Part shown: in pieces, positions 1 through 64,000 of the stretch | Layout: every line of letters starts with the position of its first letter | Position numbering within the stretch: position 1 is the stretch's first letter | Assembly: GCA_049322615.1 (NCBI GenBank) | Contig: JBMORX010000009.1 | Location: 57,120 to 121,119, forward strand | Length of the DNA: 64,000 bases | Source of the DNA: Patescibacteria group bacterium | GTDB taxonomy: Bacteria > Patescibacteriota > Microgenomatia > CAYGWK01 | Reading direction: 5' to 3' | Position numbers and translations under genes: made by a program | The notes under the pieces: generated by a model | What the model was told of the DNA's origin: nothing | What the model saw: only the letters and a program-made list of their open reading frames with translations | The model's database searches: none

Positions 1-245
1 GCCAGAGCCATGGGTAGGTTCGGCATAACAACCGCTAAAGTGAGAAAACTCCCCGCAGCCAGAAGATAAAGAATCTCTTTGACATATGGATAACGTTCGT
101 TAAGCCTCTGGAGTTTTTTCTCAAGTGAGTCTTTGTCCTGTTGGAAAATTTTTGCTGCTTTCTCCCAATCTACTTTGGAAAAATCTTCTTTCGCTTCTGA
201 TGACTTTGCCTTCTTAATTTTCCTTATTATCTTAATTTTCTTCAC
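1..245 (-). CDS. partial ORF running off the left edge (hypothetical, hydrophobic C-terminal region; GTG start near 245)
   Basis: open minus-strand frame from ~245 to the window edge; absent from the ORF track because it is incomplete. Confidence 0.25.
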   Translation of the reverse strand, partial: MKKIKIIRKIKKAKSSEAKEDFSKVDWEKAAKIFQQDKDSLEKKLQRLNERYPYVKEILYLLAAGSFLTLAVVMPNLPMAL

Positions 246-466
246 TGTTTCAAATTAGTAAATTTATTTATAATTAATTTGGTTTATTTAAAGCTTAATC
301 TGGATTTAGCTTATTCTATTCTGGTCGCAAAGTCAAGCGACCGCATAGTTTTGCGGCCGGGGGGTAAACGTAAGAGGGAAACCTTGGTTTTTGATTAATA
401 GCGGATAAATCCTAAAACATCAAGCATTCTTAAACGGCCAACCATTCCTCAGGGATCAGGAGCTGA

Positions 467-772
467 CTAGTCAATGATTCTGGTATCATATATAAATGGA
501 CATTGGTGCTCAGGATCGACGTGAACTATTTGTCTTTCAAAGTGTGTTATCCTAAAAGGACTTTCGGGCTTAAATAATCTGTCTGAACCAAATGTTACTT
601 TGTAGCAGATATTCCAGGGTTCCTCTGGATTAGTCTTAATTTTTGAGTCTATGCCAATGGATTCATTAATTTTACCTCTTAAATTGGCTGAGAATGAAAC
701 TTCATCTTCTTCCATGGGCGTCTTTCGGTTAATCAGCAAAACTACTTCATCGTCACTTCCGTAAACACTCAA
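467..772 (-). CDS. hypothetical protein; the open frame continues upstream to ~1070 with no canonical start
   Basis: ORF track; upstream in-frame translation reads like protein. Confidence 0.4.
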   Translation of the reverse strand: MSVYGSDDEVVLLINRKTPMEEDEVSFSANLRGKINESIGIDSKIKTNPEEPWNICYKVTFGSDRLFKPESPFRITHFERQIVHVDPEHQCPFIYDTRIID

Positions 773-1121
773 GTGAGAAACAGTTAAACTTTCCTTATCG
801 GTAAGGAATGGTTGGCCTTCCCGTACCTTTCCCTCTGTCTGAGCTTTCCTATAAGCAACAATTTTATTCTGCCAATATTTGATTAATTTTTCTGAGTATT
901 CTGCGCGAAGTTGGAGAAGTCTTCCGGTATTGCCATTGGTATCGAGTTCACGGGTAAGCGCCTCAAAAGCTTCTGCCAGTAACGCAGAATGCGGAATTTC
1001 AGAAAGTTCCTGTGCTTCCCGGTCAGTGATTTGAAGAGGAAAGAATTCCTCTGGTAATCAGGCCATACTGGTTAAGGAGGCAGTGTTAATACGATACTCT
1101 CTTAAAAGTTGTCTGTCAAGT

Positions 1122-3170
1122 TTAATTTGGTTCGATGGGTTTGAGGGTGAATCTTTTGAGTTTTTCTTGCAGAGCAGGGAACTGGTTTAATTTGTCGATA
1201 ACCGACTCGGCGGCTTGGCGGGTTTGCTTAATAAGCCCCAGGTCAGTAAACGAGGCGACTCTTAAATCGGGAAATCCGTGTTGGGCGGTGCCATAGATTT
1301 CTCCAGGACCGCGAAGTTTTAAATCGAGTTCTGCCAGCTCTGCCCCAATGTACATTTTTTCCATAGCTTTAAGACGCTGAATTGCCCTTCCTTCGGTCAC
1401 CTCGGTGAAAAGGAGACAGAAAGACTGTTTGACGCTCCGGCCTACCCTGCCCCGAAGTTGGTGAAGCTGAGCCAAACCAAATCTGTCCGCAGCCTCAATC
1501 ATCATAATCGTCGCCTGGGGAATATCGATTCCGACCTCAACCACCGGAGTTGAAACAAGAACATCAAGAGTGCCCTGGCGAAATCTGTCAATTACTTCAT
1601 CTTTTTCTTTGCTTTTTAGTCTACCGTGTAAAAGTCCAAGTTTAAGGTCCGGAAAGATTTTTTTTGAAAGATTCTCAAACTCTACCGTTGCCGCTTTAAT
1701 AGACTTTAATGTTTCGCTTTCCTCAATTAAAGGACAAATAATAAAAGCCTGCTCGCTTGTCCCTTTTACCCTTTGTCTGATCCAGTTGTAGGCAGGCTGC
1801 CTTTTTATTGGCGGCACGACCCAGGTTTTTATTCTTTGTCTTCCCGGAGGCATCTCATCAAGAACTGAAAGGTCTAAATCTCCATACAAGGTAAGAGCAA
1901 TAGTTCTCGGGATTGGGGTGGCGGTCATGGTTAAAATGTGAGGGCTGGAGCCTTTCTTGATTAGCTCTCCTCTCTGTTCTACTCCAAAGCGGTGTTGTTC
2001 ATCAATGATGACAAGCCCAAGATTTTCAAATTTAATCCCTTTTTGGATTAGGGCATGGGTGCCGATATAAACATTGGGTGGGAAGTGGGAAGTGGGAAGT
2101 GGGAAGTGTTTTTTGCTTCCAGTCAAGAGAGCGATCTTTATTCCAAAGGGAGAAAGAAGTTGGTTTAAGGTCTGGTAGTGCTGGTTTGCCAAAATTTCTG
2201 TTGGCGCCATCAGAACAGACCGGAAGCCATTAAGATAAGCAATGTAGACAGCAATAGCGGCAACCACGGTTTTTCCTGAGCCAACATCGCCTTCTAAAAG
2301 TCGATTCATGGGTTTATCAAAAGCTAGATTGGCGAGGATCTCCCGGAGAGAGCGTTTTTGAGCACCGGTTAATTCGAATGGAAGGCTGTGAATAAAATCT
2401 AAAACTTTTTCCTGATCAATAAAAAATTTATTGGAGAGGGTTTTCTTTTGCCAATCTTGTTTTCTCTTCAAGCCTGCCAGTTGGATTAAGAAAAGTTCGT
2501 CAAAGGCGAGACGATTCCTTGCCTGTTCTGCCTGGATTTTATTTTCAGGAAAGTGGATCCAGCGTAAAGCAGGTGGCAAATTGAGTAAATTATATGTTTG
2601 AGTAATCTCTTTCGGCAAAAAATCATTTATGGATGGTAATATCTGTTCGAGTAATGGAGCAATTCGGGAACGAAGCCATTTTGAGGAAACGCCATAAGTT
2701 TCTGGATATATTGGGACTAGTCGACCTGTGTGGATAGCTTTCTGTTGTCTGTCTTCTGTTATCTGTTTTCTGAGTAGTTCATACTCTGGGGAAACCATGA
2801 CAATATTTCTACCAAACCAGTCTACTTTACCCGAGAGATTATACCACTCCCCTACTTTGATAGTTTTAACTAAAAACGGCTGGTTAAACCAAACGATTTC
2901 AATTTTGTCTGTGCTGTCCGCTACTTCCGCTTTTTGAATTTTTTTGCCAGATCGGGTGTATTCGTTTTTAATTGAAAGAACCTGACCTTTAATGGTGAGC
3001 GTTTCTCCAGGCTGGACTCTTGAAATGTCGGAGACCAAAGAGAAATCTTCGTAGCGGTGAGGGAAATGATAAATTAAATCTTCAACCGTTTTTATGCCAA
3101 GCTTTGAAAGTCTTTTGGCAAAAATCGGTCCAACCATATAGAGTTTAGAAACTGGGGTAGATAAGTCCAT
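1122..3170 (-). CDS. recG: ATP-dependent DNA helicase RecG
   Basis: Walker A GDVGSGKT and DEQHRFG helicase motifs; 682 aa. Confidence 0.9.
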   Translation of the reverse strand: MDLSTPVSKLYMVGPIFAKRLSKLGIKTVEDLIYHFPHRYEDFSLVSDISRVQPGETLTIKGQVLSIKNEYTRSGKKIQKAEVADSTDKIEIVWFNQPFLVKTIKVGEWYNLSGKVDWFGRNIVMVSPEYELLRKQITEDRQQKAIHTGRLVPIYPETYGVSSKWLRSRIAPLLEQILPSINDFLPKEITQTYNLLNLPPALRWIHFPENKIQAEQARNRLAFDELFLIQLAGLKRKQDWQKKTLSNKFFIDQEKVLDFIHSLPFELTGAQKRSLREILANLAFDKPMNRLLEGDVGSGKTVVAAIAVYIAYLNGFRSVLMAPTEILANQHYQTLNQLLSPFGIKIALLTGSKKHFPLPTSHFPPNVYIGTHALIQKGIKFENLGLVIIDEQHRFGVEQRGELIKKGSSPHILTMTATPIPRTIALTLYGDLDLSVLDEMPPGRQRIKTWVVPPIKRQPAYNWIRQRVKGTSEQAFIICPLIEESETLKSIKAATVEFENLSKKIFPDLKLGLLHGRLKSKEKDEVIDRFRQGTLDVLVSTPVVEVGIDIPQATIMMIEAADRFGLAQLHQLRGRVGRSVKQSFCLLFTEVTEGRAIQRLKAMEKMYIGAELAELDLKLRGPGEIYGTAQHGFPDLRVASFTDLGLIKQTRQAAESVIDKLNQFPALQEKLKRFTLKPIEPN

Positions 3171-3354
3171 TAAACTAATTATACCACCCAGCTGAGCTGG
3201 GTATTAACCCCGCTTAGCGGGGTCAGCGAAAGATTGTGGAGAGGAACGGAAGAAATGAAGTTAGAATAAGCGCCAAAGAGGCAACAACGACAATTATCGT
3301 CCAGAGTTTTTGTTGTTTTTTAGAAATCTTCATGAATCGCTGATTAGCGCTGAT

Positions 3355-4635
3355 TTATTGCTGATTAGCGCTGATTTTCAAGAATTTTCTTTTTCCAACT
3401 TTTATAATCATTCCGTCTTTAATAGTAATTGGTAATTGGTAATTGGTAATTGGATTGCCATCTATTTCCACTGCTTTCTGTCCGACCAGCCTTTTTGCTT
3501 CGGATCTACTTGTCGCCATGCCTGTACTAACCAGAAGCCCTATTACGTTAACAGAGGATTCTGACATATTGACTACTGGGATGTTGTCAGGTATTTCTTT
3601 TCGTTGAATTTGTCTCTCAAATTTTTTTTCTGCCTGGTGGACTTCGTCTGCGGAATGATAGAGAACCGTGATGTTTCTTGCTAGAATTTTTTTAAGGTCC
3701 ATTGGATGAATATCTCCTGTTTTCCATCGACTAATGAGAGACTTAACTTGTTCAAGAGGCAAGTCTGTTGCTAATTCAAAGAAAATTGGCATCAATTCAT
3801 CAGGGATAGACATTATTTTAAAAAACATGTTTGCTGAGGAATCTAATAAGTCAACAGTATTACCAAGGCTCTTACTCATTTTTTCTTGACCATCAATTCC
3901 TGGAAGATATTTTGTTAAAATGACTTCTTCTGGACGCTGACCAAACGATTTTTGTAAGTCTCGAGTCAGGACGAAATTGAAACGTTGATCAATTCCCCCC
4001 AGCTCCACGTCTGCCTTTACAGCCACTGAGTCATACGCTTGTAAAACAGGATAGAGCATTTCATGGAAAGCCAATACTTTCCCATCCTTCACTCTTTTAG
4101 AAAAAGTTTCATGAGACATTAATTGTCCATAAGTAACTTTTGACATTAATCTAATCAATTTTTCAAGATCAAATTGGCCATACCATTCGGATTGAAGACG
4201 AATCTCGGTTTTGTCGCGATCTAAAATCTTATAAACCTGCTGGAAATATTTTTCTGCATTTCGTTGGACCTCTTCTGCGCTTAATACTTTTCTTGTTGCG
4301 CTCATACCAGAAGGGTCACCTATTCTAGCGGTGTAATCACCGATTATAAAAACGGCTACATGTCCTAATTCCTGAAATTGTTTTAATTTTCTGATTGGAA
4401 CTGCATGTCCAATATGGGCAGACCGCATAGTGGGATCAATGCCGTATTTAACTCTAAGAGGTTTTTTTTCTAGAAGACGGTCTTTTAACCCTTGTTCTGT
4501 AATTATGTCTGCAACGCCTCGTTTTAGAATTTCATTTTCTAAATCTCGCTTTTCATCTTCTTGAAAACTATTCAAACCTAATGGCTGAGTCTCTTTATTA
4601 TTGTGGGTCATTTTTTTCTTTTTGTGTTTTAACAT
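3355..4635 (-). CDS. tyrS: tyrosine--tRNA ligase with C-terminal S4-like domain
   Basis: class I HIGH (AHIGHAVP) and KMSKS (KMSKSLGN) motifs; 426 aa. Confidence 0.88.
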   Translation of the reverse strand: MLKHKKKKMTHNNKETQPLGLNSFQEDEKRDLENEILKRGVADIITEQGLKDRLLEKKPLRVKYGIDPTMRSAHIGHAVPIRKLKQFQELGHVAVFIIGDYTARIGDPSGMSATRKVLSAEEVQRNAEKYFQQVYKILDRDKTEIRLQSEWYGQFDLEKLIRLMSKVTYGQLMSHETFSKRVKDGKVLAFHEMLYPVLQAYDSVAVKADVELGGIDQRFNFVLTRDLQKSFGQRPEEVILTKYLPGIDGQEKMSKSLGNTVDLLDSSANMFFKIMSIPDELMPIFFELATDLPLEQVKSLISRWKTGDIHPMDLKKILARNITVLYHSADEVHQAEKKFERQIQRKEIPDNIPVVNMSESSVNVIGLLVSTGMATSRSEAKRLVGQKAVEIDGNPITNYQLPITIKDGMIIKVGKRKFLKISANQQ

Positions 4636-4893
4636 TTTTAACCCCCACCTATTATTATATCATTATGGGGAGGGACATTCTTCCAGCGGTAGCATTTTTG
4701 TCTCATCTCCCTGTGTTTCTACAAACTTATCTTCATAAGTTTGAATTTTCCGCAAGGATTCGAGTAATATTTTCCGTAGGCCATCTTGTATCTTTTTTTC
4801 TTTTTCCGTCTATAAGGCGATTAACATATAGTTGGAGTTTTGCATGAAGTTAATTTTTGTCTTATTTAACTTGCACTATTTCTTTCGTCTCCT

Positions 4894-5814
4894 TTATTTT
4901 GTAGCTCTTTCGATAATAGCCTCAACTTTTTCTTCGAAAGTAATGCGACCAAGAGAGCCAAATAGCTTTTCGTAGAGCCTAACTATACCCATTAAATGGC
5001 GTCTAGCTCCACCTAAAGATTTATCGCCCATAATACTTTTTGCTTGCATCAATTTTCTTGCGGCATCTTCTCCACGCCTTAACAAAATTCTATTTTCTCC
5101 AGCAACGTGAATGTACGGGGAGGCCTTTGGTCTAGTTTTGTCAAGAGTTCTTCCGGCTTCTAGATAAACAAAAGATAAATCACCACCTATCTTGTCTTTG
5201 TACTCTCTATCAAAAACTCTTTCATCAAAACCCAAATTAGTTTCGGAGGCTTGGATTATCCAACCCATCTTTACAGTCACTCCTTTATATTCTCGATACC
5301 ATTCCATATCGGCCATTTCTCTCTTCACATACTCGTGTTTATCTGTCTCAATGTTATTATAGATATGAGTGTATTCAGGGGATTGAGCAAATTCGGAAGC
5401 AAGAATTATCTCGAGATTTTCAAGACCAAAGTTTTCTCTCATTCTTGTAAGAATTTCCCTGACAGAGGCAGTTTGTCTATCAATCTCAGAATCTCTAAAA
5501 AGCTTATTGCTTTTTGCATGTGTATCAGCAATATGGTGATAAATCATTTTCATTCCCATTGTTCTTCTTATTCTTTCTGCTACAAATACCATCGCCAAAA
5601 CATCAAACGGTAAGGCTAAAGATAGTTCTCTGGCCGTACAAAGACCTGTTCCATAATAAATAGATCCACTCTCTTGTTTTACAGCCTTAGGGTTAATCCC
5701 CGCCAACGATGGAGCAACTTCAATCAATGGTTCGTTCCGGATGAGATTTTGAAAAATTTGTAACCGATCTTTTTCCTCTTGTTCGACCATAGATTGGTTT
5801 AATTCTTTTTCCAT
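4894..5814 (-). CDS. hypothetical protein, last gene of the ligase/enolase/GATase operon
   Basis: 306-aa ORF, co-directional and tightly spaced with the upstream genes; no motif recognised. Confidence 0.55.
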   Translation of the reverse strand: MEKELNQSMVEQEEKDRLQIFQNLIRNEPLIEVAPSLAGINPKAVKQESGSIYYGTGLCTARELSLALPFDVLAMVFVAERIRRTMGMKMIYHHIADTHAKSNKLFRDSEIDRQTASVREILTRMRENFGLENLEIILASEFAQSPEYTHIYNNIETDKHEYVKREMADMEWYREYKGVTVKMGWIIQASETNLGFDERVFDREYKDKIGGDLSFVYLEAGRTLDKTRPKASPYIHVAGENRILLRRGEDAARKLMQAKSIMGDKSLGGARRHLMGIVRLYEKLFGSLGRITFEEKVEAIIERATK

Positions 5815-5843
5815 TATATACTATTACTCAATTTTAATCTAAT

Positions 5844-6563
5844 TTACCTTAAGGCATTTATAAAATTAAAAAAAATCTGTTTTCTTGGTCCGTGAGAAAC
5901 GGAGAAACCTTGTCTTATTGCCAAAAAAATATCTACCCCTCGTTTTTCTAACTCTTCCCTTCTACTCTCTAAAATTTTTCTGGCTTTCTCTGGTGAAATT
6001 TCTGGATGGAACTGGATTCCCCACACAGGGTTAGTGGAGTAACGGAACGCTTGTACCTCGCAAAGCGGAGATTGTGCTAGATTTATTGCATTTTTTGGAA
6101 GAAGTGTAACCTGATCTTTATGGTATTGAAACGACCAAAATTCATCAGGCATGTTAGAGAAAAGTGGGTCAGCTTTACCATTGCTATTAAGAACAATTTT
6201 TGACCATCCTATCTCCGAATTTTCGGCTGACAACTTAACCTCACCACCTAGGATATGTGCTAAAAGTTGATGCCCTAGGCAGATCCCTAATACTGCTTTG
6301 TCTTTGGCTATCATATCGGCTATAAAATCAGCTTCTTTTTTAAGATAGTCATATTGTGGTAAGTGCATTTCGTACACACCCATCGACCCACCACTTATAA
6401 TTACCGCCTCAAAGTCAGAATTCGAAGGCACTTCTTCGCCAAGATGTACTCTTGAAATTTCCCCTCTTCCTCCGGCTGGTTTAATTAGCTCTTTTATGCC
6501 TTCTGCGCGTCTTTCAGCATTCTCAATAATTAGAGTTCGTATTTGCTCTTTCATAAGTTCCAA
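5844..6563 (-). CDS. class I glutamine amidotransferase-like protein (peptidase C26 / gamma-glutamyl hydrolase-like)
   Basis: GICLGHQLL catalytic Cys motif; stand-alone 239-aa GATase1. Confidence 0.75.
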   Translation of the reverse strand: MELMKEQIRTLIIENAERRAEGIKELIKPAGGRGEISRVHLGEEVPSNSDFEAVIISGGSMGVYEMHLPQYDYLKKEADFIADMIAKDKAVLGICLGHQLLAHILGGEVKLSAENSEIGWSKIVLNSNGKADPLFSNMPDEFWSFQYHKDQVTLLPKNAINLAQSPLCEVQAFRYSTNPVWGIQFHPEISPEKARKILESRREELEKRGVDIFLAIRQGFSVSHGPRKQIFFNFINALR

Positions 6564-7852
6564 TCAGGTTTTCGACCTGTTCTTCGCAAATAACTGGCAG
6601 GATAATTTTCATTAGGCTTAAGATGAATCTTCAAAAATTTGCCATCTTTTCCTAGGCGAATCCGCCGGTATTCTTCTTGAGGATTTCGAATAGTAAACTT
6701 TTCAATTTTTTTCCAATCCGGGCGGATACCAAGACCTTTTCCTCGTATAGGTAGAAAATTTTTAGTCTGCGGATCGAAAAGAAATTTCTCTTTAATCAGA
6801 TGTTTCTCATCACGAAACCAATCTGTTGAGGGTTCCCAACCATCACCCGGTAGAGTAGTTGTTGCTAAAGTAGCGGCTGCTTGTTGGTCATAGGCCCGAC
6901 CGATAGCTGTAGGAAAAGTCCCCCCCACCATATTTTTAGTTTTTTCCTGAGTCATCGGAAGAATAGCTTTTTCAATCTCTTGGGCATGATAAAGCCCCCC
7001 CACTTTATGTATCTTAAAATTTAAAGAAAGATTAGCTTTTGTGCACTCAACTGCATTTTTTAAGGTGACAAATGATTCATCTGCCATTACCGGTGTTTCA
7101 TATCCGTATTGTCTTAGTGCTTCTTTGGCAAAAACAAGCCCTTCAATATTGCTCTCTTCTTTTGTGGGTTGTTCCATGAAAAGGAGAGAAGAAAGATTGA
7201 CCCCCATTTTTTTTAAAATCAAAACCAATTCTTTAAATTCTTCCGGTTCGTATCGAGCATTGAAATCAAGAACGAAAGGAATTTGTTTCTCACAAGATAA
7301 CAATGCTACAGCTTTAATTGTTGCAGTATCTTCCTCTTTTGTTTTACCAACTTTAGGTTTAGGAATAAAACCATGTTGAAATTTTCCTTCAACTTCAGCA
7401 ATTAGTAATGCTGTCTCGCTTTGAAAAGAAATACTGGCAAGCGCTTGCCCCCCCAGCCTTTTCTGTCCATACATTTCTAAAATTGACTTTTCATCCATTT
7501 GACCATAAAGGTCATCTAAGGCCATATTTAAAGCAGTGAAAGCAGCTGGAAATCGTTCAAGCAAAGCCCTTCTTAGAGCCTTATCAGTTAGTATACTTTC
7601 TCTTTCTTCAACATTTCTCCCCTCAATTTCTAGTCGTGATAAGGCCCAATATATATCCCAAGCGTCGTAGGTGGAGAAGGGGAAGTCAATACTGGCTTCG
7701 CCGATTCCCTCCATCATTCCAGATTCATCTAAGGCCTTGATTATGAACAATACCCGTGGTAGTTTTTCTAATGCCCCGAATCCTAAAGGGAATGGCCGTT
7801 CCAGATCAATTCCAAGAAGGTATGGTTTAGTTTCTAAAATTTCGTAGCGCAT
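6551..7852 (-). CDS. enolase-superfamily enzyme (mandelate racemase / muconate lactonizing / dipeptide epimerase-like)
   Basis: KPKVGK, LDFNARY, FMEQP, PVMADES and KIHKVGG blocks match MR/MLE metal-ligand regions; 13-nt overlap with the next gene. Confidence 0.75.
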   Translation of the reverse strand: MRYEILETKPYLLGIDLERPFPLGFGALEKLPRVLFIIKALDESGMMEGIGEASIDFPFSTYDAWDIYWALSRLEIEGRNVEERESILTDKALRRALLERFPAAFTALNMALDDLYGQMDEKSILEMYGQKRLGGQALASISFQSETALLIAEVEGKFQHGFIPKPKVGKTKEEDTATIKAVALLSCEKQIPFVLDFNARYEPEEFKELVLILKKMGVNLSSLLFMEQPTKEESNIEGLVFAKEALRQYGYETPVMADESFVTLKNAVECTKANLSLNFKIHKVGGLYHAQEIEKAILPMTQEKTKNMVGGTFPTAIGRAYDQQAAATLATTTLPGDGWEPSTDWFRDEKHLIKEKFLFDPQTKNFLPIRGKGLGIRPDWKKIEKFTIRNPQEEYRRIRLGKDGKFLKIHLKPNENYPASYLRRTGRKPDWNL

Positions 7853-9316
7853 TTATTGGTATAATCCCTTTATCTCTTCTAACGCCAACGCTAATGATTT
7901 TTTTCTGGGGAGACCTTTTTTTTGGAAGCGATAAAACTTTTCTGCTAATTGATCAGACAGTGATCCTGTCATAAGTCTTTTTTCTAAAGTAGTAAGATAC
8001 TCTTCATATTGTTCTTCAGGGATTTCAAGCCAAGCGAGACCTTCTCTTGCCCTGTTTATTTGTCTTGCTAAGATATCTCTGGTTGTTTCTTTTTTTAGCT
8101 CGTTATCGACAAAATCCCACATTTCTCCCCAAAGCCCATGAATCATTACTGAATTTCTATTTTCTTCAATTAAAGATAGGTTAAGTAGCGACTCATTTTC
8201 CTTTTGTGACCAGGCAAGCCTTCCTACATAAAACAGAATCATCCCAATATTTTCAAAAACTGTTGATTGCATCGATGTTGGTCTAAACTCAATTACAGCA
8301 GAATTATCTTTAAACTTAACCCTAACATCTCTCCAATTGAGACCGGTAGCGATGGCTAAAGAATTTTCAGGGGAATAAAGAATAAAAGGATATGCTGCCA
8401 TTCTCTGAAAGTAATCTCTTAGGTCCTTATAGTAGATCCCAGGGAGTCCAATCCTTGTAATTGCTCCTTTTTCGGCTTCTTCAATGGTTCGCGTATCGTG
8501 ACTTATCTCCCAAACCATCATTCTAAGCTCTGATAATCCGGTGTCCTTATTACTCAAAAATCTAGCATTGCCTCCTAATGCCATAGCGAATGGAACTATG
8601 ATGAACGATCTATTAAGTTTATCTACCGCGTCTTCAAAATTTTTTGCTTCTAAGTTAACCTGCATAGCATTGCAAACTGCAACCACAGCAGCGTCTCGCA
8701 CGTCTACCTGCTCTTTTGTGCCAATTATAGTATTAAGACCCCATCTTTTATTTTCGTTATGAAAGTTGGGAACAAGGACATATTTTTCCCTAGTTGACCT
8801 TTTAATTTTGTGGATCTCAACAAAAGGATTCGTACCACAGCTTATAGTTAAAAGGTTTCTCTTACGAGTAGCTGCTAGCATGAGGTTTACCCGCGAGCCT
8901 AGTTCATCCTCGAGTACGTTCACACCGCTACCTAAAATATCTATCGGGTCAGTCCGTAGTTCCATCTGGAAAGCCCCTAATTCTACATCCGCAAGTTTAT
9001 ATTTATCAGATCTTCCCTCGTTTAATTCATTCATAATTACATCTCTTGCGCTTTCAGGAGCCTGGCTTAGGTCTTCTTGTAAGAAGGAGTACTCCATTTC
9101 CAACCCTATTTTTACAACCTTCTCCGTTTTTCTATATTTATCTGGATTATTGAGTATTTCTTGGTATTGATCGTAATAAGCCCGACGCATCTCATCTTCT
9201 CTCTTTTCTCTTTCAGTCAATTTAGACATAAGTGGTAAGACCCATTTATCTTTATCTTTTTCTATCATATTTCTTCTTTTCAAAATATCCGCCTTATACT
9301 TATAGCGGATAGTCAA
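7853..9316 (-). CDS. glutamate--cysteine ligase family 2-like carboxylate-amine ligase
   Basis: IGLEMEYSF block typical of the GCS2/YbdK family; its start codon abuts the stop of the next gene. Confidence 0.6.
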   Translation of the reverse strand: MTIRYKYKADILKRRNMIEKDKDKWVLPLMSKLTEREKREDEMRRAYYDQYQEILNNPDKYRKTEKVVKIGLEMEYSFLQEDLSQAPESARDVIMNELNEGRSDKYKLADVELGAFQMELRTDPIDILGSGVNVLEDELGSRVNLMLAATRKRNLLTISCGTNPFVEIHKIKRSTREKYVLVPNFHNENKRWGLNTIIGTKEQVDVRDAAVVAVCNAMQVNLEAKNFEDAVDKLNRSFIIVPFAMALGGNARFLSNKDTGLSELRMMVWEISHDTRTIEEAEKGAITRIGLPGIYYKDLRDYFQRMAAYPFILYSPENSLAIATGLNWRDVRVKFKDNSAVIEFRPTSMQSTVFENIGMILFYVGRLAWSQKENESLLNLSLIEENRNSVMIHGLWGEMWDFVDNELKKETTRDILARQINRAREGLAWLEIPEEQYEEYLTTLEKRLMTGSLSDQLAEKFYRFQKKGLPRKKSLALALEEIKGLYQ

Positions 9317-9412
9317 TGTAGATATTATTATAACTTACAATGTCAATTTTTTCACAATTGACATTGAGCCGACCACAACGAGAAAGCTAGCCAGCCCCAG
9401 ACTAGGTTGAAC

Positions 9413-9784
9413 TCAATCGCGTCTAGTTTTCTCAATTCTTCTATAAAAATTTAACATATCGGGCTTACTATTTCGAAGATGAGGAGGCGCTGTTTCTTCG
9501 CTCCCAAAATATGGAGGGTAGTTTTCCACCCCTACTCCGTCGTACAGAAGGTTTTTTTCGTCTCTTATAATTATCCTTATGAAGGTGTGTGTTAATCCTG
9601 GAGATATCTCGGCTTCTCTCGCCTCACATTTAATAGGTAGATTTTGCTCTGAGATAAGTCTCTCAATTTCGTTAATTGTAATTGAGGTCCAAACTCTACA
9701 AAACCCTTTCCGACATGCCTCAGAAACTGATTTGTTTTGCGAAAGGTATTCCGGTAAGGAAGACATAAGTCTCTCAGAAATCAT
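9413..9784 (-). CDS. hypothetical protein
   Basis: ORF track only. Confidence 0.35.
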   Translation of the reverse strand: MISERLMSSLPEYLSQNKSVSEACRKGFCRVWTSITINEIERLISEQNLPIKCEAREAEISPGLTHTFIRIIIRDEKNLLYDGVGVENYPPYFGSEETAPPHLRNSKPDMLNFYRRIEKTRRD

Positions 9785-10174
9785 TTACTTTTAATTTGAA
9801 AGACAAAAGAGTCAAATTTGCTCATTTCTTGAGTTATCCAGCTGAGTTCTGGGCACAAAATGGCTACATGATTTCTGGAGACTTGGTTTAGATGATACTG
9901 AACATATTCTACCTTCAACTAAAGAGGGAGGACCTTCAATGGCTCCAGGGGCGTCTATTTTAGCGATTAAAGACTTTGAAGGAGCACCTTTTGATATAAG
10001 GCAAAGACCCCACGACTCACTATGGCAACCAGGAACAATCTGACTTTCTACGTTTGTAGCCATGTTGGCTCATATTATAGTGTTTCTCTTAAGAAATGTC
10101 AAATCAATCAATCAAAGAATTATTTTGACCTTGCTTGTTTTACACTAGGACTAACTCTATTATATAATTCAAGT

Positions 10175-12775
10175 ATGTCTTGGAAAAGGATTTGGAAAAG
10201 AAGAATTTCCCAACTTGGGGCTTATGCTTCACCTTCTCCTTACCGGCGGATTTCTGGGATCAGATTTATCTCAAATCTTTCCCTTTTAGGCTTTCTGGCA
10301 ATTGTTATCCTGACTTTTATCACCGCTTTTCTCTTTATTTGGTACGCCAAGGATTTACCAAGACCAGATAAGATTGTCCGCCGAGAAGGATTTTCCACCA
10401 AGATTTATGATCGCCAGGAGAATCTTCTATATGATGTTTTCAGTACCCAACGCCGGACGCCGGTTGAACTTTCCGAAGTTCCTTTATATCTGAGGGAGGC
10501 GACAATTGCCATTGAAGATAAAGATTTCTATAAACATCAAGGCTTTGATCCTAAAGGTTGGCTTAGGGCAGTCTACAACATCTTTATCCATCGCAAACTT
10601 CAAGGAGGTTCAACTTTAACTCAGCAATTGGTGAAAAATGTTTTACTTTCCTCTGAACGGACCCTGACCCGGAAAATTAAAGAATTTATTTTAGCAGTCC
10701 AGATTGAGAGAAAATATACTAAAGATCAAATTTTACAAATGTATTTAAATGAAGCCCCCTATGGTGGGACAGCCTGGGGGGTTGAGGCTGCCGCCGAGGT
10801 TTATTTTGGAAAGAAAGTTTCCCAACTAACGCTTGTTGAGTCAGCTATTTTAGCCGGTCTACCGCAGCGACCATCGCTTTATTCTCCCTTTGGTCAGGAT
10901 AAAGAAAGCTATAAATGGCGAACCGAGCAGGTTTTGCGCCGAATGAGAGAAGATGGATATATCTCCCGTGAACTTGAAATTGCTGCCAAAAAAGAGATCG
11001 CTAAAGTTGAGTTTGCCCCAAAAGGAACAAGTTTTAAGGCTCCCCATTTTGTCATGTATGTTAAAAAATTACTTGAAGAACGCTACGGCGAGAGGATGGT
11101 TGAACAGGGAGGACTTAAAGTGGTGACTACTTTGGACCTCGATCTTCAAGAAAAAGCCCAAGTTGCGGTATCAGAAGAGATTACTAAAGTGGAAAAACTC
11201 CATATAACAAATGGAGCAGCCTTGGTTTTAGACCCCAAAACCGGAGAGATTCTCGCCATGGTAGGCTCAAAAAACTATGATGATCCAAATTATGATGGCA
11301 AAGTTAATGTCACTTTATCTTTGCGTCAACCTGGTTCAGCCATAAAGCCAGTTACTTATGCGACTGCTTTTAAAAAAGGCTATACTCCTTCAGCCCTTCT
11401 TATGGATGTTAAGACTTCATTTCCTGGAGGAGATAAGCCGGAGTATATTCCGGAAAATTATGATGGTAAATTTCATGGTCAGCTTCAGGTTAGATATGCT
11501 CTTGGTAGTTCAATTAATGTCCCGGCAGTTAAAATGCTGGCTCGGGTTGGACTTCGAGATATGCTTGAGCAAGCCTATGATATGGGATTTACCACTCTTG
11601 AGCCTTCCCAGGAGAACCTTTCTCGTTTAGGTTTATCGGTAACGCTGGGAGGGGGAGAAGTCAGGCTTTTGGATATGGTCTCTGCATACTCTGCTTTTGC
11701 TAATGGAGGATTGAAGGTGATGCCAACGGCGATTTTGAAGGTAACAGATCATTCGGGTAAAGTTTTAGAAGAAGGCAAACCCATTCAAGGTCGAAAGGTC
11801 TTGACCCCAGAGCAGGCATATCTTATCTCAAACATTCTTTCCGATAATGAAGCAAGATTAATTACTTTTGGTTCAAGGTCTTCTCTTTATTTTGAGAATA
11901 GACAAGTAGCGGTTAAGACCGGAACCACTAATGATAAAAAGGATAACTGGACGGTAGGTTGGACCCCAAGTGTTATTGTTGGCGTCTGGGTTGGTAATAA
12001 TGATAATTCTCAAATGAAAGAGGTTGCCTCTGGAGTCTCGGGTGCCTCGCCAATTTGGCGAAGAATTTTATCTACTGCTTTAGAAGGAAAGCCGAAAGAA
12101 GATTTTCCAGTCCCCCAAGGGATCGTCAGTGCCGAGGTAGATAGTGTTTCTGGCTACCGAGCCCATGATGGTTTTCCTTCCCGAGTCGAATATTTTATCA
12201 AAGGCACCGAGCCAACAGGCGAGGATCCGGTGCATGTCAAACTTAAGGTTTGTAAAGCTTCGGGAAAGTTGGCAACTCCAGTTGATATTGCCCGAGGTGA
12301 TTATGAGGAAAAGGAATATTTCGTCTTTAAAGAGGATGATCCGACTGTTGCTCCTGGCGGGGAAAATAAGTGGCAAAAAGGAATTGATGAGTGGTTGGCG
12401 ACTCAATCTGATTCTCGCTACCACCCACCAACTGACTATTGCGAATCGCAAAATCAGATTGAGGTAAGAATAAAAGAGCCAGAAGACCACGCTCAAGTTG
12501 GTTCAAGTTTTAGAGTTAAAGTTGAGCCAGTTTCCTTAAACGAGATTGTTTTGGTTGAGATTTATGTCAACGGAGAAAATAAAGCAAGCATGACCAGTAT
12601 CCCTTATGAGCGCGATTTTACCCTGCCTGACGGAATTTACACCATTAAAGCTCGGGTTCGTGATAGCAAAGGAAACGAAGGCGAAAGAGAAATAAAAATT
12701 GGGGTCAATGTTCCCTGGGATTGGTCTCCTTCGCCCACGCCTACTCCAACCCTTTCCCCCACCCCAACTCCGTAA
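10175..12775 (+). CDS. mrcA: class A penicillin-binding protein (transglycosylase + transpeptidase) with a C-terminal Ig-like extension and PT-rich tail
   Basis: GT51 motifs EDKDFYKHQGFD and GGSTLTQQ; TP motifs SGSAIKP, SIN and KTGTT. Start moved to ATG 10175 (MSWKRIW, TM helix follows); SPSPTPTPTLSPTPTP tail. Confidence 0.88.
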   Translation: MSWKRIWKRRISQLGAYASPSPYRRISGIRFISNLSLLGFLAIVILTFITAFLFIWYAKDLPRPDKIVRREGFSTKIYDRQENLLYDVFSTQRRTPVELSEVPLYLREATIAIEDKDFYKHQGFDPKGWLRAVYNIFIHRKLQGGSTLTQQLVKNVLLSSERTLTRKIKEFILAVQIERKYTKDQILQMYLNEAPYGGTAWGVEAAAEVYFGKKVSQLTLVESAILAGLPQRPSLYSPFGQDKESYKWRTEQVLRRMREDGYISRELEIAAKKEIAKVEFAPKGTSFKAPHFVMYVKKLLEERYGERMVEQGGLKVVTTLDLDLQEKAQVAVSEEITKVEKLHITNGAALVLDPKTGEILAMVGSKNYDDPNYDGKVNVTLSLRQPGSAIKPVTYATAFKKGYTPSALLMDVKTSFPGGDKPEYIPENYDGKFHGQLQVRYALGSSINVPAVKMLARVGLRDMLEQAYDMGFTTLEPSQENLSRLGLSVTLGGGEVRLLDMVSAYSAFANGGLKVMPTAILKVTDHSGKVLEEGKPIQGRKVLTPEQAYLISNILSDNEARLITFGSRSSLYFENRQVAVKTGTTNDKKDNWTVGWTPSVIVGVWVGNNDNSQMKEVASGVSGASPIWRRILSTALEGKPKEDFPVPQGIVSAEVDSVSGYRAHDGFPSRVEYFIKGTEPTGEDPVHVKLKVCKASGKLATPVDIARGDYEEKEYFVFKEDDPTVAPGGENKWQKGIDEWLATQSDSRYHPPTDYCESQNQIEVRIKEPEDHAQVGSSFRVKVEPVSLNEIVLVEIYVNGENKASMTSIPYERDFTLPDGIYTIKARVRDSKGNEGEREIKIGVNVPWDWSPSPTPTPTLSPTPTP

Positions 12776-12805
12776 TAGTTTGTATTAGTCTGATGTCTTG
12801 ATTTT

Positions 12806-13219
12806 TTGAGGGAAAATGGTACAATTTTTCGGCAAATATTTTATTTTAATAGAATGAGTATAAGCAAAGAACGCCTCCCAAGGTTGCCAAAAGGATTGCG
12901 TGTCTACATCCGGCAGGTTAAAGCCGGGGCACGAAAAACAGGGGAAGACTGGGGAGACAAGGCTCTTCCAGAACTTTGTCTTTCGGATCTTTTAACACTT
13001 GTCCGACGAAGTGGTCAGGGAACTCAACGTTTCAAAGAGGCGATTGCAGCTGTTTTCACTGATACCGATAATTTGGATTCATTGATGAGGCTCCTTGAGG
13101 TTTCTCAAGAATTTGGTTTTCCGACCAGCTCAAACAATCATGCTCTTTTTGAAGCCACCCAGCGGGCGGTGATAAGGCAAATAGGTGAGCTTAGGAAGAA
13201 AAAGCCTCAAGAAGCCTAA
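12806..13219 (+). CDS. hypothetical protein
   Basis: ORF track; start may be the internal Met at 12854. Confidence 0.35.
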   Translation: MRENGTIFRQIFYFNRMSISKERLPRLPKGLRVYIRQVKAGARKTGEDWGDKALPELCLSDLLTLVRRSGQGTQRFKEAIAAVFTDTDNLDSLMRLLEVSQEFGFPTSSNNHALFEATQRAVIRQIGELRKKKPQEA

Positions 13220-15330
13220 AGAGTTTTAAGAATAGCGCCAAATTTGCTTTTTACTGCGGAAATTATTTTTTCTCTTATTTTCTCTACCTCTTTATCGGTC
13301 AAAGTTTTCTTAGGGTGCTGATAGATAATTCTGAAAGTTCGAGTGTCTCCATGAATATCGATTAATTCAACACTTTGAATAATTGAACTAGACACTTTAA
13401 TTAATTGAAGTAGATCTCCAATTAAAGTCTTTGGTGGAACAACAAAAGCCAAATCCTCAACAATAGCAGGATATTTGGGAATGGGGGTAAAGGTTTTAGT
13501 TTTTTTGGCAAGTAAAATTAAAGCTTCAAAATCAAGGTCAAGAACAACCGTTTTGTTTAAAATTTCGAAATTTGCCAAAACCCGAGGGTTGACTTCACCA
13601 ATTGTTCCTAAGACATTATTGGTCGTTTCCATAACCGCTGCTTTTCCCTGGCTAAAATAGGGCTCTCTTCCTACCCAAGGCTTAAAATGGATATCCTCAA
13701 TTCCCAAATGCTCGAAAATAATCTCCGAGATGCCCTTTAAGTAGGAAAAGTCTTCCCCAGTTACCAAACAAGTAAGTCTGGTTTTTTCCAGAGGGAGATT
13801 TCCTTTTTGGGGAAGATAAACATTAGCCATCTCAAAAATTTTCACTTTGGGAAAATTGGCTTGGTTTTGGGCGACTGTTTTAAGCAGACTCTCAAGAAGG
13901 GAAATCCTTAAGTATTCAAGATCGCTGGTGAGCGGGTTTTTGAGTTTAAGATGGTCTTCGGTCTTTAGTCCAGTTTTTTGAATTGAGTCTTTTCCGATGA
14001 AGGAATAATTGTAAACTTCGGAGAAGCCTTTGCCAACAAGCACCTCTTTAATTTTATTCTCATATTCAAAGAACATCCCTATTTTTCCTTTTTGAGGTTG
14101 AGGTTGGGGTAAAAGACCGAACAAAGGATGAAGCGGAGGAATATTGCCGGGAAGTCTAAAGTAGCCATAGATTCTGGCGATTTCCTCAATTAAGTCTTCT
14201 TCGTGAGATATGTCTTGGGCGCGAAAGCTTGGAACGGAGAAAGTGAGAAGTGCCGTGCGTCGCCAGAGGCTACTCGCCGTTGCGTAGCCACGCTTTGGCG
14301 GAGCGCGGTGCCGGCGGCGCGAGAAATGAGAAGTGAGAAGTGAGAAGCCAAGAGATTCAAGGATACTGATGATTTTATTCTTTGGAATTTCGATGCCGAT
14401 GATTTTATTGACTAAATCAAGATCCAGTTTGATTTTTTTGCTTTTTTGGGGATTAGGATAAATATCTATTAATTTACTGGCGACCCTTCCTTGGCAGAGG
14501 TCTTCCATTAGCTTTACTCCTTGAGAAATGACAGGAATAATTCCTTCTAAATCAATCCCTCTTTCAAATCTCACCGCTGCCTCGGTCCGGTGAGCCAGAG
14601 CCATCGACGTCTGTCTGATTCTGACGGGATTATAAGCCTGAACGAAGAAAAGGACTCTTTTAGTGTTTTCGTCTATTTGGCTATTTTCCGCACCCATGAT
14701 ACCGCAAAGATCAATTAATCTTTCTTTTCCATCCTCGATAACGATATCTCCACCTGGAAGGGTCCGGGTAGCCCCATCGAGAGTGGTAATTTTTTCTCCT
14801 GGTCGTGACAGCCTCATAATCATTTTTGCCCCAAGAATTTTGTCGTAATCAAAAGTATGGATTGGTTGTCCGGTTTCGATCATTAAATAATTGGAAATAT
14901 CAACCACATTGGAAAGTGGTCTGATGCCAACTTTTTCTAATCTCTCAGCCATCCATTTTGGAGAAGGGGCAACCTTTACCTGGTCGATAACGACAGCAGA
15001 AAACCGAGGACAGAGAGTCTCATCTTTGATTTCTACGGAAAGATTAAATTTTGGATTTTTCATCTCTAGAGGAAGAATCTTGGGTGATGCAAATTCCGCT
15101 TTTATACCGTATCCTGAAAGAGCCGCCGCCGCTTCCCGGGCGATGCCGCGAACCGATAAACAATCATAGCGATTGACAGTTATCTCGATTTCCAAAATCT
15201 GGTCATCTTTTTCCGAATGGATTTTTTCCACTGATTGGCTACAAAGAGAAAGAACTTCAGCCACCTTCTCTGGGCTTGCTTCAGTTTTAAGAAAGTCTTT
15301 CAACCAAGAAAAAGGAATAAGAATATTCAT
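13216..15330 (-). CDS. pheT: phenylalanine--tRNA ligase beta subunit carrying an in-frame 37-aa insertion encoded by a GC-rich repeat
   Basis: B3/B4, B5 and FDX-ACB-like blocks; lies downstream of pheS; insertion at 14237-14348. Confidence 0.88.
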   Translation of the reverse strand: MNILIPFSWLKDFLKTEASPEKVAEVLSLCSQSVEKIHSEKDDQILEIEITVNRYDCLSVRGIAREAAAALSGYGIKAEFASPKILPLEMKNPKFNLSVEIKDETLCPRFSAVVIDQVKVAPSPKWMAERLEKVGIRPLSNVVDISNYLMIETGQPIHTFDYDKILGAKMIMRLSRPGEKITTLDGATRTLPGGDIVIEDGKERLIDLCGIMGAENSQIDENTKRVLFFVQAYNPVRIRQTSMALAHRTEAAVRFERGIDLEGIIPVISQGVKLMEDLCQGRVASKLIDIYPNPQKSKKIKLDLDLVNKIIGIEIPKNKIISILESLGFSLLTSHFSRRRHRAPPKRGYATASSLWRRTALLTFSVPSFRAQDISHEEDLIEEIARIYGYFRLPGNIPPLHPLFGLLPQPQPQKGKIGMFFEYENKIKEVLVGKGFSEVYNYSFIGKDSIQKTGLKTEDHLKLKNPLTSDLEYLRISLLESLLKTVAQNQANFPKVKIFEMANVYLPQKGNLPLEKTRLTCLVTGEDFSYLKGISEIIFEHLGIEDIHFKPWVGREPYFSQGKAAVMETTNNVLGTIGEVNPRVLANFEILNKTVVLDLDFEALILLAKKTKTFTPIPKYPAIVEDLAFVVPPKTLIGDLLQLIKVSSSIIQSVELIDIHGDTRTFRIIYQHPKKTLTDKEVEKIREKIISAVKSKFGAILKTL
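14237..14348. repeat. GC-rich 74-nt hairpin core flanked by GAGAAGT/GGGAAGT heptamers, in frame in pheT
   Basis: core gtgccgtgcgtcgccagaggctactcgccgttgcgtagccacgctttggcggagcgcggtgccggcggcgcgag matches 56210-56312 exactly by eye; nested palindrome GGCTAC..GTAGCC. Confidence 0.85.
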
Positions 15331-15331
15331 T

Positions 15332-16366
15332 TTAAAATTGGTTAATAAATCTTAAATCAGGTTCATACAGGGGTCTTATGTCCGAAAGATTAAGTCCTGA
15401 TTTCATGAAATATGTTCTTTCCACCCCCCAGCCAAAGGCAAACCCAGAGTATTTTTTAGGATCGATACCGCCGTTTTTGAGAACTTCGGGATGAACCATA
15501 CCCGAACCCCCTAGCTCATGCCAACCACTTTTGCAAACTTTGCAGCCTCTTCCCAAGCAAAGAGGACAGTTGATATCTACCTCAAACGATGGCTCGGTAA
15601 ATTGAAAATGGAAGGGTCTAAGTCTTATTTTCCTTTTAGGACCGAAGAAATTTATGGCGAAGTAGTCAAAGACCCCTTTTAAATGAGTAATATTAATTCC
15701 CTCATCGATGACTAACCCTTCAAACTGATGAAAGGTTGGGGTATGGGTAGCATCCCAATTAGGACGACCACAGCGACCAATATTAATCATTCTTATCGGA
15801 GGTTTAACTCTTTGCATCTCTCTAAGTTGTCCCGAAGAAGTATGGGGAGTAATCACCATTTGTCCGTATTTGGGACTGGCTTTTTCTTCAATGAAAAAAC
15901 TTTCATAGTCGTCTCTAGCGGGATGGGTTTTGGGCATATTGAGACCATCGAAAGCGTACCATTCCCATTCAACCTCTGGATAACTGACTCGAACAAAACC
16001 GATTTTCTCCAAAACAGCGGAAATTTCTCTGATGGCTTGGGTGAGAAGGTGAAGGTGTCCTTGATCTAGTTTTTCTCCTGGTGCGGTGACGTCAAGCCAT
16101 TCCCTTTCAAACTCTCCCATTTTTTCTTGGAGTTTACCCTGAGCTTGCCGAAGGGTTTCTTCGATCGCTTTTTTGGCATCATTGGCCAGCCTGCCAACGT
16201 CAACCCTTTTTTCTAAGGGAATTCTGGGAATTTCTTTAATTATTAAAGTGAGTTTTCCTTTTCTGCCGAGATAAGCCTGACGAAGTCTTTCTAATTCTTC
16301 TTGATTTTTAGCGGAAACTATTTGAGCCAAGGCTTCATTTTTAAGATTTAAAATCTTTTCTTCCAT
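15332..16366 (-). CDS. pheS: phenylalanine--tRNA ligase alpha subunit
   Basis: class II motifs including GFAFGWGVER; 344 aa. Confidence 0.9.
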   Translation of the reverse strand: MEEKILNLKNEALAQIVSAKNQEELERLRQAYLGRKGKLTLIIKEIPRIPLEKRVDVGRLANDAKKAIEETLRQAQGKLQEKMGEFEREWLDVTAPGEKLDQGHLHLLTQAIREISAVLEKIGFVRVSYPEVEWEWYAFDGLNMPKTHPARDDYESFFIEEKASPKYGQMVITPHTSSGQLREMQRVKPPIRMINIGRCGRPNWDATHTPTFHQFEGLVIDEGINITHLKGVFDYFAINFFGPKRKIRLRPFHFQFTEPSFEVDINCPLCLGRGCKVCKSGWHELGGSGMVHPEVLKNGGIDPKKYSGFAFGWGVERTYFMKSGLNLSDIRPLYEPDLRFINQF

Positions 16367-16550
16367 AAGGCTATTATATACTAAAAACCTCCCTTTTAGG
16401 GAGATTCTTTTTGCGTTTTTGCGGTCCTAAAAATGCCAAAACCAACCTCCCCTTGGGCTTAAAGTGTCCTAAAGAAAAATGACACTTTGTCGGGGTTGGT
16501 TGGTCTTCGCATTGGAAATTATTATAGCAGACTATTTGAGCCTGTCAAGA
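16367..16550 (-). promoter_or_regulatory. pheST promoter plus leader-peptide transcription attenuator
   Basis: on the minus strand: TTGACA, 16 nt, TATAAT; leaderless ORF; long hairpin with FFF codons in its loop; a second hairpin CTCCCTAAAAGGGAG followed by TTTTT just before pheS. Confidence 0.7.
16459..16512 (-). CDS. Phe-rich leader peptide MRRPTNPDKVSFFFRTL (pheM-like)
   Basis: 17 codons plus stop, three consecutive Phe codons TTT TTC TTT, sits inside the attenuator. Confidence 0.6.
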   Translation of the reverse strand: MRRPTNPDKVSFFFRTL

Positions 16551-16575
16551 GGCAATTTACTCGGCGAATCCAGGA

Positions 16576-16618
16576 TAGTCCTGGAATCCTACTTGACACA
16601 GGATAATCCTGGGTTTTA
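16576..16618. repeat. REP-like element family A (paired hairpins CCAGGATAGTCCTGG), left flank of transposase 1
   Basis: palindromic units; the same family recurs at 17278, 24046, 26245 and 57032. Confidence 0.8.
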
Positions 16619-16629
16619 GAGTAGAGTTA

Positions 16630-17286
16630 GTGGTGCAGTATTATCATCTTTATAACCGCGGTGTAGACAAACGGGTTATTTTTCTTGACGATACTGATAG
16701 ACAGCGATTTCTTGATGCTGTTAGGTTAGCAAGACTTTCGAATTCGCCCAGGCTTTCTTGGTTAAAAAGACAAATTAAAATTGGTAACATTTCTCCAACA
16801 CACCTTGAAAAATTGGAAGAAAAATATGGACCACCTCTTTTAGATATCGTTACCTACTCTCTAATGCCTAATCACTTCCACTTTCAAGTTAAGGAACTGA
16901 TAGAAGATGGAGTGAGTCAGTTTTTTCGAAAACTGGGAACAAGCTATGTAATGTATTTTAATATTAAACACGAAAGAACAGGACGATTGTTTGAATCCCA
17001 ATATAGGTCTGTGTTAATAGGAACTGACGAGCAATTAATTCACCTTTCTCGTTATATCCATACCAATCCTTACAATTCTTCCAAGAGAGACATTTCTCTT
17101 GAACAACTAAAAACTTATTCTTGGACGAGTCTCCCTGATTATCTAGGTACTCGTAAGCAGCCATTTTGTGACCCTACGGAAGTTATGTCATTTTTTAACT
17201 CACCTGAAGATTATTGGGAATTTTTAAAGGGAAATATTGATAAAGAAGAAGTTTTGCCCCCCGAGCTACTACTCGATCCAGGATAG
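16630..17286 (+). mobile_element. IS200/IS605-type HUH Y1 transposase, REP-associated (RayT-like)
   Basis: HUH motif LMPNHFHF and a downstream Tyr (RYIHTNPY); 218 aa; REP-A copies on both sides. Confidence 0.8.
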
Positions 17287-17326
17287 CCCTGGATTCGTGC
17301 CTAGTCCAGGATAGTCCTGGATTTTT
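17278..17326. repeat. REP-like element family A, right flank of transposase 1
   Basis: ccaggatagccctggattcgtgcctagtccaggatagtcctgg. Confidence 0.8.
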
Positions 17327-17654
17327 GGGTGATGGCTTTGAAGGTCTCTGGATCGGAGATTGCCAAGTCGGCGAGGATCTTACGGTCAAGGTCAATTTTT
17401 GCTTTTTTGAGACCCGAAATAAAACGACTATAAGAAATTCCTGATTCCGAAAGTCTGGCGGAAATTCTTGTTATCCAAAGTCTTCGGAAATCTCTTTTCC
17501 TTAATTTTCTGCCAGCAAAAGCATATTCACCCGCATGAAGGACCGCCTCTGAAGCCGGCTTTAAGAGTCTATGCCGAGTCATTCTATAGCCACGAGCTCG
17601 ATGTAAAATCTCTCTGTGTTTTCGGTGGCGGTATGGTCCAGTTTTAACGCGCAT
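17301..17654 (-). CDS. rplT: 50S ribosomal protein L20
   Basis: MRVKTGPYRHRKHREIL... typical L20 sequence. Confidence 0.93.
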   Translation of the reverse strand: MRVKTGPYRHRKHREILHRARGYRMTRHRLLKPASEAVLHAGEYAFAGRKLRKRDFRRLWITRISARLSESGISYSRFISGLKKAKIDLDRKILADLAISDPETFKAITQKSRTILD

Positions 17655-17655
17655 A

Positions 17656-17856
17656 TTACCTCCCGAGTAATTTCTTTATTTTCTTGGCAGTCTTTCCTTT
17701 AAAAATCTTTGTTCTTTTTAGTCTTCTTAGTCTTGATTTTTTCTTTTTTGAGCGAAGATGGCGGGCAAAAGAGGAGCCACGTAAAACCTTGCCGGTTTTG
17801 GTGACCTTAAACCGGCGACTTATCGACTTTCTTATTTTCATTTTTTTCTTTGGCAT
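17656..17856 (-). CDS. rpmI: 50S ribosomal protein L35
   Basis: MPKKKMKIRKSISRRFKVTKTGKV... Confidence 0.9.
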   Translation of the reverse strand: MPKKKMKIRKSISRRFKVTKTGKVLRGSSFARHLRSKKKKSRLRRLKRTKIFKGKTAKKIKKLLGR

Positions 17857-18397
17857 TTTTTCCTCCCTGCCTGTCGGCAGGCAGACCTTTAACTGGAGAA
17901 AAAGTCAAAACCAAATCTTTCCCAAGCCATTTTGGTTCTCCCTCGGTTTGGCAAAACCTGGAGAGTGCCTCTGTAAATTTCTTTATTAGATTATATCCGA
18001 ATTCTTTTTTCCCAAGCTGTCTCCTTGTGAATCTGACGACAACCCGAACCTTATTCCCCTCTTTCAAAAATTCTTCGGCTCTTCTTACCCTAAAGTCAAA
18101 GTCTCCCTGGGCGATAAAGGGAGTAAGCCTAATTCCTTTTATTTCTCCTCCCTTAATTCCTCTTTTTGCTTTTCTTTCTTTCTTTTCCTCAAGGTAGCGG
18201 AATTTCTTAAAATCTATTATTTTGGCAACCGGAGGCTGAGCCGTCGGAGCAATCTCAACCAGATCAACCTGTTTCTCTTTTGCTTTCTCCAGCGCTTCCG
18301 AAAGAGTTAAAATTCCAACTTGCTTTCCATTCTCATCAATTACTCTTAATTTCGGAGCCCTGATGTACTGATTAATTCTATAAAACTTTCCCGCCAC
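17807..18397 (-). CDS. infC: translation initiation factor IF-3; the start codon is uncertain and the 3' end overlaps rpmI by 50 nt
   Basis: IF3 N- and C-domain blocks (RVIDENGKQVGI, DFDFRVRRAEEFL). Confidence 0.85.
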   Translation of the reverse strand: MAGKFYRINQYIRAPKLRVIDENGKQVGILTLSEALEKAKEKQVDLVEIAPTAQPPVAKIIDFKKFRYLEEKKERKAKRGIKGGEIKGIRLTPFIAQGDFDFRVRRAEEFLKEGNKVRVVVRFTRRQLGKKEFGYNLIKKFTEALSRFCQTEGEPKWLGKDLVLTFSPVKGLPADRQGGKNAKEKNENKKVDKSPV

Positions 18398-18421
18398 CTT
18401 GTTTTTTAAATAATATCAGAG

Positions 18422-20158
18422 TTAAATCTTTTTTTCAATCTCCAAAGTAATTTTACCTAGGAATTTCTCCAGCATCATTTTCCCAAGATCTTTTTCGCCT
18501 CGAGCCCGAACAGAGATATTTTTCGCTTTCACCTCTTTTTCGCCAACAATTACCATGTACGGTACTTTTTGAAGCTCAGCATCACGAATTTTTGCCGAAG
18601 TTGTCTCATTTCGGTTATCCAACTCAACTCTTTCTCCAGCCTCCTTGAGTTTATCAGCAATTTCTTGTCCATATTTTATTTGTTTATCGGTAATGGGAAT
18701 AACCACCACTTGAACTGGTGCAAGCCAAATCGGAAAAGCCCCAGCGTAGTGCTCAATCAAAAGTCCCACCCATCTCTCTAGGGAACCAAGAGGAGCACGA
18801 TGAATTAAAACTGGTCTTTTAGTTTTACCGTCTTTATCAATATACTCAAGTTTAAATCTTTCTGGAAGCATAAAGTCAACCTGGATTGTTCCGCACTGCC
18901 ACTCCCGTCCCAAGACGTCTTTTATCATGACGTCAAGTTTTGGTCCATAGAAAGCGGCTTCGCCTTCTGCTTTTTTGGGTGTTAATCCGGCTTTCTTAAG
19001 CGCCTCTTCAATTTTTATCTCCGCCTCTTCCCAGGTTTTATCGTCTCCAAGGTATTTATCTTTATTTTTTGGGTCTCTGACGGAGAAGCGAAGATAAAAG
19101 TCTCCAATCCTGAATGCCTTAAGGAGAAACATGGTGTAATCAATTACGCCGATGAACTCCTCTACCACCTGGTCCTCCCGACAAAAGATATGGGAATCAT
19201 CTTGGGTAATGTAGCGAACCCTAATCATCCCTGATAATTCTCCAGTTTGTTCATAGCGGTAAACAGTGGCATTTTCGGCAATTCGCAATGGCAAATCCCG
19301 GTAGCTTCGAAGCTCGCTTTTATAAATCATCATATGCATTGGGCAGTTCATTGGTTTAATAAGATAATCTTCTTTATCAATCTTCATTGGTGAGTACATT
19401 TTGTCCTGGTATAAATCCCAATGACCTGAAGTAACCCAAAGAGATTTTCTCCCAATATGGGGAGAATAAACATGTTGGTATCCCCTTTTTGCCTGTTCAT
19501 CAACAATAAACTTTTCAATTTCTCGCCTGATGATTGCTCCCCTAGGAGTCCAAATTAAAAGACCAGGTCCGACCTCGTCGGGGATAATAAACAAGCCTAA
19601 TTCTTTACCTAGTTTTCGATGGTCCCTTTTTTTTGCTTCCTCAAGTTGCCAAAGATATTGGTCTAACTCTTTCTGGGTCTCAAAACAAGTCCCATAAATT
19701 CGGGTTAACATCTTATTTTTTTCCTCCCCTCGCCAGTAGGCGCCGGCCAAAGACAAAAGTTTAAGGGGGCCAATTTTTCCAGTGTTAGAAACATGAGGTC
19801 CAGCGCAAAGGTCGAGAAAATCACCAGTCTCATAGAGACTGACCTGTTTACTGTCTTCTTTTTCTAGTTCATTGATTAATTCCAGCTTATAAGGCTGATT
19901 CTTAAAAAGTTTTCTCGCTTCGGAAATCGAAATCATTCTCTTTTTGAATGGGACTCTTGATACAGCGATATGTACCATTGCATCAACGATTTTCTCTAAA
20001 TCTTTTTCCGTAATTGGTTTTTCAAAATCGAAATCATAGTAGAAACCATCCTCAATTGCCGGGCCAATGCCTAGTTTTGTCCCAGGATAAAGTTTAAGAA
20101 CCGCCGCCGCCAAAACATGGCTTGCCGAATGACGCATGGTTTCTAGGTTTTTATTCAT
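18422..20158 (-). CDS. thrS: threonine--tRNA ligase
   Basis: class II ThrRS blocks (RDHRKLGKELGLF, catalytic core, anticodon-binding domain). Start moved to ATG 20158 (MNKNLET), which leaves room for the leader. Confidence 0.88.
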   Translation of the reverse strand: MNKNLETMRHSASHVLAAAVLKLYPGTKLGIGPAIEDGFYYDFDFEKPITEKDLEKIVDAMVHIAVSRVPFKKRMISISEARKLFKNQPYKLELINELEKEDSKQVSLYETGDFLDLCAGPHVSNTGKIGPLKLLSLAGAYWRGEEKNKMLTRIYGTCFETQKELDQYLWQLEEAKKRDHRKLGKELGLFIIPDEVGPGLLIWTPRGAIIRREIEKFIVDEQAKRGYQHVYSPHIGRKSLWVTSGHWDLYQDKMYSPMKIDKEDYLIKPMNCPMHMMIYKSELRSYRDLPLRIAENATVYRYEQTGELSGMIRVRYITQDDSHIFCREDQVVEEFIGVIDYTMFLLKAFRIGDFYLRFSVRDPKNKDKYLGDDKTWEEAEIKIEEALKKAGLTPKKAEGEAAFYGPKLDVMIKDVLGREWQCGTIQVDFMLPERFKLEYIDKDGKTKRPVLIHRAPLGSLERWVGLLIEHYAGAFPIWLAPVQVVVIPITDKQIKYGQEIADKLKEAGERVELDNRNETTSAKIRDAELQKVPYMVIVGEKEVKAKNISVRARGEKDLGKMMLEKFLGKITLEIEKKI

Positions 20159-20335
20159 GGTTTGATTATAGCACCAATAACAATTAAAAAACCAACCTTT
20201 CGGCTGGTTGTCGATTAGTTTTAACCCCACTAACAAACCAGCCGTTTTAGACGCTGGTAGTTGTAGTTACAGTTAAAACCGCAATCATTATTTTGAATTA
20301 TACTAATAAAAATTTTATTGTCAAGTGGATGGCAT
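20159..20335 (-). promoter_or_regulatory. thrS promoter plus leader-peptide transcription attenuator
   Basis: minus strand: TTGACA, 16 nt, TATAAT. Hairpin ACCAGC/GCTGGT versus a perfect 8-bp alternative GGCTGGTT/AACCAGCC versus a terminator CAACC..GGTTG followed by TTTTTT. Confidence 0.7.
20247..20288 (-). CDS. Thr-rich leader peptide MIAVLTVTTTTSV
   Basis: 5 Thr codons among 13; the ORF ends inside the first attenuator hairpin. Confidence 0.6.
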   Translation of the reverse strand: MIAVLTVTTTTSV

Positions 20336-20379
20336 AGGACTCGAACCTATGACCTTTTCGATGTCAACGAAGCGCTCTT
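20326..20379 (-). pseudogene. tRNA 3' fragment (anticodon arm GAC, T arm, acceptor 3' strand plus CCA); 3' half of a tRNA split by an insertion
   Basis: T arm ATAGG-TTCGAGT-CCTAT, anticodon loop TTGACAT, no matching 5' acceptor strand adjacent. Confidence 0.6.
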
Positions 20380-20508
20380 CACCCGACTAACTTTTGCAGG
20401 TTGATTTTAGAAAGCCCAATTTAAACAAATAAAAATTTGTTGTTTTAGAGCTTCTTCTTAATTAACTCATTGGCAAAAGTTTGACGGGTAAACCAACTGA
20501 GCTCTTAG

Positions 20509-20582
20509 TGGGCGCATCAGGACTTGAACCTGAGACCTTTACTATGTCAAAGTAACGCTCTAGCCACCTGAGCTATGCGCCC
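20509..20582 (-). tRNA. tRNA-Val(GAC), no CCA encoded
   Basis: manual cloverleaf: acceptor GGGCGCA/TGCGCCC, anticodon loop TTGACAT, T loop TTCAAGT. Confidence 0.85.
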
Positions 20583-20826
20583 AGTAATTCTTTAAGACCT
20601 TTTTTAAATGAGTTCTCCCCCAGCCTGTTTTAAAATATTTTTCTCTGCTAGTTGCGTCTTGTTGATTTAAATACGCTTCGTAATAAATTAATCTAAATGG
20701 TTTTCTATATTTTGTTATTGCAACCTCACCAGAATTATGTTCTTCAAATCTTCGTTTTAGATTATCCGTATAACCTACGTACAATTTTCTATCTTTCAAA
20801 CTTTCTAGTACATAGACATGATACAT
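20560..20826 (-). CDS. GIY-YIG domain protein (small URI-type nuclease); its 3' end overlaps tRNA-Val
   Basis: YVYVLES...KLYVGYTDNLKRRFEEHN... GIY-YIG block; 88 aa. Confidence 0.8.
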   Translation of the reverse strand: MYHVYVLESLKDRKLYVGYTDNLKRRFEEHNSGEVAITKYRKPFRLIYYEAYLNQQDATSREKYFKTGWGRTHLKKVLKNYWAHSSGG

Positions 20827-20945
20827 AGACGCTCTTTACCCGTCAAACTTTCGCCCAATAATTAAGAAAGCCTTTATTAATAAATAAGTCTCATTTCTTA
20901 AGTTAGTATTTTAAAACAAACCGCGAAAGTTAGTCGGGTAAACCA

Positions 20946-20968
20946 ACTGAGCTATCCGCCCGTAGGCT
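20946..20968 (-). pseudogene. tRNA 5' fragment (acceptor plus D-arm 5' part) broken in the D-loop by the element TIR
   Basis: GGGCGGA-TA-GCTC-AGTTGGTT followed directly by TACCCGACTAACTTT. Confidence 0.55.
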
Positions 20969-21011
20969 TATTTTACAAGAAAGAAAAGGTGATTTCAATT
21001 GGAGAAAGCAT

Positions 21012-21584
21012 TTACCCCGCCTGGGTGGCCATGTAGCGTTCTTGGGAAAGCATGAATTTGGTGCCTGATTTTTGAACTTGAGCCCAATAGAAGGGTCTCT
21101 TTTTGGCCCGAGCATTCCAAGCCGCCAGCCAAACCGAAGCATCTTCAATTTTGCGAGTTAAAGATTTAATAAATGAAATTAATTTTTCAAAGAAAGTCTC
21201 ATGATAGACCCCAGGTTCAACTGGGGTTTGAACGGCGGCAATTTTAACTTCCTTGGCTAAATTTTGCGTTGCCGAGGCTAATTTTTTGACTTCTTCTTGA
21301 AGAGCGGCAACTTTGGTTTTGCTCTCTTGGTCTTTGGCAGAAAAAACGATTCTTTCTTGTTTCCTGACAATCTCTGCCTGGCAAAACCGCCGCTCAAATA
21401 TTTCTTGAAGCTCTGGTTTTTGGTTTTCCGGAAGGACTGTTTCAGATATTTTTCTTGGCCGAAGCCCAGTTTGGTCCTGAATGTCAGAACCAATGCCTCC
21501 TCCTAAATCACGCAAGGCTTCAAGGAGATCTCTTGGCAGGGTTTTTGATTTTGGCTTCTGTCCTTTTGGAGCCATTGGCAACAA
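21012..21584 (-). CDS. hypothetical protein
   Basis: ORF track; charged, helix-rich sequence. Confidence 0.45.
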   Translation of the reverse strand: MLPMAPKGQKPKSKTLPRDLLEALRDLGGGIGSDIQDQTGLRPRKISETVLPENQKPELQEIFERRFCQAEIVRKQERIVFSAKDQESKTKVAALQEEVKKLASATQNLAKEVKIAAVQTPVEPGVYHETFFEKLISFIKSLTRKIEDASVWLAAWNARAKKRPFYWAQVQKSGTKFMLSQERYMATQAG

Positions 21585-21604
21585 AATATCAGAGTCTTGC
21601 TAAA

Positions 21605-21790
21605 AAGTCAAGCCCCGCACCAAGCTTACCTCGCGCCGCGAATTGCGACCCGTCAGACGGGTCTGGCACGTTCGACGTGCCGTTTGCGCTCGCGAGGGGG
21701 CGCTGGTGCGGGGCGCAGACCCCGCATACACGCCCTTGCGACGCGAACACGAAGTATTCGGGAGCAAGTAAGTGTTGTGCGGGGTCAAAC
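21605..21790. repeat. GC-rich structured intergenic element (family E) with terminal inverted repeats and several internal hairpins
   Basis: GC-rich island in an AT-rich genome; ends CCCCGCAC..GTGCGGGG; hairpins GACCCGTCAGACGGGTC, GCACGTTCGACGTGC and TGCGGGGCGCAGACCCCGCA; shares CCCGCAGACCCCG and CGGGGTCAA with 37125-37245. Confidence 0.6.
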
Positions 21791-21793
21791 ACC

Positions 21794-22666
21794 TTAAAGT
21801 TTCGTTAGGAATTCCAGAGATCTTCTTCTTAGCAAAATTCCTTTAAGATAAGCACGCTGAAGGGGTGTATTTAAGTTTTCTTTTAAATTTTTGTCTCCGG
21901 TTGAGGAAATTAAATCGTCTATTTCTTTATCAGAAACCTGAATCTTTTCTTCTTCAGCCACCTTATCAAGAGAGAATTGAAGCTTAAGGTCATTTACAAT
22001 TCTTTCTCGGTATTCTGCTCGTAACTGCTCGGCACTTTTATTAATTGAATTAAGATATTGGTCAATTGTTAAGCCTAAAGTGTTAGTTTGATTAATTAAA
22101 TTAGAAAGGGCACGCTTAACTTCGTCCTCCATTAACATCTCTGGTAAATCTACTTTGACAATTTCTAATAATTTTTGGATTACCTTTTGGGTCTTTTCGT
22201 CTTCCGTGCCTTCCTGAGAATTCCGTGTTTCCGTGGTTGCGGGCTTTTTATGCGGGACCCATATCTTCGTTGGGGCAAGCGCTTTTCTTATCTCTTCTTT
22301 ATACCTTCCCAAGTGCACCTCCGGTGTTTCGCAGGTTGTGGCTCTAATTTCCCAATCTTCACCTTCTTTTGCTTTTAAAAGTTCAACTTTAGGGGTAAGG
22401 ATTGGTTTTAAATTATGCTCTTTGACTGCCTCTATATACACTTTGGGAACCAGACGCTGGAGCACCTTCTCGTAAACTTTTGATTTATCAATTTTTTCCT
22501 CGACTAATTTCTTTGGGGCTTTTCCTTTTCTAAATCCAGGAATTTCTGTTTCTTTAACAATTTCCTCCAAAGCCTGCTCATAAGACTTTTTTACCTCATC
22601 GGTGGCAATCGTAATCGTTAATTGAATTTCACCGGTTCCGGTTTTTGCCAGGATTGATTTTGCCAT
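21794..22666 (-). CDS. tig: trigger factor (short form)
   Basis: N-terminal ribosome-binding block IPGFRKGKAP; 290 aa. Confidence 0.8.
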   Translation of the reverse strand: MAKSILAKTGTGEIQLTITIATDEVKKSYEQALEEIVKETEIPGFRKGKAPKKLVEEKIDKSKVYEKVLQRLVPKVYIEAVKEHNLKPILTPKVELLKAKEGEDWEIRATTCETPEVHLGRYKEEIRKALAPTKIWVPHKKPATTETRNSQEGTEDEKTQKVIQKLLEIVKVDLPEMLMEDEVKRALSNLINQTNTLGLTIDQYLNSINKSAEQLRAEYRERIVNDLKLQFSLDKVAEEEKIQVSDKEIDDLISSTGDKNLKENLNTPLQRAYLKGILLRRRSLEFLTKL

Positions 22667-22832
22667 AATTAACCTTTGTGTTGGGTATAGCGGACCCGCC
22701 TGCCGGCGAGGCAGGCTTTTTGAACCCGGATAGGAATTTTGGGGACAGGAAATTTACTCCGGAAATGCTCAGGAGTTCGAAATCCAAGTTTTTCTCTGTC
22801 TTTTTGAAATCTAGCCATCTTGAGAGTATATT

Positions 22833-23894
22833 TTAACACAACCGACGTAAACAGTGAAGTTTTTCGTAGTAACCGAGTCTGGCTTTTTTAATTGCCTCAC
22901 TCAAGAAAGAGATTGATTGCTCATAGGTTTTCTGATCAACTGGATAAGGGGTGCCATCTTTTCCGCCATGGGCAAAGGAATAAGTCGCCGGATCGCGGAT
23001 AGAATATGGAGTTTTGTAAATTAATTCGGAAATTAAAGCCAAAGCCCGAATTGTTTTTGGTCCAACCCCTTCCATTCCAAGAAGTTTTTCAAAATTTTCT
23101 GGCTTTCTTTCATAGGTGGAAAGAAGGATTTTTTTAAGATTTTCTGGGTTAATATCGGAAACGAGAACCTCATGGTGTCTGTCTAATTTCAAGTTTCTTA
23201 ACTTCTTAATTTCTTTAATATTTTTTTCCGGTTTCTCCGAGGCAAGTTGGGCAGTAATTTTTCTTGCTTTATCTGATTCCCGAGCAACCAGGTTCATCAC
23301 TGTCCCTCTGGCTTCTGAGACAATGCCAGAATGAGGTTCGCAAACAAAATCGGAAACGTTTTCCGAAAGCCAATGGTATCTGCGCGCCCAGCAATTTTTG
23401 GAATTCATTCCCTGCTGGACGACTGCCCACTTGCCTTTGGGAGTAAAGAAAAATGTATGATGATAAAGCTGGTATCCATCTTGAAGGGCATTATTGTCAA
23501 CCTTGGCAGCAATTTTTGAAGAATAGATAAGCGATTGAGCAATTGAGCTATTAAGCAATCGAGAATAATTTTTAATTTCCTCTGGAGTTTTTCGAGAGGT
23601 TTTGCCTTTGCCGCCGGCGATGAAAAGACCGAGATCTCTCTGGACAGGTTTTAGTCCCTCTTTTAAGGCGCCACAGGTGGTGGTAGTTAATCCCGAAGAA
23701 TGCCAGTCAAAGCCTAAAACAGCGCCAAAAGACTGGAACCACAAAGGATCGGAAAGTTTGCTTAAAAACTGGTCTACTCCCTTAAGGCTTACGATGGCCA
23801 GAGTTATTTCCCTTGCCAGTTTTGTCATCATTTCAAAAAGCCAAGGAGGGGTTGAGCCGTAGTGAAGTGGTAGGTTGGCAGTTCCAGTTTTCAT
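22833..23894 (-). CDS. hypothetical protein (conserved-looking, 353 aa)
   Basis: ORF track; no motif recognised. Confidence 0.45.
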   Translation of the reverse strand: MKTGTANLPLHYGSTPPWLFEMMTKLAREITLAIVSLKGVDQFLSKLSDPLWFQSFGAVLGFDWHSSGLTTTTCGALKEGLKPVQRDLGLFIAGGKGKTSRKTPEEIKNYSRLLNSSIAQSLIYSSKIAAKVDNNALQDGYQLYHHTFFFTPKGKWAVVQQGMNSKNCWARRYHWLSENVSDFVCEPHSGIVSEARGTVMNLVARESDKARKITAQLASEKPEKNIKEIKKLRNLKLDRHHEVLVSDINPENLKKILLSTYERKPENFEKLLGMEGVGPKTIRALALISELIYKTPYSIRDPATYSFAHGGKDGTPYPVDQKTYEQSISFLSEAIKKARLGYYEKLHCLRRLC

Positions 23895-23935
23895 ATTCTA
23901 TTTTGGGTTTTCTTCGGATATAGTATAATAAAATA

Positions 23936-24853
23936 ATGAGACTGTCAAGAAAAGAATTAAGAAAGAGAGCACAGAAAGCTTGGAAACTTCTAAATCCTTG
24001 TCGGGTTTGTCCGAGGATTTGCGGGATCAACCGTCAGAGGCCAAATTCCAGGATAGTCCTGGAATCGTGCCTAGCCCAGGATAGTCCTGGATTTTGTCGG
24101 ATGGGGGTAAAACCACGGATAAGTTCCTATCATGCCCATTTTGGCGAAGAATCTTGCCTTGTCGGTACAAATGGTTCAGGAACAATTTTCTTTTCCTCTT
24201 GCAATCTTGCCTGTGTTTTTTGTCAAAATTGGGAAATTTCCCAATTGAGAGAAGGAGAGGAAGTGGAAACTGAGGATTTAGCTGAGATGATGGTTTTTCT
24301 TCAAGAGCGTGGTTGTCATAATATAAATCTTGTCTCCCCTACTATTTGGGTGCCCCAGATTCTGAAGGCTTTGGTGGTTGCAATTGATCAAGGATTACAC
24401 CTCCCATTGGTTTATAACACTGGTGGATACGATTCAGTTGAGACCCTAAAACTTCTTGATGGGGTTATCGATATTTATATGCCAGATATTAAATATTCAG
24501 ATTCAAAAATCGCCCTGAAATATTCCCTGGTTCCAAACTATTGGAAGGTGGTTCAGAAAGCAGTTGCCGAAATGCATCGCCAGATTGGAGATTTGGTGAT
24601 TAGTGACCAGGGACTAGCGACTAGGGGTTTGTTAATCAGGCATTTGGTTTTACCAGAAGGTTTAGGGGGAACAGAAAAAGTGATGAAATTTATCGCCTCT
24701 CTCTCCAAAAATTCTTATGTCAATATTATGGACCAATACTATCCAACCAATAAAGCCCATCTTTATCCGGAAATCAATCGAAAAATTACTCCCGAAGAAT
24801 ATCATAAAGCGGTTGAAACAGCTAAAGGGTATGGTCTGCACCGATTTAATTAA
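23936..24853 (+). CDS. radical SAM enzyme (PflX / AmmeMemoRadiSam-like) with an in-frame REP-A insertion near the N-terminus
   Basis: CNLACVFCQNW CxxxCxxC motif; N-terminal CxxCPRxC..GFC pattern interrupted by 15 aa (NSRIVLESCLAQDSP) encoded by REP-A at 24046-24092. Confidence 0.75.
   Translation: MRLSRKELRKRAQKAWKLLNPCRVCPRICGINRQRPNSRIVLESCLAQDSPGFCRMGVKPRISSYHAHFGEESCLVGTNGSGTIFFSSCNLACVFCQNWEISQLREGEEVETEDLAEMMVFLQERGCHNINLVSPTIWVPQILKALVVAIDQGLHLPLVYNTGGYDSVETLKLLDGVIDIYMPDIKYSDSKIALKYSLVPNYWKVVQKAVAEMHRQIGDLVISDQGLATRGLLIRHLVLPEGLGGTEKVMKFIASLSKNSYVNIMDQYYPTNKAHLYPEINRKITPEEYHKAVETAKGYGLHRFN
24046..24092. repeat. REP-like element family A copy in frame inside the radical SAM CDS
   Basis: ccaggatagtcctggaatcgtgcctagcccaggatagtcctgg. 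Confidence 0.8.
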
Positions 24854-24872
24854 ACAATACTACTTTAAATAT

Positions 24873-25388
24873 TTAAACTATCTTTGAAATCTCTTTTAGA
24901 GAACGTCTGGGTGGTGGGGTTGGCGATTCAGCCGGATAGCCGATGGACAAGATGACAATTGGATAAAGGCCCTTTTTGAGATTTAAAATCTGAGCCACTT
25001 TCTTCTCATCAAAGGCGGCGAGAAAAGATGCCCCCAGTCCCATTGCAGTAGCCGCTAACCAAATGTTTTGCGTTGCAATAGCTGTGTCTTGGATGGTGTA
25101 GCGAGTTCCTCGTTCACCATAGCGCCAGGTTGTTCGCTCTGGTTCGGAACAGACCACAATCACCACCGGGGCTTCTAAAATAAGTTCTTGAACCCAGGCC
25201 TCGGAAACAAATCTTTCTTTAATTTTTTTATCTCTGACAACTACAAAAAACCAACTCTGTAAATTTCCAGCCGAAGGCGCCCAGCGGGCGGCCTCAAGAA
25301 GTTTTTCAACTTGCTCATCGGAAACTCTTCTGCTGGAATCGAAACTCCTGATTGACCGACGTTTTTTAATCGCCTCAAAAACTTCCAT
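24873..25388 (-). CDS. nitroreductase family protein
   Basis: RRSIRSF...APSAGNLQSW nitroreductase N-terminal signature; 171 aa. Confidence 0.8.
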   Translation of the reverse strand: MEVFEAIKKRRSIRSFDSSRRVSDEQVEKLLEAARWAPSAGNLQSWFFVVVRDKKIKERFVSEAWVQELILEAPVVIVVCSEPERTTWRYGERGTRYTIQDTAIATQNIWLAATAMGLGASFLAAFDEKKVAQILNLKKGLYPIVILSIGYPAESPTPPPRRSLKEISKIV

Positions 25389-25393
25389 GCGTT

Positions 25394-26209
25394 TTAAGGG
25401 TGACGAATTATTTTTTTAGTTTTGAATTTTATTTTAGACAAGACCTGGTTTAATAATTTATCAAGTTTCTCTTGATATTTTGGTTCTTCTGCCATTTTAA
25501 ATTTCTTAAGTTCTTTGGGAAGATTTTTCAAAATGAAAAGATAAAGGCGTTTCTTAATATATGGAGAAAGATTAATATGTTCAACCCAAATATCCTCAAC
25601 CCCAGCCTGCTTTAGAGTTTTAAATAATTTTTCTAATTCTTTTGGTTTTTCTGCCAGGTGCGGTAAGAGTGGACCGACAAAGGTATAAGTTTTTATTCCC
25701 GCTTGGTGGAGGTCTTTTAGGGCTCTAATTCTTGCCTGGTGCGGTGGAGCGTGGGTTTCCAGCAATCTGGTAATCGGATCGCCCATTGAGGTAACCGTCA
25801 AACCAACTTCGCCATCTAATTTTTTAAACAAATCAATATCTCGAGTGACAAGTGGTGATTTAGTTAGAATAGAAATTGGAGCTTGGTATCTGGCGTTAGC
25901 AAGAATTTCCAGACATTTTCTGGTCAACTGATATTTTGTCTCAAGTCCCTGATAAGGATCGGTTACTGAACTAAAAAAGATTGAGCCAGGTTTTTTATAC
26001 CTTAAATCACGAATTAAAAGTGCTGGGGCATTAATCTTTATATCAACCCATTCTCCCCAATTTTCATTCTGGTGTCCCTGACGTGACATAAAAATGGCAT
26101 AACAGTAGGCACAACCAAAAGCACAACCATTATAAGGATTAATGGCATAATCGCAACCCAGTTTTGAGGGATTAAGAATAGATTTCGCTTGGATTTCCCG
26201 AATTTTCAT
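25394..26209 (-). CDS. radical SAM protein of the SplB / DNA-repair-photolyase-like family
   Basis: ILNPSKLGCDYAINPYNGCAFGCAYCYA block. Confidence 0.75.
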   Translation of the reverse strand: MKIREIQAKSILNPSKLGCDYAINPYNGCAFGCAYCYAIFMSRQGHQNENWGEWVDIKINAPALLIRDLRYKKPGSIFFSSVTDPYQGLETKYQLTRKCLEILANARYQAPISILTKSPLVTRDIDLFKKLDGEVGLTVTSMGDPITRLLETHAPPHQARIRALKDLHQAGIKTYTFVGPLLPHLAEKPKELEKLFKTLKQAGVEDIWVEHINLSPYIKKRLYLFILKNLPKELKKFKMAEEPKYQEKLDKLLNQVLSKIKFKTKKIIRHP

Positions 26210-26244
26210 TACTATGTAGCGATGAAAAAATGATTCCAGTAATT

Positions 26245-26287
26245 CCAGGATAGTCCTGGAATCGTGCCTAACCCAGGATAGTCCTGG
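26245..26287. repeat. REP-like element family A copy, followed by 3 tandem copies of CTGGATTTGCA
   Basis: ccaggatagtcctggaatcgtgcctaacccaggatagtcctgg. Confidence 0.8.
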
Positions 26288-26344
26288 ATTTGCACTGGAT
26301 TTGCATACTGGATTTGTAAGGTGGCGTTGGTGCGGGGTAAAGCC

Positions 26345-26638
26345 TTAAAATTTGACTTCCATGTCCAAAACTGGAGGAAGAAGCTGGAGTTCTCTCAAAT
26401 CCACACTTTCTAAATCTTTTTCTAAATTTAAAACATTTGATTCTATGCTTAAAACTTCTTCGTCCCCTGCCCATTTTGAGGGGACAAAAATCTCTGGTGT
26501 TGGGGTTGGGGTGGGAGAAGGCACACCAGTGGTAGTGGTTATTTGCTGTCCCTTTATTTTGCCAAATAAAAATATTACCAGGATCAAAATTAAAACTGGC
26601 AGTAAATACATTAAGATTTTAGGTAAAAGTTTACTCAC
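26345..26638 (-). CDS. small membrane-anchored protein with a PT-rich segment
   Basis: N-terminal TM helix; SPTPTPTP. Confidence 0.4.
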   Translation of the reverse strand: MSKLLPKILMYLLPVLILILVIFLFGKIKGQQITTTTGVPSPTPTPTPEIFVPSKWAGDEEVLSIESNVLNLEKDLESVDLRELQLLPPVLDMEVKF

Positions 26639-27443
26639 TTTTAATCTCCCTAATTATCTCTTTTAAGAAGGAAACTGCCTCTTTCAAGTATTGATTTTCT
26701 TCTTCAAAGGCTTTTTGGGCTTTATTCCAGGATTCTTGCTTGCTTGTGTCAGTTGGTTTTAAGCCAGAAAGTAAATCTTGCCCCTCTTTCTCTTTTTCCT
26801 CGCTCCTTTTTATTTTTTCTTTAGCCTGGATTAGCCAACGCTCCAGGATAGTTGTATCTTCGCCGGTTTCTTTTATTTGATTAATTTTGTCTTGCGTTTT
26901 CGAGATTTGTTCATTGATTTTTTCTCGTAATGAATTTTCTTTTCCTAGCAAAACCTGCCCTAATGTTTGATAGGCTAAGATTTCAATGCTAGGATAGCGA
27001 TTTTCTGCTTCTTGAGAAATTTTGACTAAATCTTCAAGAGTTCCGGCTGAAGGAAGACTGTTTTTATGAGTGGCAAGCCAGGAAACTTCGTTATCAAGTT
27101 TAAGATAATATATATTTTGTTGATAATTTAAAATCCCAGTTGTTTCTTTAAGTTTCATTCGGAGGGCAGTCAGGTAAGTTTTTAGAGTTTCGGCGCGGTT
27201 AAGGAGCATATTTTTTGTTTTCTCCAAAGCCTTTGTTTGAGCGGTTAAAGTTTTATAAGTGAGGTATTCGCTTTTGGCGGAAATATATTCAAGATGAGCA
27301 GAACGATAGAGATTGTAATTATAGGTATAGTCCTGAAAGGCGCGGTTAAAGTCGAAATCTTGAGCATATGTAGCAATGTAGGAATTTAGCAATATAGCAA
27401 TTGAGAAGAGAGTGACTCCAAAAATGGGCAGAGAACGCTTCAT
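26631..27443 (-). CDS. secreted coiled-coil protein (hypothetical)
   Basis: signal peptide, then K/E-rich helical sequence. Confidence 0.45.
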   Translation of the reverse strand: MKRSLPIFGVTLFSIAILLNSYIATYAQDFDFNRAFQDYTYNYNLYRSAHLEYISAKSEYLTYKTLTAQTKALEKTKNMLLNRAETLKTYLTALRMKLKETTGILNYQQNIYYLKLDNEVSWLATHKNSLPSAGTLEDLVKISQEAENRYPSIEILAYQTLGQVLLGKENSLREKINEQISKTQDKINQIKETGEDTTILERWLIQAKEKIKRSEEKEKEGQDLLSGLKPTDTSKQESWNKAQKAFEEENQYLKEAVSFLKEIIREIKSE

Positions 27444-27484
27444 ATTTTTAAGTTTAGCAGATTAAATTTCCAGTTCAAGTCCAT

Positions 27485-28006
27485 TTGTTGTATGATTTAA
27501 GTCTATTCAAAACAAGGAGGAAATTGCAAGAAGGAGACTATAAAGAGAGACGAGAAGGCTCTCCTGAGAGATTTCTTGAGACATTTTCAAGCCTTTCTGG
27601 AATGATGCCAGAGGCGGTGGTAGTCTCCAGAAATTTTGAGATCCCTAGAGAAGCCAAACAGGGACAGGTAGTTGGAGCAATTATCGTTGGGTCTTGCACA
27701 AATCCTTTAAGTCAACCCAAGGATTTAGATGTAATGATTGTCCTGGATGAGAGTCCAAACCCCAAGGCTTCAAGTCTTATTGAAGATTTAAAGCAACGTT
27801 TTGATGAGATGGTTAGTTCTTTGACAGGACGTTTAGAGATGGGAAGATTTGATTTTTTGGGGTTCGTTTTCGGTGATTTACCAAAACTTCACTCTGCTCA
27901 AATTCGGACATTGAGGGAGACAGAAAAACCATTGATCTATGCCTATGATAGAGAGGGTGTTCAAAAGATATCAGCTTTAATAAAGGCAGTTAAAGGGTCT
28001 TCTTAG
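27485..28006 (+). CDS. hypothetical protein (possible minimal nucleotidyltransferase fold)
   Basis: GS..D.D-like segment GSCTNPLSQPKDLDVMIV; weak. Confidence 0.35.
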   Translation: MLYDLSLFKTRRKLQEGDYKERREGSPERFLETFSSLSGMMPEAVVVSRNFEIPREAKQGQVVGAIIVGSCTNPLSQPKDLDVMIVLDESPNPKASSLIEDLKQRFDEMVSSLTGRLEMGRFDFLGFVFGDLPKLHSAQIRTLRETEKPLIYAYDREGVQKISALIKAVKGSS

Positions 28007-28767
28007 AGATTAAGTTCTAATCCGTCGTAAGCAATGTGGAAGCTTTTGCCGCCTTTTTCCTGAACAAATTTCTCTAGATCCTGGTGTTTTCCGGTTTTAT
28101 GACCAATATGGGTAAAGTAAACTTGTCGTGCTTTCAGTTTTTTGCCAAGAACCAATCCCTCAATAATACTTTCGTGAATTCTGGTTTGTCCGGCTTTTCC
28201 TAAAGAGGAGCCATCCAAAATTAAAAGATGGACATCTCTGCAAGTTTTTTCTTGGGATTTAGGGAGCGACCTTATATCTGGAAGATAGCAAACGAGTTTA
28301 TCCCCTTTCATCTTAAGTCCCCAAGTTGGAAAATGGTCATGTTCAATGGGAATAAAGGTAAATTTAACTTTGTCTATTTCAAAAACTTCAGGCGGACGAA
28401 TGGTCTCAGGTAAAAATGGGTCAAGGGGGTATTTGTGAATCTGCCGTAGTCCAACCAACGTTTCTTGAGTGGCATAAAGTTTAAGCTCTGGTTGGTGATT
28501 GTAAAGATGAGTTAGGTCGTAAAATCCCAAGATATGGTCAGGGTGGGCATGGGTAAGAATTAGAGCCTTTAGATTTGTAATTTGTAATTTGTAATTTGTA
28601 ATTTGGGAGTAGATATCTGGTCCGGCGTCGATTAAAACAGTGTCATTAACCAAAATTACTGGCCTGGTTCTTCTATCTTTGGGGTCTTTGGAAGTACAAA
28701 TTTCACAAGTACAGCCAATCCGTGGTAGCGGCCAGCCAGCAGAAGTTCCCAAGAAAAGAATTTTCAT
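28003..28767 (-). CDS. MBL-fold metallo-hydrolase
   Basis: THAHPDH motif; contains an in-frame ATTTGTA x4 repeat (28573-28600). Confidence 0.8.
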   Translation of the reverse strand: MKILFLGTSAGWPLPRIGCTCEICTSKDPKDRRTRPVILVNDTVLIDAGPDIYSQITNYKLQITNLKALILTHAHPDHILGFYDLTHLYNHQPELKLYATQETLVGLRQIHKYPLDPFLPETIRPPEVFEIDKVKFTFIPIEHDHFPTWGLKMKGDKLVCYLPDIRSLPKSQEKTCRDVHLLILDGSSLGKAGQTRIHESIIEGLVLGKKLKARQVYFTHIGHKTGKHQDLEKFVQEKGGKSFHIAYDGLELNL

Positions 28768-30038
28768 ACAAAGATTTCCCTTAAGAGTTCAGGTTCGTAT
28801 TTTTTGACAATTTTCTCTGTTATTCCGTTCGCCAAAATTATCTCTTTATACATTTTAGCACTTTTACGAGGAGTGCGTTTTAAAGTCTCATAATTGGTTT
28901 GGCAAAGACCAAACCTCATCGACAAACCTTGCGCCCATTCGAAATTATCCATTAAGGTCCAATGAAGATAACTTCGGACATCTGCTCCTTCTTGAATTGC
29001 CCGATGAACCCATCTTAGGCAGCGAAGAATAAAAGATGGACGAAGATGATCGTCGCGATCAGCTACCCCATTTTCCATGATATAAATTGGCAATTTGTAT
29101 TTTTTGAGGTCCAAAAGAACTTTATAAATTCCTTTGGGGTAAATTACCCAGCCAAAATCGGACTTTTCTGCCCCTTCCTGGGCTAAATCGAAAAAGAAAG
29201 TATTAAAAGAAGTTGAGTTGAATCGCAATTTAGTGTAATGATAATAATCCAGACCAATAAAATCTAGATAATTTTTCGCTTGATGCAAAAACCAATGATT
29301 TTGAAGATAATCAGCGATTTTGGTGGCTAAAATTTCTGGCAAAAACCAGCCTCTTGCCGGTTCAAATAAATTTTGGAGCGTTGTAAAACTCACTTTAGCC
29401 TTGGGTTTAATTTTATGAATTTCTTGATAAGCCAAGCGGTGGGCTTTCATTAAATTTTTAGCCACTTTTACAGCTGGAAAAACATTATGCTTTTCTGGAG
29501 GGAAATACCCTCGAATAAAACCTCCTTCAGCCACTACCTGAGGCTCGTTTATTGTTAGCCAAAAATCAACCAAATCAGAAAAATTTTGAACACAAAACTT
29601 AACATAGCGAGCGAAAATTTCTGGACTTTTTGGATTTTCCCAACCACCGATTTTGGCAAACCATAAAGGATTGGTGAAATGATGAAGGGTTACAAATGAG
29701 GTTAGTTTGTGTTTTTTTAATGAAAGTAATACCTGGCGGTAATGTTCAGTTTCTTGTTCGTCCCAGACATGAGGTTGGGGCTGGATCCTTGACCACTCTA
29801 AAGAAAGCCGGTGGGCATTATGTCCTAATTTTTGGGCAAGGCTAAAATCTTTTTCAAATAAATGATAGTGGTCGCAAGCAATTTTAGCTGAGGAGCCGTC
29901 TTTAATCTTTCCTTTTTGTTCAAATTCCCACCAATCATTGTTAAAATTTCCTCCCTCAACTTGATGGCTGGCAGTTGAGGCACCCCACAAAAATCCTTTC
30001 GGGAAAAGAAGTACTTTATTTATCTTCCTAATTTCCAT
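28764..30038 (-). CDS. glycoside hydrolase family 1 beta-glucosidase
   Basis: TLHHFTNPLWF, LTINEP and IMENG catalytic blocks. Confidence 0.85.
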   Translation of the reverse strand: MEIRKINKVLLFPKGFLWGASTASHQVEGGNFNNDWWEFEQKGKIKDGSSAKIACDHYHLFEKDFSLAQKLGHNAHRLSLEWSRIQPQPHVWDEQETEHYRQVLLSLKKHKLTSFVTLHHFTNPLWFAKIGGWENPKSPEIFARYVKFCVQNFSDLVDFWLTINEPQVVAEGGFIRGYFPPEKHNVFPAVKVAKNLMKAHRLAYQEIHKIKPKAKVSFTTLQNLFEPARGWFLPEILATKIADYLQNHWFLHQAKNYLDFIGLDYYHYTKLRFNSTSFNTFFFDLAQEGAEKSDFGWVIYPKGIYKVLLDLKKYKLPIYIMENGVADRDDHLRPSFILRCLRWVHRAIQEGADVRSYLHWTLMDNFEWAQGLSMRFGLCQTNYETLKRTPRKSAKMYKEIILANGITEKIVKKYEPELLREIFV

Positions 30039-30418
30039 TTTGGTTGAATTTCTGAATTGAACGGCTTTCGACGGGCTTTATCAGCCGGGGCGCCAAATTT
30101 TTCTCCAGCCCTAACGGTCCAGTAGTTTTGACGAGGTTCAGGTTTGACACCGCGATAGCAAACAAAATTCTCCAACGCTTCAAAACCAGTATAACCGTGG
30201 ATTCTAATCGCTTTGCCTCCCTCTTCGGCTCTGGTGGCGACGATTTGGCTTTGAGAGTAGCTAAAGCGTTTTCTTTCTGGCCACACTGGGGTACCTTGAG
30301 GAAAATAAACGATTTTCTTTCCCCTCTCAATGATCTCTTCTAGTTTTGTTTTAGGTTCCGGAGGAGGCTCAAACCCCTCAAGTGGTTTTTGGAGAGCTTC
30401 TTGAGAAGACTCAGTCAT
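30020..30418 (-). CDS. hypothetical protein
   Basis: ORF track. Confidence 0.4.
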   Translation of the reverse strand: MTESSQEALQKPLEGFEPPPEPKTKLEEIIERGKKIVYFPQGTPVWPERKRFSYSQSQIVATRAEEGGKAIRIHGYTGFEALENFVCYRGVKPEPRQNYWTVRAGEKFGAPADKARRKPFNSEIQPKWKLGR

Positions 30419-30541
30419 CTTAAGATAATTGTAACCAAAAGGTCAGCGCTTGACAACTTTATTCGTATCTTAGGGCATCAATGGGATTAAGTCTTGAGGA
30501 ATTATTTCAAAAGCCTGGAGGATTTAAAAAGAAATGGTCAG

Positions 30542-30628
30542 TGCCAGAGGGGAGATTCGAACTCCCATCCCGATTTAATCGGGACACGGTCCTAAGCCGT
30601 GCCTGTCTACCAGTTCCAGCACTCTGGC
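30542..30628 (-). tRNA. tRNA-Leu(TAG), type II, no CCA
   Basis: manual fold: acceptor GCCAGAG/CTCTGGC, anticodon loop CTTAGGA, long variable arm, T loop TTCGAAT. Confidence 0.85.
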
Positions 30629-30648
30629 ATACAGGTTATTATATCATT

Positions 30649-31170
30649 TTAGAGGTCGAGAGTGAAACTGGAAGTCATTTCAATTTTAGCCATAAAAGAG
30701 CTTACCTTGCCTGGCCAAAAAGGCGAAGGAGGAGCATAAATTCGACCAATTTGAGAAACGGAGACTGCTCCCCGATCAAGATATCTGGTTCGCAGTTGTG
30801 AGGTGACATACCAAATAGAATCTTCCCAAGAGGAAAATCTAAAATCTCCGTTATTCCAGCCATAGGCGTTATATGAGCCAAAGGGAATTTGTTTACCAAA
30901 AGTTGACTCAACTCCGGTTATCGCTGGAACAAGTTTCCAATCAACCCCATAGCTATCGGCGGCAGCGACAAACTCTTGAGCATAAGGAGCAAGGGGAGAA
31001 TTATATTTCCCAAGGAAGTTTCTTAAGATTTCTCCACGATTATCTTGATTTATAGATGAGTTTTTAAGCACAGCCGAAGCCCCGATTGAATCGGGGTGCC
31101 CAAAAACTGGAGTTGCCATAAGCGAATAAATGGCAACAGCCAAAATTAAAATAGTGAAAATTTTTCTCAT
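30649..31170 (-). CDS. secreted lysozyme-like / peptidoglycan hydrolase-like protein, paralog of 32735..33439
   Basis: signal peptide; shared blocks KYNSPL.PYA, VESTFGK / CESNVCKK, YNAYGW / YNCWGF and KYAPPS with 32735..33439. Confidence 0.5.
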   Translation of the reverse strand: MRKIFTILILAVAIYSLMATPVFGHPDSIGASAVLKNSSINQDNRGEILRNFLGKYNSPLAPYAQEFVAAADSYGVDWKLVPAITGVESTFGKQIPFGSYNAYGWNNGDFRFSSWEDSIWYVTSQLRTRYLDRGAVSVSQIGRIYAPPSPFWPGKVSSFMAKIEMTSSFTLDL

Positions 31171-31293
31171 AAAAAAATCCTAAAGTATGCCCTGTCCGAG
31201 CATACCTCAGGATCTATGAGGAGTATAACACAAAACTTATAGCATGTCAAGTATTGGTGAATAAATTATAATTCTGATATACTGGTTTTAAAT

Positions 31294-31482
31294 ATGTCTA
31301 GCATAAAGTTAATAATTAAAAAAGCCCAAAAGTTTTATTTTGAAGAGTGGAGAGGACACGAGAAAATATGTCCTGCTTTTGGCGAAAAAGTTTATGTAAC
31401 TAAAATAGGATGGCGTCATATTGCCAAACATCCCAGGCGTAAATTGGTGGACAAAATTATTCGTCTAAAAAACTTCCTTTAG
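31294..31482 (+). pseudogene. small gene apparently disrupted by a -1 frameshift: the ORF continues in another frame to ~31735
   Basis: a second open frame (AKEILETSTTYQTIQRKGPYYLYGFQAIKG...) starts overlapping the stop codon. Confidence 0.35.
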
Positions 31483-31963
31483 CAAAAGAAATCCTTGAGA
31501 CATCAACTACGTATCAAACCATTCAAAGAAAAGGACCATATTATCTTTATGGATTTCAGGCTATCAAGGGAGACACAAGAATCAAAGTTGTTGTTTTGTC
31601 TAAAGGTGAAGGGAGCAAGAAAATACTTTATTCAGTAATGTTTCAAAATATCAAACGCCAAGAACAACGTAAGATTGAACGACATAATGCAAGACTAATT
31701 GCTGAATTCAGAAAAAATATCCGAGAAGAAAGTTAAGATATAAAAAGTAGGCTGTCTCCGCTTTCTAACCGTTTTTCGGTGTTTAGCGCATGGACCTCAA
31801 GGGTCTCAGCCTACTATATCGAATCTTACTCTACTCTACTCATTTTGTCAAGTCCCAAATGCAGTTTAATATTAAACCCCTGGCGCCCTTCGGCTAGCGA
31901 AATCAATTAATACCGAATTGCAGGTTCAAAACGATCCGGTATCGTTAGGTGCCTGCAATCTGG

Positions 31964-32719
31964 TCAAGTTTTTTGGCAGAGGACAAAAATTGAGGGACCA
32001 AAAAAAGGTGAGAAGTGGGAAGAAAGAAGTGAGAAGTATTTCTCAAGAAATAGGAGGATTGGCAGAGGAATAATTTTTTTGACTAGAGGGTGGCGGAAGT
32101 TTGAGACTGAAAGAGAAGAGGAAACCTTAAAACCTGCTTTTTCCAACTCTCGATAAATAAATTGAGGATGATGGTTGAGAAAGGGAATGGTTGAAGCGGC
32201 GATGGATTCGAGTGAGCGCTGGTCTGAAGGTTCTAGATTTGAAGTGAAGCCAAAATCACCTCTTATCCAGGCACGAAGACGAGCCCGGAAATGAATTTTG
32301 TTAGCAAATTCCAAGATTAAAAAACCATTTGGTTTTAGGACCCTGGAAGCCTCAAGGAACACTTTTTGGGGGTTTTGAAGGTGATGGACCACCCGAATCA
32401 TTAAAGCAACATCAAAACTGCCATCTTGCCCTGGAAGCCTCTCCCCTCTCCCCTTTCTAAATTCAATATTTTTAAACTTTTTTAGATTTTTTTGAGCAAT
32501 GTTTAATAATTTTTCTGAAGGATCAACTAAAAGAGAGTGTTTAAAAACTGGAGCATAAACTTCGGCAAGCCTGCCAAATCCCCCACCAATGTCTATTAAA
32601 CTGTCCTTTTTGGGAATTTTTAAAAAAAATTTCTTTAAGGCAATTTTTTCTGCCTCATCCTCATACTCTCTTCCCTGCCAAAACTTGGGGTAGTTGTAAA
32701 AATCGTATGGTACAGCCAC
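31964..32719 (-). CDS. class I SAM-dependent methyltransferase
   Basis: motif I LIDIGGGFGRLAE; GAGAAGT/GGGAAGT heptamer stretch in frame near the C-terminus (32005-32040). Confidence 0.8.
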   Translation of the reverse strand: MAVPYDFYNYPKFWQGREYEDEAEKIALKKFFLKIPKKDSLIDIGGGFGRLAEVYAPVFKHSLLVDPSEKLLNIAQKNLKKFKNIEFRKGRGERLPGQDGSFDVALMIRVVHHLQNPQKVFLEASRVLKPNGFLILEFANKIHFRARLRAWIRGDFGFTSNLEPSDQRSLESIAASTIPFLNHHPQFIYRELEKAGFKVSSSLSVSNFRHPLVKKIIPLPILLFLEKYFSLLSSHFSPFFGPSIFVLCQKT

Positions 32720-32734
32720 AGAAGTATTATACCA

Positions 32735-33439
32735 CTAGCGGAGTTCTTGGAGGAATTGGTCAACACAGCGAGCCCACGGTCCACCTTTTTCCACCGAAGG
32801 CGGAGCATATTTTGGCATAATCTGTTCCGGCGTTAGCAAACCCTTATCATAATAGTCTTCTTTTAGGGTTTGGGCTACCCTTTCAATTGCATGTTCCCAA
32901 GAGTAAAATTTCGTCTCGCCGTTCTCAAATCCCCAGCAGTTATACGAACCTTCAGGGATTTTTTTGCAAACATTCGATTCGCATTGGGCAATAGCGACAA
33001 TTAAACCGTAATCTAAACCATATTTTTCTGAAACCGCAAAAATAAAATCAGCGTAAGGAAGAAGGGGCGAATTATATTTCTGCAAATATTTTCTTATTAA
33101 AACTGGTCTGGCATCGGCGGTTGAAATTGCTTGACTGATTGAACCAATCGCCGGAGGAACGCTTAAATAAAGCTCAAGAGGAGTTTTTGAACCCAAAACG
33201 GCGCCTGTTTCGTAAGAGACAAGGGTTGAGAGGTTTTTTGTTTGCCCAATTTGCCAAAGACCAAAGAGGGAAATGGACAAAGTTAAAGGAGCAAAAATTA
33301 AAAAAAGGGCAGTTAAAAATATTTTTCTCATTAAGCAGATCCCGCTCAGCGGGACAGGCTGGTTAAAACGCTTACCTGTAATAAGCAAAGCTTGTTGCTT
33401 CGCAATAACAATACTGACAAAAAAGAAAGGCTTTGTCAA
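32735..33439 (-). CDS. secreted lysozyme-like / peptidoglycan hydrolase-like protein, paralog of 30649..31170
   Basis: see 30649..31170. Confidence 0.5.
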   Translation of the reverse strand: MTKPFFFVSIVIAKQQALLITGKRFNQPVPLSGICLMRKIFLTALFLIFAPLTLSISLFGLWQIGQTKNLSTLVSYETGAVLGSKTPLELYLSVPPAIGSISQAISTADARPVLIRKYLQKYNSPLLPYADFIFAVSEKYGLDYGLIVAIAQCESNVCKKIPEGSYNCWGFENGETKFYSWEHAIERVAQTLKEDYYDKGLLTPEQIMPKYAPPSVEKGGPWARCVDQFLQELR

Positions 33440-33471
33440 GTAAGGTGCTTTTTGGTATAATTAAGATGCTC

Positions 33472-33497
33472 GCGTCCATAGCTCAATTGGATAGAGC
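33472..33497 (+). pseudogene. tRNA 5' fragment (acceptor plus complete D arm)
   Basis: GCGTCCA-TA-GCTC-AATTGGAT-AGAGC, then 4 nt, then the next tRNA. Confidence 0.5.
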
Positions 33498-33501
33498 CGA
33501 A

Positions 33502-33573
33502 GCCTCTGTAGCTTAACGGATAAAGCCCTGGTCTTCGGAACCAGTAATGGGGGTTCGATTCCCTCCAGAGGCA
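33502..33573 (+). tRNA. tRNA-Arg(TCG), no CCA
   Basis: acceptor GCCTCTG/CAGAGGC, anticodon loop CTTCGGA, T loop TTCGATT. Confidence 0.85.
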
Positions 33574-33605
33574 CTAGAAAATTTCTAAAAGAAATTTCAA
33601 GCGCA

Positions 33606-33878
33606 ATGCACCAAAAATATTATTTATATATTTTAAGAAGTAAGCTTGATAAAAATTTATATATTGGTGTCACTACAAACTTATATAAAAGAGTTCAAGA
33701 ACATAATTTTGGTAATCAGCAATCAACTAAAAATAGAGGAAATTTTGAATTGATTTATTATGAAGTATTTTTCAATAAATTAGATGTTTATTTGCGAGAA
33801 AAATATTTTAAAACTGGTTGGGGAAGAAAACATTTAAGACATGCCTTATCTAATACGCTAAGTACACTAAGAACATAG
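33606..33878 (+). CDS. GIY-YIG domain protein (small URI-type nuclease)
   Basis: YYLYILRS...NLYIGVTTNLYKRVQEHN; flanked by the near-palindromes CTAGAAAATTTCT (33578) and AAAAATTTCTAG (33912). Confidence 0.8.
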   Translation: MHQKYYLYILRSKLDKNLYIGVTTNLYKRVQEHNFGNQQSTKNRGNFELIYYEVFFNKLDVYLREKYFKTGWGRKHLRHALSNTLSTLRT

Positions 33879-33921
33879 AGTATAGGGCAGTGTCCTTGAA
33901 TTTTTCAAAGAAAAATTTCTA

Positions 33922-33994
33922 GGGCCACTAGCTCAACTGGTAGAGCAGCTCCCTCTTAAGGAGTAGGTTCGGAGTTCGAGTCTCCGGTGGCTCA
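33922..33994 (+). tRNA. tRNA-Lys(CTT), no CCA
   Basis: acceptor GGGCCAC/GTGGCTC, anticodon loop CTCTTAA, T loop TTCGAGT. Confidence 0.85.
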
Positions 33995-35292
33995 CCGATA
34001 CCAAAAACCAAGGATTCTTTGAAGCAAGCGGTTGAAAAATGAGGTTTTTTGATTAATTAATTTCCAGGTTTCAAAAACTTTAATCTTGCCTTCGGGTAGC
34101 CCTTCCCAAGAAAAATCAAAGTCTCCAGCAATGCTTGATGTTTCCAAAGTGTAATCAAATGTCCACGTTTCTCCTGGTTTAACTAGAACTCCTTCTGGCA
34201 GTTTCAAATCCGATAATTGCAAACCAGAGGTTTGAGATTTTAGTTTAAATTCTTTTTCTCCCCAAATAGACTGTCCAGTATTTTTTAAAGTAATTTTTCC
34301 CTGATATTGAAAATTTGTCGGTAAAAATGGAAGAAAGAAAAACTCAACAATTTCGTATCTTTCTTCCTGGGCTGGTTCACCTCTGACCTTGCTTAAATTT
34401 TTCACTGCCTCAAACTGCGGATAGGGATTCCCCTCTTTATCAAGCCAAGAAAAGTTTTCAAAAGGAGGAAAAGGATAATTTAAAATAAACGGAGTAACCG
34501 CTACCACCTTTTCATCTTTTAACCAAACATTTTCAAACGCTTGTTTGATAAATTGAGCTGTTACCTCTTTGTTATAAAATTTTTCATTTTTAATTTTTAA
34601 TTTTTCATTTTTGTACGGCCAGCCGGTTTCCGTGATAAAAACCGGTAGATTGAGTTTTAAAACCGAAAGCTCCCATTCATAACCTCTAATCGTGGCTCTT
34701 CCCTTTTGCCAGGGCTTACCGACAAAACCATGATTTGGATAAGAGTGAGAGACCCAACCATCAAGCCGCAAGAATATGCCTGGAACCTCAAAATTTACTT
34801 CTCTAAGAAATTTTGCCTCGTCCATAGTTGAATTTGAATTAGGGGCGGCTTGGTCGAAACCAGCGTTGAGGAGAAAAAAGTCTTCACTTTTTTGCTTAAA
34901 AATGGTAATGGCATTGTCTAAAATCTTGGCGTATTCTTTAGGATTTCTCTCGCTTCCCCATTCTTTGTCATGGTTTGGTTCATTAAAGACAATGAGGTAG
35001 CGATTCTTGACTGGCCAATTAAGACCGTCTAAAAAATTCGCCATTTGGATAATTGTCTCCTCCGTTGGTTTTTTCCAGACCCCTTTTCTTGGTTTCGGTC
35101 ATCTTCTTGAATAACCACGGTTACATATCCCCAATCACCGCTACTTGAATTTACCAGCTCTGCGGCCAGAGGAAGATCTTCTGCTTGAGTGATATGAATA
35201 CCAAATTTGTTGTTTGGGGAAGCCCAGGCTGGTTGAGCAAACCTGGAAAATGATAAAATTAGAAGAATAGTTAATAATTTTTTCATTCGCAA
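33992..35292 (-). pseudogene. secreted glycoside-hydrolase-like protein (GH5-like NEP motif) split into two ORFs by a frameshift at a homopolymer run
   Basis: signal peptide in ORF 35029..35292; VFNEPNH in ORF 33992..35044; frames differ by 1 nt around the A/T run at 35063-35068. Confidence 0.5.
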
Positions 35293-35302
35293 GGATTATA
35301 CC

Positions 35303-36430
35303 ATGGATGATCTCGAAGAAAAAATTCTCCAAATTGAAAAAGAAATTCGGGAGACGCCATATCATAAAGGAACCGAACATCATCTTGGCAGGCTTAAAGC
35401 CAGGCTGGCTCGCCTTAAAGATGAACTTTTAGAAAAATCGGTTAAAAGCGCCTCTGGGGCGGGTTTTGCCATTAAAAAATCAGGAGACGCCACTTGTGTT
35501 TTGGTTGGCTTTCCTTCGGTTGGTAAATCAACCCTTTTAAATTCCCTAACTTCAGCCCACTCCCGAATTGCTCCCTACTCTTTTACGACCTTAACCGTCA
35601 TTCCGGGGATGATGGACTACAAAGGAGCCAAAATTCAAATTTTAGATGTTCCGGGACTTCTTGGCGGGGCTGCCCAAGGCAAAGGACATGGAAAAAAGGT
35701 TTTGGCGGTCTCAAGAACTGCAGACTTACTCCTTCTAATGATTGATTCTCGAGAGCCAGAGCAGCTGCAAGTTATTAAAAAAGAGCTTGGAGAAGCTGGA
35801 GTAAGAATCAATCAAAACCCACCCAACATTAAAATTTCCAAAACCCAGAGAGGGGGGATAAAAGTGAAACTTGGAGTGGCGGGAATTAGGCTTTCCCTTT
35901 CCCAGATTAAAGAAATTTGTCAGGAATTTCGTTTGGTTAATGCCGAGATAACGATTGAAGATGATATAAAAGTTGAAGATTTAATAGATAGCATTTTGGG
36001 AAATCGAGTTTATCTGCCGACTTTGGTGGTCGCCTCAAAAATTGACATTTTGTCTTTAAGAGAACTGGAAAAGTTGCAAAAAACTGATTTGAGCCTGGTC
36101 TCGGCCGAGAAAAAAATTGGACTTGAGGATTTAAAAGAAAAAATCTGGCAAAAACTTTCTTTGATTCGGGTTTACTTAAAATCCGGTAGCAACGTAGATT
36201 TTGAAAAACCCCTGATTTTGAAAGAAGGACAAACAGTTAAAGAGGCAATTGAGAAAATTCATGGTGAGCTTGGCGAATCCGTAAAAGAAGCAAAAGTTTG
36301 GGGTAAATCTGCTAAATTTGAAGGTCAATCCGTTGGTCTTTCCCACAAACTCGCGGATGAGGATATTTTATCTTTTAAGAAAAGTATAGCAGATAATCTT
36401 TCTCCAAAATTGCCAGAAAAACTTCTTTAG
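35303..36430 (+). CDS. DRG-family (Obg/HflX-like) GTPase with a C-terminal TGS domain
   Basis: G1 [13 protein letters not shown]3 DVPGL; N-terminal [16 protein letters not shown] matches the DRG N-helix; C-terminal TGS-like block. Confidence 0.75.
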
Positions 36431-36445
36431 GATAAAATCAAGAAA

Positions 36446-44767: not shown

Positions 44768-44851
44768 TGGCGGAATCGGTATACGCGCAACACTTAAAAT
44801 GTTGTGGGTGTAAAATCACCCATGAGGGTTCGAGTCCCTCCTGGCCCACCA
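44761..44851 (+). tRNA. tRNA-Leu(TAA) with encoded CCA
   Basis: acceptor GGGCTAG/CTGGCCC, anticodon loop CTTAAAA, long variable arm, T loop TTCGAGT. Confidence 0.8.
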
Positions 44852-44852
44852 T

Positions 44853-44926
44853 CGGGGAGTAGCTCAGTTGGTTTAGAGTGCGCGCTTTGGGAGCGTGAGG
44901 CCGGCGGTTCGAATCCGCCCTCCCCG
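44853..44926 (+). tRNA. tRNA-Pro(TGG)
   Basis: acceptor CGGGGAG/CTCCCCG, anticodon loop TTTGGGA, T loop TTCGAAT. Confidence 0.8.
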
Positions 44927-44991
44927 ACCCTTCGGCTTCGCCTCAGGGCAAGCTGAAAAATGTTTACACCGAACCCGCTAAGGCGGGTGAG

Positions 44992-45204
44992 GTGCGGGTG
45001 TAGTTCAGTTAGTAGAACGTCTCCCTTCCAGCCCGAAAAATCGCCTTCGGTGATTAACGGGCTAGGCACGTTAATTTGTGCGGGAGTAGCTCAGTTGGGA
45101 GAGCGTCTCCCTTCCAAGGAGAAGGTCGCGAGTTCAAATCTCGTCTCCCGCTCACAAATTTTACGTGCCAAGGAGAAGGTCGTGGGAGCAAGGCCCATCA
45201 CCCG
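44992..45204 (+). pseudogene. decayed tRNA-Gly(TCC) split in its anticodon loop (5' half 44992-45028, 3' half 45166-45204) with an intact tRNA-Gly(TCC) embedded between the halves
   Basis: outer acceptor GCGGGTG/CACCCGC perfect and anticodon stems intact; outer T loop degenerate (AGCAAGG); CCA duplicated at both junctions; inner gene bounded by the inverted repeats GCACGTTAATTTGTG / CACAAATTTTACGTGC. Confidence 0.65.
45078..45150 (+). tRNA. tRNA-Gly(TCC)
   Basis: acceptor GCGGGAG/CTCCCGC, anticodon loop CTTCCAA, T loop TTCAAAT. Confidence 0.85.
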
Positions 45205-45232
45205 CTCAAGTTTACTCCGAACGAATGTGAGG

Positions 45233-45333
45233 AGCCCCTGTAGCTCAATGGATAAGCTGGCTTTTCAAGCCATCTTAATCCGCAAGGCGGATTAAGCGAG
45301 CTTGACCATTTCGCACAGTGGCTCGCGATGCTC
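45233..45333 (+). pseudogene. tRNA 5' fragment duplicating the first 25 nt of tRNA-Arg(TCT), followed by the hairpins TTAATCCGCAAGGCGGATTAA and GCGAGC..GCTCGC
   Basis: GCCCCTGTAGCTCAATGGATAAGC versus the intact GCCCCTGTAGCTCAATGGATAGAGC; anticodon region non-canonical. Confidence 0.55.
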
Positions 45334-45406
45334 GCCCCTGTAGCTCAATGGATAGAGCGGGTCGGTTCTAACGACTAGGTTGGGGGTTCGACTCCCTCCA
45401 GGGGCA
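45334..45406 (+). tRNA. tRNA-Arg(TCT)
   Basis: acceptor GCCCCTG/CAGGGGC, anticodon loop GTTCTAA, T loop TTCGACT. Confidence 0.8.
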
Positions 45407-45422
45407 CCCTTCGATAAACCAT

Positions 45423-45498
45423 GGTGGTGTTAGCTCAAAGGTAGAGCGTCGGCCTGTGGAGCCGAATGTTGCGGGTTCGAATCCCGTACACCACCCCA
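45423..45498 (+). tRNA. tRNA-His(GTG) with encoded G-1 and CCA
   Basis: G-1 pairs with C73; acceptor GTGGTGT/ACACCAC; anticodon loop CTGTGGA. Confidence 0.85.
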
Positions 45499-45500
45499 AG

Positions 45501-46829
45501 TTATTTTCTTGAAATTTCGTAGGTGGTGGGGTGATAGAGAAAAATGACCGGAACCTCTTCAACTAAAAATCTTTGAAAATCAAAGTAAATTTTTTCCCTC
45601 TCTTCCCTATTTTGGGTTTTCCGACCATCCTCAAGAAGCTTGTCAATCCTTGGATTCTTAAACTGAGTGATGTTTCCCGTTTGGGTTGAATGCCAAAGAC
45701 TGTATTGATCAGGATCTTTGGGAATTTCTTGGGTAGCCAAAAGAATATCAAAATCCTCTCCGAGTTGGGTAAAAGCGCCAATTTCCACTTTCACTCCCAA
45801 ATCCTGCCAGGAATTTTTAATTTTTTCTGCCTCGGAAAGAAGTGAGGGAACAGTTGAAAGCCTAATGGTAATTTCCTTTTTTTCTTTTTTCTCCAAAACC
45901 TTATTCAGGAGTCTTTTAGCATTTTCTAAATCATAGTTATAGGCTTTAACATCTTCGCTATAAGCCCAAGAGAGAGGCGAAAGCGGACCATAAGCCCTTG
46001 TCTTTCCTTGCTCTTTTTTGGTAGTATAAGCCAGGGCTTGACGAAAGTTTTTCTCTTCAAGATATGGCTTTTGGGTGTTTAAAAATATACCGACAAAGCG
46101 ATCCTGGCGAACACGCGAGAAAACCTTAATATTTTTCCAATTTGTAAATCCGTTCGGGTTAGTCAAATCCACAAGTTTTCTAACCTCACCTAATTTTAGG
46201 GCAATTTTTCCAGTCTCCTCTGTTGGATAAAAACGATATTTAAGGTTTGGTTTTTCCCGAGAGAGAGAGTCAAGAGAAATTGCCTCCACAAACTGCCCGG
46301 TTTTGGTTATTTTTTTAACTTTATAAGGTCCAACTCCAACTAATCCCTTTTTAAAAACAGGCCGCGAGACAACTTCTGGTAGGGGTGAAAATGGTTCTTT
46401 GAGACGGAAACGGATAGTTTTTGGGTCTAAAATCTCAACTGAAACGTCTTGAAAATTATAATTTATATCAGAAGCAGTCACTTTTGAGCCGTCGTGCCAG
46501 AAAAGATTATCCCTTAAAAAAAATGTGTAAACTTTGCTTCCTTCCTCAACTTTCCAATCATTAGCAATTCCTGGTGTCGACGTTCCATCTTGGTCAAGTT
46601 TAGTTAAGCCAAAGGAAATTAAGTTTTGAATTTCTAAGGGAATCTCTGAAGGCCGAAACCTACCAACAATTCCAATTGTTTCAGTTGGTTTTCTTTTAGG
46701 TATAAACCCGCTTAATTGAGGCAAGAAAAAGAAAAAGAAAATTCCTAGCAAAAATCCTAAAATTACCAAAAATCTGTAGCGAATAAGAAATAAACTCAAA
46801 AGTCTTATAGTAAAGCGAATTTTTTTCAT
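45501..46829 (-). CDS. ABC transporter substrate-binding protein, family 5 (peptide/nickel type)
   Basis: N-terminal TM/signal; overall resemblance to SBP_bac_5; 442 aa. Confidence 0.5.
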   Translation of the reverse strand: MKKIRFTIRLLSLFLIRYRFLVILGFLLGIFFFFFLPQLSGFIPKRKPTETIGIVGRFRPSEIPLEIQNLISFGLTKLDQDGTSTPGIANDWKVEEGSKVYTFFLRDNLFWHDGSKVTASDINYNFQDVSVEILDPKTIRFRLKEPFSPLPEVVSRPVFKKGLVGVGPYKVKKITKTGQFVEAISLDSLSREKPNLKYRFYPTEETGKIALKLGEVRKLVDLTNPNGFTNWKNIKVFSRVRQDRFVGIFLNTQKPYLEEKNFRQALAYTTKKEQGKTRAYGPLSPLSWAYSEDVKAYNYDLENAKRLLNKVLEKKEKKEITIRLSTVPSLLSEAEKIKNSWQDLGVKVEIGAFTQLGEDFDILLATQEIPKDPDQYSLWHSTQTGNITQFKNPRIDKLLEDGRKTQNREEREKIYFDFQRFLVEEVPVIFLYHPTTYEISRK

Positions 46830-46833
46830 CTTT

Positions 46834-47049
46834 TTAGAATATGGCAGAAATTATTGAGGTGATGAAGAAGCAAACTGCCAAAACAATTGTCAGCCTGAAA
46901 AGAATTTTTTCCACTCCCCTTTTAGAGCGATAAAACTCACCACCTCCTCCCCAGGCTCTGCCTAGGCCTGTTCCCTTGGCTTGAAGAAGAATGGCTGCCA
47001 TAAAAAGGATAGAGATAATTATTTGAATAATAAAAATTACTTGCCTCAT
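46834..47049 (-). CDS. secG: preprotein translocase subunit SecG
   Basis: two TM helices flanking LLQAKGTGLG...GGGG. Confidence 0.7.
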   Translation of the reverse strand: MRQVIFIIQIIISILFMAAILLQAKGTGLGRAWGGGGEFYRSKRGVEKILFRLTIVLAVCFFITSIISAIF

Positions 47050-47052
47050 GCC

Positions 47053-47472
47053 TTATTTTGCTAACCAAAAAAGAAAACTAGAGCAAAGACTTAAAATAAA
47101 AGAGGTTAAAACTAAAGCCAAAAACCCGGTGGTTGAAAAAGCAGGAATGGAAAAACCATTATAGGCAAAACCAGAAAAGGAAAATCCAATAATCTTAAAA
47201 TCGGAAACCAAAAGAGTGACTAAATATAAAGTGGCGACATTAACCAACCAGCGCAGTGTTCCTAAGGTTAAAAGATTTATGGGCAGAAGGAGAATGTTAA
47301 TTAAAGGCTTGACAAAAAGATTAACCAAGCCCAAAACCGCCGCCGTCAAAAGCAATGTTTCATAACCCTTGGCAAAATAAATTCCAGAAACAAGCTGTCC
47401 GACAAGCCAAAGCGAGGCAGCGTTAAATAAAAAAGACCGAATTAAAGACTTCATTCTCTTAAATGTTAACAA
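47053..47472 (-). CDS. small polytopic membrane protein (phage-holin-4-like family)
   Basis: 4 TM segments; MK.LIR...NA..LWLV N-terminus. Confidence 0.4.
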   Translation of the reverse strand: MLTFKRMKSLIRSFLFNAASLWLVGQLVSGIYFAKGYETLLLTAAVLGLVNLFVKPLINILLLPINLLTLGTLRWLVNVATLYLVTLLVSDFKIIGFSFSGFAYNGFSIPAFSTTGFLALVLTSFILSLCSSFLFWLAK

Positions 47473-47487
47473 ATGAAAATTGGGGTG

Positions 47488-48741
47488 TCAAACAAACTTT
47501 CTTAATTTCAAATGATAGGCTCGGGCGAAACGGTGGGATTCGTCGCGGATTCTTTTTAAAAGATTTAAGGCAGGCGAATCTTCCGGCAATCTTATCTCCG
47601 AATATTTGATATTTGATATTTGATATTTGATATTAGGCGCAATGAGAATCTCCAGTTTCTTTGCCAAACCAACTACGGGAATTTTCAGACCAAGCTGATT
47701 TAAGACATCGATTGCGCCACTTATCTGTCCCTTTCCTCCATCAATCAAGATTAAATCCGGAAATTCCCATTCAGGATGTTTAAATCGTCTCAAAATCATT
47801 TCTTTAATCATCGCCACATCATCAGGAGTCCCCTTGGTTTTTATTCTAAATCGGCGATATTGAGACTTATCCGCCTCACCATCTACAAAAACAACCATTC
47901 CCCCTGTTCCTTTGGTTCCGGAAATATTTGAGATATCAAATCCCTCTATCCTTGAGAGATGTTCCATTTCCAAAAGTCTTCGAAGTTCAGAAACCTCTTC
48001 CTGGCGAATATTTTGTAAAAGAAAAGGGTTTTCTAGATATTCGTCTGCCAGATGCCTTTTTTGGATAAGCCATTCGATTTTTTGAATTTTGTCTCGTAGC
48101 TCTTTGGCTTTTAAAAAATCCTCAAGTTTTGCCGCCATTTCCATGTCTTTTTTTAGATTGTTTACTACCTTGTTACTTTTTCGCTCAAGCAGATTTTTGA
48201 GTTGAGAAATGGTCTTTTTATAAGTTTTTCTATCTTCTTCTGACTGATTGACACAAGTTCCAGGACAAAGTTTTAAATCAAAATAAAGACAGGGTTTTTT
48301 GGGCAGTTTTCGACAAGATCGATAAGGGAAAATCCGTCGCAAGAGTTTCAAAACAGTTCGAACTGTTTTTGCTTGAGGATATGGTCCATATCCTCCTTCA
48401 GTCTTTCTCGCAGGGTAAACTCTAGGAAAAGGTTCTTGGGTTATTTTTATGTAAAGCGGGCTTTTATCGTCTTTGAGTCTAGTGTTATACTTTGGTTGAT
48501 GTTTTTTGATTAAGGCAGCCTCAAGTAAAAGTGCCTCAAATTCTGATTCAGCCAATATGTGGTCTATTTTGGAGATTTTTGGACCAAAAAAAGACTGGGA
48601 GACAAAATATGACTTAACTCTTCTTCGAAGATTGGTTGCCTTGCCGATATAAAGAATCTCTCTCCTGGCGTTTTTGAATATATAGACGCCTGATTTTTCT
48701 GGCAATGATAAGTAAAGTGGCTGCTCCAAGAAGACCTCCAA
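47488..48741 (-). CDS. uvrC: excinuclease ABC subunit C (short form)
   Basis: N-terminal GIY-YIG (GVYIFKN...ILYIGKATNLRRRV), Cys-rich block and UvrC central domain; in-frame ATATTTG x4 repeat at 47602-47631. Confidence 0.8.
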   Translation of the reverse strand: MEVFLEQPLYLSLPEKSGVYIFKNARREILYIGKATNLRRRVKSYFVSQSFFGPKISKIDHILAESEFEALLLEAALIKKHQPKYNTRLKDDKSPLYIKITQEPFPRVYPARKTEGGYGPYPQAKTVRTVLKLLRRIFPYRSCRKLPKKPCLYFDLKLCPGTCVNQSEEDRKTYKKTISQLKNLLERKSNKVVNNLKKDMEMAAKLEDFLKAKELRDKIQKIEWLIQKRHLADEYLENPFLLQNIRQEEVSELRRLLEMEHLSRIEGFDISNISGTKGTGGMVVFVDGEADKSQYRRFRIKTKGTPDDVAMIKEMILRRFKHPEWEFPDLILIDGGKGQISGAIDVLNQLGLKIPVVGLAKKLEILIAPNIKYQISNIKYSEIRLPEDSPALNLLKRIRDESHRFARAYHLKLRKFV

Positions 48742-50503
48742 AAATTGGCAAGAAATAATTAAGAATCAGGGAATTTATGAAAAAATTATACTCTATTTTT
48801 TTGTCATTTAAAAGAGCAGTAAGTTTTCCTTGCCCCTGATAGGTTATCTTTTCTGAGGAAATTTTAACTGGAACGAGTCTTTTTGAGAATGGGGGAAGTA
48901 TCTCAAAATAGGTTTCCCCGTAAGGTCTGACTTTAATATTTGTTCCGGAAAGAGCAAGATTTAAATCATAAATTGCCTCAGTCCCGGAATTTTCTAGAAC
49001 AATTGTTCCACTTTCGCCCTTTTCACTAAAAATTTCTTTCGGCAATAAAAATTCAAGTTCGGGCAAAGTTGGCTTTCCCTCTTTCGGTTTGCCAAAGGAA
49101 ACCTGGACATCTTTCTGGGGCAGACCAGACTTTTTATAGGCTCCAGCCGGCGGGGGAGAATTGCTTTCTTTACCATGAATAGCAAAAACAAAATGTCCAA
49201 GGTCAAGCTTATCAAAATAATTTATTCCCCCGGTTGTATCTTGCCAAGTTGGGTCAATTTGAATCCAAGTTTTCTTTGCCTCATCCCAGTATTCAGGCCA
49301 AGAATGCAAAACATCTTGAGCCAAGCTTAAAGGTCGAAGGTAAGGATTAGTGGTGTAGGCAAAACCATTAAGTTCTCTGGAGGGAAATCCTGCTGCCCGG
49401 GCTAAAGCAATAAAAAGATCAGTGTATTCGGTACAGATTGCCCTTTGGGGATTATCTAGGGCAAGTTTGGCACCAAGTCTCTTGGCTCCAATTCTGGCTC
49501 GACTAAAATCATAATCCAAAGTTTTAACAATATATTCATGAATTGCTTTTGGGGTTTTCAGCTTTTTCCCTAAATTGGAGATTTCTGGATCATTGATTTC
49601 CCAATAATTTTTTTCTTCAAGAAAACTTTCGAGATTATCTTCGGTTTCTTCAACTTTAAGAGTTGGATTGGCAAAAATTTTTACCTGCCCCTCGACTTGA
49701 ATTTCTAACTCTTCTTTCGGCTTTAATTTAAAAATGGCTAGCCAATTTCCATCACTGTCTGTCTCCACATTTTCAGGTTCTGGCTTAATTTCCCAATAAC
49801 TCATTTTTTGATATGAGGTATCTGGGGGGAGGGCGATTTTCTGCCAAACTTGCCCATCTTTAGGGTTTTCAAGATGATATTTCAGGGAAAAATCAAAGAT
49901 TTGAAACTCGCCAAAAGCGGCAATCACCCCGGATGATACCAGATGATTTTTGTTAAAGAAGAAAAATTGGTAATCTCCTTCAATCCGCTGTGTTTGAGGA
50001 TTTGGCGAAACATAAGCAGGTTTGCCAAAGGCAAGAGGAATCTTGAGGGTAAGATTATACACATCAATATCTTCAGGACTTGCCAGTTTAGGAATAGTCA
50101 ATTCCCAAACCTGTCCAGTGCGACGCAAGAGTTCTGGAGCATCATATGAAAGAGTGAATTTTAAGGTTTTATTGATACCTACTACTTTCTCATTAAAATC
50201 AACTTTGATGGTTGTTTCCTCATTTGTGGTCTCAACAGACGTTTTTGCTAGTCCAAGACTGTCCTCTGCCTTGACATTTTCTGGCTCCCCTCGTTCAAGT
50301 TTCAAAGAATACGAGGTGGCATAAATATTGGATAGTTTATTAGTTAAAGAAATATTCTGGATTATATGGAGTCTGCCATCTAAACTTGCCTCGTAAGAAA
50401 CGTCGTAAGAAGTAGAAAACTCTTGAGAAGCAAAAACGGGCTTAAAAGAAAGTAAAAAGTAAAAAGTAAAAAGTAAAAACAGAATTTTCGAGAGAAATCT
50501 CAT
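48614..50503 (-). CDS. secreted, membrane-anchored transglutaminase-like (Cys-His-Asp) domain protein
   Basis: AICTEYTDLFIALARAAGFPSR...HSWPEYWD core; signal peptide encoded partly by an AGTAAAA tandem repeat; C-terminal TM helix; 128-nt overlap with uvrC. Confidence 0.55.
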   Translation of the reverse strand: MRFLSKILFLLFTFYFLLSFKPVFASQEFSTSYDVSYEASLDGRLHIIQNISLTNKLSNIYATSYSLKLERGEPENVKAEDSLGLAKTSVETTNEETTIKVDFNEKVVGINKTLKFTLSYDAPELLRRTGQVWELTIPKLASPEDIDVYNLTLKIPLAFGKPAYVSPNPQTQRIEGDYQFFFFNKNHLVSSGVIAAFGEFQIFDFSLKYHLENPKDGQVWQKIALPPDTSYQKMSYWEIKPEPENVETDSDGNWLAIFKLKPKEELEIQVEGQVKIFANPTLKVEETEDNLESFLEEKNYWEINDPEISNLGKKLKTPKAIHEYIVKTLDYDFSRARIGAKRLGAKLALDNPQRAICTEYTDLFIALARAAGFPSRELNGFAYTTNPYLRPLSLAQDVLHSWPEYWDEAKKTWIQIDPTWQDTTGGINYFDKLDLGHFVFAIHGKESNSPPPAGAYKKSGLPQKDVQVSFGKPKEGKPTLPELEFLLPKEIFSEKGESGTIVLENSGTEAIYDLNLALSGTNIKVRPYGETYFEILPPFSKRLVPVKISSEKITYQGQGKLTALLNDKKIEYNFFINSLILNYFLPIFGGLLGAATLLIIARKIRRLYIQKRQERDSLYRQGNQSSKKS

Positions 50504-50507
50504 ATTT

Positions 50508-53456
50508 TTATCTTAGAATTTCTCTTAAAAATTGTCCAGTGTAGGAGTTTTTAGCCCTCGCCACATCCAATGGTGTTCCGCTGGCGACAATATAGCCTCC
50601 TTTGTCTCCTCCTTCAGGACCAAGATCAATTATCCAGTCGGCGTTTTTAATTACATCAAGATTGTGTTCGATAATGACGACCGTATTGCCTAAACTAACC
50701 AGTCTTCGCAAAACATTTAAAAGTTTCTCCAAATCAGCAAAATGAAGCCCGGTCGTTGGCTCATCCAAAATATAAAAAGTTTGACCAGTGGCTCTTTTCC
50801 CAAGTTCTGCGGCAATTTTGACTCTTTGCGCCTCACCTCCAGAAAGTGTCGGCGCCGGTTGACCAAGATGAATATATCCTAAACCGACGTCAGAGAGAGT
50901 TTTTAGTTTTTCGAAAAGACCAGGAATATTTTTGAAAAATTCTAAAGCCTCCTCTACTGTCATCTCCAGGACTTCAGCAATATTTTTACCCTTAAAGGCG
51001 ACTTCAAGAGTTTCCGAGTTATATCTTTTTCCTTGGCAAACTTCGCAATTAACATAAACATCAGGTAAAAACTGCATTTCTATTTTAATCTGCCCCTCGC
51101 CTTGGCAGGCTTCACACCGACCATTTTGGACATTAAAAGAAAACCTTCCAGGCTTATACCCCCTTATCTTTGCCTCAGGTAGCTGGCTGAAGAGGTCACG
51201 AATGTAGGTAAAAACACCGGTATAAGTGGCTGGATTTGACCTTGGAGTTCTACCAATTGGTGATTGGTCAATCAAAATGACCTTATTGATAAATTCTCCC
51301 CCCTTAAGACCCCCAAATTTACCTGGTTTTTCTTTATGAAAGGGGTGAAGTTGCTGCGCTAGAGCATGATAAAGAGTCTCAACTACCAAAGTTGACTTCC
51401 CTGAACCTGAAACTCCAGTGATACAAATAAATTTCCCCAAAGGAAAGGTAACGTCGATATTTTTAAGATTAAACTGGGAACACCCTAACAAAATCAGGTT
51501 TTCCTTCTTGCACCCCTGGGGTGAAACAGCCTCACACCTGCGGAAATTGTTATTCTCAATTTCAATTCTTTTTCTTCCCGCCAAATAGTCTCCTGTTAAG
51601 GAATAGTGGTTGGTCTTTATTTGCTGAACAGTTCCTTCTGCCACGATCTCGCCCCCATGATCACCAGCCCCAGGACCGAAATCCAAAATCCAGTCGGCTG
51701 ATTCCATCATTTCTCGGTCGTGTTCAACGACAATCACCGTATTTCCTAAATCGCGAAGTCTTTTTAAAGTCTGGATTAATTTTTTATTATCCCGCTGATG
51801 GAGTCCAACCGATGGTTCATCTAAAACATATAAAACTCCAGATAAACCCGAACCTATTTGGGAGGCAAGCCTGATTCTTTGACCCTCACCGCCAGCCAAA
51901 GTAGCCGAAGGTCTATCCAAAGTTAAATATTCAAGCCCAACGGATTTCAAAAACGAAAGTCTTTCTCTTATTTCTTTTAAAATTGGATTGGCAATTTTTA
52001 ATTCTTTTTCGGAGAGTAATTTTTGAGTTTCCAAAAGCTCAATCCACCCCAAGGCTTTGTCAATAGAGAATTGAACAACATCGACAATCGACTTTCCTTC
52101 AATGGTTATTCCTTGTGATTCTCTCTTAAGGCGACTACCTTGGCAGGTTGGACAAATTTCCTGCCTCATATATTTTTCAATTTCTTGCCGGACAAAGTCC
52201 GATTCAGTTTCGGAAAATTTTCTCTCAAGTTCAGGGATTACTCCAGGATAAACTTCATAAATTGAGGTCATTCTGCCATAACGGTTTTCTCCCTCAACTC
52301 GCCAAACTTCGTCACCTGTTCCATAAAGTAAAACTTTCTTTTGTTCCAAAGATAAATTTCCCAGAGGCGCATCAAGCCTTATTCCATATTTTTGGCAGAC
52401 AGTTTTTGCAATCCTTGAGAACCAGGTGTCGTGAAAAAACATTCTGGCAAAAGGCAAAATTCCCCCTTCATTTATGGTTAGCCGGGGATTAAGCAAAAGT
52501 TCGGGGTCAACCTTCAAAAGCGCCCCTATTCCTGAACAAGTTGGACAGGCGCCGTAAGGAGAATTAAAAGAAAAAGTTCTTGGTTCAATTTCCGGTAAAG
52601 AGAGATTGCAGGTTGGACAAGCAAATTTTTGGGAAAAAAGATGGTCTTCCATTTTCTTTGGTTTTTCCGGGAATTCAAAAGAGGCATCCTTAACTTGAGA
52701 AAGAATCACCAAACCATCAGATAATTTTAAGGCTTGTTCAACCGCATCAGTAATTCTCGTTTTGAGATTTGAAAAAGAGACAGGGTCTTTTATTTGACTT
52801 TTCTCAAGAGAAATTCGGTCAATCACAACTTCAATTGTATGTTTATTGGTCTTAATTAAAACCAAATCTTCCGAGAGTCCAAAAACTTGACCATCAATTC
52901 TGGCTCGGGTAAATCCTTTAGACTGAAGATTTGTGAAAAGTTGGCTAAATTCGCCTTTTCTGGATCGAACAACCGGAGAAAGAATCAGAAATTTAACCAC
53001 TTTAAATGATTGAAGTGCCACTTTAATTAATTGAAGTACCTGATCGACTATTTGTTGAGAACTCTGCTGACTGATTTCCTGACCGCAAGAAGGACAATGG
53101 GGATGACCCACTCTGGCAAAAAGAAGTCTTAAATAATCATAGATTTCCGTAACCGTGCCGACAGTTGAACGCGGGTTATGAGAAACGCCTTTTTGATCAA
53201 TGGAAATTGCTGGCGAAAGTCCTTCGATTAAGTCAACATCTGGTTTATCCATTACCCCCAAAAACTGGCGAGCATAGGCAGAAAGGCTTTCAACGTATCT
53301 TCTTTGCCCTTCAGCATAAATAGTGTCAAAAGCCAAAGAAGATTTTCCACTGCCGGAAATTCCCGTAAAAACCACCAGTTTATTCTTGGGAATCTCAACA
53401 TTGATGTTTTTAAGATTGTGTTCTCGGGCTCCTTGGATGACAATTTTTTCGTTCAC
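50508..53456 (-). CDS. uvrA: excinuclease ABC subunit A with a ~15-aa in-frame REP-B insertion
   Basis: two ABC ATPase modules ([10 protein letters not shown]; [10 protein letters not shown]) and zinc-finger Cys clusters; insertion [15 protein letters not shown] at 51507-51546. Confidence 0.9.
51507..51546. repeat. REP-like element family B (TTGCACCCCNGGGGTGA...ACACCTGCGGA), in frame inside uvrA
   Basis: same family as 54147-54186 and 54861-54902. Confidence 0.8.
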
Positions 53457-53508
53457 GGCAAATCATTTATTTTACGCCTTTTTTCAACTTTTATCAAGAG
53501 GCAAGGAG

Positions 53509-54084
53509 TTACTTTGTTCGAGTTTCTTCTAATGAAGCATCCACGACACTGCTTGAGATATAGACAGTTTTCGTTACTTTCTTACCTTTCTCATCGGGAA
53601 CTTTGATTTGAACCTCAAACCAATCGCTTTGGGGCATTTCTTTGCCAGCCCGATCACCCCAAGCACTTAAATCTATAGTTCTTGATTTTTCGGCACCATT
53701 TATCCACGATCCCCAGACTCTTTTGGCTCCAGTAAAAATCTTTCCCTTAAGAGCCTTTCCCACGAGATATTGATCTGGGTTATCAGGATTATATTCTGGC
53801 TTAGATCGCAAATTTGCCTCATTGGCAGCAACGACGATCTTGAATGTTTTTCCTTTATCTTCAGCCACAGGTTCTCCCATGGGAGAGTCAGGAGCTCTTC
53901 TTCTCTCTTCCCCCAAAAGAAGTCCTACTCCCCGTGCGGTTAGCAAAATCCCAGTTCCAACAGCAGCCGCAGTCTTTATTAATTCTCCTGCTTTAATAGC
54001 ACCTACAGTCCCTGCTGCCTTTTCCACTAACTCGCGGCGACTAAGTGGCTTTTCCCAAAAGTTCTCTGGTCTATCTTCTGGCAT
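53509..54084 (-). CDS. hypothetical protein with an SH3b-like segment
   Basis: ANLRSKPEY...[12 protein letters not shown]...WGSWI. Confidence 0.35.
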
Positions 54085-54146
54085 ATCTTTAAAATATCAT
54101 ACAACTTGACTCTTGGTCAATATTTCCGTAATCTTGTCCCTTACCC

Positions 54147-54186
54147 TTGCACCCCCGGGGTGATATGGCTTCACACCTGCGGATAA
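54147..54186. repeat. REP-like element family B copy, flank of transposase 2
   Basis: cttgcacccccggggtgatatggcttcacacctgcggataatcg. Confidence 0.8.
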
Positions 54187-54821
54187 TCGATTAATTGATG
54201 CTTGATTACCTCTAGCTGTTTTCCATAGTCCTCTTGATCATAAACAAATTTTTTATATTCATCTACCGATTTAAACTGGCTTAACACTATTTCTTTATGG
54301 CAAAGATTTTTATTGGTAGCTCCTAAATATTCCTTGAAAGAGGAAAAATCATACGATTCTAAAGACTTCACAATATATCCAACAAGTGGATTAAGATGAA
54401 TATATCGAGATAAATGAACAAGTTGCTCGTTGGTCTCGATATGTACTGCTTTAAACTCTCCTTGAAAAATTGGCCCATTCCTCTTGTACTTAGTGTTAAA
54501 GTATTTTGTGTAACTGTTACTTAGTTTACTAATAAATTCGGTTATTCCACCCTCTCTTACTTGTTGAAGAAGAAAATGAAAATGGTTAGGCATTAAGCAG
54601 TAGCAAACAAAATAGATTATTTTCTTTGTTGAGTTAATAAGCTTGGTGGATGGACTAAAAAAAGAAAATCTCGGTTTTGGATCTTCTATTTGGTAATAAA
54701 GCATTGTTTTTATAAATCGCTGGTGATCTCTATACCGAGTAAAAATAGGCATTTGAGCTATACCACGATTTAAAATATGATAGTATTCTCCATCGACAAA
54801 AGGCATTATCCTTGAAGGCAT
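54171..54821 (-). mobile_element. IS200/IS605-type HUH Y1 transposase, REP-associated (RayT-like), second copy
   Basis: YCLMPNHFHFLLQQ HUH motif and the Tyr region LSRYIHLNP; flanked on both sides by REP-B. Confidence 0.8.
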
Positions 54822-54860
54822 ATATCTATTAAATCACAAATAACCGAGGGTGTAAAGCTA

Positions 54861-54902
54861 TTGCACCCCAGGGGTGAAATACGAACACACCTGCGGATTA
54901 AG
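54861..54902. repeat. REP-like element family B copy, flank of transposase 2
   Basis: ttgcaccccaggggtgaaatacgaacacacctgcggattaag. Confidence 0.8.
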
Positions 54903-54906
54903 AGAC

Positions 54907-57003
54907 TTAACTAGCCGTAATTTCCTTAATCTTGTCCCTAATTTTGGCTGCGAGTTCAAAGTTTAGATCGCGAGCTGCTTCTTTCATTTCTTTGGTTAAG
55001 CGCTTGACTAGCCTTAGGCGATCTTCAGGTGTCAGTTGTCCAGAATCAAGATGTTTAAGTTCTGACAAAGCAGATTGATAACTTCTGATTCCGAAAATAA
55101 ATGGGTCTATTCTTTCTTCGCGGACTACCAGTTTTTCCCTAATTGGCTTTTGAATACTCCGAGGAGTAATTTTGTGTTTTTTATTGTATTCAAGTTGAAT
55201 GTTTCTTCTCCGGGAAACTTCAGCGATTGCCCGCTTCATTGAACCAGTCAGATTATCAGCATACATAATTACCTGTCCATTTATATGCCTAGCTGCCCGA
55301 CCCATGACCTGAATCAAAGAGGTTTCTGAGCGCAAAAACCCCTCTTTATCCGCATCTAAAATTGCCACCAAAGAAACTTCGGGCAAATCAAGTCCTTCTC
55401 GTAAAAGATTAATCCCCACCACCACATCATATTTTCCCAAACGCAAATCATCTAAAATATCAGACCGGTCAAGAGTCTGGATCTCTGAATGAAGGTAATG
55501 AACTTTTACCCCTTTTTCCTGAAGATATAAAGCCAAATCTTCAGCCATTCTTTTAGTTAAAGTCGTTACCAGAACCCTTTCTCTCGCTTTGACCCTTTTG
55601 TCTATTTCTAAAATCAAGTTATCAATCTGTCCCTCAGTTTTCTTAATGGAAATCTCTGGGTCGGGAATTCCAGTTGGGCGAATAAGTTGTTCCACGGGCT
55701 TGCCAGTTTTTTCAAGTTCCCAGTCTGCTGGGGTGGCTGAAGTATAAATTGTTTGGGGAATCCTCCTTAAAAATTCTGCAAATTTCAGAGGTCGGTTATC
55801 TAAAGCCGCCGGCAGTCTAAACCCAAATTTGACCAAGGTTTCCTTTCTTGAGCGGTCGCCATTATACATCCCTTCAATTTGGGGAATGCTCATGTGCGAC
55901 TCGTCAATAAATAAAAGCCAATTATTCTGGTAAGGCTCTTTAAAATAATCAAGTAAAGTGTAGGGTGGCTCGCCAGGTTTTCGACCATCAAAATAGCGAG
56001 AATAATTTTCAACCCCATTGACATATCCAGTTTCTTCAATCATCTCCAAATCATAATTCACTCTTTGTTCTAAGCGGTGAGCCTCAAGTATCTTTCCTTG
56101 GGAACGGAGTTCTCTAAGTCTTTCTTCCAGATCTTTCCTTATTTCCACAAAAACATCTGAAAGACTGGCTGGATCAGTCATATAGTGTTTGGCAGGATAG
56201 ATTAAGACAGAAGTGGGAAGGGCGAAGTGCCGTGCGTCGCCAGAGGCTACTCGCCGTTGCGTAGCCACGCTTTGGCGGAGCGCGGTGCCGGCGGCGCGAG
56301 AAGTGGGAAGAATTTTGCCATTTAGGGGATCTATTTTGGCGATTTTCGTAATCCTCTCTCCCTCCATTTCAATTCTGACAGCCACATCTTCGTAGGCTGG
56401 GAAAATGTCAATCGTGTCTCCTCTGACTCGGAAAGTGCCTCGGTGAAAACCATAGTCTGCCCGATCGTATTGAAGACGGGTAAGCCTTCTTAATATTTCC
56501 TGGCGATCAATTTTTTGTCCAATTTCTACTTCTAAAACAAAATGTCCATATTCTCTGGGCGAACCAAGGTTATAAATACAAGAAACTGAAGCAACAATGA
56601 TGGTATCTGGTCTGGTTAAAATATTGGTCGTAGACTCCAGTCTTAATTTGTCAATTAATTCATTTATTTCTGTTTCTTTTTCAATATAAGTGTCGGTTTG
56701 GGGAATATAAGCCTCGGGTTGATAATAATCATAATAAGAAACAAAGAAACAAACCGCGTTCTCGGGAAAGAAATCGCGAAATTCTTGATAAAGCTGGGCG
56801 GCTAGGGTTTTGTTATGAGAAATAACCAAAGTCGGTCGTTGCAGTTTGGCAATGACATTAGCCATGGTAAAAGTTTTTCCCGAACCAGTTACCCCAAGTA
56901 AAACTTGATGTTTTTCCCCAGCCCGAATTCCGGTCACCAATTTCTCAATCGCCTCCGGCTGGTCTCCGGTGGGTTTAAAAGTTGAATGGAGTTTAAATTC
57001 CAT
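54907..57003 (-). CDS. uvrB: excinuclease ABC subunit B carrying an in-frame ~34-aa insertion encoded by the GC-rich 74-nt core
   Basis: [10 protein letters not shown] Walker A, helicase motifs, C-terminal UvrB/UvrC interaction helix; insertion at 56210-56312. Confidence 0.9.
56210..56312. repeat. GC-rich 74-nt hairpin core flanked by GGGAAGT heptamers, in frame in uvrB
   Basis: core identical to 14250-14323; the frame of insertion differs from the pheT copy. Confidence 0.85.
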
Positions 57004-57031
57004 AGCGGGTTACATTATATCATCTTTTGAT

Positions 57032-57090
57032 TCCAGGACTCTGATTCCAGGACTATCCTGGAACAGGCACGAATCCAGGACTATCCTGGA
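57032..57090. repeat. three REP-A hairpin units (inverted orientation) in the divergent uvrB-lexA promoter region
   Basis: ccaggactctga / ttccaggactatcctggaa / tccaggactatcctgga. Confidence 0.8.
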
Positions 57091-57183
57091 TCACCCCCAG
57101 CTTTGCCAAGGCTTCGGCGAGGTCTGCGTCCCGATAAAAATCGGGACTTGACATTTGGGTTTTCTTCGTATTATGATTAAACC

Positions 57184-57798
57184 ATGCCAGTTACTCTTTA
57201 TCGTCGCCAAAAACAAATTTTAGATTTCTTGAGCCTTTATATTCAAAAACATGGCTATTCTCCAACTTTACAGCAAATTGCTGATGCTTTAGGGGTCCGC
57301 TCATTGGCGACAGTTCACGAACATTTAGCCGCCATGGTTAAAAAAGGAATAATCCATCGTTTTGAAGGGGCGGTCCGGGGAATTGAAATTGTTGACAAAA
57401 AACTTGGAGAGTTAACCGCCGGCGTTGAACTACCAATTTTAGGCTATATTGCCGCCGGCTCGCCCATTGAACCCTACACTGACCCAAATGCCACAATTTC
57501 TGTCGCTCCCGGACTTTTATCTGGTAAAAAACCTGCTTTTGTACTTCAGGTTAAAGGGGAGTCAATGATTGAAGATGGCATTCTGCCTGATGACTATGTC
57601 GTTGTTGAACAGCAAGAAGAGGTAAGAAATGGCGATATTGTTGTCGCTTTGCTTGAAAATGGCTTGGCGACTTTAAAACGCTATTTTCGTGAAGCCTCGC
57701 GAATTAGACTTGAACCAGCAAATTCAAAAATGTCGCCAATTTTTACCACTAAAGTTAAAATTCAAGGAAAAGTGGTGGGAGTAATTAGAAGATATTAA
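57184..57798 (+). CDS. lexA: LexA repressor (S24 peptidase)
   Basis: N-terminal winged HTH; catalytic GESM Ser and a downstream Lys region; 204 aa; divergent from uvrB. Confidence 0.85.
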   Translation: MPVTLYRRQKQILDFLSLYIQKHGYSPTLQQIADALGVRSLATVHEHLAAMVKKGIIHRFEGAVRGIEIVDKKLGELTAGVELPILGYIAAGSPIEPYTDPNATISVAPGLLSGKKPAFVLQVKGESMIEDGILPDDYVVVEQQEEVRNGDIVVALLENGLATLKRYFREASRIRLEPANSKMSPIFTTKVKIQGKVVGVIRRY

Positions 57799-59089
57799 TA
57801 ATCATCAACGTCGAGGCAAGTCCAACAAAGACAAAAGTCACCCAGGCAACCATTCTGTTTAATCTTGTGGTTTTAAAATTACCGACAACCCTTTGATCAT
57901 CCGCCAGTTTAATAATAATGGCAATTAAGGGAACGGCGATTACCCCATTGATGATTGCCGCATAATACAAAGCCTTGATTGGGTTTATCCCCAGCAGATT
58001 GATGATGGCGCCAACTAAAGTTGCTAAACCCAAAACAAGATAAAAAGCTTTTGCCTCACTTAATTTTTTACTCAATCCTTCTTTAAAGCCAAAAACCTCG
58101 GAAAAGGCATAAGCAACTCCTCCGGCTAAAATAGGGACAGATTGAAGACCAATGCCGATAATGCCAAAAGTGAAAAGAATAAAGGCAAAGTCACCGACTA
58201 AAGGTTTTAAAGCCAAAGCAGCCTGTTGGGGAGTCTCAATATCAGTGATGCCACTTGCATGTAAGGTTTGGGCGGTGGTTAAAACGATAAAAGCGGCGAC
58301 CAAATTAGAAAAAATCATCCCAATCATTGTATCTCGTCGCATATAAACAATTTCTTTTTTGGCGATGTGTGGTTTTCTTTCAAATTCCTTAATTTTTCCT
58401 TCCTCAATTTCTTCTTCGACCTCTTCTGCCGCCTGCCAGAAGAAAAGATAAGGAGAAATCGTTGTCCCGATAAAACCCACCATGGTCATGAGGTAGACCA
58501 GGGAGAAATCAATATGAGGAATCAGGGTATGCTTTAAGACTGAAAGCCAATCCTGTTTGATGATTACCGCGGTTGCCCCGTAAACCAAAAGCGTTAGCCC
58601 CATGAACTTAAGATAAGAAGAATATTTACGGTAAGAAACGAAGATCTCAAGCATAAGGCTAAACAGAGTTACCGCCGCTAACCAGAACAAAAATGGTAAT
58701 CCTAAAACCATCACCAGGCTTGCGGCCATAATTCCCAGGTCAGCGCTAATGTTTATGGTGTTGGCAACAATCAAAAGAACAACCGCAAAACCTAGTAATT
58801 GTTTAGAATAAAATTTCTTAATTACTCCTGCCAGACCCATTCCCGAGACCATGCCAATTCTTCCGCACATTTCCTGAACTGAAATCATCATCGGCACTAA
58901 AAAGAGTGACAGCCAGTTAAGTCGATATCCGAATCGGGCGCCGGCAATCGAATAGGTCGCCACCCCTGAAGGATCGTCGTCAGCCGCGCCAGTAATAAAC
59001 CCCGGTCCGACGGATTTAAGAAGTTCTTTTAATTTTTTGAACCTTGCGGTAAACATAAGAAGCAAAAAGGAAAATACCCCCAAGAACAA
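57785..59089 (-). CDS. mntH: NRAMP-family divalent metal transporter
   Basis: GPGFITGAADDDPSGVATYS motif; 11-12 TM segments. Confidence 0.7.
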   Translation of the reverse strand: MFLGVFSFLLLMFTARFKKLKELLKSVGPGFITGAADDDPSGVATYSIAGARFGYRLNWLSLFLVPMMISVQEMCGRIGMVSGMGLAGVIKKFYSKQLLGFAVVLLIVANTINISADLGIMAASLVMVLGLPFLFWLAAVTLFSLMLEIFVSYRKYSSYLKFMGLTLLVYGATAVIIKQDWLSVLKHTLIPHIDFSLVYLMTMVGFIGTTISPYLFFWQAAEEVEEEIEEGKIKEFERKPHIAKKEIVYMRRDTMIGMIFSNLVAAFIVLTTAQTLHASGITDIETPQQAALALKPLVGDFAFILFTFGIIGIGLQSVPILAGGVAYAFSEVFGFKEGLSKKLSEAKAFYLVLGLATLVGAIINLLGINPIKALYYAAIINGVIAVPLIAIIIKLADDQRVVGNFKTTRLNRMVAWVTFVFVGLASTLMIINIF

Positions 59090-59639
59090 TCAAAATCTCA
59101 AATTTCCGAAAGTAAACCTCTAAAATATTCCAATTCTGACCCAAAGCCACTCCCAATCGGGTAAGAAAAGCCGACCAAATTAAAGAACCGGTTAAGGTAT
59201 AAAGGGAAAACTTAATAACATTCATTTTGGCAATTCCCGCCGGCAAAGAGATAAAAGTCCTAACAATAGGTAAAAGACGAGAGAAAAAGGCAATTTTTCC
59301 TCCGTGAGCCCTAAACCACCGCTCTGCCTGGTCAACCTCCTCAAGGTTTATAAGCAGATATTTTCCATAAGACCTAACTGCCCTGCGGACAACTTTCTCT
59401 TGACCCCAAAAGCCTAAAGCATAGACAGCCAAAGACCCAACCAAGTTTCCCAAACCGCCAACTAAGACAACTGCCAGAAAATTCATCTTCCCCAAACCCA
59501 CCAAAAATCCAGCAAAAGGCATGGTCACTTCTGAAGGAATAGGAATTAAAGCCGATTCTAAAGTCATTAAAATAAAAATGGCTGGATAGCCGATGGTAGA
59601 GACAGAACTGGTAATCCAAGAGGCAATCTGTTCAATCAT
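59016..59639 (-). CDS. DedA/VTT-family membrane protein
   Basis: DedA core (GYPAIFILM...PIPSEVTMPFAGFLVG...RLLPIVRTFISLPAG). Confidence 0.7.
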   Translation of the reverse strand: MIEQIASWITSSVSTIGYPAIFILMTLESALIPIPSEVTMPFAGFLVGLGKMNFLAVVLVGGLGNLVGSLAVYALGFWGQEKVVRRAVRSYGKYLLINLEEVDQAERWFRAHGGKIAFFSRLLPIVRTFISLPAGIAKMNVIKFSLYTLTGSLIWSAFLTRLGVALGQNWNILEVYFRKFEILIVLGGIFLFASYVYRKVQKIKRTS

Positions 59640-59875
59640 TTTTCGACTTTAATCGCAGAGTCTGGACAAAAAATTTCACAAATCCCACAAAGATTACATT
59701 TTAGCGGGTCAACGCAAGGCACAGGGGTGCTATAGACACCTAAGTCTTTGCTAAAAATTAAGGCTTTAAAGGGACACTTTTCAAGACAAATTCCACAACC
59801 CTTACAAAGTCCTAAAAAGACCGTCCAGGAGCCTTTCTTAACTTTTGTTGTTTTCCCTCTGAAATTATTTTCCAT
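59636..59875 (-). CDS. porD: 4Fe-4S ferredoxin, delta subunit of 2-oxoacid:ferredoxin oxidoreductase
   Basis: two CxxCxxCxxxCP clusters; 79 aa; follows por gamma. Confidence 0.7.
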   Translation of the reverse strand: MENNFRGKTTKVKKGSWTVFLGLCKGCGICLEKCPFKALIFSKDLGVYSTPVPCVDPLKCNLCGICEIFCPDSAIKVEK

Positions 59876-59927
59876 CGCTATTTCGAGATTTATCGAGAAA
59901 CAAGCTTTGCTTATGTAGTAATGAAAT

Positions 59928-60422
59928 TTATCCCAATGCTTTTAAATTTATTTCTCGCAACTTTGGATCTTCTTTGAACTTTTCCGCCAGTTTCTCTTCG
60001 AGGGCACGCCTGACGCTTTCCTTATCGACTACCCCAGATTCTTCAATTATCTTTCCCAAAATAATTATATTCCAAACTTTAGCCGGCAACTTCACACCTC
60101 TAAGGTGTGCGGCTATTGACACCTCGGGAATTTTGTCCGAAACGACCGCTGGTCCTAAAATTACTTGAGTATTTTTACCAATATAGCCTTTTACCCGCTC
60201 AATTGCCCGGTCGCAAAAAATTGCTACCAAATCTCCCTTCTCAAACTTTGGATAGTCGCAATCACTAATTTTGACAAAAGCCAAGGAGACCCCTCCACGC
60301 TGCTCGACCCCAAAGTTTGGAATTATTGAGGCTTTTTTTTCTTCCAAAAAGGCTGAATAAGCCAAAATTTCTGCCGCCAGCTGAACTCCCTGACCTCCTT
60401 CTCCGGCAAATAAAATTTTCAT
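59928..60422 (-). CDS. porC: pyruvate/2-oxoacid:ferredoxin oxidoreductase gamma subunit
   Basis: MKILFAGEGGQGVQ N-terminus. Confidence 0.8.
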   Translation of the reverse strand: MKILFAGEGGQGVQLAAEILAYSAFLEEKKASIIPNFGVEQRGGVSLAFVKISDCDYPKFEKGDLVAIFCDRAIERVKGYIGKNTQVILGPAVVSDKIPEVSIAAHLRGVKLPAKVWNIIILGKIIEESGVVDKESVRRALEEKLAEKFKEDPKLREINLKALG

Positions 60423-61135
60423 TTTAGTTCTCCTTGAGGAAAGTATTTTTCCAGCTCTTTTACTCTTTCAATGGTTTGGGGAGCATTCGTTTTCCAATTT
60501 AAGGGACAGGCAGAGACAACTTCGACAAAAGAAAAATTACCTGCTCTTTGAGTTTCTAAAGCGGCTTTAAAGAAATTTTTTAATTCTCCAGGTTTTTCAC
60601 TGGAGGTTCTGGCAATATAAGCTTTCTCCCAGGAGAGATGCTGGAGCAGTTCTGGTCCCATAAAAGTTTTTCCCTCGATTTTTGGGTCTTTACCTGAGGG
60701 AGTTGAGTCAGTCACTTGTCCCGCAAGAGTGGTTGGGGCTAGCTGCCCACCGGTCATTCCATAATTGGTGTTATTAACCAAAATTATGGTGATTGGATTA
60801 TTCCGCAAACAGGCATGAATTAAATTCTGAAGCCCGATGGCATAACCTCCACCATCACCAATCAAACAAATAACATTTTTTTCAGGATCCGCCATCTTAA
60901 ACCCAACGGCGGTCGCCACTGTTCTTCCGTGGTGAGTCTGGGAGGTTGGTAAATCATAAAAATCCCAGGCGAGGAGATTGCAGCCAATATCAGTTAAAAA
61001 CACCGTGTTTTCCTGGATACCCAGCTCATCGACAACCAAACCCAGGTTTTTTAAGATAATTCCGTATCCGCACCCCGGACAAAACTTATGGGGTTTAGAG
61101 GAAACCTTGTAACATTTCGGGAAATTAGGCTCCAT
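60419..61135 (-). CDS. porB: pyruvate/2-oxoacid:ferredoxin oxidoreductase beta subunit (TPP-binding)
   Basis: GDGG...TPP-binding block; N-terminal Cys cluster. Confidence 0.8.
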   Translation of the reverse strand: MEPNFPKCYKVSSKPHKFCPGCGYGIILKNLGLVVDELGIQENTVFLTDIGCNLLAWDFYDLPTSQTHHGRTVATAVGFKMADPEKNVICLIGDGGGYAIGLQNLIHACLRNNPITIILVNNTNYGMTGGQLAPTTLAGQVTDSTPSGKDPKIEGKTFMGPELLQHLSWEKAYIARTSSEKPGELKNFFKAALETQRAGNFSFVEVVSACPLNWKTNAPQTIERVKELEKYFPQGELK

Positions 61136-62120
61136 ATATTTCTAAAATTTCCTCTGGGGTAAAACCCAAAGCAGGCTTACCAATACTTTCAATCTCTCCC
61201 TGCCAGCCTTGGAGTTTATCACGAACTAGTTTTGATAACTGTCCAAGCGAAGACTCGACAATGGTTATTTTTTTGACAGTTTTGCTAATCTTTTTAAGAC
61301 CTTCATCAGGGAAAGGCCAGAGGGTTTTCGGTCTAAAAAGAAAAACTCCGGCATCTTTGGCTGCTAAAGCCACTGTTCCATAGGCAATGATAATTTTTTC
61401 CGCTGGTTTACCACTGACTTCATATTCACAAATTTCATCTGCCATTTTTTGCCAGTCAGAAAAATTTCTCATATTAAGCTCATAAACTTCCTCTTCTAAG
61501 TTATAGCAATTCCTCATATTCGTGGTTAAAATCGGCTCAATTTTTTCATTTTTCATTTTTAATTTTTCATTGATGTTAACTTCCCCCTTCATCTTCCCCA
61601 AATATCCATCATAGAGAATAAAAGTCGGAAATCGATACTTCCAGGCATTGGCAAAGGTTTTAAGGGTCAAATCGTATAATTCTTGGAGAGACGATGGTGC
61701 GTAAACTAATCTTAATCCTTCGCCATTGCCACCGAAAGCGGTCAAATAAAGCTCTTGCTGGGAATAGATGACCTGTCCGGTTGAAGGACCACCCCGTTGA
61801 CCAATCAGACAAACTGTCGGTAGCCTCATCCCTTCTGCCATTGAGATTGCATCCTGCATCAAAACAGTTCCCGGACCAGCGGTGGCCGTAAAAGCCGGAA
61901 CTCCGGCTAAAACACTTCCGCAAACCCCAAATCCGGCTGCCATCTCATCTTCAGTCTGAAGATACTTTCTCTTATTTTTCTCGGCTAATCTAACCCAGGT
62001 GGAGAAGACTTCAGTTGTTGGTGTAATTGGATAGCCAAACATAATCTGGGCCCCGGCGTCAAACGCCGCCTGAGCCAAAACTTCATTTCCCATTAAAAAA
62101 GATCGCATGTTATAATTCAT
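61125..62120 (-). CDS. porA: pyruvate/2-oxoacid:ferredoxin oxidoreductase alpha subunit
   Basis: domain I/II blocks; 331 aa; first gene of the por operon. Confidence 0.8.
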   Translation of the reverse strand: MNYNMRSFLMGNEVLAQAAFDAGAQIMFGYPITPTTEVFSTWVRLAEKNKRKYLQTEDEMAAGFGVCGSVLAGVPAFTATAGPGTVLMQDAISMAEGMRLPTVCLIGQRGGPSTGQVIYSQQELYLTAFGGNGEGLRLVYAPSSLQELYDLTLKTFANAWKYRFPTFILYDGYLGKMKGEVNINEKLKMKNEKIEPILTTNMRNCYNLEEEVYELNMRNFSDWQKMADEICEYEVSGKPAEKIIIAYGTVALAAKDAGVFLFRPKTLWPFPDEGLKKISKTVKKITIVESSLGQLSKLVRDKLQGWQGEIESIGKPALGFTPEEILEIYGA

Positions 62121-62123
62121 TGT

Positions 62124-62822
62124 ATGGCTAAACTCTATCTTGTGTCAACCCCAATTGGAAATCTGGGAGATTTGACTCTTCGGGCAAAAAGAATTTTATC
62201 AGAAGTTGAAGTTATTGCTTGCGAAGATACCAGAAAAACTGGATTGCTCCTTCAAGCCTTGCGTAAGGAGAGGGCAAAACTGATTTCTTATTACGAAGAA
62301 AACGAATTAATAAGAATTCCAGAAATTATTAATCTTCTAAAACAAGGCAAAAATGTCGCTTTAGTTTCAAACGCCGGTACGCCCACTATCTCTGACCCAG
62401 GATATAAACTTGTTCGAGAATGCATAAACCAGAGTATTCAAGTCGAAGCGATTCCAGGCGCCTCAGCGATTCTCACCGCCTTAGTCTCTTCTGGTCTACC
62501 AACCGATAAATTTTTATTCTTGGGATATCTCCCCAAAAAAGCCGGCAAGCGCCAAAAACTCCTAAATGACCTGTATCACTGTACTAGTACAATAGTACAA
62601 ATGCAACCGACAATTATTCTTTTTGAATCTCCATACCGCTTACTTGAAACACTTCAAGACCTAAAAGAAATGTTTGGTGATATCAAAATCGTTATCTGTC
62701 GGGAATTAACAAAAATTCATGAAGAAATAAGAAGAGAAAAGATTTCCGATTCAATCAAACATTTTGAACAAGTCAAACCTAAAGGAGAATTTGTTATTCT
62801 TTTTAATATTCCTCTAAAGTAG
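62124..62822 (+). CDS. rsmI: 16S rRNA (cytidine1402-2'-O)-methyltransferase
   Basis: tetrapyrrole-methylase fold N-terminus [18 protein letters not shown]...ACEDTR. Confidence 0.85.
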
Positions 62823-64000
62823 AGACATCGCCGATTGGTAAACCCAATTCTTTTGCCTTCAGAAGTCTTCTGACAATTTTTCCTGAACGAGTTTTTGGGA
62901 GTTTGTCGATAAACTCAATTTCTCGCGGATAAGCATGACCAGCCAAATGGGTTTTGACATGCTCCTGTAATTTCTCAACTAGGGTTTTTGAGGGCCTCCA
63001 GGAAGGCTTTAAAGCCACAAAAGCCTTGATTATCTCTCCTCGAATTGGGTCTGGTTTACCAATTACTCCTGCTTCAGCCACGGCTGGATGCTCCAAGAGG
63101 CTTGATTCAACCTCAAACGGTCCAACTCGTTCACCTCCAGTTTTAATCACGTCGTCTGCTCTTCCCACAAACCAAAAATAGCCATCGCGATCTTTATAGG
63201 CTAAATCTCCGGTGATATACCAACCTCCTACGAAGTAGCTTTTGTATTTTGAAGGACGACGCCAGATAGTTTTCATCATTGATGGCCAGGGAGGTTTTAT
63301 CGCCAAATTCCCTACTCTGCCAGGGGAGAGCCTTTTGCCCTTATCATCAACTATTTCCGCGGAAATTCCAGGAATTGGTTTTCCCATTGAGCCTGGCTTA
63401 ATATCCATACAGGGATAGTTGGCGATTAAGATCCCACCAGTTTCTGTTTGCCACCAATTATCATGAAAGGGTAAACCAAAAGCTTTAAGTCCCCAATAAA
63501 CTGCCTCTGGATTTAAAGGCTCGCCTACTGAAGCCAAATGCCGAAGAGATGACAAATCATATTTTTTAACTAAACCAGAATCCGAAGCCGCCAACATTCT
63601 AATAGCAGTTGGCGCGGTGTACCAAACATTAACTTTATAGTCTTGGATTAGTTGATACCATTTTTCTGGACTAAATCTGCCTTCATAAACCAGGGAAGAA
63701 GCCCCATTTGACCAGGAGCCCAAGATTTCATAAGCAATTCCGGTAACCCAACCTGGATCAGCCGTGCAGTTATGAACAACCATATTGCTAAGAACATATG
63801 AACCAACTTCTGTTTCTAAATTGAAAACTTCTCCTTTATAAGGAATTTTTTTGATGGAGCGAATTGGTACCCAGATGAAATTTGGAGAAACATGGGCATG
63901 TTGATAAACGCTCGAGCGTTTATTTAAAAAAGGATGAGTTTTACCTAACACCTTGCTTAATTTCTTCAAAGATTTTCCACCGCTGGTTAAATAATAACAA
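62803..64000 (-). CDS. acs: acetyl-CoA synthetase (AMP-forming), partial with the 5' end beyond the window, containing the C-terminal part of an intein
   Basis: [11 protein letters not shown] and the C-terminal AMP-binding domain; ...[21 protein letters not shown]|CTADPGW shows intein blocks F/G with a +1 Cys; the frame stays open to the window edge. Confidence 0.7.

What the first reader, a model, noticed from the sequence alone, without database searches (positions are those of the whole stretch)
44992..45204. tRNA-in-tRNA: intact tRNA-Gly(TCC) embedded in the anticodon loop of a decayed tRNA-Gly(TCC), with CCA duplicated at both junctions
The 5' half GCGGGTG..TCTCC-CTTCCA (44992-45028) and the 3' half (CCA)AGGAGA..CACCCGC (45166-45204) reconstitute a complete tRNA with perfect acceptor and anticodon stems and anticodon TCC. 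Its T loop has degenerated to AGCAAGG. About 140 nt between the halves hold a canonical tRNA-Gly(TCC) (45078-45150), flanked by the near-perfect inverted repeat GCACGTTAATTTGTG / CACAAATTTTACGTGC, which extends its acceptor stem. The trinucleotide CCA occurs at both insertion junctions (CTTCCA|G... and ...GTGCCA|AGG), like a 3-bp target-site duplication at anticodon-loop position 37/38. This is the same logic as the tRNA-Val element: insert into the tRNA gene, carry a replacement.
Basis: seen in the sequence. Interest (0 to 1): 0.9.

Follow-up and report, generated by a model that had tools for sequence, protein, structure and literature searches.

The report
tRNA gene nested inside tRNA gene
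In this ultra-small (Patescibacteria) bacterium, the original tRNA-Gly(UCC) gene has been split in its anticodon loop by a 140-bp hairpin-armed insert that carries a complete replacement tRNA-Gly(UCC), and several similar nested tRNA genes occur in related genomes.

Summary
The 5' half (44994-45030) and 3' half (45171-45206) join into a tRNA-Gly(UCC). They enclose a 140-nt insert holding a canonical tRNA-Gly(UCC) (45080-45152, Rfam 72 bits) between 14-16-nt complementary arms.

The outer gene is the ancestral resident. A related genome (L006) has it uninterrupted at the same array position, 70/73 identical, although neutral sites between the genomes are saturated. So the insertion is recent, and the outer copy is barely decayed.

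The insert is composite: a 32-nt mini-palindrome, whose relatives sit in frame inside protein genes in metagenomes, plus the hairpin-armed tRNA cassette.

It is not unique. Window 44058-44219 holds a second nest (tRNA-Gly(GCC)), shared with two relatives. Other relatives have nested tRNA-Pro and tRNA-His. Every nest is same-anticodon, and sites are filled or empty in different genomes.

The same array holds an HNH endonuclease + tRNA-Leu(UAA) cassette that replaced the resident tRNA-Leu.

Best reading: a DNA-level selfish insertion that survives by bringing a replacement tRNA. There is no ribozyme or bulge-helix-bulge motif, so splicing is unlikely. The mobilising enzyme is unknown, and the 3-bp CCA "target duplication" is unproven. 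I found no published precedent.

The parts
43401..43429 (+). Promoter-like site of the tRNA array (TTGATT-17-TATAAT with TG). It is the only strong promoter-like site upstream of the nest; weaker ones lie just before the HNH gene.
   Evidence: The TTGTTATAAT motif is conserved at the head of the arrays of L003, L005 and L007. No terminator-like sites in 43000-45700.
44994..45030 (+). Outer (ancestral resident) tRNA-Gly(UCC), 5' half: acceptor strand, D arm, anticodon stem 5' strand and loop positions 32-37 (CTTCCA).
   Evidence: It matches L006's living gene with one D-loop indel (97% over 38 aligned columns).
45031..45062 (+). 32-nt mini-palindrome GCCCGAAAAATCGCCTTCGGTGATTAACGGGC, a separate small palindromic element at the left junction.
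   Evidence: It folds as a hairpin. Seven metagenome loci carry the same family, six of them inside ORFs of more than 300 codons or at the matching position of a homologous sequence, where it is in frame and read as PxKSPxAING. Another copy lies in the leader of L007's array. It is single-copy in the window.
45066..45079 (+). 5' arm of the tRNA cassette (GCACGTTAATTTGT). It pairs with the 3' arm and extends the inner acceptor stem.
45080..45152 (+). Inner, canonical tRNA-Gly(UCC): D loop AGTTGGGA, T loop TTCAAAT. It is presumed to be the working gene.
   Evidence: Rfam RF00005 72 bits and ARAGORN. It is 62/73 identical to the native allele, with compensatory differences in the acceptor, D and T stems.
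45153..45168 (+). 3' arm of the tRNA cassette (CACAAATTTTACGTGC).
45171..45206 (+). Outer tRNA-Gly(UCC), 3' half: A38, anticodon stem 3' strand, variable loop, T arm (loop AGCAAGG), acceptor strand and discriminator T. The encoded CCA of the native gene is CAA here.
44058..44219 (+). Sister nest. The shell of the ancestral tRNA-Gly(GCC) (44058-44082 and 44186-44219) encloses arms GCCCCGCACC/GGTGCGGGG and a canonical inner tRNA-Gly(GCC) (44096-44167). The outer anticodon stem-loop is missing.
   Evidence: The shell matches the native GCC genes of L005 and L006. The same nest is in L003 and L007.
44219..44851 (+). HNH + tRNA-Leu(UAA) cassette. It consists of a 24-nt 5' remnant of the resident tRNA-Leu(UAA) (44219-44242), the HNH ORF (44291-44767), and a different tRNA-Leu(UAA) allele (44761-44851).
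   Evidence: The resident allele is intact in L003, L005 and L006. HNH homologs are always followed by tRNA-Leu(UAA).
45234..45333 (+). 21-nt duplicate of the 5' end of tRNA-Arg(UCU), followed by a 79-nt insert containing a 19-nt-arm palindrome. It lies directly upstream of the intact tRNA-Arg (45334-45406).
   Evidence: D10, I2. L006 has no such insert.

Best explanation
WHAT IT IS
This is the array-resident, ancestral tRNA-Gly(UCC) gene of a Patescibacteria (CPR) lineage. It has been split at the DNA level in its anticodon loop, after position 37; the junction is ambiguous within CCA. The 140-bp insertion is composite:
1. A 32-nt mini-palindrome of an RPE-like family.
2. A hairpin-armed cassette whose apex is a complete, canonical tRNA-Gly(UCC).

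HOW IT WORKS (inferred)
- The whole array is transcribed from one upstream promoter.
- Ordinary tRNA end-processing (RNase P at the 5' end, RNase Z or exonucleases at the 3' end, possibly helped by cleavage of the roughly 22-bp acceptor-plus-arm helix) releases the inner tRNA, which now decodes GGA/GGG.
- The outer halves cannot be rejoined, because there is no ribozyme and no bulge-helix-bulge motif. They are a very young pseudogene.

WHY IT PERSISTS (inferred)
- The cassette belongs to a family of same-anticodon nests in this clade: Gly-UCC, Gly-GCC, Pro-UGG, His-GUG.
- Interrupting an essential, apparently single-copy tRNA gene is survivable only because the insert supplies a replacement.
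- Spread is most likely by double-strand-break repair (homing) between related genomes.
- The nuclease or transposase responsible is not identified. Candidates are trans-acting HNH or GIY-YIG endonucleases like those in the same genome, or a hairpin-specific (HUH/RAYT-like) enzyme.

SHOWN
- The outer gene is ancestral, and an empty site exists.
- The inner tRNA is canonical.
- The arms are specific to nests.
- The nests recur and are polymorphic between genomes.
- The mini-palindrome belongs to a dispersed family.
- The HNH gene is linked to tRNA-Leu(UAA).

INFERRED
- DNA-level mobility.
- That the inner tRNA is the functional copy and the outer is dead.
- Homing as the mode of spread.
For: 1. 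Empty site. L006 (GCA_964487495.1) has the same array order, with an uninterrupted tRNA-Gly(UCC) between Pro and Arg. It is 70/73 identical to the joined outer halves, and all 3 substitutions are in the T loop. Four-fold degenerate sites of the adjacent SBP gene are saturated (identity 0.42 for W vs L006). So the outer was under tRNA-level constraint until recently.
2. The inner tRNA is a different allele (62/73 identical to the native), with a canonical D loop and T loop and the top Rfam score in the window.
3. No self-splicing intron: no Rfam hit other than tRNA in 43400-45700 reaches a gathering score, even when listing to E<=10. No promoter or terminator lies inside the insert.
4. Recurrence and polymorphism. 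The GCC site is filled in W, L003 and L007 and empty in L005 and L006. The Pro site is filled in L005 and L007 and empty in W and L006. The His site is filled in L005. The TCC site is filled in W and empty in L005, L006 and L031. All nests are same-anticodon.
5. Strong leader-trailer arms occur only around nested tRNAs. The arm termini are alike between nests that carry different cargo (GCCCCGCACCAAT, GCCCCGTAACAATTT, GCCCCGTAAATTT) and resemble the mini-palindrome terminus CCCCGTAAAATC.
6. The outer anticodon arm is missing in the GCC nests and in L005's Pro and His nests, so those outers cannot yield a decoding tRNA.
7. The same array shows endonuclease-linked replacement. A 24-nt remnant of the resident tRNA-Leu(UAA) is followed by the HNH ORF and a new tRNA-Leu(UAA). 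The HNH family has more than 6,000 members at about 70% identity across CPR phyla. It is followed by tRNA-Leu(UAA) in every bacterial context fetched and in several phage tRNA arrays.
8. In the GCC nest, the unpaired linkers vary more than the shell (4/13 vs 3/60 columns, p = 0.016), and one arm pair shows the series C-G / U.G / U-A. This fits an element with its own history landing in host genes that were still intact when it arrived.
Against: - No endonuclease or transposase ORF lies in the insert, and only one instance of the TCC nest was found. Mobility of this particular cassette is therefore inferred from its relatives.
- The arm sequences differ between nests. The two RAYT-like genes in the window have other cognate palindromes.
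- The 24 nt around the insertion site are identical in the inner and outer tRNAs. This is awkward for a site-specific nuclease that must spare the cargo.
- The outer TCC is essentially intact and recreates a perfect anticodon loop on paper.
- The GCC shell is as conserved as a living tRNA across three genomes whose neutral sites are saturated. That could instead mean the shell has a function.
- No expression data exist.
- The rest of the genome, including possible second tRNA-Gly copies or RNA ligases and endonucleases, was not visible.
Confidence: 0.6

Rival explanations
1. The tRNA-like shell is kept because it does something. The double-cloverleaf precursor would be a functional unit, in which the outer acceptor, D and T arms act as a scaffold or processing platform (or a decoy) for the inner tRNA. 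The outer would then be under selection as a structured RNA rather than being a pseudogene.
For: - The GCC shell is 57/59 identical between W and L003, although 4-fold sites are only 47% identical (P ~1e-16 under neutrality).
- Shell variability (3/60 columns) is not distinguishable from the living inner tRNA (1/72, p = 0.33) and is lower than the linkers (p = 0.016).
- The 42-nt insertion in the L003/L007 shell sits at the variable-loop/T-stem boundary and leaves an intact T arm.
- All stems of the TCC outer are intact, and the nested folds are very stable.
Against: - Shell conservation is equally explained if each invasion lands in a host gene that was still under tRNA-level selection, so that its decay clock restarts each time.
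- The outer of L005's His nest has uncompensated T-stem changes.
- Relatives do without shells (L006, compact array).
- No known bacterial pathway needs such a scaffold.
- The sample is tiny: 3 sequences and 13 linker columns.
Confidence: 0.15
2. It is a true intron-containing tRNA gene. The 140-nt insert is removed at the RNA level by an unknown bacterial endonuclease plus ligase, or after RNase P/Z cuts, so that both the outer and the inner tRNA-Gly(UCC) are produced.
For: - The insert sits at the canonical 37/38 position.
- Joining the halves restores a perfect 7-nt anticodon loop and a complete cloverleaf.
- The outer shows almost no decay.
- Long complementary arms next to the junctions recall the split tRNAs of Nanoarchaeum (own knowledge).
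Against: - The junction is a three-way multiloop with no bulge-helix-bulge motif.
- There is no group I or group II ribozyme, and 140 nt is too short for one.
- RNase P/Z cuts would leave the arms attached to the halves, so ligation would not restore an anticodon loop.
- The sister nests lack the outer anticodon arm altogether.
- T54A in the outer T loop is seen in none of about 55 functional tRNAs examined.
- No RtcB or EndA-like gene was found among the 38 larger window ORFs scanned against Pfam.
Confidence: 0.08
3. It is a one-off local rearrangement, not a mobile element. Illegitimate recombination or break repair captured a second tRNA-Gly(UCC) copy, from a duplicate or from foreign DNA, into the resident gene. 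The arms and the hairpin are incidental flanking DNA.
For: - Only one TCC nest was found.
- There is no ORF in the insert.
- The array is littered with partial tRNA duplicates and small palindromes.
- The CCA microhomology fits end-joining.
Against: - At least four further nests (GCC in W/L003/L007, Pro in L005 and in L007, His in L005) share the same design: same-anticodon cargo, an entry point in the anticodon arm, and strong arms with similar termini.
- Strong arms are absent from un-nested tRNAs.
- Filled and empty states do not follow the relationships suggested by the SBP gene.
Confidence: 0.12
4. It is an assembly chimera of two strain variants of tRNA-Gly(UCC).
For: The source is a metagenome-assembled genome. 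The inner and outer share an identical 24-nt stretch.
Against: - A second assembly is 100% identical over 4.8 kb, although it may derive from the same reads.
- A chimera would switch between alleles. It would not create a nest with 49 nt and 18 nt of unique linker sequence.
- The analogous GCC nest is found in three different samples.
Confidence: 0.02

Closest known systems
Free-standing homing endonucleases in tRNA gene clusters (phage T4 SegB; T5 F-Tfl enzymes) and 'intronless homing'
   Same: Selfish nuclease genes live inside tRNA arrays and drive replacement of the homologous tRNA region in naive genomes. In this window an HNH gene is welded to a tRNA-Leu(UAA) that replaced the resident copy, and its phage homologs sit in phage tRNA arrays. 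SegB is mentioned in PMC13096335, which appeared in the search list but was not read; the rest is own knowledge.
   Different: The TCC nest has no nuclease ORF. The resident gene is not replaced but kept as two halves around the incoming gene. The cargo sits between complementary arms.
Group I introns in bacterial tRNA anticodon loops, including Patescibacteria (Nakagawa et al. 2026, PMC13011429)
   Same: It is an insertion in the anticodon loop of a tRNA gene in the same phylum. The host tolerates the insertion, and standard annotation misses the outer gene.
   Different: Those inserts are self-splicing ribozymes of more than 200 nt that restore the tRNA at the RNA level. Here there is no ribozyme, and harmlessness comes from a carried replacement gene.
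Integrative elements (phages, ICEs) that insert into tRNA genes and carry a copy of the tRNA 3' segment
   Same: A tRNA gene is the target, and the element carries tRNA sequence that keeps the function intact (own knowledge).
   Different: Those are kilobase-scale elements with an integrase that duplicate only part of the tRNA. Here a 140-bp insert without a recombinase carries a whole tRNA of a different allele, and the target is left broken.
Rickettsia palindromic elements (RPEs) and REP/RAYT systems
   Same: The 32-nt hairpin at the left junction belongs to a family of short palindromes inserted in frame in protein genes, as RPEs are (own knowledge; PMC1779305 appeared in the search list but was not read). 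The genome also has two RAYT-like genes with their own dispersed palindromes.
   Different: I am not aware of any RPE or REP reported to carry a tRNA gene between its arms. The nest arms do not match the palindromes flanking the RAYT genes.
Archaeal intron-containing, split and permuted tRNA genes (BHB introns; Nanoarchaeum split tRNAs; the box C/D RNA in the tRNA-Trp intron)
   Same: The interruption is at 37/38. Long complementary sequences lie next to the junction. A functional RNA is housed inside a tRNA interruption (own knowledge).
   Different: This is a bacterium, there is no bulge-helix-bulge motif, and the sister nests lack the outer anticodon arm.

Membership tests
tRNA (Rfam RF00005): inner copy | Cloverleaf covariance-model score above the gathering threshold (29 bits) | tested here: met
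   72 bits at 45080-45152. ARAGORN calls tRNA-Gly(tcc).
tRNA: outer copy (joined halves) | Acceptor, D, anticodon and T stems plus a 7-nt anticodon loop once the insert is removed | tested here: met
   ARAGORN calls the joined sequence tRNA-Gly(tcc). It is 70/73 identical to L006's gene, which scores 68.6 bits in Rfam.
Group I intron in a tRNA gene | Group I ribozyme core detectable by covariance model | tested here: not met
   No group I or II intron hit in 43400-45700, even at E<=10. The insert is 140 nt, of which 73 are the inner tRNA.
Group I intron in a tRNA gene | Insertion within the anticodon loop | tested here: met
   The junction is after position 37.
Archaeal/eukaryal-type (BHB) tRNA intron | Bulge-helix-bulge: two 3-nt bulges separated by a 4-bp helix at the splice sites | tested here: not met
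   The MFE and centroid structures show a three-way junction with 5, 1 and 2 unpaired nt. No sequence complementary to the anticodon-loop nucleotides lies at the insert's 3' end.
Archaeal/eukaryal-type (BHB) tRNA intron | Splicing endonuclease (EndA) and ligase encoded by the genome | not testable with these tools
   Only 64 kb of a contig of at least 202 kb is visible. None was found among the 38 larger window ORFs scanned against Pfam.
Homing-endonuclease cassette / intronless homing | Endonuclease ORF within or next to the inserted segment | tested here: not met
   There is no real ORF in 45031-45170. The nearest nuclease gene (HNH, 44291-44767) belongs to the tRNA-Leu cassette.
Homing-endonuclease cassette / intronless homing | Filled and empty alleles of the same site in related genomes | tested here: met
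   W is filled; L006 is empty at the orthologous position. The GCC and Pro sites are also polymorphic.
Transposon / MITE | Terminal inverted repeats at both ends of the insert | tested here: inconclusive
   Imperfect 14-16-nt inverted arms flank the tRNA. However, the left arm is internal, with the 32-nt palindrome and TAG lying outside it.
Transposon / MITE | Target-site duplication of fixed length | tested here: inconclusive
   CCA occurs at both junctions of this nest only. The other nests show loss of the outer anticodon arm and no duplication.
Transposon / MITE | Multiple near-identical copies in the genome and a cognate transposase | tested here: not met
   The arms and the hairpin are single-copy in the window. 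The RAYT-like genes are flanked by different palindromes. The rest of the genome was not visible.
RPE-like palindromic mini-element (applies to 45031-45062 only) | Short palindrome family dispersed in unrelated loci, tolerated in frame inside protein genes | tested here: met
   Seven metagenome loci plus L007 carry it. It is in frame and read as PxKSPxAING in ORFs that I read as PriA-like, Fmt-like and glycosyltransferase-like from their motifs, without a family search.
Integrase-mediated insertion into a tRNA gene | Tyrosine or serine recombinase and att repeats that duplicate the tRNA 3' part | tested here: not met
   No recombinase lies in or next to the insert. The insert carries a whole tRNA of another allele, not a duplicate of the target's 3' part.

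The most novel reading that the evidence does not exclude
The nests represent an undescribed class of bacterial selfish element: hairpin-armed cassettes that carry a whole tRNA gene, enter the anticodon arm of the same-anticodon resident gene, and neutralise the damage with their cargo. This would be a third route, beside self-splicing introns and inteins, to living inside an essential gene. In the strongest form, the conserved outer shell is not junk. Either the double-cloverleaf precursor is a selected processing unit, or the outer tRNA is rejoined by a bacterial tRNA-splicing pathway that has not been described.
Probability: 0.15. Interest if true: 0.9.

Novelty: new variant of a known kind. 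Interest (0 to 1): 0.72.

Why it matters
- Selfish insertions into essential genes are known to stay harmless by splicing themselves out (introns, inteins) or by duplicating the piece of the target they displace (integrative elements). Here the insert appears to carry a complete substitute gene and to leave the old one in place as a shell around it. Several versions occur in one CPR clade, next to endonuclease + tRNA cassettes that do the same job with a nuclease on board.
- It suggests that tRNA arrays of Patescibacteria turn over by cassette replacement. Native alleles with unusual elbows (G55 T loops) are being displaced by canonical ones.
- Standard annotation will miss or miscount such genes.
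- If the shell proves to be under selection, or is spliced, that would point to new RNA biology in bacteria.
- The in-frame mini-palindromes add a second, RPE-like layer of selfish DNA in these reduced genomes.

Tried and rejected
- ARAGORN intron mode and Rfam (gathering thresholds and E<=10) do not detect the outer gene unspliced and find no intron family.
The coordinates are 2 nt low.
- The genome-contig scan with the outer 5'-half pattern returned only L006's contig.
- Viral scans for the hairpin and for the inner tRNA 3' part found nothing.
- blastn of the insert against the phage and plasmid collections gave only generic tRNA-Gly matches, with no arms and no donor.
- Look-ups of more distant SBP homologs (P0010, P0014, P0018, P0019) gave loci without the array next to the gene.
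- The RAYT link was rejected as a direct explanation. The two Y1 transposase genes are flanked by their own palindromes (GCACCCCNGGGGTGA and CCAGGATAGYCCTGG), which do not match the nest arms or the hairpin.
- Leader-trailer pairing as a general feature of tRNA units in these arrays was rejected.
- A 12-nt match between the tRNA-Arg insert and the HNH gene (D14) was judged to be chance.
- Literature searches for nested or interrupted tRNA genes and for CPR palindromic elements found no precedent.
- I could not obtain the TCC region of the closest relatives (L003, L007), because their contigs end inside the array.
Full report
**1. The observation**

The window is a bacterial chromosome segment of about 40% GC that encodes UvrA, UvrB, UvrC and a class A penicillin-binding protein. 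Its proteins identify it as a Patescibacteria (CPR) metagenome-assembled genome with Microgenomates-type relatives.

A dense tRNA array lies at 43539-45498.

| Part | Coordinates | Sequence / note |
|---|---|---|
| Outer 5' half | 44994-45030 | GCGGGTG..CTTCCA |
| Insert | 45031-45170 | 140 nt |
| Outer 3' half | 45171-45206 | AGGAGA..CACCCGCT |
| Inner tRNA-Gly(TCC) | 45080-45152 | Rfam 72 bits, the best tRNA score in the window |

With the corrected junction, ARAGORN calls the joined halves tRNA-Gly(tcc), with all stems intact.
- The differences between outer and inner are compensatory in the acceptor, D and T stems.
- The RNA MFE structure of the whole 213 nt is a nested double cloverleaf (-90.9 kcal/mol, z = -5.9). 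In it, arms 45066-45079 and 45153-45168 extend the inner acceptor stem.
- A finder that demands an outer acceptor stem, D arm and T arm around a called tRNA hits 4/54 (strict) or 5/126 (relaxed) distinct tRNAs, against 0.3-1% for shuffled flanks.
- A second assembly is 100% identical over 4.8 kb, although it may derive from the same reads.

**2. Which copy is the original?**

Relatives were reached through the solute-binding-protein (SBP) gene that abuts the array. They keep the same tRNA order: Leu-CAG, Leu-GAG, Val-TAC, Phe, Gly-GCC, Leu-TAA, Pro, Gly-TCC, Arg-TCT, His.

- In L006 the array is compact and un-nested. Its tRNA-Gly(TCC), lying between Pro and Arg, is 70/73 identical to the joined outer halves plus one D-loop indel. 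The inner copy is only 62/73 identical.
- Four-fold degenerate sites of the SBP gene are saturated between all these genomes (identity 0.32-0.50). The outer must therefore have been under tRNA-level constraint until recently, which means the insertion is young.
- The three substitutions all lie in the T loop (TGCAAAT to AGCAAGG).
  - The native loop is already non-canonical (G55), and the gene still scores 68.6 bits.
  - This 'TGC' class is shared by the native Gly and Phe genes of the clade.
  - Only T54A is atypical, so 'decayed' overstates the case.

**3. Composition of the insert**

The first 32 nt (45031-45062) are a hairpin, GCCCGAAAAATCGCCTTCGGTGATTAACGGGC.

- A generalised pattern found seven metagenome loci with the same 30-nt element.
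- In five of them it lies in frame inside long ORFs and is read as PxKSPxAING. From their sequence motifs I read these ORFs as PriA-like, Fmt-like and glycosyltransferase-like; I did not run a family search on them. A sixth (L013) has it at the position matching L014 and L017, and L018 has it just upstream of a gene start.
- L007 has one in the leader of its array.
- It is single-copy in the window.
- It is thus a separate, RPE-like mini-element.

The rest of the insert is TAG, the 5' arm, the inner tRNA, the 3' arm and CA. No Rfam family other than tRNA reaches its gathering score in the region, even when listing to E<=10. No promoter-like or terminator-like site lies inside the insert; one strong, conserved promoter precedes the array.

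**4. It is one of a family**

- *GCC nest in the window.* Window 44058-44219 is a second nest. The shell of the native tRNA-Gly(GCC) is identical in its 34-nt 3' part to the living gene of L006, which L005's gene matches at 33/34. It encloses arms GCCCCGCACC/GGTGCGGGG and a canonical tRNA-Gly(GCC). The outer anticodon stem-loop is gone.
- *GCC nest in relatives.* The same nest is in L003 and L007. There an extra 42-nt GC-rich insert sits at the variable-loop/T-stem boundary and leaves an intact T arm.
- *tRNA-Pro nests.* L005 and L007 have nested tRNA-Pro, with arms GCCCCGTAACAATTT/AAATTTGTACGGGG and GCCCCGTAAATTT. The window's tRNA-Pro is the uninterrupted counterpart of L007's outer copy.
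- *tRNA-His nest.* L005 also has a nested tRNA-His whose outer T stem is broken.
- *Shared design.* All nests are same-anticodon and enter through the anticodon arm, and filled and empty states differ between genomes.
- *Arms.* Strong leader-trailer pairing is confined to nested tRNAs. The arm termini resemble each other and the terminus of the mini-palindrome, CCCCGTAAAATC. This suggests, but does not prove, a common palindromic 'vehicle' whose apex holds either a short stem-loop or a tRNA.

**5. Endonuclease-linked replacement in the same genome**

- *tRNA-Leu(UAA).*
  - At 44219-44242 only the first 24 nt of the resident tRNA-Leu(UAA) remain; it is intact in L003, L005 and L006.
  - They are followed by an HNH ORF (44291-44767) and a different tRNA-Leu(UAA) allele.
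  - The HNH family has more than 6,000 members, at about 70% identity across many CPR phyla, which is far more conserved than the neighbouring housekeeping gene.
  - In every bacterial context fetched it is followed directly by tRNA-Leu(UAA). L031 also has a 5' tRNA-Leu remnant upstream, and L032 a decayed one.
  - Phage homologs sit in phage tRNA arrays, several of them directly upstream of tRNA-Leu(UAA).
- *tRNA-Val.* At 20330-20965 (minus strand), a GIY-YIG ORF plus a complete tRNA-Val(GAC) lie inside remnants of another tRNA-Val.
- *tRNA-Arg and tRNA-Leu(CAG).* Both also have 5' remnants upstream of the working gene.

The array is thus a mosaic that turns over by cassette replacement. Alleles of Val-TAC and Leu-CAG also differ between relatives.

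**6. How it most likely works**

*Shown:*
- The outer gene is ancestral and the inner is a foreign or variant allele.
- The insert is DNA with no ribozyme.
- The design recurs and is polymorphic between genomes.

*Inferred:*
- The array is transcribed as one precursor, and RNase P and 3' processing release the inner tRNA, which decodes GGA/GGG.
- The outer halves are not rejoined.
  - The junction is a three-way multiloop, not a bulge-helix-bulge.
  - RNase P/Z cuts would leave the arms attached to the halves.
  - Three of the sister nest types (GCC, L005 Pro, L005 His) lack an outer anticodon arm.
- Same-anticodon nesting follows either from survivorship or from a nuclease that targets that gene. 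Under survivorship, an insertion that breaks an essential, apparently single-copy tRNA gene is tolerated only if it brings the same tRNA.

*On the agent, I can only rank candidates:*
- Trans-acting homing endonucleases like the HNH and GIY-YIG genes in this genome.
- A hairpin-specific HUH enzyme. The window has two RAYT-like genes (54171-54821 and 16630-17286), but each has its own, different palindromes.
- End-joining capture.

The CCA repeat is too short, and is not repeated at the other nests, so it cannot count as a target-site duplication.

**7. The unresolved point: the shell**

In the GCC nest shared by W, L003 and L007, variable alignment columns are distributed as follows:

| Class | Variable columns |
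|---|---|
| Unpaired linkers | 4/13 |
| Arms | 2/19 (one compensatory series, C-G / U.G / U-A) |
| Shell | 3/60 |
| Inner tRNA | 1/72 |

Linkers differ from the shell at p = 0.016. The shell does not differ from the inner tRNA (p = 0.33). With neutral sites saturated, the shell cannot be an old, vertically inherited pseudogene. Two readings remain:

- *(a) Repeated homing.* At each invasion the shell is formed from the recipient's own gene, which was under tRNA-level selection until that moment. Shells therefore look undecayed, while the element's internal linkers carry older divergence.
- *(b) A functional shell.* The shell is under selection as a structured RNA.

I favour (a), because nests are polymorphic, relatives manage without shells, and one shell (L005 His) is visibly broken. 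The sample is small, and (b) is kept as the main rival.

**8. Comparison with what is known**

- Group I introns are frequent in Patescibacteria tRNA genes (PMC13011429). This is not one.
- It works like homing-endonuclease cassettes in phage tRNA clusters, and like integrative elements that restore the tRNA they disrupt. It differs in carrying a whole tRNA between hairpin arms, in lacking a nuclease or recombinase gene, and in leaving the target as a shell.
- The left-junction hairpin behaves like Rickettsia palindromic elements.
- Full-text searches found no description of a tRNA gene nested in a tRNA gene in bacteria.

**Verdict**

- The core interpretation, an insertion that carries a replacement, is supported.
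- The 'decay' and 'target-site duplication' details are not supported.
- The mechanism of mobility is unknown.
- This is a new variant of known selfish-insertion strategies. Interest is 0.72.

Noticed in passing
window 44058-44219: A second tRNA-in-tRNA. A canonical tRNA-Gly(GCC) (44096-44167) sits between arms GCCCCGCACC/GGTGCGGGG, inside the shell of the native tRNA-Gly(GCC) (T loop TGCGAAT), whose anticodon stem-loop is missing. The nest is shared with L003 and L007.
   Followed up: yes
window 44219-44851; L031 160-800; L032 2430-3070: An HNH endonuclease ORF is fused head-to-tail with a tRNA-Leu(UAA) and preceded by a 5' remnant of the resident tRNA-Leu. The HNH family has more than 6,000 members at about 70% identity across CPR phyla. 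It is followed by tRNA-Leu(UAA) in every bacterial context fetched, and its phage homologs sit in phage tRNA arrays.
   Followed up: yes
window 20330-20965 (minus strand): The tRNA-Val locus holds an 88-aa GIY-YIG ORF plus a complete tRNA-Val(GAC) (20508-20582) between two partial tRNA-Val copies. Each partial copy carries a roughly 100-nt hairpin insert in the D loop, with stems TACCCGACTAACTTTCGC/GCGAAAGTTTGACGGGTA and TACCCGTCAAACTTTTGC/GCAAAAGTTAGTCGGGTG. The A.A and T.T mismatches are conserved but swapped between the two copies.
   Followed up: partly
window 45234-45333: The first 21 nt of tRNA-Arg(UCU) are duplicated upstream of the intact gene (45334-45406). The two copies are separated by 79 nt containing a 19-nt-arm palindrome (45265-45305) whose core, TTAATCCGC-AAG-GCGGATTAA, resembles the mini-palindrome core.
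   Followed up: partly
window 43443-43538: A 16-nt 5' remnant of a tRNA-Leu (GCCGAGGTGGCGGAAT, identical to the start of L003's tRNA-Leu(CAG)) is followed by about 80 nt of structured sequence bounded by CCCG...CGGG. It lies just upstream of the working tRNA-Leu(CAG) allele.
   Followed up: partly
L012-L018 (metagenome loci); L007 3068-3100: A 30-nt palindrome, CCCG-N-AAAATCGCC-NNNN-GGCGATTAACGGG, lies inside ORFs that I read as PriA-like, Fmt-like and glycosyltransferase-like from their motifs. It is always in the one frame without stop codons and is read as PxKSPxAING. This is an RPE-like selfish mini-element of CPR bacteria.
   Followed up: partly
window 54171-54821 (-), 16630-17286 (+); REP copies at 16570, 16598, 17278, 17306, 24048, 24076, 26245, 26273, 57047, 57075 and at 51510, 54149, 54863: Two RAYT-like (Y1/HUH) transposase genes are each flanked by their own palindrome. 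CCAGGATAGYCCTGG is dispersed as 28-nt-spaced doublets. GCACCCCNGGGGTGA has a copy inside a variable linker of uvrA (UvrA residues 645-649).
   Followed up: partly
L005 12292-12465 and 12698-12868; L007 3766-3858: Relatives have further nests. tRNA-Pro(UGG) lies inside a tRNA-Pro shell in L005 and in L007 (L007's contig ends inside the nest; the window's tRNA-Pro is the empty counterpart). tRNA-His(GUG) lies inside a tRNA-His shell in L005, where the inner copy has T loop GGCAGAG and the outer T stem is broken.
   Followed up: partly
L005 12120-12191, L006 12454-12527 and 12759-12830; tRNA-Phe of L005, L007 and L020: The native tRNA-Gly and tRNA-Phe genes of this clade have T loops of the form TGCRAAT or TGCAAYT (G at position 55 instead of U) and D loops without the usual G18-G19 context. 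They still score 54-69 bits in Rfam. In the window, canonical alleles have displaced the native Gly alleles.
   Followed up: partly
L003 9415-9449; L007 3606-3647; window 43906-43925 and 44929-44950: Small GC-rich hairpin-forming inserts of the type CCTTCGSCTYCGCC... recur in the arrays. One interrupts the GCC shell of L003 and L007 at the variable-loop/T-stem boundary, with a GCGGG duplication. Similar sequences follow tRNA-Phe and tRNA-Pro in the window.
   Followed up: no
window 36446-43388: A low-GC (32-36%) island lies between the YchF/Obg-type GTPase gene and the tRNA array, which are adjacent in L006. It encodes a NYN-domain protein, an N6/N4 DNA methylase, DUF3800 and several ORFs with no family match.
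   Followed up: no
window 44983-44993; 44964-44976 and 45211-45223: An 11-nt near-copy of the outer tRNA's 5' end (GCGGGTGAGGT) lies directly upstream of it. A leader motif, GTTTACWCCGAAC...TGAGG, precedes both the outer tRNA-Gly(UCC) and the tRNA-Arg remnant. GTTTAC-type motifs also follow tRNAs in L006's spacers.
   Followed up: no

Follow-up and report, generated by a model that had tools for sequence, protein, structure and literature searches.

The locus at positions 54147–54897 of the window (the whole 64-kb stretch of DNA analysed), which comes from a Patescibacteria MAG, raises the question of whether a transposase gene, a short palindromic repeat present at both of its ends and a further copy of this repeat inside the uvrA gene are parts of one system, and of what type such a system would be. 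The earlier note had described the locus as a REPtron, consisting of a second RayT-like transposase with a repeat family of its own. According to the present analysis the locus is probably of the REPtron/TIRtron type: the transposase, here called Y1B and domesticated in appearance, would bind, cut and copy its cognate unit, here called REP-B, and one copy would have entered uvrA.

Y1B (54171..54821, reverse strand) encodes a HUH single-tyrosine (Y1) transposase of 216 aa, recognized by its Pfam match, its motifs and its fold. The match to Y1_Tnp (PF01797; E 4e-7, 30.6 bits) passed the cutoff of 23. The NCBIfam equivalog REP_Tyr_transpos (NF047646) scored 47.5 bits, under its curated cutoff of 80. 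The motifs detected were the HUH motif in PNHFHF, FQ in GPIFQG, the catalytic tyrosine in RYIHLNP and SS in DFSSF. In an alignment of 31 sequences (Y1B and 30 homologues) the residues H80, H82, Y140 and N144 were invariant and P145 nearly so. By the criterion of PMC6006769, which separates Y---NP (class 2 or RAYT) from Y---Q (IS200), the tyrosine motif of Y1B is of the Y---NP type found in RAYT and class 2 TnpA-Y1 proteins.

Sequence-only searches of the PDB produced nothing with the single sequence and weak matches with a profile (2xm3 0.017, 4er8 0.074), and a comparison of folds was therefore needed. The AF2 model of Y1B (pLDDT 86) includes a helical C-terminal tail at residues 162–211, in which, as in the rest of the protein, no Pfam HTH family was found at E ≤ 0.01. 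The top Foldseek match of the model was 4er8_A, the E. coli TnpA-REP together with a REP hairpin (E 1.2e-6, TM 0.68 on target), followed by the TnpA proteins of ISDra2 and IS608; 4er8, 2xm3 and 2vjv all had a probability of 1.00. Y1B is a transposase of the RayT superfamily with the motif signature of RAYT group 1, or TnpA-Y1 subclass 2.1 ("TIRYT"), and the earlier identification of a second RayT-like transposase is supported by the HUH motif NHFH, the motif YIHLNP and the best fold match, 4er8.

The family of Y1B is large and conserved in length, with 7972 matches in the protein search. The best 120 of these 7972 relatives were 60–72% identical to Y1B and about 215 aa long, and the named sources among the same 120 were Levy-, Curtiss- or Microgenomates bacteria. 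Within the 64-kb window and the 20-kb samples the genes were present in low copy number as divergent paralogues, the identity being 35% for the pair in the window and 48–50% for the pair in contig L011.

The repeat REP-B is a 37-nt unit of the form TTGCACCCC-N-GGGGTGA, 8 nt, CACACCTGCGGA, present three times in the window, at 51508–51544, 54147–54183 and 54861–54897. The pattern TTGCACCCCNGGGGTGA was found on the forward strand at 51508, 54147 and 54861, the mean in shuffled sequences being 0.01 matches, and five or more matches were reached in 0 of 100 shuffles. Each of these copies is followed after 8 nt by CACACCTGCGGA (51533, 54172 and 54886; 0.04 expected). The units begin with TT(G/A)CACCCC and have three parts: a GC-rich stem-loop, CACCCC-N-GGGGTG, with a stem of 5–6 bp and a loop of 3 nt; a spacer that varies and measures about 10 nt; and the conserved block ACACCTGCGGA. 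The middle base of the palindrome varies as well. All three copies were present also in an independent Logan assembly from the same population (L001).

The 3' unit (54147..54183, forward strand, downstream type) has the hairpin CACCCC-C-GGGGTG, a 10-nt spacer and the block (T)CACACCTGCGGA, and it overlaps Y1B at the stop codon and the four codons that precede it. Since the end of the gene, TAT CCG CAG GTG TGA (..YPQV*), is the reverse complement of the block of this left unit, the stop codon at 54171–54173 lies inside the repeat, just as had been reported before. The same overlap recurs, as ..DYPQV*, in L014 and a number of orthologous proteins. The 3' block is partly coding sequence (..PQV*), which may account for some of its conservation.

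One non-flanking copy of REP-B was present within the 64-kb window, namely the unit in uvrA (51508..51544, forward strand, downstream type). An exact scan for the two blocks in genome and metagenome contig collections, which lack the source genome, found a single other organism, represented by one Shapirobacteria contig (L002, the same as L005, with L004 as a sister sample). A match in a GC-rich actinomycete (L003) was rejected as a chance match, and the scan of a viral collection with the exact pattern gave 0 matches. One non-flanking copy in 64 kb and one other organism in the scans count against a true dispersed family. A regular expression for related units gave 6 matches in the window, as compared with 0.0 in 60 simulated windows.

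The layout of the units around Y1B was compared with that in seven other contigs containing orthologues (L006, L009, L011, L013, L014, L016 and L018). The hairpin (A/C)CACCC-NNN-GGGTG(T/G) was present at both ends of the gene in all seven, accompanied by the conserved block at one or both ends. The earlier note had let its reading depend on whether the repeat is associated with the transposase elsewhere, and a similar unit indeed flanks the orthologues in every other contig compared. In five of the seven contigs (L006, L009, L011, L013 and L014) the layout is inverted and REPtron-like, each end having the block ACACCTGCGGA on that side of the hairpin which faces the gene, at a distance of about 10 nt. 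Orthologues also keep the 5' leader (TTATTTGTGATTTAATAGATAT; 54822..54843, reverse strand), which separates the inner block from the ATG; ..TTTGTGATTTAAT.. / ..TTTATGATTTAAT.. is present upstream of the gene in the window and in L009, L011 and L013.

The upstream element of the window (54844..54897) is a 54-nt composite palindrome with two faces, detected as an inverted-repeat pair and by the regular expression on both strands. Its hairpin at 54864–54876 is common to two units. The outward unit (54861–54897, forward strand) is perfect, has the standard spacing and is direct relative to the 3' unit, and the inward unit (54844–54876, reverse strand) has a degenerate block, ACACCCTCGG, at the ancestral REPtron position. 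The same two-faced architecture was found at L018:9915–9987, where the outer unit is nearly identical to the 3' unit of that contig, spacer included. The inverted layout is ancestral and the direct arrangement of the perfect copies is derived; the layout in the window appears direct because the upstream unit is two-faced. The description of the flanking units as direct, given in the earlier note, is accordingly correct for the perfect copies but not for the ancestral layout, which is inverted and retains its inward block in degenerate form.

When 25 units were aligned, the two ends of the gene differed in the type of unit. In the 3'-end units the stem is followed by GTGAAA or GTGGAA, and a 10-nt spacer leads to (T/A)CACACC; in the 5'-end units GTGTTTT stands in that place and the spacer is 11 nt long, with TTTACACC at its end. 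The uvrA copy, the Shapirobacteria copy (L002), which lies by a tRNA gene, and the outer units upstream of the gene in the window and L018 belong to the 3'-end type. All of these dispersed or extra copies have the signature GTGAAA/GTGGAA...CACACC/TACACC with a 10-nt spacer, from which the upstream-type units differ.

As single-stranded DNA, the composite 54-nt element folds better than its shuffles (z -4.25 for the forward and -3.2 for the reverse strand), and the single units were not more stable than theirs (z +0.3 to -1.3). The stem hardly varies, so that covariation in it is uninformative and was not significant (38 of 500 shuffles). The unit data agree equally well with a different structure, in which the 3' arm pairs with the block, and a dimer reading the palindrome as duplex DNA would be expected to leave the same pattern.

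The paralogous Y1 transposase of the window, Y1A ("REPtron 1"; 16630..17286, forward strand), is 35–37% identical to Y1B and is flanked by a different repeat, the double-hairpin REP-A (TCCAGGATAGTCCTGGA; 16566–16616 and 17274–17324), which is unrelated to REP-B and has three further copies in the window, at 24044, 26241 and 57043. In L011, a paralogue 48–50% identical to Y1B has a variant of its own, CCACCTAAGGGGTGG...ACACCTAGGGA, at both ends, and a dispersed unit 11 kb away (L011:14809) is of that variant and not of the neighbour's. Specific pairing of enzyme and repeat is the expectation for RAYT-type systems, and the paralogue-specific repeats (Y1A with REP-A, Y1B with REP-B and the variant in L011) fit it. 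The aligned proteins and repeats of the window, with 35% identity between the transposases and unrelated repeats, thus agree with the earlier claims of a separate repeat family for Y1B, of two distinct transposase/repeat pairs and of their specific pairing. The statement that both families are tolerated inside ORFs holds for REP-B, which lies in an intact uvrA, but a net insertion of REP-A in a radical-SAM ORF was unsupported: the radical-SAM gene of L013 is non-homologous and the NCBIfam match is too weak. The presence of REP-A inside an ORF is plausible.

The uvrA gene (50508..53456, reverse strand) encodes a full-length, intact protein of 982 aa, with the Pfam domains UvrA_inter, UvrA_DNA-bind and ABC_tran, which aligns end to end with the solved structure 2r6f (E = 0). 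Translated on the reverse strand, the REP-B copy gives 13 residues in frame. They are located in a linker after SLTGDYLAG, the end of ATPase module I, and before the first strand of module II, about 30 residues ahead of the second Walker A motif.

The relatives of UvrA were collected with the full-length query, as a 220-aa fragment gave only distant partial proteins, the region being too conserved. The search against 50% clusters was dominated by fused double UvrA proteins. The linker is 30 aa long in the window; its general mode is 21 aa, with 20–22 aa in 82 of 86 homologues, and in Microgenomates it is hypervariable, ranging from 20 to 42 aa. The closest relatives, 84–86% identical, have linkers of 23 and 25 aa. 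When UvrA is compared with its 85% identical counterparts in L019 and L021, the linker contains the only indel of at least 3 aa (+7 and +5 aa, respectively). The copy in uvrA appears from these comparisons to be a recent, lineage-specific insertion. The earlier note was right about its being in frame, but the net gain of UvrA is 5–9 aa (30 aa as compared with 23–25 or 21) and not about 15. This gain corresponds to 15–27 nt, as against the 37 nt of the unit, and the DNA of the linker is unalignable with both L019 and L021, so that the boundaries of the insertion, a target duplication and the event itself are not recoverable. In the AF2 model of UvrA residues 541–760 the insert has a pLDDT below 50 and no secondary structure, with flanks above 90. 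Reading frames through the unit are open in four of six cases, and in two of three on the strand read in uvrA. A disordered, hypervariable linker and two open frames out of three would make the insertion tolerated.

The relative L019 shares the gene order of the window at 48–62 kb: POR subunits, VTT, LexA, uvrB, a differing gene, uvrA, transglutaminase and UvrC. Its 18.8 kb included no unit or hairpin of the REP-B kind and no Y1 gene between uvrB and uvrA, and the linker of its uvrA lacks the insert. Two other proteins of this region are shorter in L019 than in the window, UvrB by 24 aa and the gamma subunit of pyruvate:ferredoxin oxidoreductase (POR-gamma) by 9 aa. The 24 aa of UvrB correspond to a separate GC-rich element of 93 nt, which is present also in pheT. 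The 9 aa of POR-gamma are located exactly at a related unit of the REP-B superfamily (ACACCTCTAAGGTGT, 10 nt, ACACCTCGGGA; 60095..60129, forward strand), found by the regular expression in frame within the POR-gamma gene (59928..60422, reverse strand); no cognate Y1 gene for this unit was present in the window. Judged from sequence comparison, four essential genes appear to have received short repeats in frame recently, uvrA, uvrB and POR-gamma by direct comparison and pheT by domain length.

The REPtron/TIRtron reading would connect these observations as follows. The usual layout of the lineage would be two inverted units with their blocks toward the gene, to which in the window and in one other genome an extra unit of the 3'-end type would have been added, sharing the upstream hairpin and making the element two-faced and apparently direct. 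By analogy with E. coli TnpA-REP and the TnpA proteins of IS608 and ISDra2, Y1B would recognize the small stem-loop in single-stranded DNA. It may cut and rejoin at or near the conserved block ACACCTGCGGA and may occasionally copy a unit of the 3'-end type to a new site. The copy in uvrA would be one of these, received in the disordered linker that joins the two ATPase modules of the protein. Putative parts of this scheme are catalysis, the choice of strand, the site of cleavage and the role of Y1B as the mover of the unit.

The palindromes could instead be duplex operators, bound by the helical C-terminal tail of Y1B or by another regulator and controlling the Y1 gene, with the copies in uvrA and beside the tRNA gene being incidental or regulatory. 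A dimer site is expected to have a perfect 6+6 palindrome around a free central base, as the core does, and the core lies about 45 nt upstream of the ATG and is followed by the conserved leader; the unremarkable stability of the hairpin and the central loop bases, which at the two ends are sometimes in direct and not inverted register, also suit an operator, as does the resemblance of the C-terminal extensions of subclass 2.1 to HTH domains (PMC6006769). However, a complete 37-nt unit, with its asymmetric block at the correct spacing, is present in a coding linker that is empty in close relatives. Operators would leave unexplained both the related unit within the POR-gamma gene and the presence of a second unit at the 3' end of Y1B, and Pfam finds no HTH domain in Y1B. 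We regard this explanation as unlikely.

The second alternative, considered rather improbable, is an autonomous insertion sequence of the IS200/IS605 type, in which the direct perfect units would be the ends and a 750-bp element would move as a single-stranded circle. The HUH/Y1 fold and the small subterminal hairpins are shared with IS608 and ISDra2, and the perfect units of the window lie on one strand like the left and right ends of those elements, an arrangement seen also in L018. Among the RAYT groups, group 1 has been described as the most similar to insertion sequences, Y1B orthologues occur in at least five different neighbourhoods, and in L019 the gap between uvrB and uvrA is without the Y1 gene, a reversed LysM gene being present instead. 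The locus could not, however, be interpreted as a clean insertion relative to L019: the differing segment is 1420 nt long, holds also an unrelated 191-aa gene in place of the different gene of L019, and coincides with a unit at one edge only. Five of the seven other orthologous loci are inverted, which leaves no possibility of excision in the manner of IS608. No second identical copy of Y1B was found in the window or in any 20-kb locus, the paralogues being 35–50% identical, and there is no tnpB. Unlike IS200 transposases, which have Y---Q and about 150 aa, Y1B has Y---NP and 216 aa.

A role at the RNA level, as terminators or stabilizers of co-directional uvrB–Y1B–hypothetical gene–uvrA transcripts, is highly improbable: the genes between 48 and 57 kb all have the same orientation, the units lie in very short intergenic gaps and REPs elsewhere have been proposed as RNA elements, but the Rfam, terminator and promoter scans gave no Rfam match and no terminator-like site at either unit, the stem has only 5–6 bp and no following T-run, and the copy in uvrA lies inside an ORF that requires read-through.

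With the REPtron/TIRtron reading retained, the closest published group is TnpA-Y1 subclass 2.1 (Quentin 2018, PMC6006769), which equals RAYT group 1 (Bertels 2017) and largely the TIRYT/TIRtron systems (Di Nocera 2013). Y1B has all four motifs (NHFH, FQ, YIHLNP and SS) of the subclass 2.1 row in Table 1 of PMC6006769 (NH[YF]H, FQ, Y[IV]HLNP, SS) and resembles the group further in its extra C-terminal tail, low copy number and divergent paralogues. It differs in being shorter (216 aa, the median of the subclass being 238) and in having no Pfam HTH match, whereas similarity to Bac_DnaA_C, HTH_23 or HTH_28 has been published. No REP-like structures were reported for subclass 2.1 by Quentin et al. 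(PMC6006769), whereas here a defined repeat of stem-loop, spacer and ACACCTGCGGA is kept in orthologues down to 60% identity. The likeness probably extends to flanking inverted repeats with GGGG-W-S-A that overlap the gene ends, are sometimes self-complementary and are at most moderately abundant. The motif published for the TIRs is GGGGWSAS, to which GGGGTGA(A/T) and GGGGTGT(T/A) fit at 6–7 of 8 positions, the last base, A/T, being a misfit.

The name REPtron does not apply in its canonical sense, that of E. coli TnpA-REP (4er8) with GTAG REPs and BIMEs, for which inverted flanking REPs, a 5' GT[AG]G and an abundant dispersed family are characteristic (Nunvar 2010; Ton-Hoang 2012). Shared with such systems are the best structural match, Y---NP, inverted cognate palindromes around the gene, paralogue-specific repeats and units in frame inside genes. 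The inverted layout is, however, represented in the window only through the degenerate inner block, in addition to the five inverted contigs. The GT[AG]G foot is lacking here, the stem has 5–6 bp as against at least 10 bp, a conserved block follows the stem at about 10 nt on the 3' side, the threshold of NF047646 was missed by Y1B, and the abundance appears low in comparison with the tens to hundreds of REPs per genome of canonical systems.

In-frame REPs were found also by Quentin et al. (PMC6006769), who suggested a location in flexible loops, and many were reported in UvrABC and tRNA-synthetase genes by Di Nocera 2013, where uvrA, uvrB and tRNA-synthetase genes rank with the most frequent hosts; examples are the uvrA genes of Opitutus and Thioalkalivibrio and the uvrB gene of Rickettsia. 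Intragenic REPs and the Rickettsia palindromic elements (RPE) resemble the present units as short in-frame palindromes in functional genes (here uvrA, uvrB, pheT and POR-gamma), but differ in sequence and phylum, and they are dimers, or RPEs of at least 100 nt, instead of a single 37-nt unit. RAYT/REPtron and TIRYT/TIRtron systems, as well as in-frame REPs in other phyla, including those of uvrA, uvrB and tRNA-synthetase genes, are thus established already, and the known picture of how such systems work is unchanged by the present locus. The literature search found no report linking such systems to Patescibacteria or Microgenomates.

A more far-reaching version, that an ancient and mostly vertically inherited Y1 enzyme copies only the 3' unit, prefers coding loops of DNA-repair and translation genes (here uvrA, with other small elements in uvrB and pheT) and replaces a few host codons at each insertion, seems decidedly improbable. 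If it were true, the system would repeatedly produce linker variation in nucleotide-excision-repair proteins and would not be a neutral passenger, and the unexplained enrichment of nucleotide-excision-repair genes in intragenic REPs, described in the 2013 report, would gain a tractable model.

Bacteria of the candidate phyla radiation have very small genomes, which are usually said to contain few repeats. The locus extends the REP/TIR-associated tyrosine transposases to this radiation and supplies RAYT group 1, or subclass 2.1, with a well-defined repeat anatomy, clearer than that published. The syntenic close relative L019 serves as an unusually good "empty" control for comparison. Here, in an unrelated phylum, intragenic REPs are once more associated with genes for excision repair and tRNA synthetases, which is puzzling.

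A GC-rich element, roughly 93 nt in length, occurs twice in the window, once within the B5 domain of pheT (14241-14333) and once within uvrB (56218-56310). The copies are 96% identical to each other, have a GC content of about 70% in a genome of 40% GC, and are bordered by heptamer repeats (GAGAAGT/GGGAAGT). Both are in frame with their host genes, and the reading frame in which the element is translated differs between pheT and uvrB. Exactly at the element, the UvrB of the window is 24 aa longer than that encoded on L019, a contig of a syntenic close relative, and about 28 aa longer than the solved UvrB structures. Heptamers akin to these bordering repeats also form tandem runs, (GGGAAGT)n, at 2077-2111 and 32007-32041.

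The gene for the gamma subunit of pyruvate:ferredoxin oxidoreductase (POR; 59928..60422, minus strand) likewise contains an in-frame unit, ACACCTCTAAGGTGT...ACACCTCGGGA (60095-60129), belonging to the superfamily of repeats composed of a short GC-rich stem-loop, a spacer of about 10 nt and a conserved block. Owing to this unit the subunit is 9 aa longer than in L019. No cognate gene for a single-tyrosine (Y1) transposase was present within the window. Around a DUF3800 gene, the hairpin TTTTTCCACCTCGGGG(G)TGGGACAGNC is present three times (41550-41564, 42659-42693 and 42812-42846), again with no Y1 gene nearby; one of the three carries a CCACCCTGGGA block, and the hairpins appear to represent another variant of this superfamily.

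In L014, a contig carrying an orthologue of the Y1 gene at 54171..54821, parts of the repeat are duplicated on both sides of the gene (L014:9887-9960 and L014:10657-10702). The hairpin together with its 5' flank (ACTTACACCCCAGGGGTGTTTTCC) is present as a tandem duplicate on the upstream side, and GGGGTGTAACTTCTA is duplicated on the downstream side, which suggests that half-units have been amplified locally.

The double-hairpin repeat REP-A, which flanks the other Y1 gene of the window, was also detected at 57043-57093 in the divergent lexA-uvrB intergenic region, in the orientation opposite to the remaining four copies. This intergenic region is about 180 nt long in the window and 66 nt in L019. 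An additional hairpin, GTCCCGATTTTTATCGGGAC, adjoins this copy. The REP-A copy at 24044-24094 falls in a radical-SAM ORF (23936..24853), within the portion annotated as N-terminal and 3' of a CxxCPRxC motif, and encodes NSRIVLESCLAQDSPGF.

An AT-rich imperfect palindrome of 20 nt, CACTTTAATTAATTGAAGTA, forms tandem pairs within pheT (13371-13412) and uvrA (52998-53038) and occurs as a single copy at 22033-22052. At the uvrA pair, situated at about residue 140, the UvrA of the window is seven residues longer than that of Geobacillus, and no length difference from L019 was found at this site.

When the in-frame insertions in uvrA, uvrB and the POR gamma gene were compared with L019, the net gain in residues was 3-7 codons below the size of the inserted element in all three comparable cases. 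This shortfall suggests that host codons were lost at the insertions or that the loops were trimmed later.

What the first reader, a model, noticed from the sequence alone, without database searches (positions are those of the whole stretch)
62803..64000. Intein inside acetyl-CoA synthetase at the right window edge
Upstream of the Acs block [10 protein letters not shown] the frame reads ...[21 protein letters not shown]|C. This is a textbook intein C-terminal block G (HN followed by a +1 Cys). About 65 residues of intein are visible before the window ends. The insertion point corresponds to the conserved FWCTADVGW region of Acs.
Basis: partly seen in the sequence, partly recalled or inferred. 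Interest (0 to 1): 0.5.

Follow-up and report, generated by a model that had tools for sequence, protein, structure and literature searches.

The report
Homing intein inside acetyl-CoA synthetase
The right edge of the window holds the tail of a genuine self-splicing protein element (an intein carrying a homing endonuclease) inside the acetyl-CoA synthetase gene of a tiny-genome CPR bacterium; it is an ordinary kind of element in a host enzyme for which I found no published report.

Summary
Confirmed. The gene is on the minus strand. Window 62806-63768 encodes the C-terminal 321 aa of an AMP-forming acetate--CoA ligase.

A public contig identical to the window over 7,284 bp continues past the edge and gives the whole 949-aa precursor:
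- N-extein, 248 aa
- intein, 380 aa: Cys1, block B T63-P-T-H66, two LAGLIDADG motifs (E151, D246), His379-Asn380
- C-extein, 321 aa, starting at Cys+1

Syntenic orthologues up to 92% identical read ...DEDVYW|CTADPGW with no insertion. An AlphaFold model (pLDDT 89.5) matches solved endonuclease-containing inteins. Homologous inteins sit at the same site in Acs genes from Planctomycetes and Pacearchaeota assemblies, in both Acs subtypes.

Most likely it is a class 1 intein that splices out to give a 569-aa Acs and a free homing endonuclease. Splicing and cleavage are inferred, not shown. I found no paper describing an Acs intein, and databases label these proteins only "AMP-binding protein". Verdict: new member of a known kind, modest interest.

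The parts
62803..62805 (-). Stop codon of the acs gene
   Evidence: It lies inside the 3' end of the convergent rsmI-like gene (62124-62822).
62806..63768 (-). C-extein: residues 629-949 of the 949-aa precursor. It is the C-terminal 321 aa of an AMP-forming acetate--CoA ligase and starts [10 protein letters not shown].
   Evidence: Pfam AMP-binding 1.4e-32 and AMP-binding_C 5.9e-26. NCBIfam NF003313 acetate--CoA ligase scores 822.6 bits against a cutoff of 729 on the full precursor. It is 95.6% identical to intein-less P0001. The spliced sequence matches PDB 9g79 Acs at E=1.5e-214.
63766..63768 (-). +1 Cys codon (TGC), the first C-extein residue and the nucleophile for trans-thioesterification
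   Evidence: It aligns with the Cys of ...YW|CTAD in intein-less Acs. It follows HN in every family member.
63769..63786 (-). Intein block G: N375-M-V-V-H379-N380, i.e. the penultimate His and the terminal Asn that cyclises
   Evidence: H379 and N380 are invariant in 14 aligned inteins.
63787..63834 (-). Intein block F: G359[15 protein letters not shown]374. Asn363 is invariant where many inteins have Asp.
   Evidence: Alignments: V361, N363 and Y371 are invariant. Pfam Intein_splicing matches here.
63769..64000 (-). The visible intein tail: residues 304-380 of the 380-aa intein, running from the end of the endonuclease/linker region through blocks F and G. The rest of the intein (residues 1-303) and the 248-aa N-extein lie beyond the window edge, at window-equivalent 64001-64908 and 64909-65652 (L001 7285-8192 and 8193-8936).
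   Evidence: L001 is identical to the window over 7,284 bp. The leave-one-out HMM gives E=1.9e-31.

Best explanation
This is a canonical class 1 intein of 380 aa with an embedded LAGLIDADG homing endonuclease. It sits in the short-type AMP-forming acetyl-CoA synthetase of a Microgenomates/Shapirobacteria-like CPR bacterium. The insertion lies between W248 and C249 (spliced numbering) of the conserved YW|[10 protein letters not shown] segment.

Shown here: the anatomy, the exact boundaries, the fold, the homologous family, and purifying selection on that family.

Inferred mechanism:
1. The gene is translated as a 949-aa precursor in which the adenylation domain is interrupted.
2. Cys1, helped by block B Thr63/His66, makes a thioester at the N-junction.
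3. Cys+1 takes over the N-extein.
4. Asn380, helped by His379, cyclises and releases the intein.
5. An S-to-N shift leaves an ordinary 569-aa Acs.

The freed intein would then act as a monomeric LAGLIDADG endonuclease, with E151 and D246 as the catalytic acids. It would cut intein-less acs alleles around ...GTCTATTGG|TGCACGGCTGATCC..., and repair from the intein-bearing copy would spread the element (homing).

The same intein family occurs at this site in two Acs subtypes and three distant lineages. That fits spread by homing and horizontal transfer at a site conserved enough to be recognised across hosts.
For: Full ORF and blocks:
- C1, T63xxH66, LSGYYLAEG, KGFWRGDG and H379-N380|C are all present.
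- Pfam finds LAGLIDADG_3 at 4.2e-12 and Intein_splicing at 1.5e-7, nested in AMP-binding.
- The intein alone hits NCBIfam models of intein-containing archaeal IF-2, PolII DP2, Tes and RpoA''. It also hits PDB PI-PkoII (1.6e-9) and the MJ0781 KlbA intein.

Fold:
- The AlphaFold2 model has pLDDT 89.5 and pTM 0.88.
- Top Foldseek PDB hits are the TliVMA intein 7qsu (E=2.6e-21, TM 0.68/0.71), PI-PkoII, the PhoVMA intein, PI-SceI and PI-PfuI. The endonuclease core matches I-DmoI.

Precise presence/absence:
- Syntenic orthologues have an uninterrupted 569-aa Acs reading VYW|CTADPGW. The shared gene order is enolase-iPGM-Acs-rsmI-OFOR.
- The spliced extein is 91.7% identical to P0001, without gaps.

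Family:
- 14 loci were recovered, 13 of them independent contigs (L011 is the same contig as L007), plus P0150 and P0256. All have a homologous intein at the same site.
- The L006 intein is 59-66% identical to inteins hosted in short-type Acs, while its C-extein is only 41-44% identical to theirs.

Selection:
- dN/dS is 0.06 (L004/L015) and 0.13 (L007/L014). The endonuclease region has pN/pS of 0.14-0.26.

The class 1 mechanism and the roles of the residues are as reviewed in PMC10663303.
Against: - No splicing or cleavage was measured; activity is inferred from conserved residues and selection.
- The Pfam Intein_splicing score (31.7 bits) is below the gathering cutoff of 35.8. The model is split by the endonuclease insertion.
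- Block F has an invariant Asn363 where many class 1 inteins have an Asp that assists step 1.
- About 80% of the intein (residues 1-303) comes from a separate assembly (L001), not from the window. I take it as the same genome because 7284/7284 bases are identical.
- No intein-free allele from the same species was found. The nearest empty site is 84.6% identical at the DNA level, so recent homing is not shown.
Confidence: 0.93

Rival explanations
1. The intein still splices, but its endonuclease is no longer active. It would be inherited vertically and no longer mobile in this lineage.
For: Intein GC (0.384) is like the host's (0.39-0.44), so the insertion is not recent. No intein-free allele of the same species was seen; the closest empty site is 84.6% identical at the DNA level. 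One family member (L006) has lost the block C Glu, reading AGGS. This shows that endonuclease decay does occur in the family.
Against: Both catalytic acids are kept in the window's intein: E151 in ...LAEGS and D246 in ...RGDGD. The endonuclease region is under purifying selection in the family, with pN/pS 0.14-0.26. The intein is present at the same site in two Acs paralogue types and three phyla, which argues for mobility, at least in the past.
Confidence: 0.25
2. The intein is dead and cannot splice, so acs is in effect a pseudogene or makes an inactive 949-aa protein.
For: Block F Asn363 replaces the commonly conserved Asp. No experimental evidence of splicing exists.
Against: All four essential positions are intact: Cys1, block B His, the terminal Asn and the +1 Cys. 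The ORF is uninterrupted. The exteins remain 87-96% identical to functional-looking orthologues, with all Acs motifs present. Asn363 is invariant across the whole clade, including relatives in other host proteins, so it is a clade feature under selection rather than a lesion. dN/dS is far below 1.
Confidence: 0.04
3. It is a non-splicing inserted or fused domain, or a bacterial intein-like/Hint domain that only cleaves.
For: Only the C-terminal 77 residues are inside the window, so from the window alone this could not be excluded.
Against: The upstream sequence has Cys1 and TxxH. The boundaries match the empty site to the residue. The insertion is in a highly conserved catalytic segment, HN is followed by a nucleophile in every member, and the fold matches true inteins. 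BIL domains typically sit in variable regions and lack a conserved +1 nucleophile (my own knowledge).
Confidence: 0.02
4. It is an assembly chimera or artefact at the contig or window edge.
For: The feature touches the window end, and the extension comes from another assembly.
Against: The overlap with L001 is 7284/7284 identical and the gene is a single ORF. Thirteen independent contigs from other assemblies show the same architecture.
Confidence: 0.01

Closest known systems
Endonuclease-containing archaeal and yeast inteins with solved structures: TliVMA (7qsu/7qss), PhoVMA (7qst), PI-PkoII (2cw7), PI-SceI (1vde), PI-PfuI (1dq3)
   Same: Same two-part architecture: a HINT splicing domain split by a two-motif LAGLIDADG endonuclease. 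They share Cys1, block B TxxH and a C-terminal HN with a +1 nucleophile. Foldseek gives E down to 2.6e-21 with TM 0.6-0.7. PI-PkoII is also found by sequence at 1.6e-9.
   Different: Only 11-18% sequence identity. The host is a metabolic adenylate-forming enzyme in a CPR bacterium, not a V-ATPase or a DNA polymerase. Block F has Asn instead of Asp. At 380 aa it is smaller than PI-SceI or PI-PkoII, which are 429-537 residues in the solved chains.
Unannotated Acs-hosted inteins in public MAGs and metagenomes: Planctomycetes L002-L006, L008-L010, L012, L013, L015; Pacearchaeota L007/L011 (MBM3234235.1, named only 'AMP-binding protein') and L014; P0150 and P0256
   Same: Same insertion site (W|CTADxxW). 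Same length (380-385 aa in the 11 complete ones aligned). The same blocks are conserved: CVPP.T, TPxH, GYY.AEGS, KGFWRGDG, VHN. Identity to the window's intein is 49-52% (Planctomycetes) and 36-39% (Pacearchaeota).
   Different: Different phyla and even a different domain. Some sit in the long AcsA subtype rather than the short one. The window's copy is the only CPR member found and the most divergent bacterial one.
Same intein clade in other host proteins: TrxR-like CAT|CDG (P0121, P0153, P0154 and others), OFOR-beta WCPG|CG (P0122), ferredoxin CxxCxx|C (P0123)
   Same: 30-41% identity over the full intein. They share the C[VL]PP start, the invariant block F Asn, and an HN|C end.
   Different: Different host genes and insertion sites, so these are not alleles of the Acs intein.
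Surveyed intein hosts (Novikova et al. 2016, PMC4760082)
   Same: The insertion is in a conserved part of a nucleotide-binding enzyme, which fits the general bias toward conserved and ATP-binding sites reported there.
   Different: That survey found 61.5% of bacterial intein hosts in replication/repair and 21.7% in nucleotide metabolism. Its main text does not mention acetyl-CoA synthetase, and its supplementary tables were not available.

Membership tests
Class 1 intein (HINT splicing domain) | Cys/Ser/Thr at intein position 1, directly after the N-extein | tested here: met
   ...DEDVYW|C1-VPPETIVIA in L001, outside the window but on a contig identical over 7,284 bp. C1 is conserved in all Acs members.
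Class 1 intein (HINT splicing domain) | Block B TxxH motif | tested here: met
   L-T63-P-T-H66. T63 and H66 are invariant in alignment A2.
Class 1 intein (HINT splicing domain) | C-terminal (His-)Asn followed by a +1 Cys/Ser/Thr | tested here: met
   VVH379-N380|C, at window 63766-63774.
Class 1 intein (HINT splicing domain) | In-frame insertion whose removal restores a contiguous conserved host protein | tested here: met
   The spliced sequence is 569 aa and aligns without gaps to P0001/P0002 (91.7% and 85.1% identity). The empty site reads VYW|CTADPGW.
Class 1 intein (HINT splicing domain) | HINT fold | tested here: met
   AF2 model pLDDT 89.5; the best PDB matches are all inteins.
Class 1 intein (HINT splicing domain) | Block F Asp. 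This residue is highly conserved and assists step 1, but it is not a defining feature. | tested here: not met
   Asn363 (V-F-N-L-E-T) is invariant across the clade. The role of the Asp is described in PMC10663303. My assignment of this position rests on a block-pattern alignment, not on a structure.
Class 1 intein (HINT splicing domain) | Pfam Intein_splicing score above the gathering threshold | tested here: not met
   31.7 bits against a cutoff of 35.8, although E=1.5e-7. The model is interrupted by the endonuclease domain. This is a scoring criterion, not a biological feature.
Class 1 intein (HINT splicing domain) | Protein splicing actually occurs | not testable with these tools
   Needs expression or mass spectrometry.
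LAGLIDADG homing endonuclease (two-motif, monomeric) | Two LAGLIDADG motifs, each with a catalytic acidic residue | tested here: met
   LSGYYLAE151G and LKGFWRGD246G. Pfam LAGLIDADG_3 at 4.2e-12, above its cutoff. They align with the PI-PkoII motifs.
LAGLIDADG homing endonuclease (two-motif, monomeric) | LAGLIDADG alpha-beta fold | tested here: met
   The model's central domain matches I-DmoI and I-Tsp061I (target-normalised TM 0.58-0.70, E about 1e-5).
LAGLIDADG homing endonuclease (two-motif, monomeric) | Site-specific cleavage of the intein-less allele | not testable with these tools
   The candidate site is known from empty alleles, but no assay was possible.
AMP-forming acetate--CoA ligase (host) | Scores above the curated equivalog cutoff | tested here: met
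   NF003313 scores 822.6 bits against a cutoff of 729 even with the intein present. The spliced form matches PDB 9g79 Acs at 1.5e-214.

The most novel reading that the evidence does not exclude
The Acs intein is kept as a conditional switch rather than as a purely selfish element. With Cys1 and Cys+1 at the junctions, splicing could be gated by redox state. Because the insertion splits the acetate/adenylate pocket segment, it could also be gated by substrate. Either way it would set the amount of active Acs after translation in organisms with minimal regulation (CPR, DPANN). The clade's habit of sitting directly before functional cysteines (TrxR CAT|C, OFOR-beta CPG|C, ferredoxin Cx2Cx2|C) would then be meaningful and not just a source of +1 nucleophiles.
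Probability: 0.08. Interest if true: 0.6.

Novelty: new member of a known kind. Interest (0 to 1): 0.3.

Why it matters
- It adds a central carbon-metabolism enzyme (AMP-forming Acs) and a CPR bacterium to the list of intein hosts. That list is dominated by replication, repair and nucleotide-metabolism proteins (PMC4760082).
- The small family found here is a compact natural case of one intein allele crossing large distances. It occurs in CPR bacteria, Planctomycetes and DPANN archaea, and in both the short and long Acs subtypes. It could be used to study how far homing reaches when the target site is strongly conserved.
- For annotation, these roughly 950-1030-aa "AMP-binding proteins" should be labelled intein-containing acetate--CoA ligases.
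- The endonuclease is a candidate new LAGLIDADG specificity.
- None of this changes how inteins are understood.

Tried and rejected
- Homology search with the 398-aa window fragment. The 120 best hits are all intein-less Acs of 370-589 aa, so it gave the empty-site comparison but no intein-bearing relative.
- Word-indexed search with the full intein. It returned only 6 hits, none in Acs. The Acs-hosted relatives are in the collection, but several of their clusters are represented by short fragments (e.g. 53 aa). Even the query's own protein, P0127, was not returned. So this negative was misleading and I dropped it.
- What worked instead: a degenerate DNA pattern for the junction HN|CTADxGW[VI]TG scanned over genome and metagenome contigs. 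It is only a lower bound. P0150 (WITS) and P0256 (ADIAW) have the intein but do not fit the pattern.
- Literature searches: intein with acetyl-CoA synthetase, acetyl-coenzyme A synthetase, AMP-forming, acyl-CoA synthetase, Patescibacteria, Candidate Phyla Radiation and Planctomycetes. None of the listed papers is, by its title or abstract, about a native Acs intein; I did not open most of them. The Novikova 2016 supplement is not held, so a table entry there cannot be excluded.
I re-ran it without them.
- Search for further inteins of this family, or a second acs copy, in the window: none.
- Co-conversion tract around the insertion site. The differences per 90 nt against L016 and L017 show no clear pattern, and the sequences are too diverged to say more.
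- dN/dS for most pairs. Synonymous sites are saturated, so only L004/L015 and L007/L014 gave usable dS.

Full report
**1. What is in the window**

The feature is on the minus strand. window:62803-63999:- is one open frame of 398 codons plus a stop. Its first 77 residues are CYYLTSGG...[21 protein letters not shown]. From Cys78 onward it reads [14 protein letters not shown]... to ...STLEEY*.

- Pfam places AMP-binding on residues 77-246 (1.4e-32) and AMP-binding_C on 296-374 (5.9e-26).
- Pfam also gives a weak Intein_splicing match on residues 31-77, aligned to the very end of the model (E=0.0039).
- In window coordinates the C-extein is 62806-63768, the +1 Cys codon is 63766-63768, His-Asn is 63769-63774, and the intein tail is 63769-63999.
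The only correction is that 77 residues are visible, not about 65.

**2. Homology to Acs begins exactly at the Cys**

The 120 best database relatives are Acs proteins of 370-589 aa (median 568). They come from Candidatus Shapirobacteria, Microgenomates and other Patescibacteria, and none carries an insertion. In the alignment they read ...WVLDLRDEDVYW|[10 protein letters not shown]..., and identity with the window starts at that Cys.

**3. The missing part of the gene**

I looked up the neighbouring rsmI-like protein (62124-62822, plus strand) by exact sequence. This returned a 13.5-kb Logan contig, L001. L001 is identical to window 56717-64000 at 7284 of 7284 positions and continues 6.2 kb past the window edge.

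There the gene is a single 949-codon ORF, made of:
- N-extein, residues 1-248, ending ...DEDVYW
- intein, residues 249-628 (380 aa)
- C-extein, residues 629-949

The intein begins C1-VPPETIVIA. It has block B L-T63-P-T-H66, LAGLIDADG motifs LSGYYLAE151GS and LLKGFWRGD246GDV, block F EVFN363[11 protein letters not shown], and block G NMVVH379N380.

- On the full protein Pfam reports AMP-binding (1.5e-73, two stretches), LAGLIDADG_3 (4.2e-12), Intein_splicing (1.5e-7; 31.7 bits, just under the 35.8 cutoff) and AMP-binding_C.
- NCBIfam still names the host acetate--CoA ligase (NF003313, 822.6 bits against a cutoff of 729).
- The intein alone hits NCBIfam models of intein-containing archaeal IF-2, PolII DP2, Tes and RpoA''.
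- By sequence it matches solved PI-PkoII (1.6e-9) and the MJ0781 KlbA intein.

**4. Fold**

I ran AlphaFold2 on the intein with a 12-row alignment. The model has mean pLDDT 89.5 and pTM 0.88.

- Foldseek against the PDB returns only endonuclease-containing inteins at the top: TliVMA 7qsu (E=2.6e-21, TM 0.68/0.71), 7qss, PI-PkoII 2cw7, PhoVMA 7qst, PI-SceI and PI-PfuI.
- Next come free-standing LAGLIDADG enzymes such as I-DmoI, which match the central domain.

**5. Insertion site**

The spliced 569-aa sequence matches PDB 9g79 Acs at 1.5e-214. Against Salmonella Acs (1pg3/1pg4) the site falls between W302 and C303 (chain index) of ...GDIYW|CTADVGWVTGHSY.

That is seven residues before W309-V310-T311. 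From my own memory of the Gulick/Reger structural papers, V310 and T311 line the acetate pocket; I did not check this here. Either way, the intein sits in a strongly conserved catalytic segment, as inteins usually do.

**6. Presence/absence at an orthologous locus**

Contigs carrying the closest intein-less Acs share the window's gene order: enolase, iPGM, Acs, convergent rsmI-like gene, four OFOR subunits, VTT. These are P0001 on L016, and P0002 on L017-L019, which include Shapirobacteria GCA_002793695.1.

- The spliced gene and the empty genes are both 1710 nt.
- They are 84.6% and 77.8% identical at the DNA level, and 91.7% and 85.1% identical at the protein level.
- The empty site reads GATGT(T/C)TATTGG|TG(T/C)AC(A/G)GCTGA(T/C)CC.
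- No intein-free allele from the same species was found, and intein GC (0.384) is host-like. The insertion is therefore not recent.

**7. A family of Acs inteins**

I scanned for the junction HN|CTADxGW[VI]TG as a degenerate DNA pattern. This found 6 loci among GTDB species genomes and 8 in JGI metagenomes (L011 is the same contig as L007). Every one is an Acs gene with a homologous intein at this site; the complete copies are 380-385 aa.

| Host group | Loci | Acs type |
|---|---|---|
| Planctomycetes | L002-L005, L008-L010, L013, L015 | short |
| Planctomycetia | L006, L012 | long AcsA |
| Pacearchaeota (DPANN archaea) | L007/L011, L014 | long AcsA |

- The window's intein is 49-52% identical to the planctomycete ones and 36-39% identical to the archaeal ones.
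- C1, T63, H66, G146-Y147, R244-G245, G247, H379 and N380 are invariant; E151 and D246 are conserved in at least 90% of the sequences.
- An HMM built without the window's sequence hits the 77-aa window fragment at E=1.9e-31.
- The L006 intein is 59-66% identical to inteins hosted in short-type Acs, although its C-extein is only 41-44% identical to theirs. This points to movement of the intein between paralogous Acs types.
- dN/dS is 0.06 (L004/L015) and 0.13 (L007/L014). The endonuclease region is also constrained, with pN/pS of 0.14-0.26.
- An exhaustive HMMER scan of 1.84 billion representative proteins found 275 relatives at E<=1e-30.
- Among the best 150 hits of that scan, only P0127 (this protein), P0150 and P0256 are hosted in Acs.
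- Many of the other top hits sit in thioredoxin-reductase-like CAT|CDG sites.

**8. Mechanism and rivals**

The most likely reading is a standard class 1 intein, following the mechanism reviewed in PMC10663303:
1. N-to-S shift at Cys1, assisted by block B Thr/His.
2. Trans-thioesterification to Cys+1.
3. Asn380 cyclisation assisted by His379, followed by an S-to-N shift.

This would yield a 569-aa Acs and a free LAGLIDADG endonuclease able to home into empty acs alleles. The anatomy, boundaries, fold, family and selection are shown. Splicing and cleavage are inferred.

The rivals fare as follows:
- A non-splicing fused domain, a dead intein or pseudogene, and an assembly artefact are each contradicted by several results.
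- A splicing-competent intein with a decayed endonuclease remains plausible for this lineage (about 0.25).
- One deviation from the textbook pattern is an invariant Asn at the block F position where many inteins have Asp.

**9. Novelty**

The full-text searches returned no paper that, by its title or abstract, is about a native intein in acetyl-CoA synthetase, or about inteins in CPR bacteria generally; I did not open most of the listed papers. The main text of the large survey PMC4760082 does not mention Acs, and its supplement was unavailable.

The proteins themselves are in public collections. The only source names are generic: "AMP-binding protein [Candidatus Pacearchaeota archaeon]" (MBM3234235.1) and "acetyl-CoA synthetase" on a fragment.

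I file it as a new member of a known kind.

Noticed in passing
window 62803-62822: The acs gene (minus strand) and the rsmI-like TP_methylase gene (62124-62822, plus strand) converge and overlap by 20 bp at their 3' ends. The same overlap is seen in the intein-less orthologous loci (for example L016 3411-3430).
   Followed up: partly
window 59928-62120 and L001 8933-13512: Acs sits between a four-subunit 2-oxoacid:ferredoxin oxidoreductase operon (gamma 59928-60422, beta 60419-61135, alpha 61125-62120) and the iPGM/enolase genes. This order is conserved in Shapirobacteria relatives. It forms a compact pyruvate to acetyl-CoA to acetate module in a reduced genome.
   Followed up: partly
window 43539-45498: There is a cluster of 11 tRNA genes (Leu x3, Val, Phe, Gly x2, Pro, Arg, His). 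The window has 14 tRNAs in all and no other Rfam family above threshold.
   Followed up: no
P0048, P0054, P0057, P0062, P0064, P0076, P0087, P0094, P0097, P0098, P0120 (relatives of window 63766-63768): In 11 of the 120 closest intein-less Acs, the residue matching the +1 Cys is P, V, A or S (VYW[PVAS]TADPGW). The Cys is therefore not essential to Acs. The P/V/A alleles could not support splicing if invaded, which would make them natural intein-proof alleles.
   Followed up: partly
P0121, P0122, P0123, and P0152-P0176 among the hits: The nearest non-Acs relatives of this intein sit directly before functional cysteines. Examples are thioredoxin-reductase-like ...CAT|C-DG, Micrarchaeota OFOR-beta WCPG|CG, and a ferredoxin CxxCxx|C...CP motif. 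TrxR-like hosts are frequent among the top hits.
   Followed up: partly
L006 3865-5004: The Planctomycetia long-type AcsA intein reads GYYLAGGS in LAGLIDADG motif 1. The catalytic Glu is replaced by Gly, which suggests endonuclease decay in that copy.
   Followed up: no
window 63823-63825 (Asn363 of the intein): The block F position that is usually Asp is an invariant Asn across this whole intein clade, including relatives in other host proteins.
   Followed up: partly
clusters of P0128, P0134, P0136, P0138: Several full-length intein-containing Acs proteins are filed in 90% clusters whose representative is a short fragment (53-304 aa). This probably explains why the representative-based homology search missed them. 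It is a technical trap for anyone taking a census of inteins this way.
   Followed up: partly
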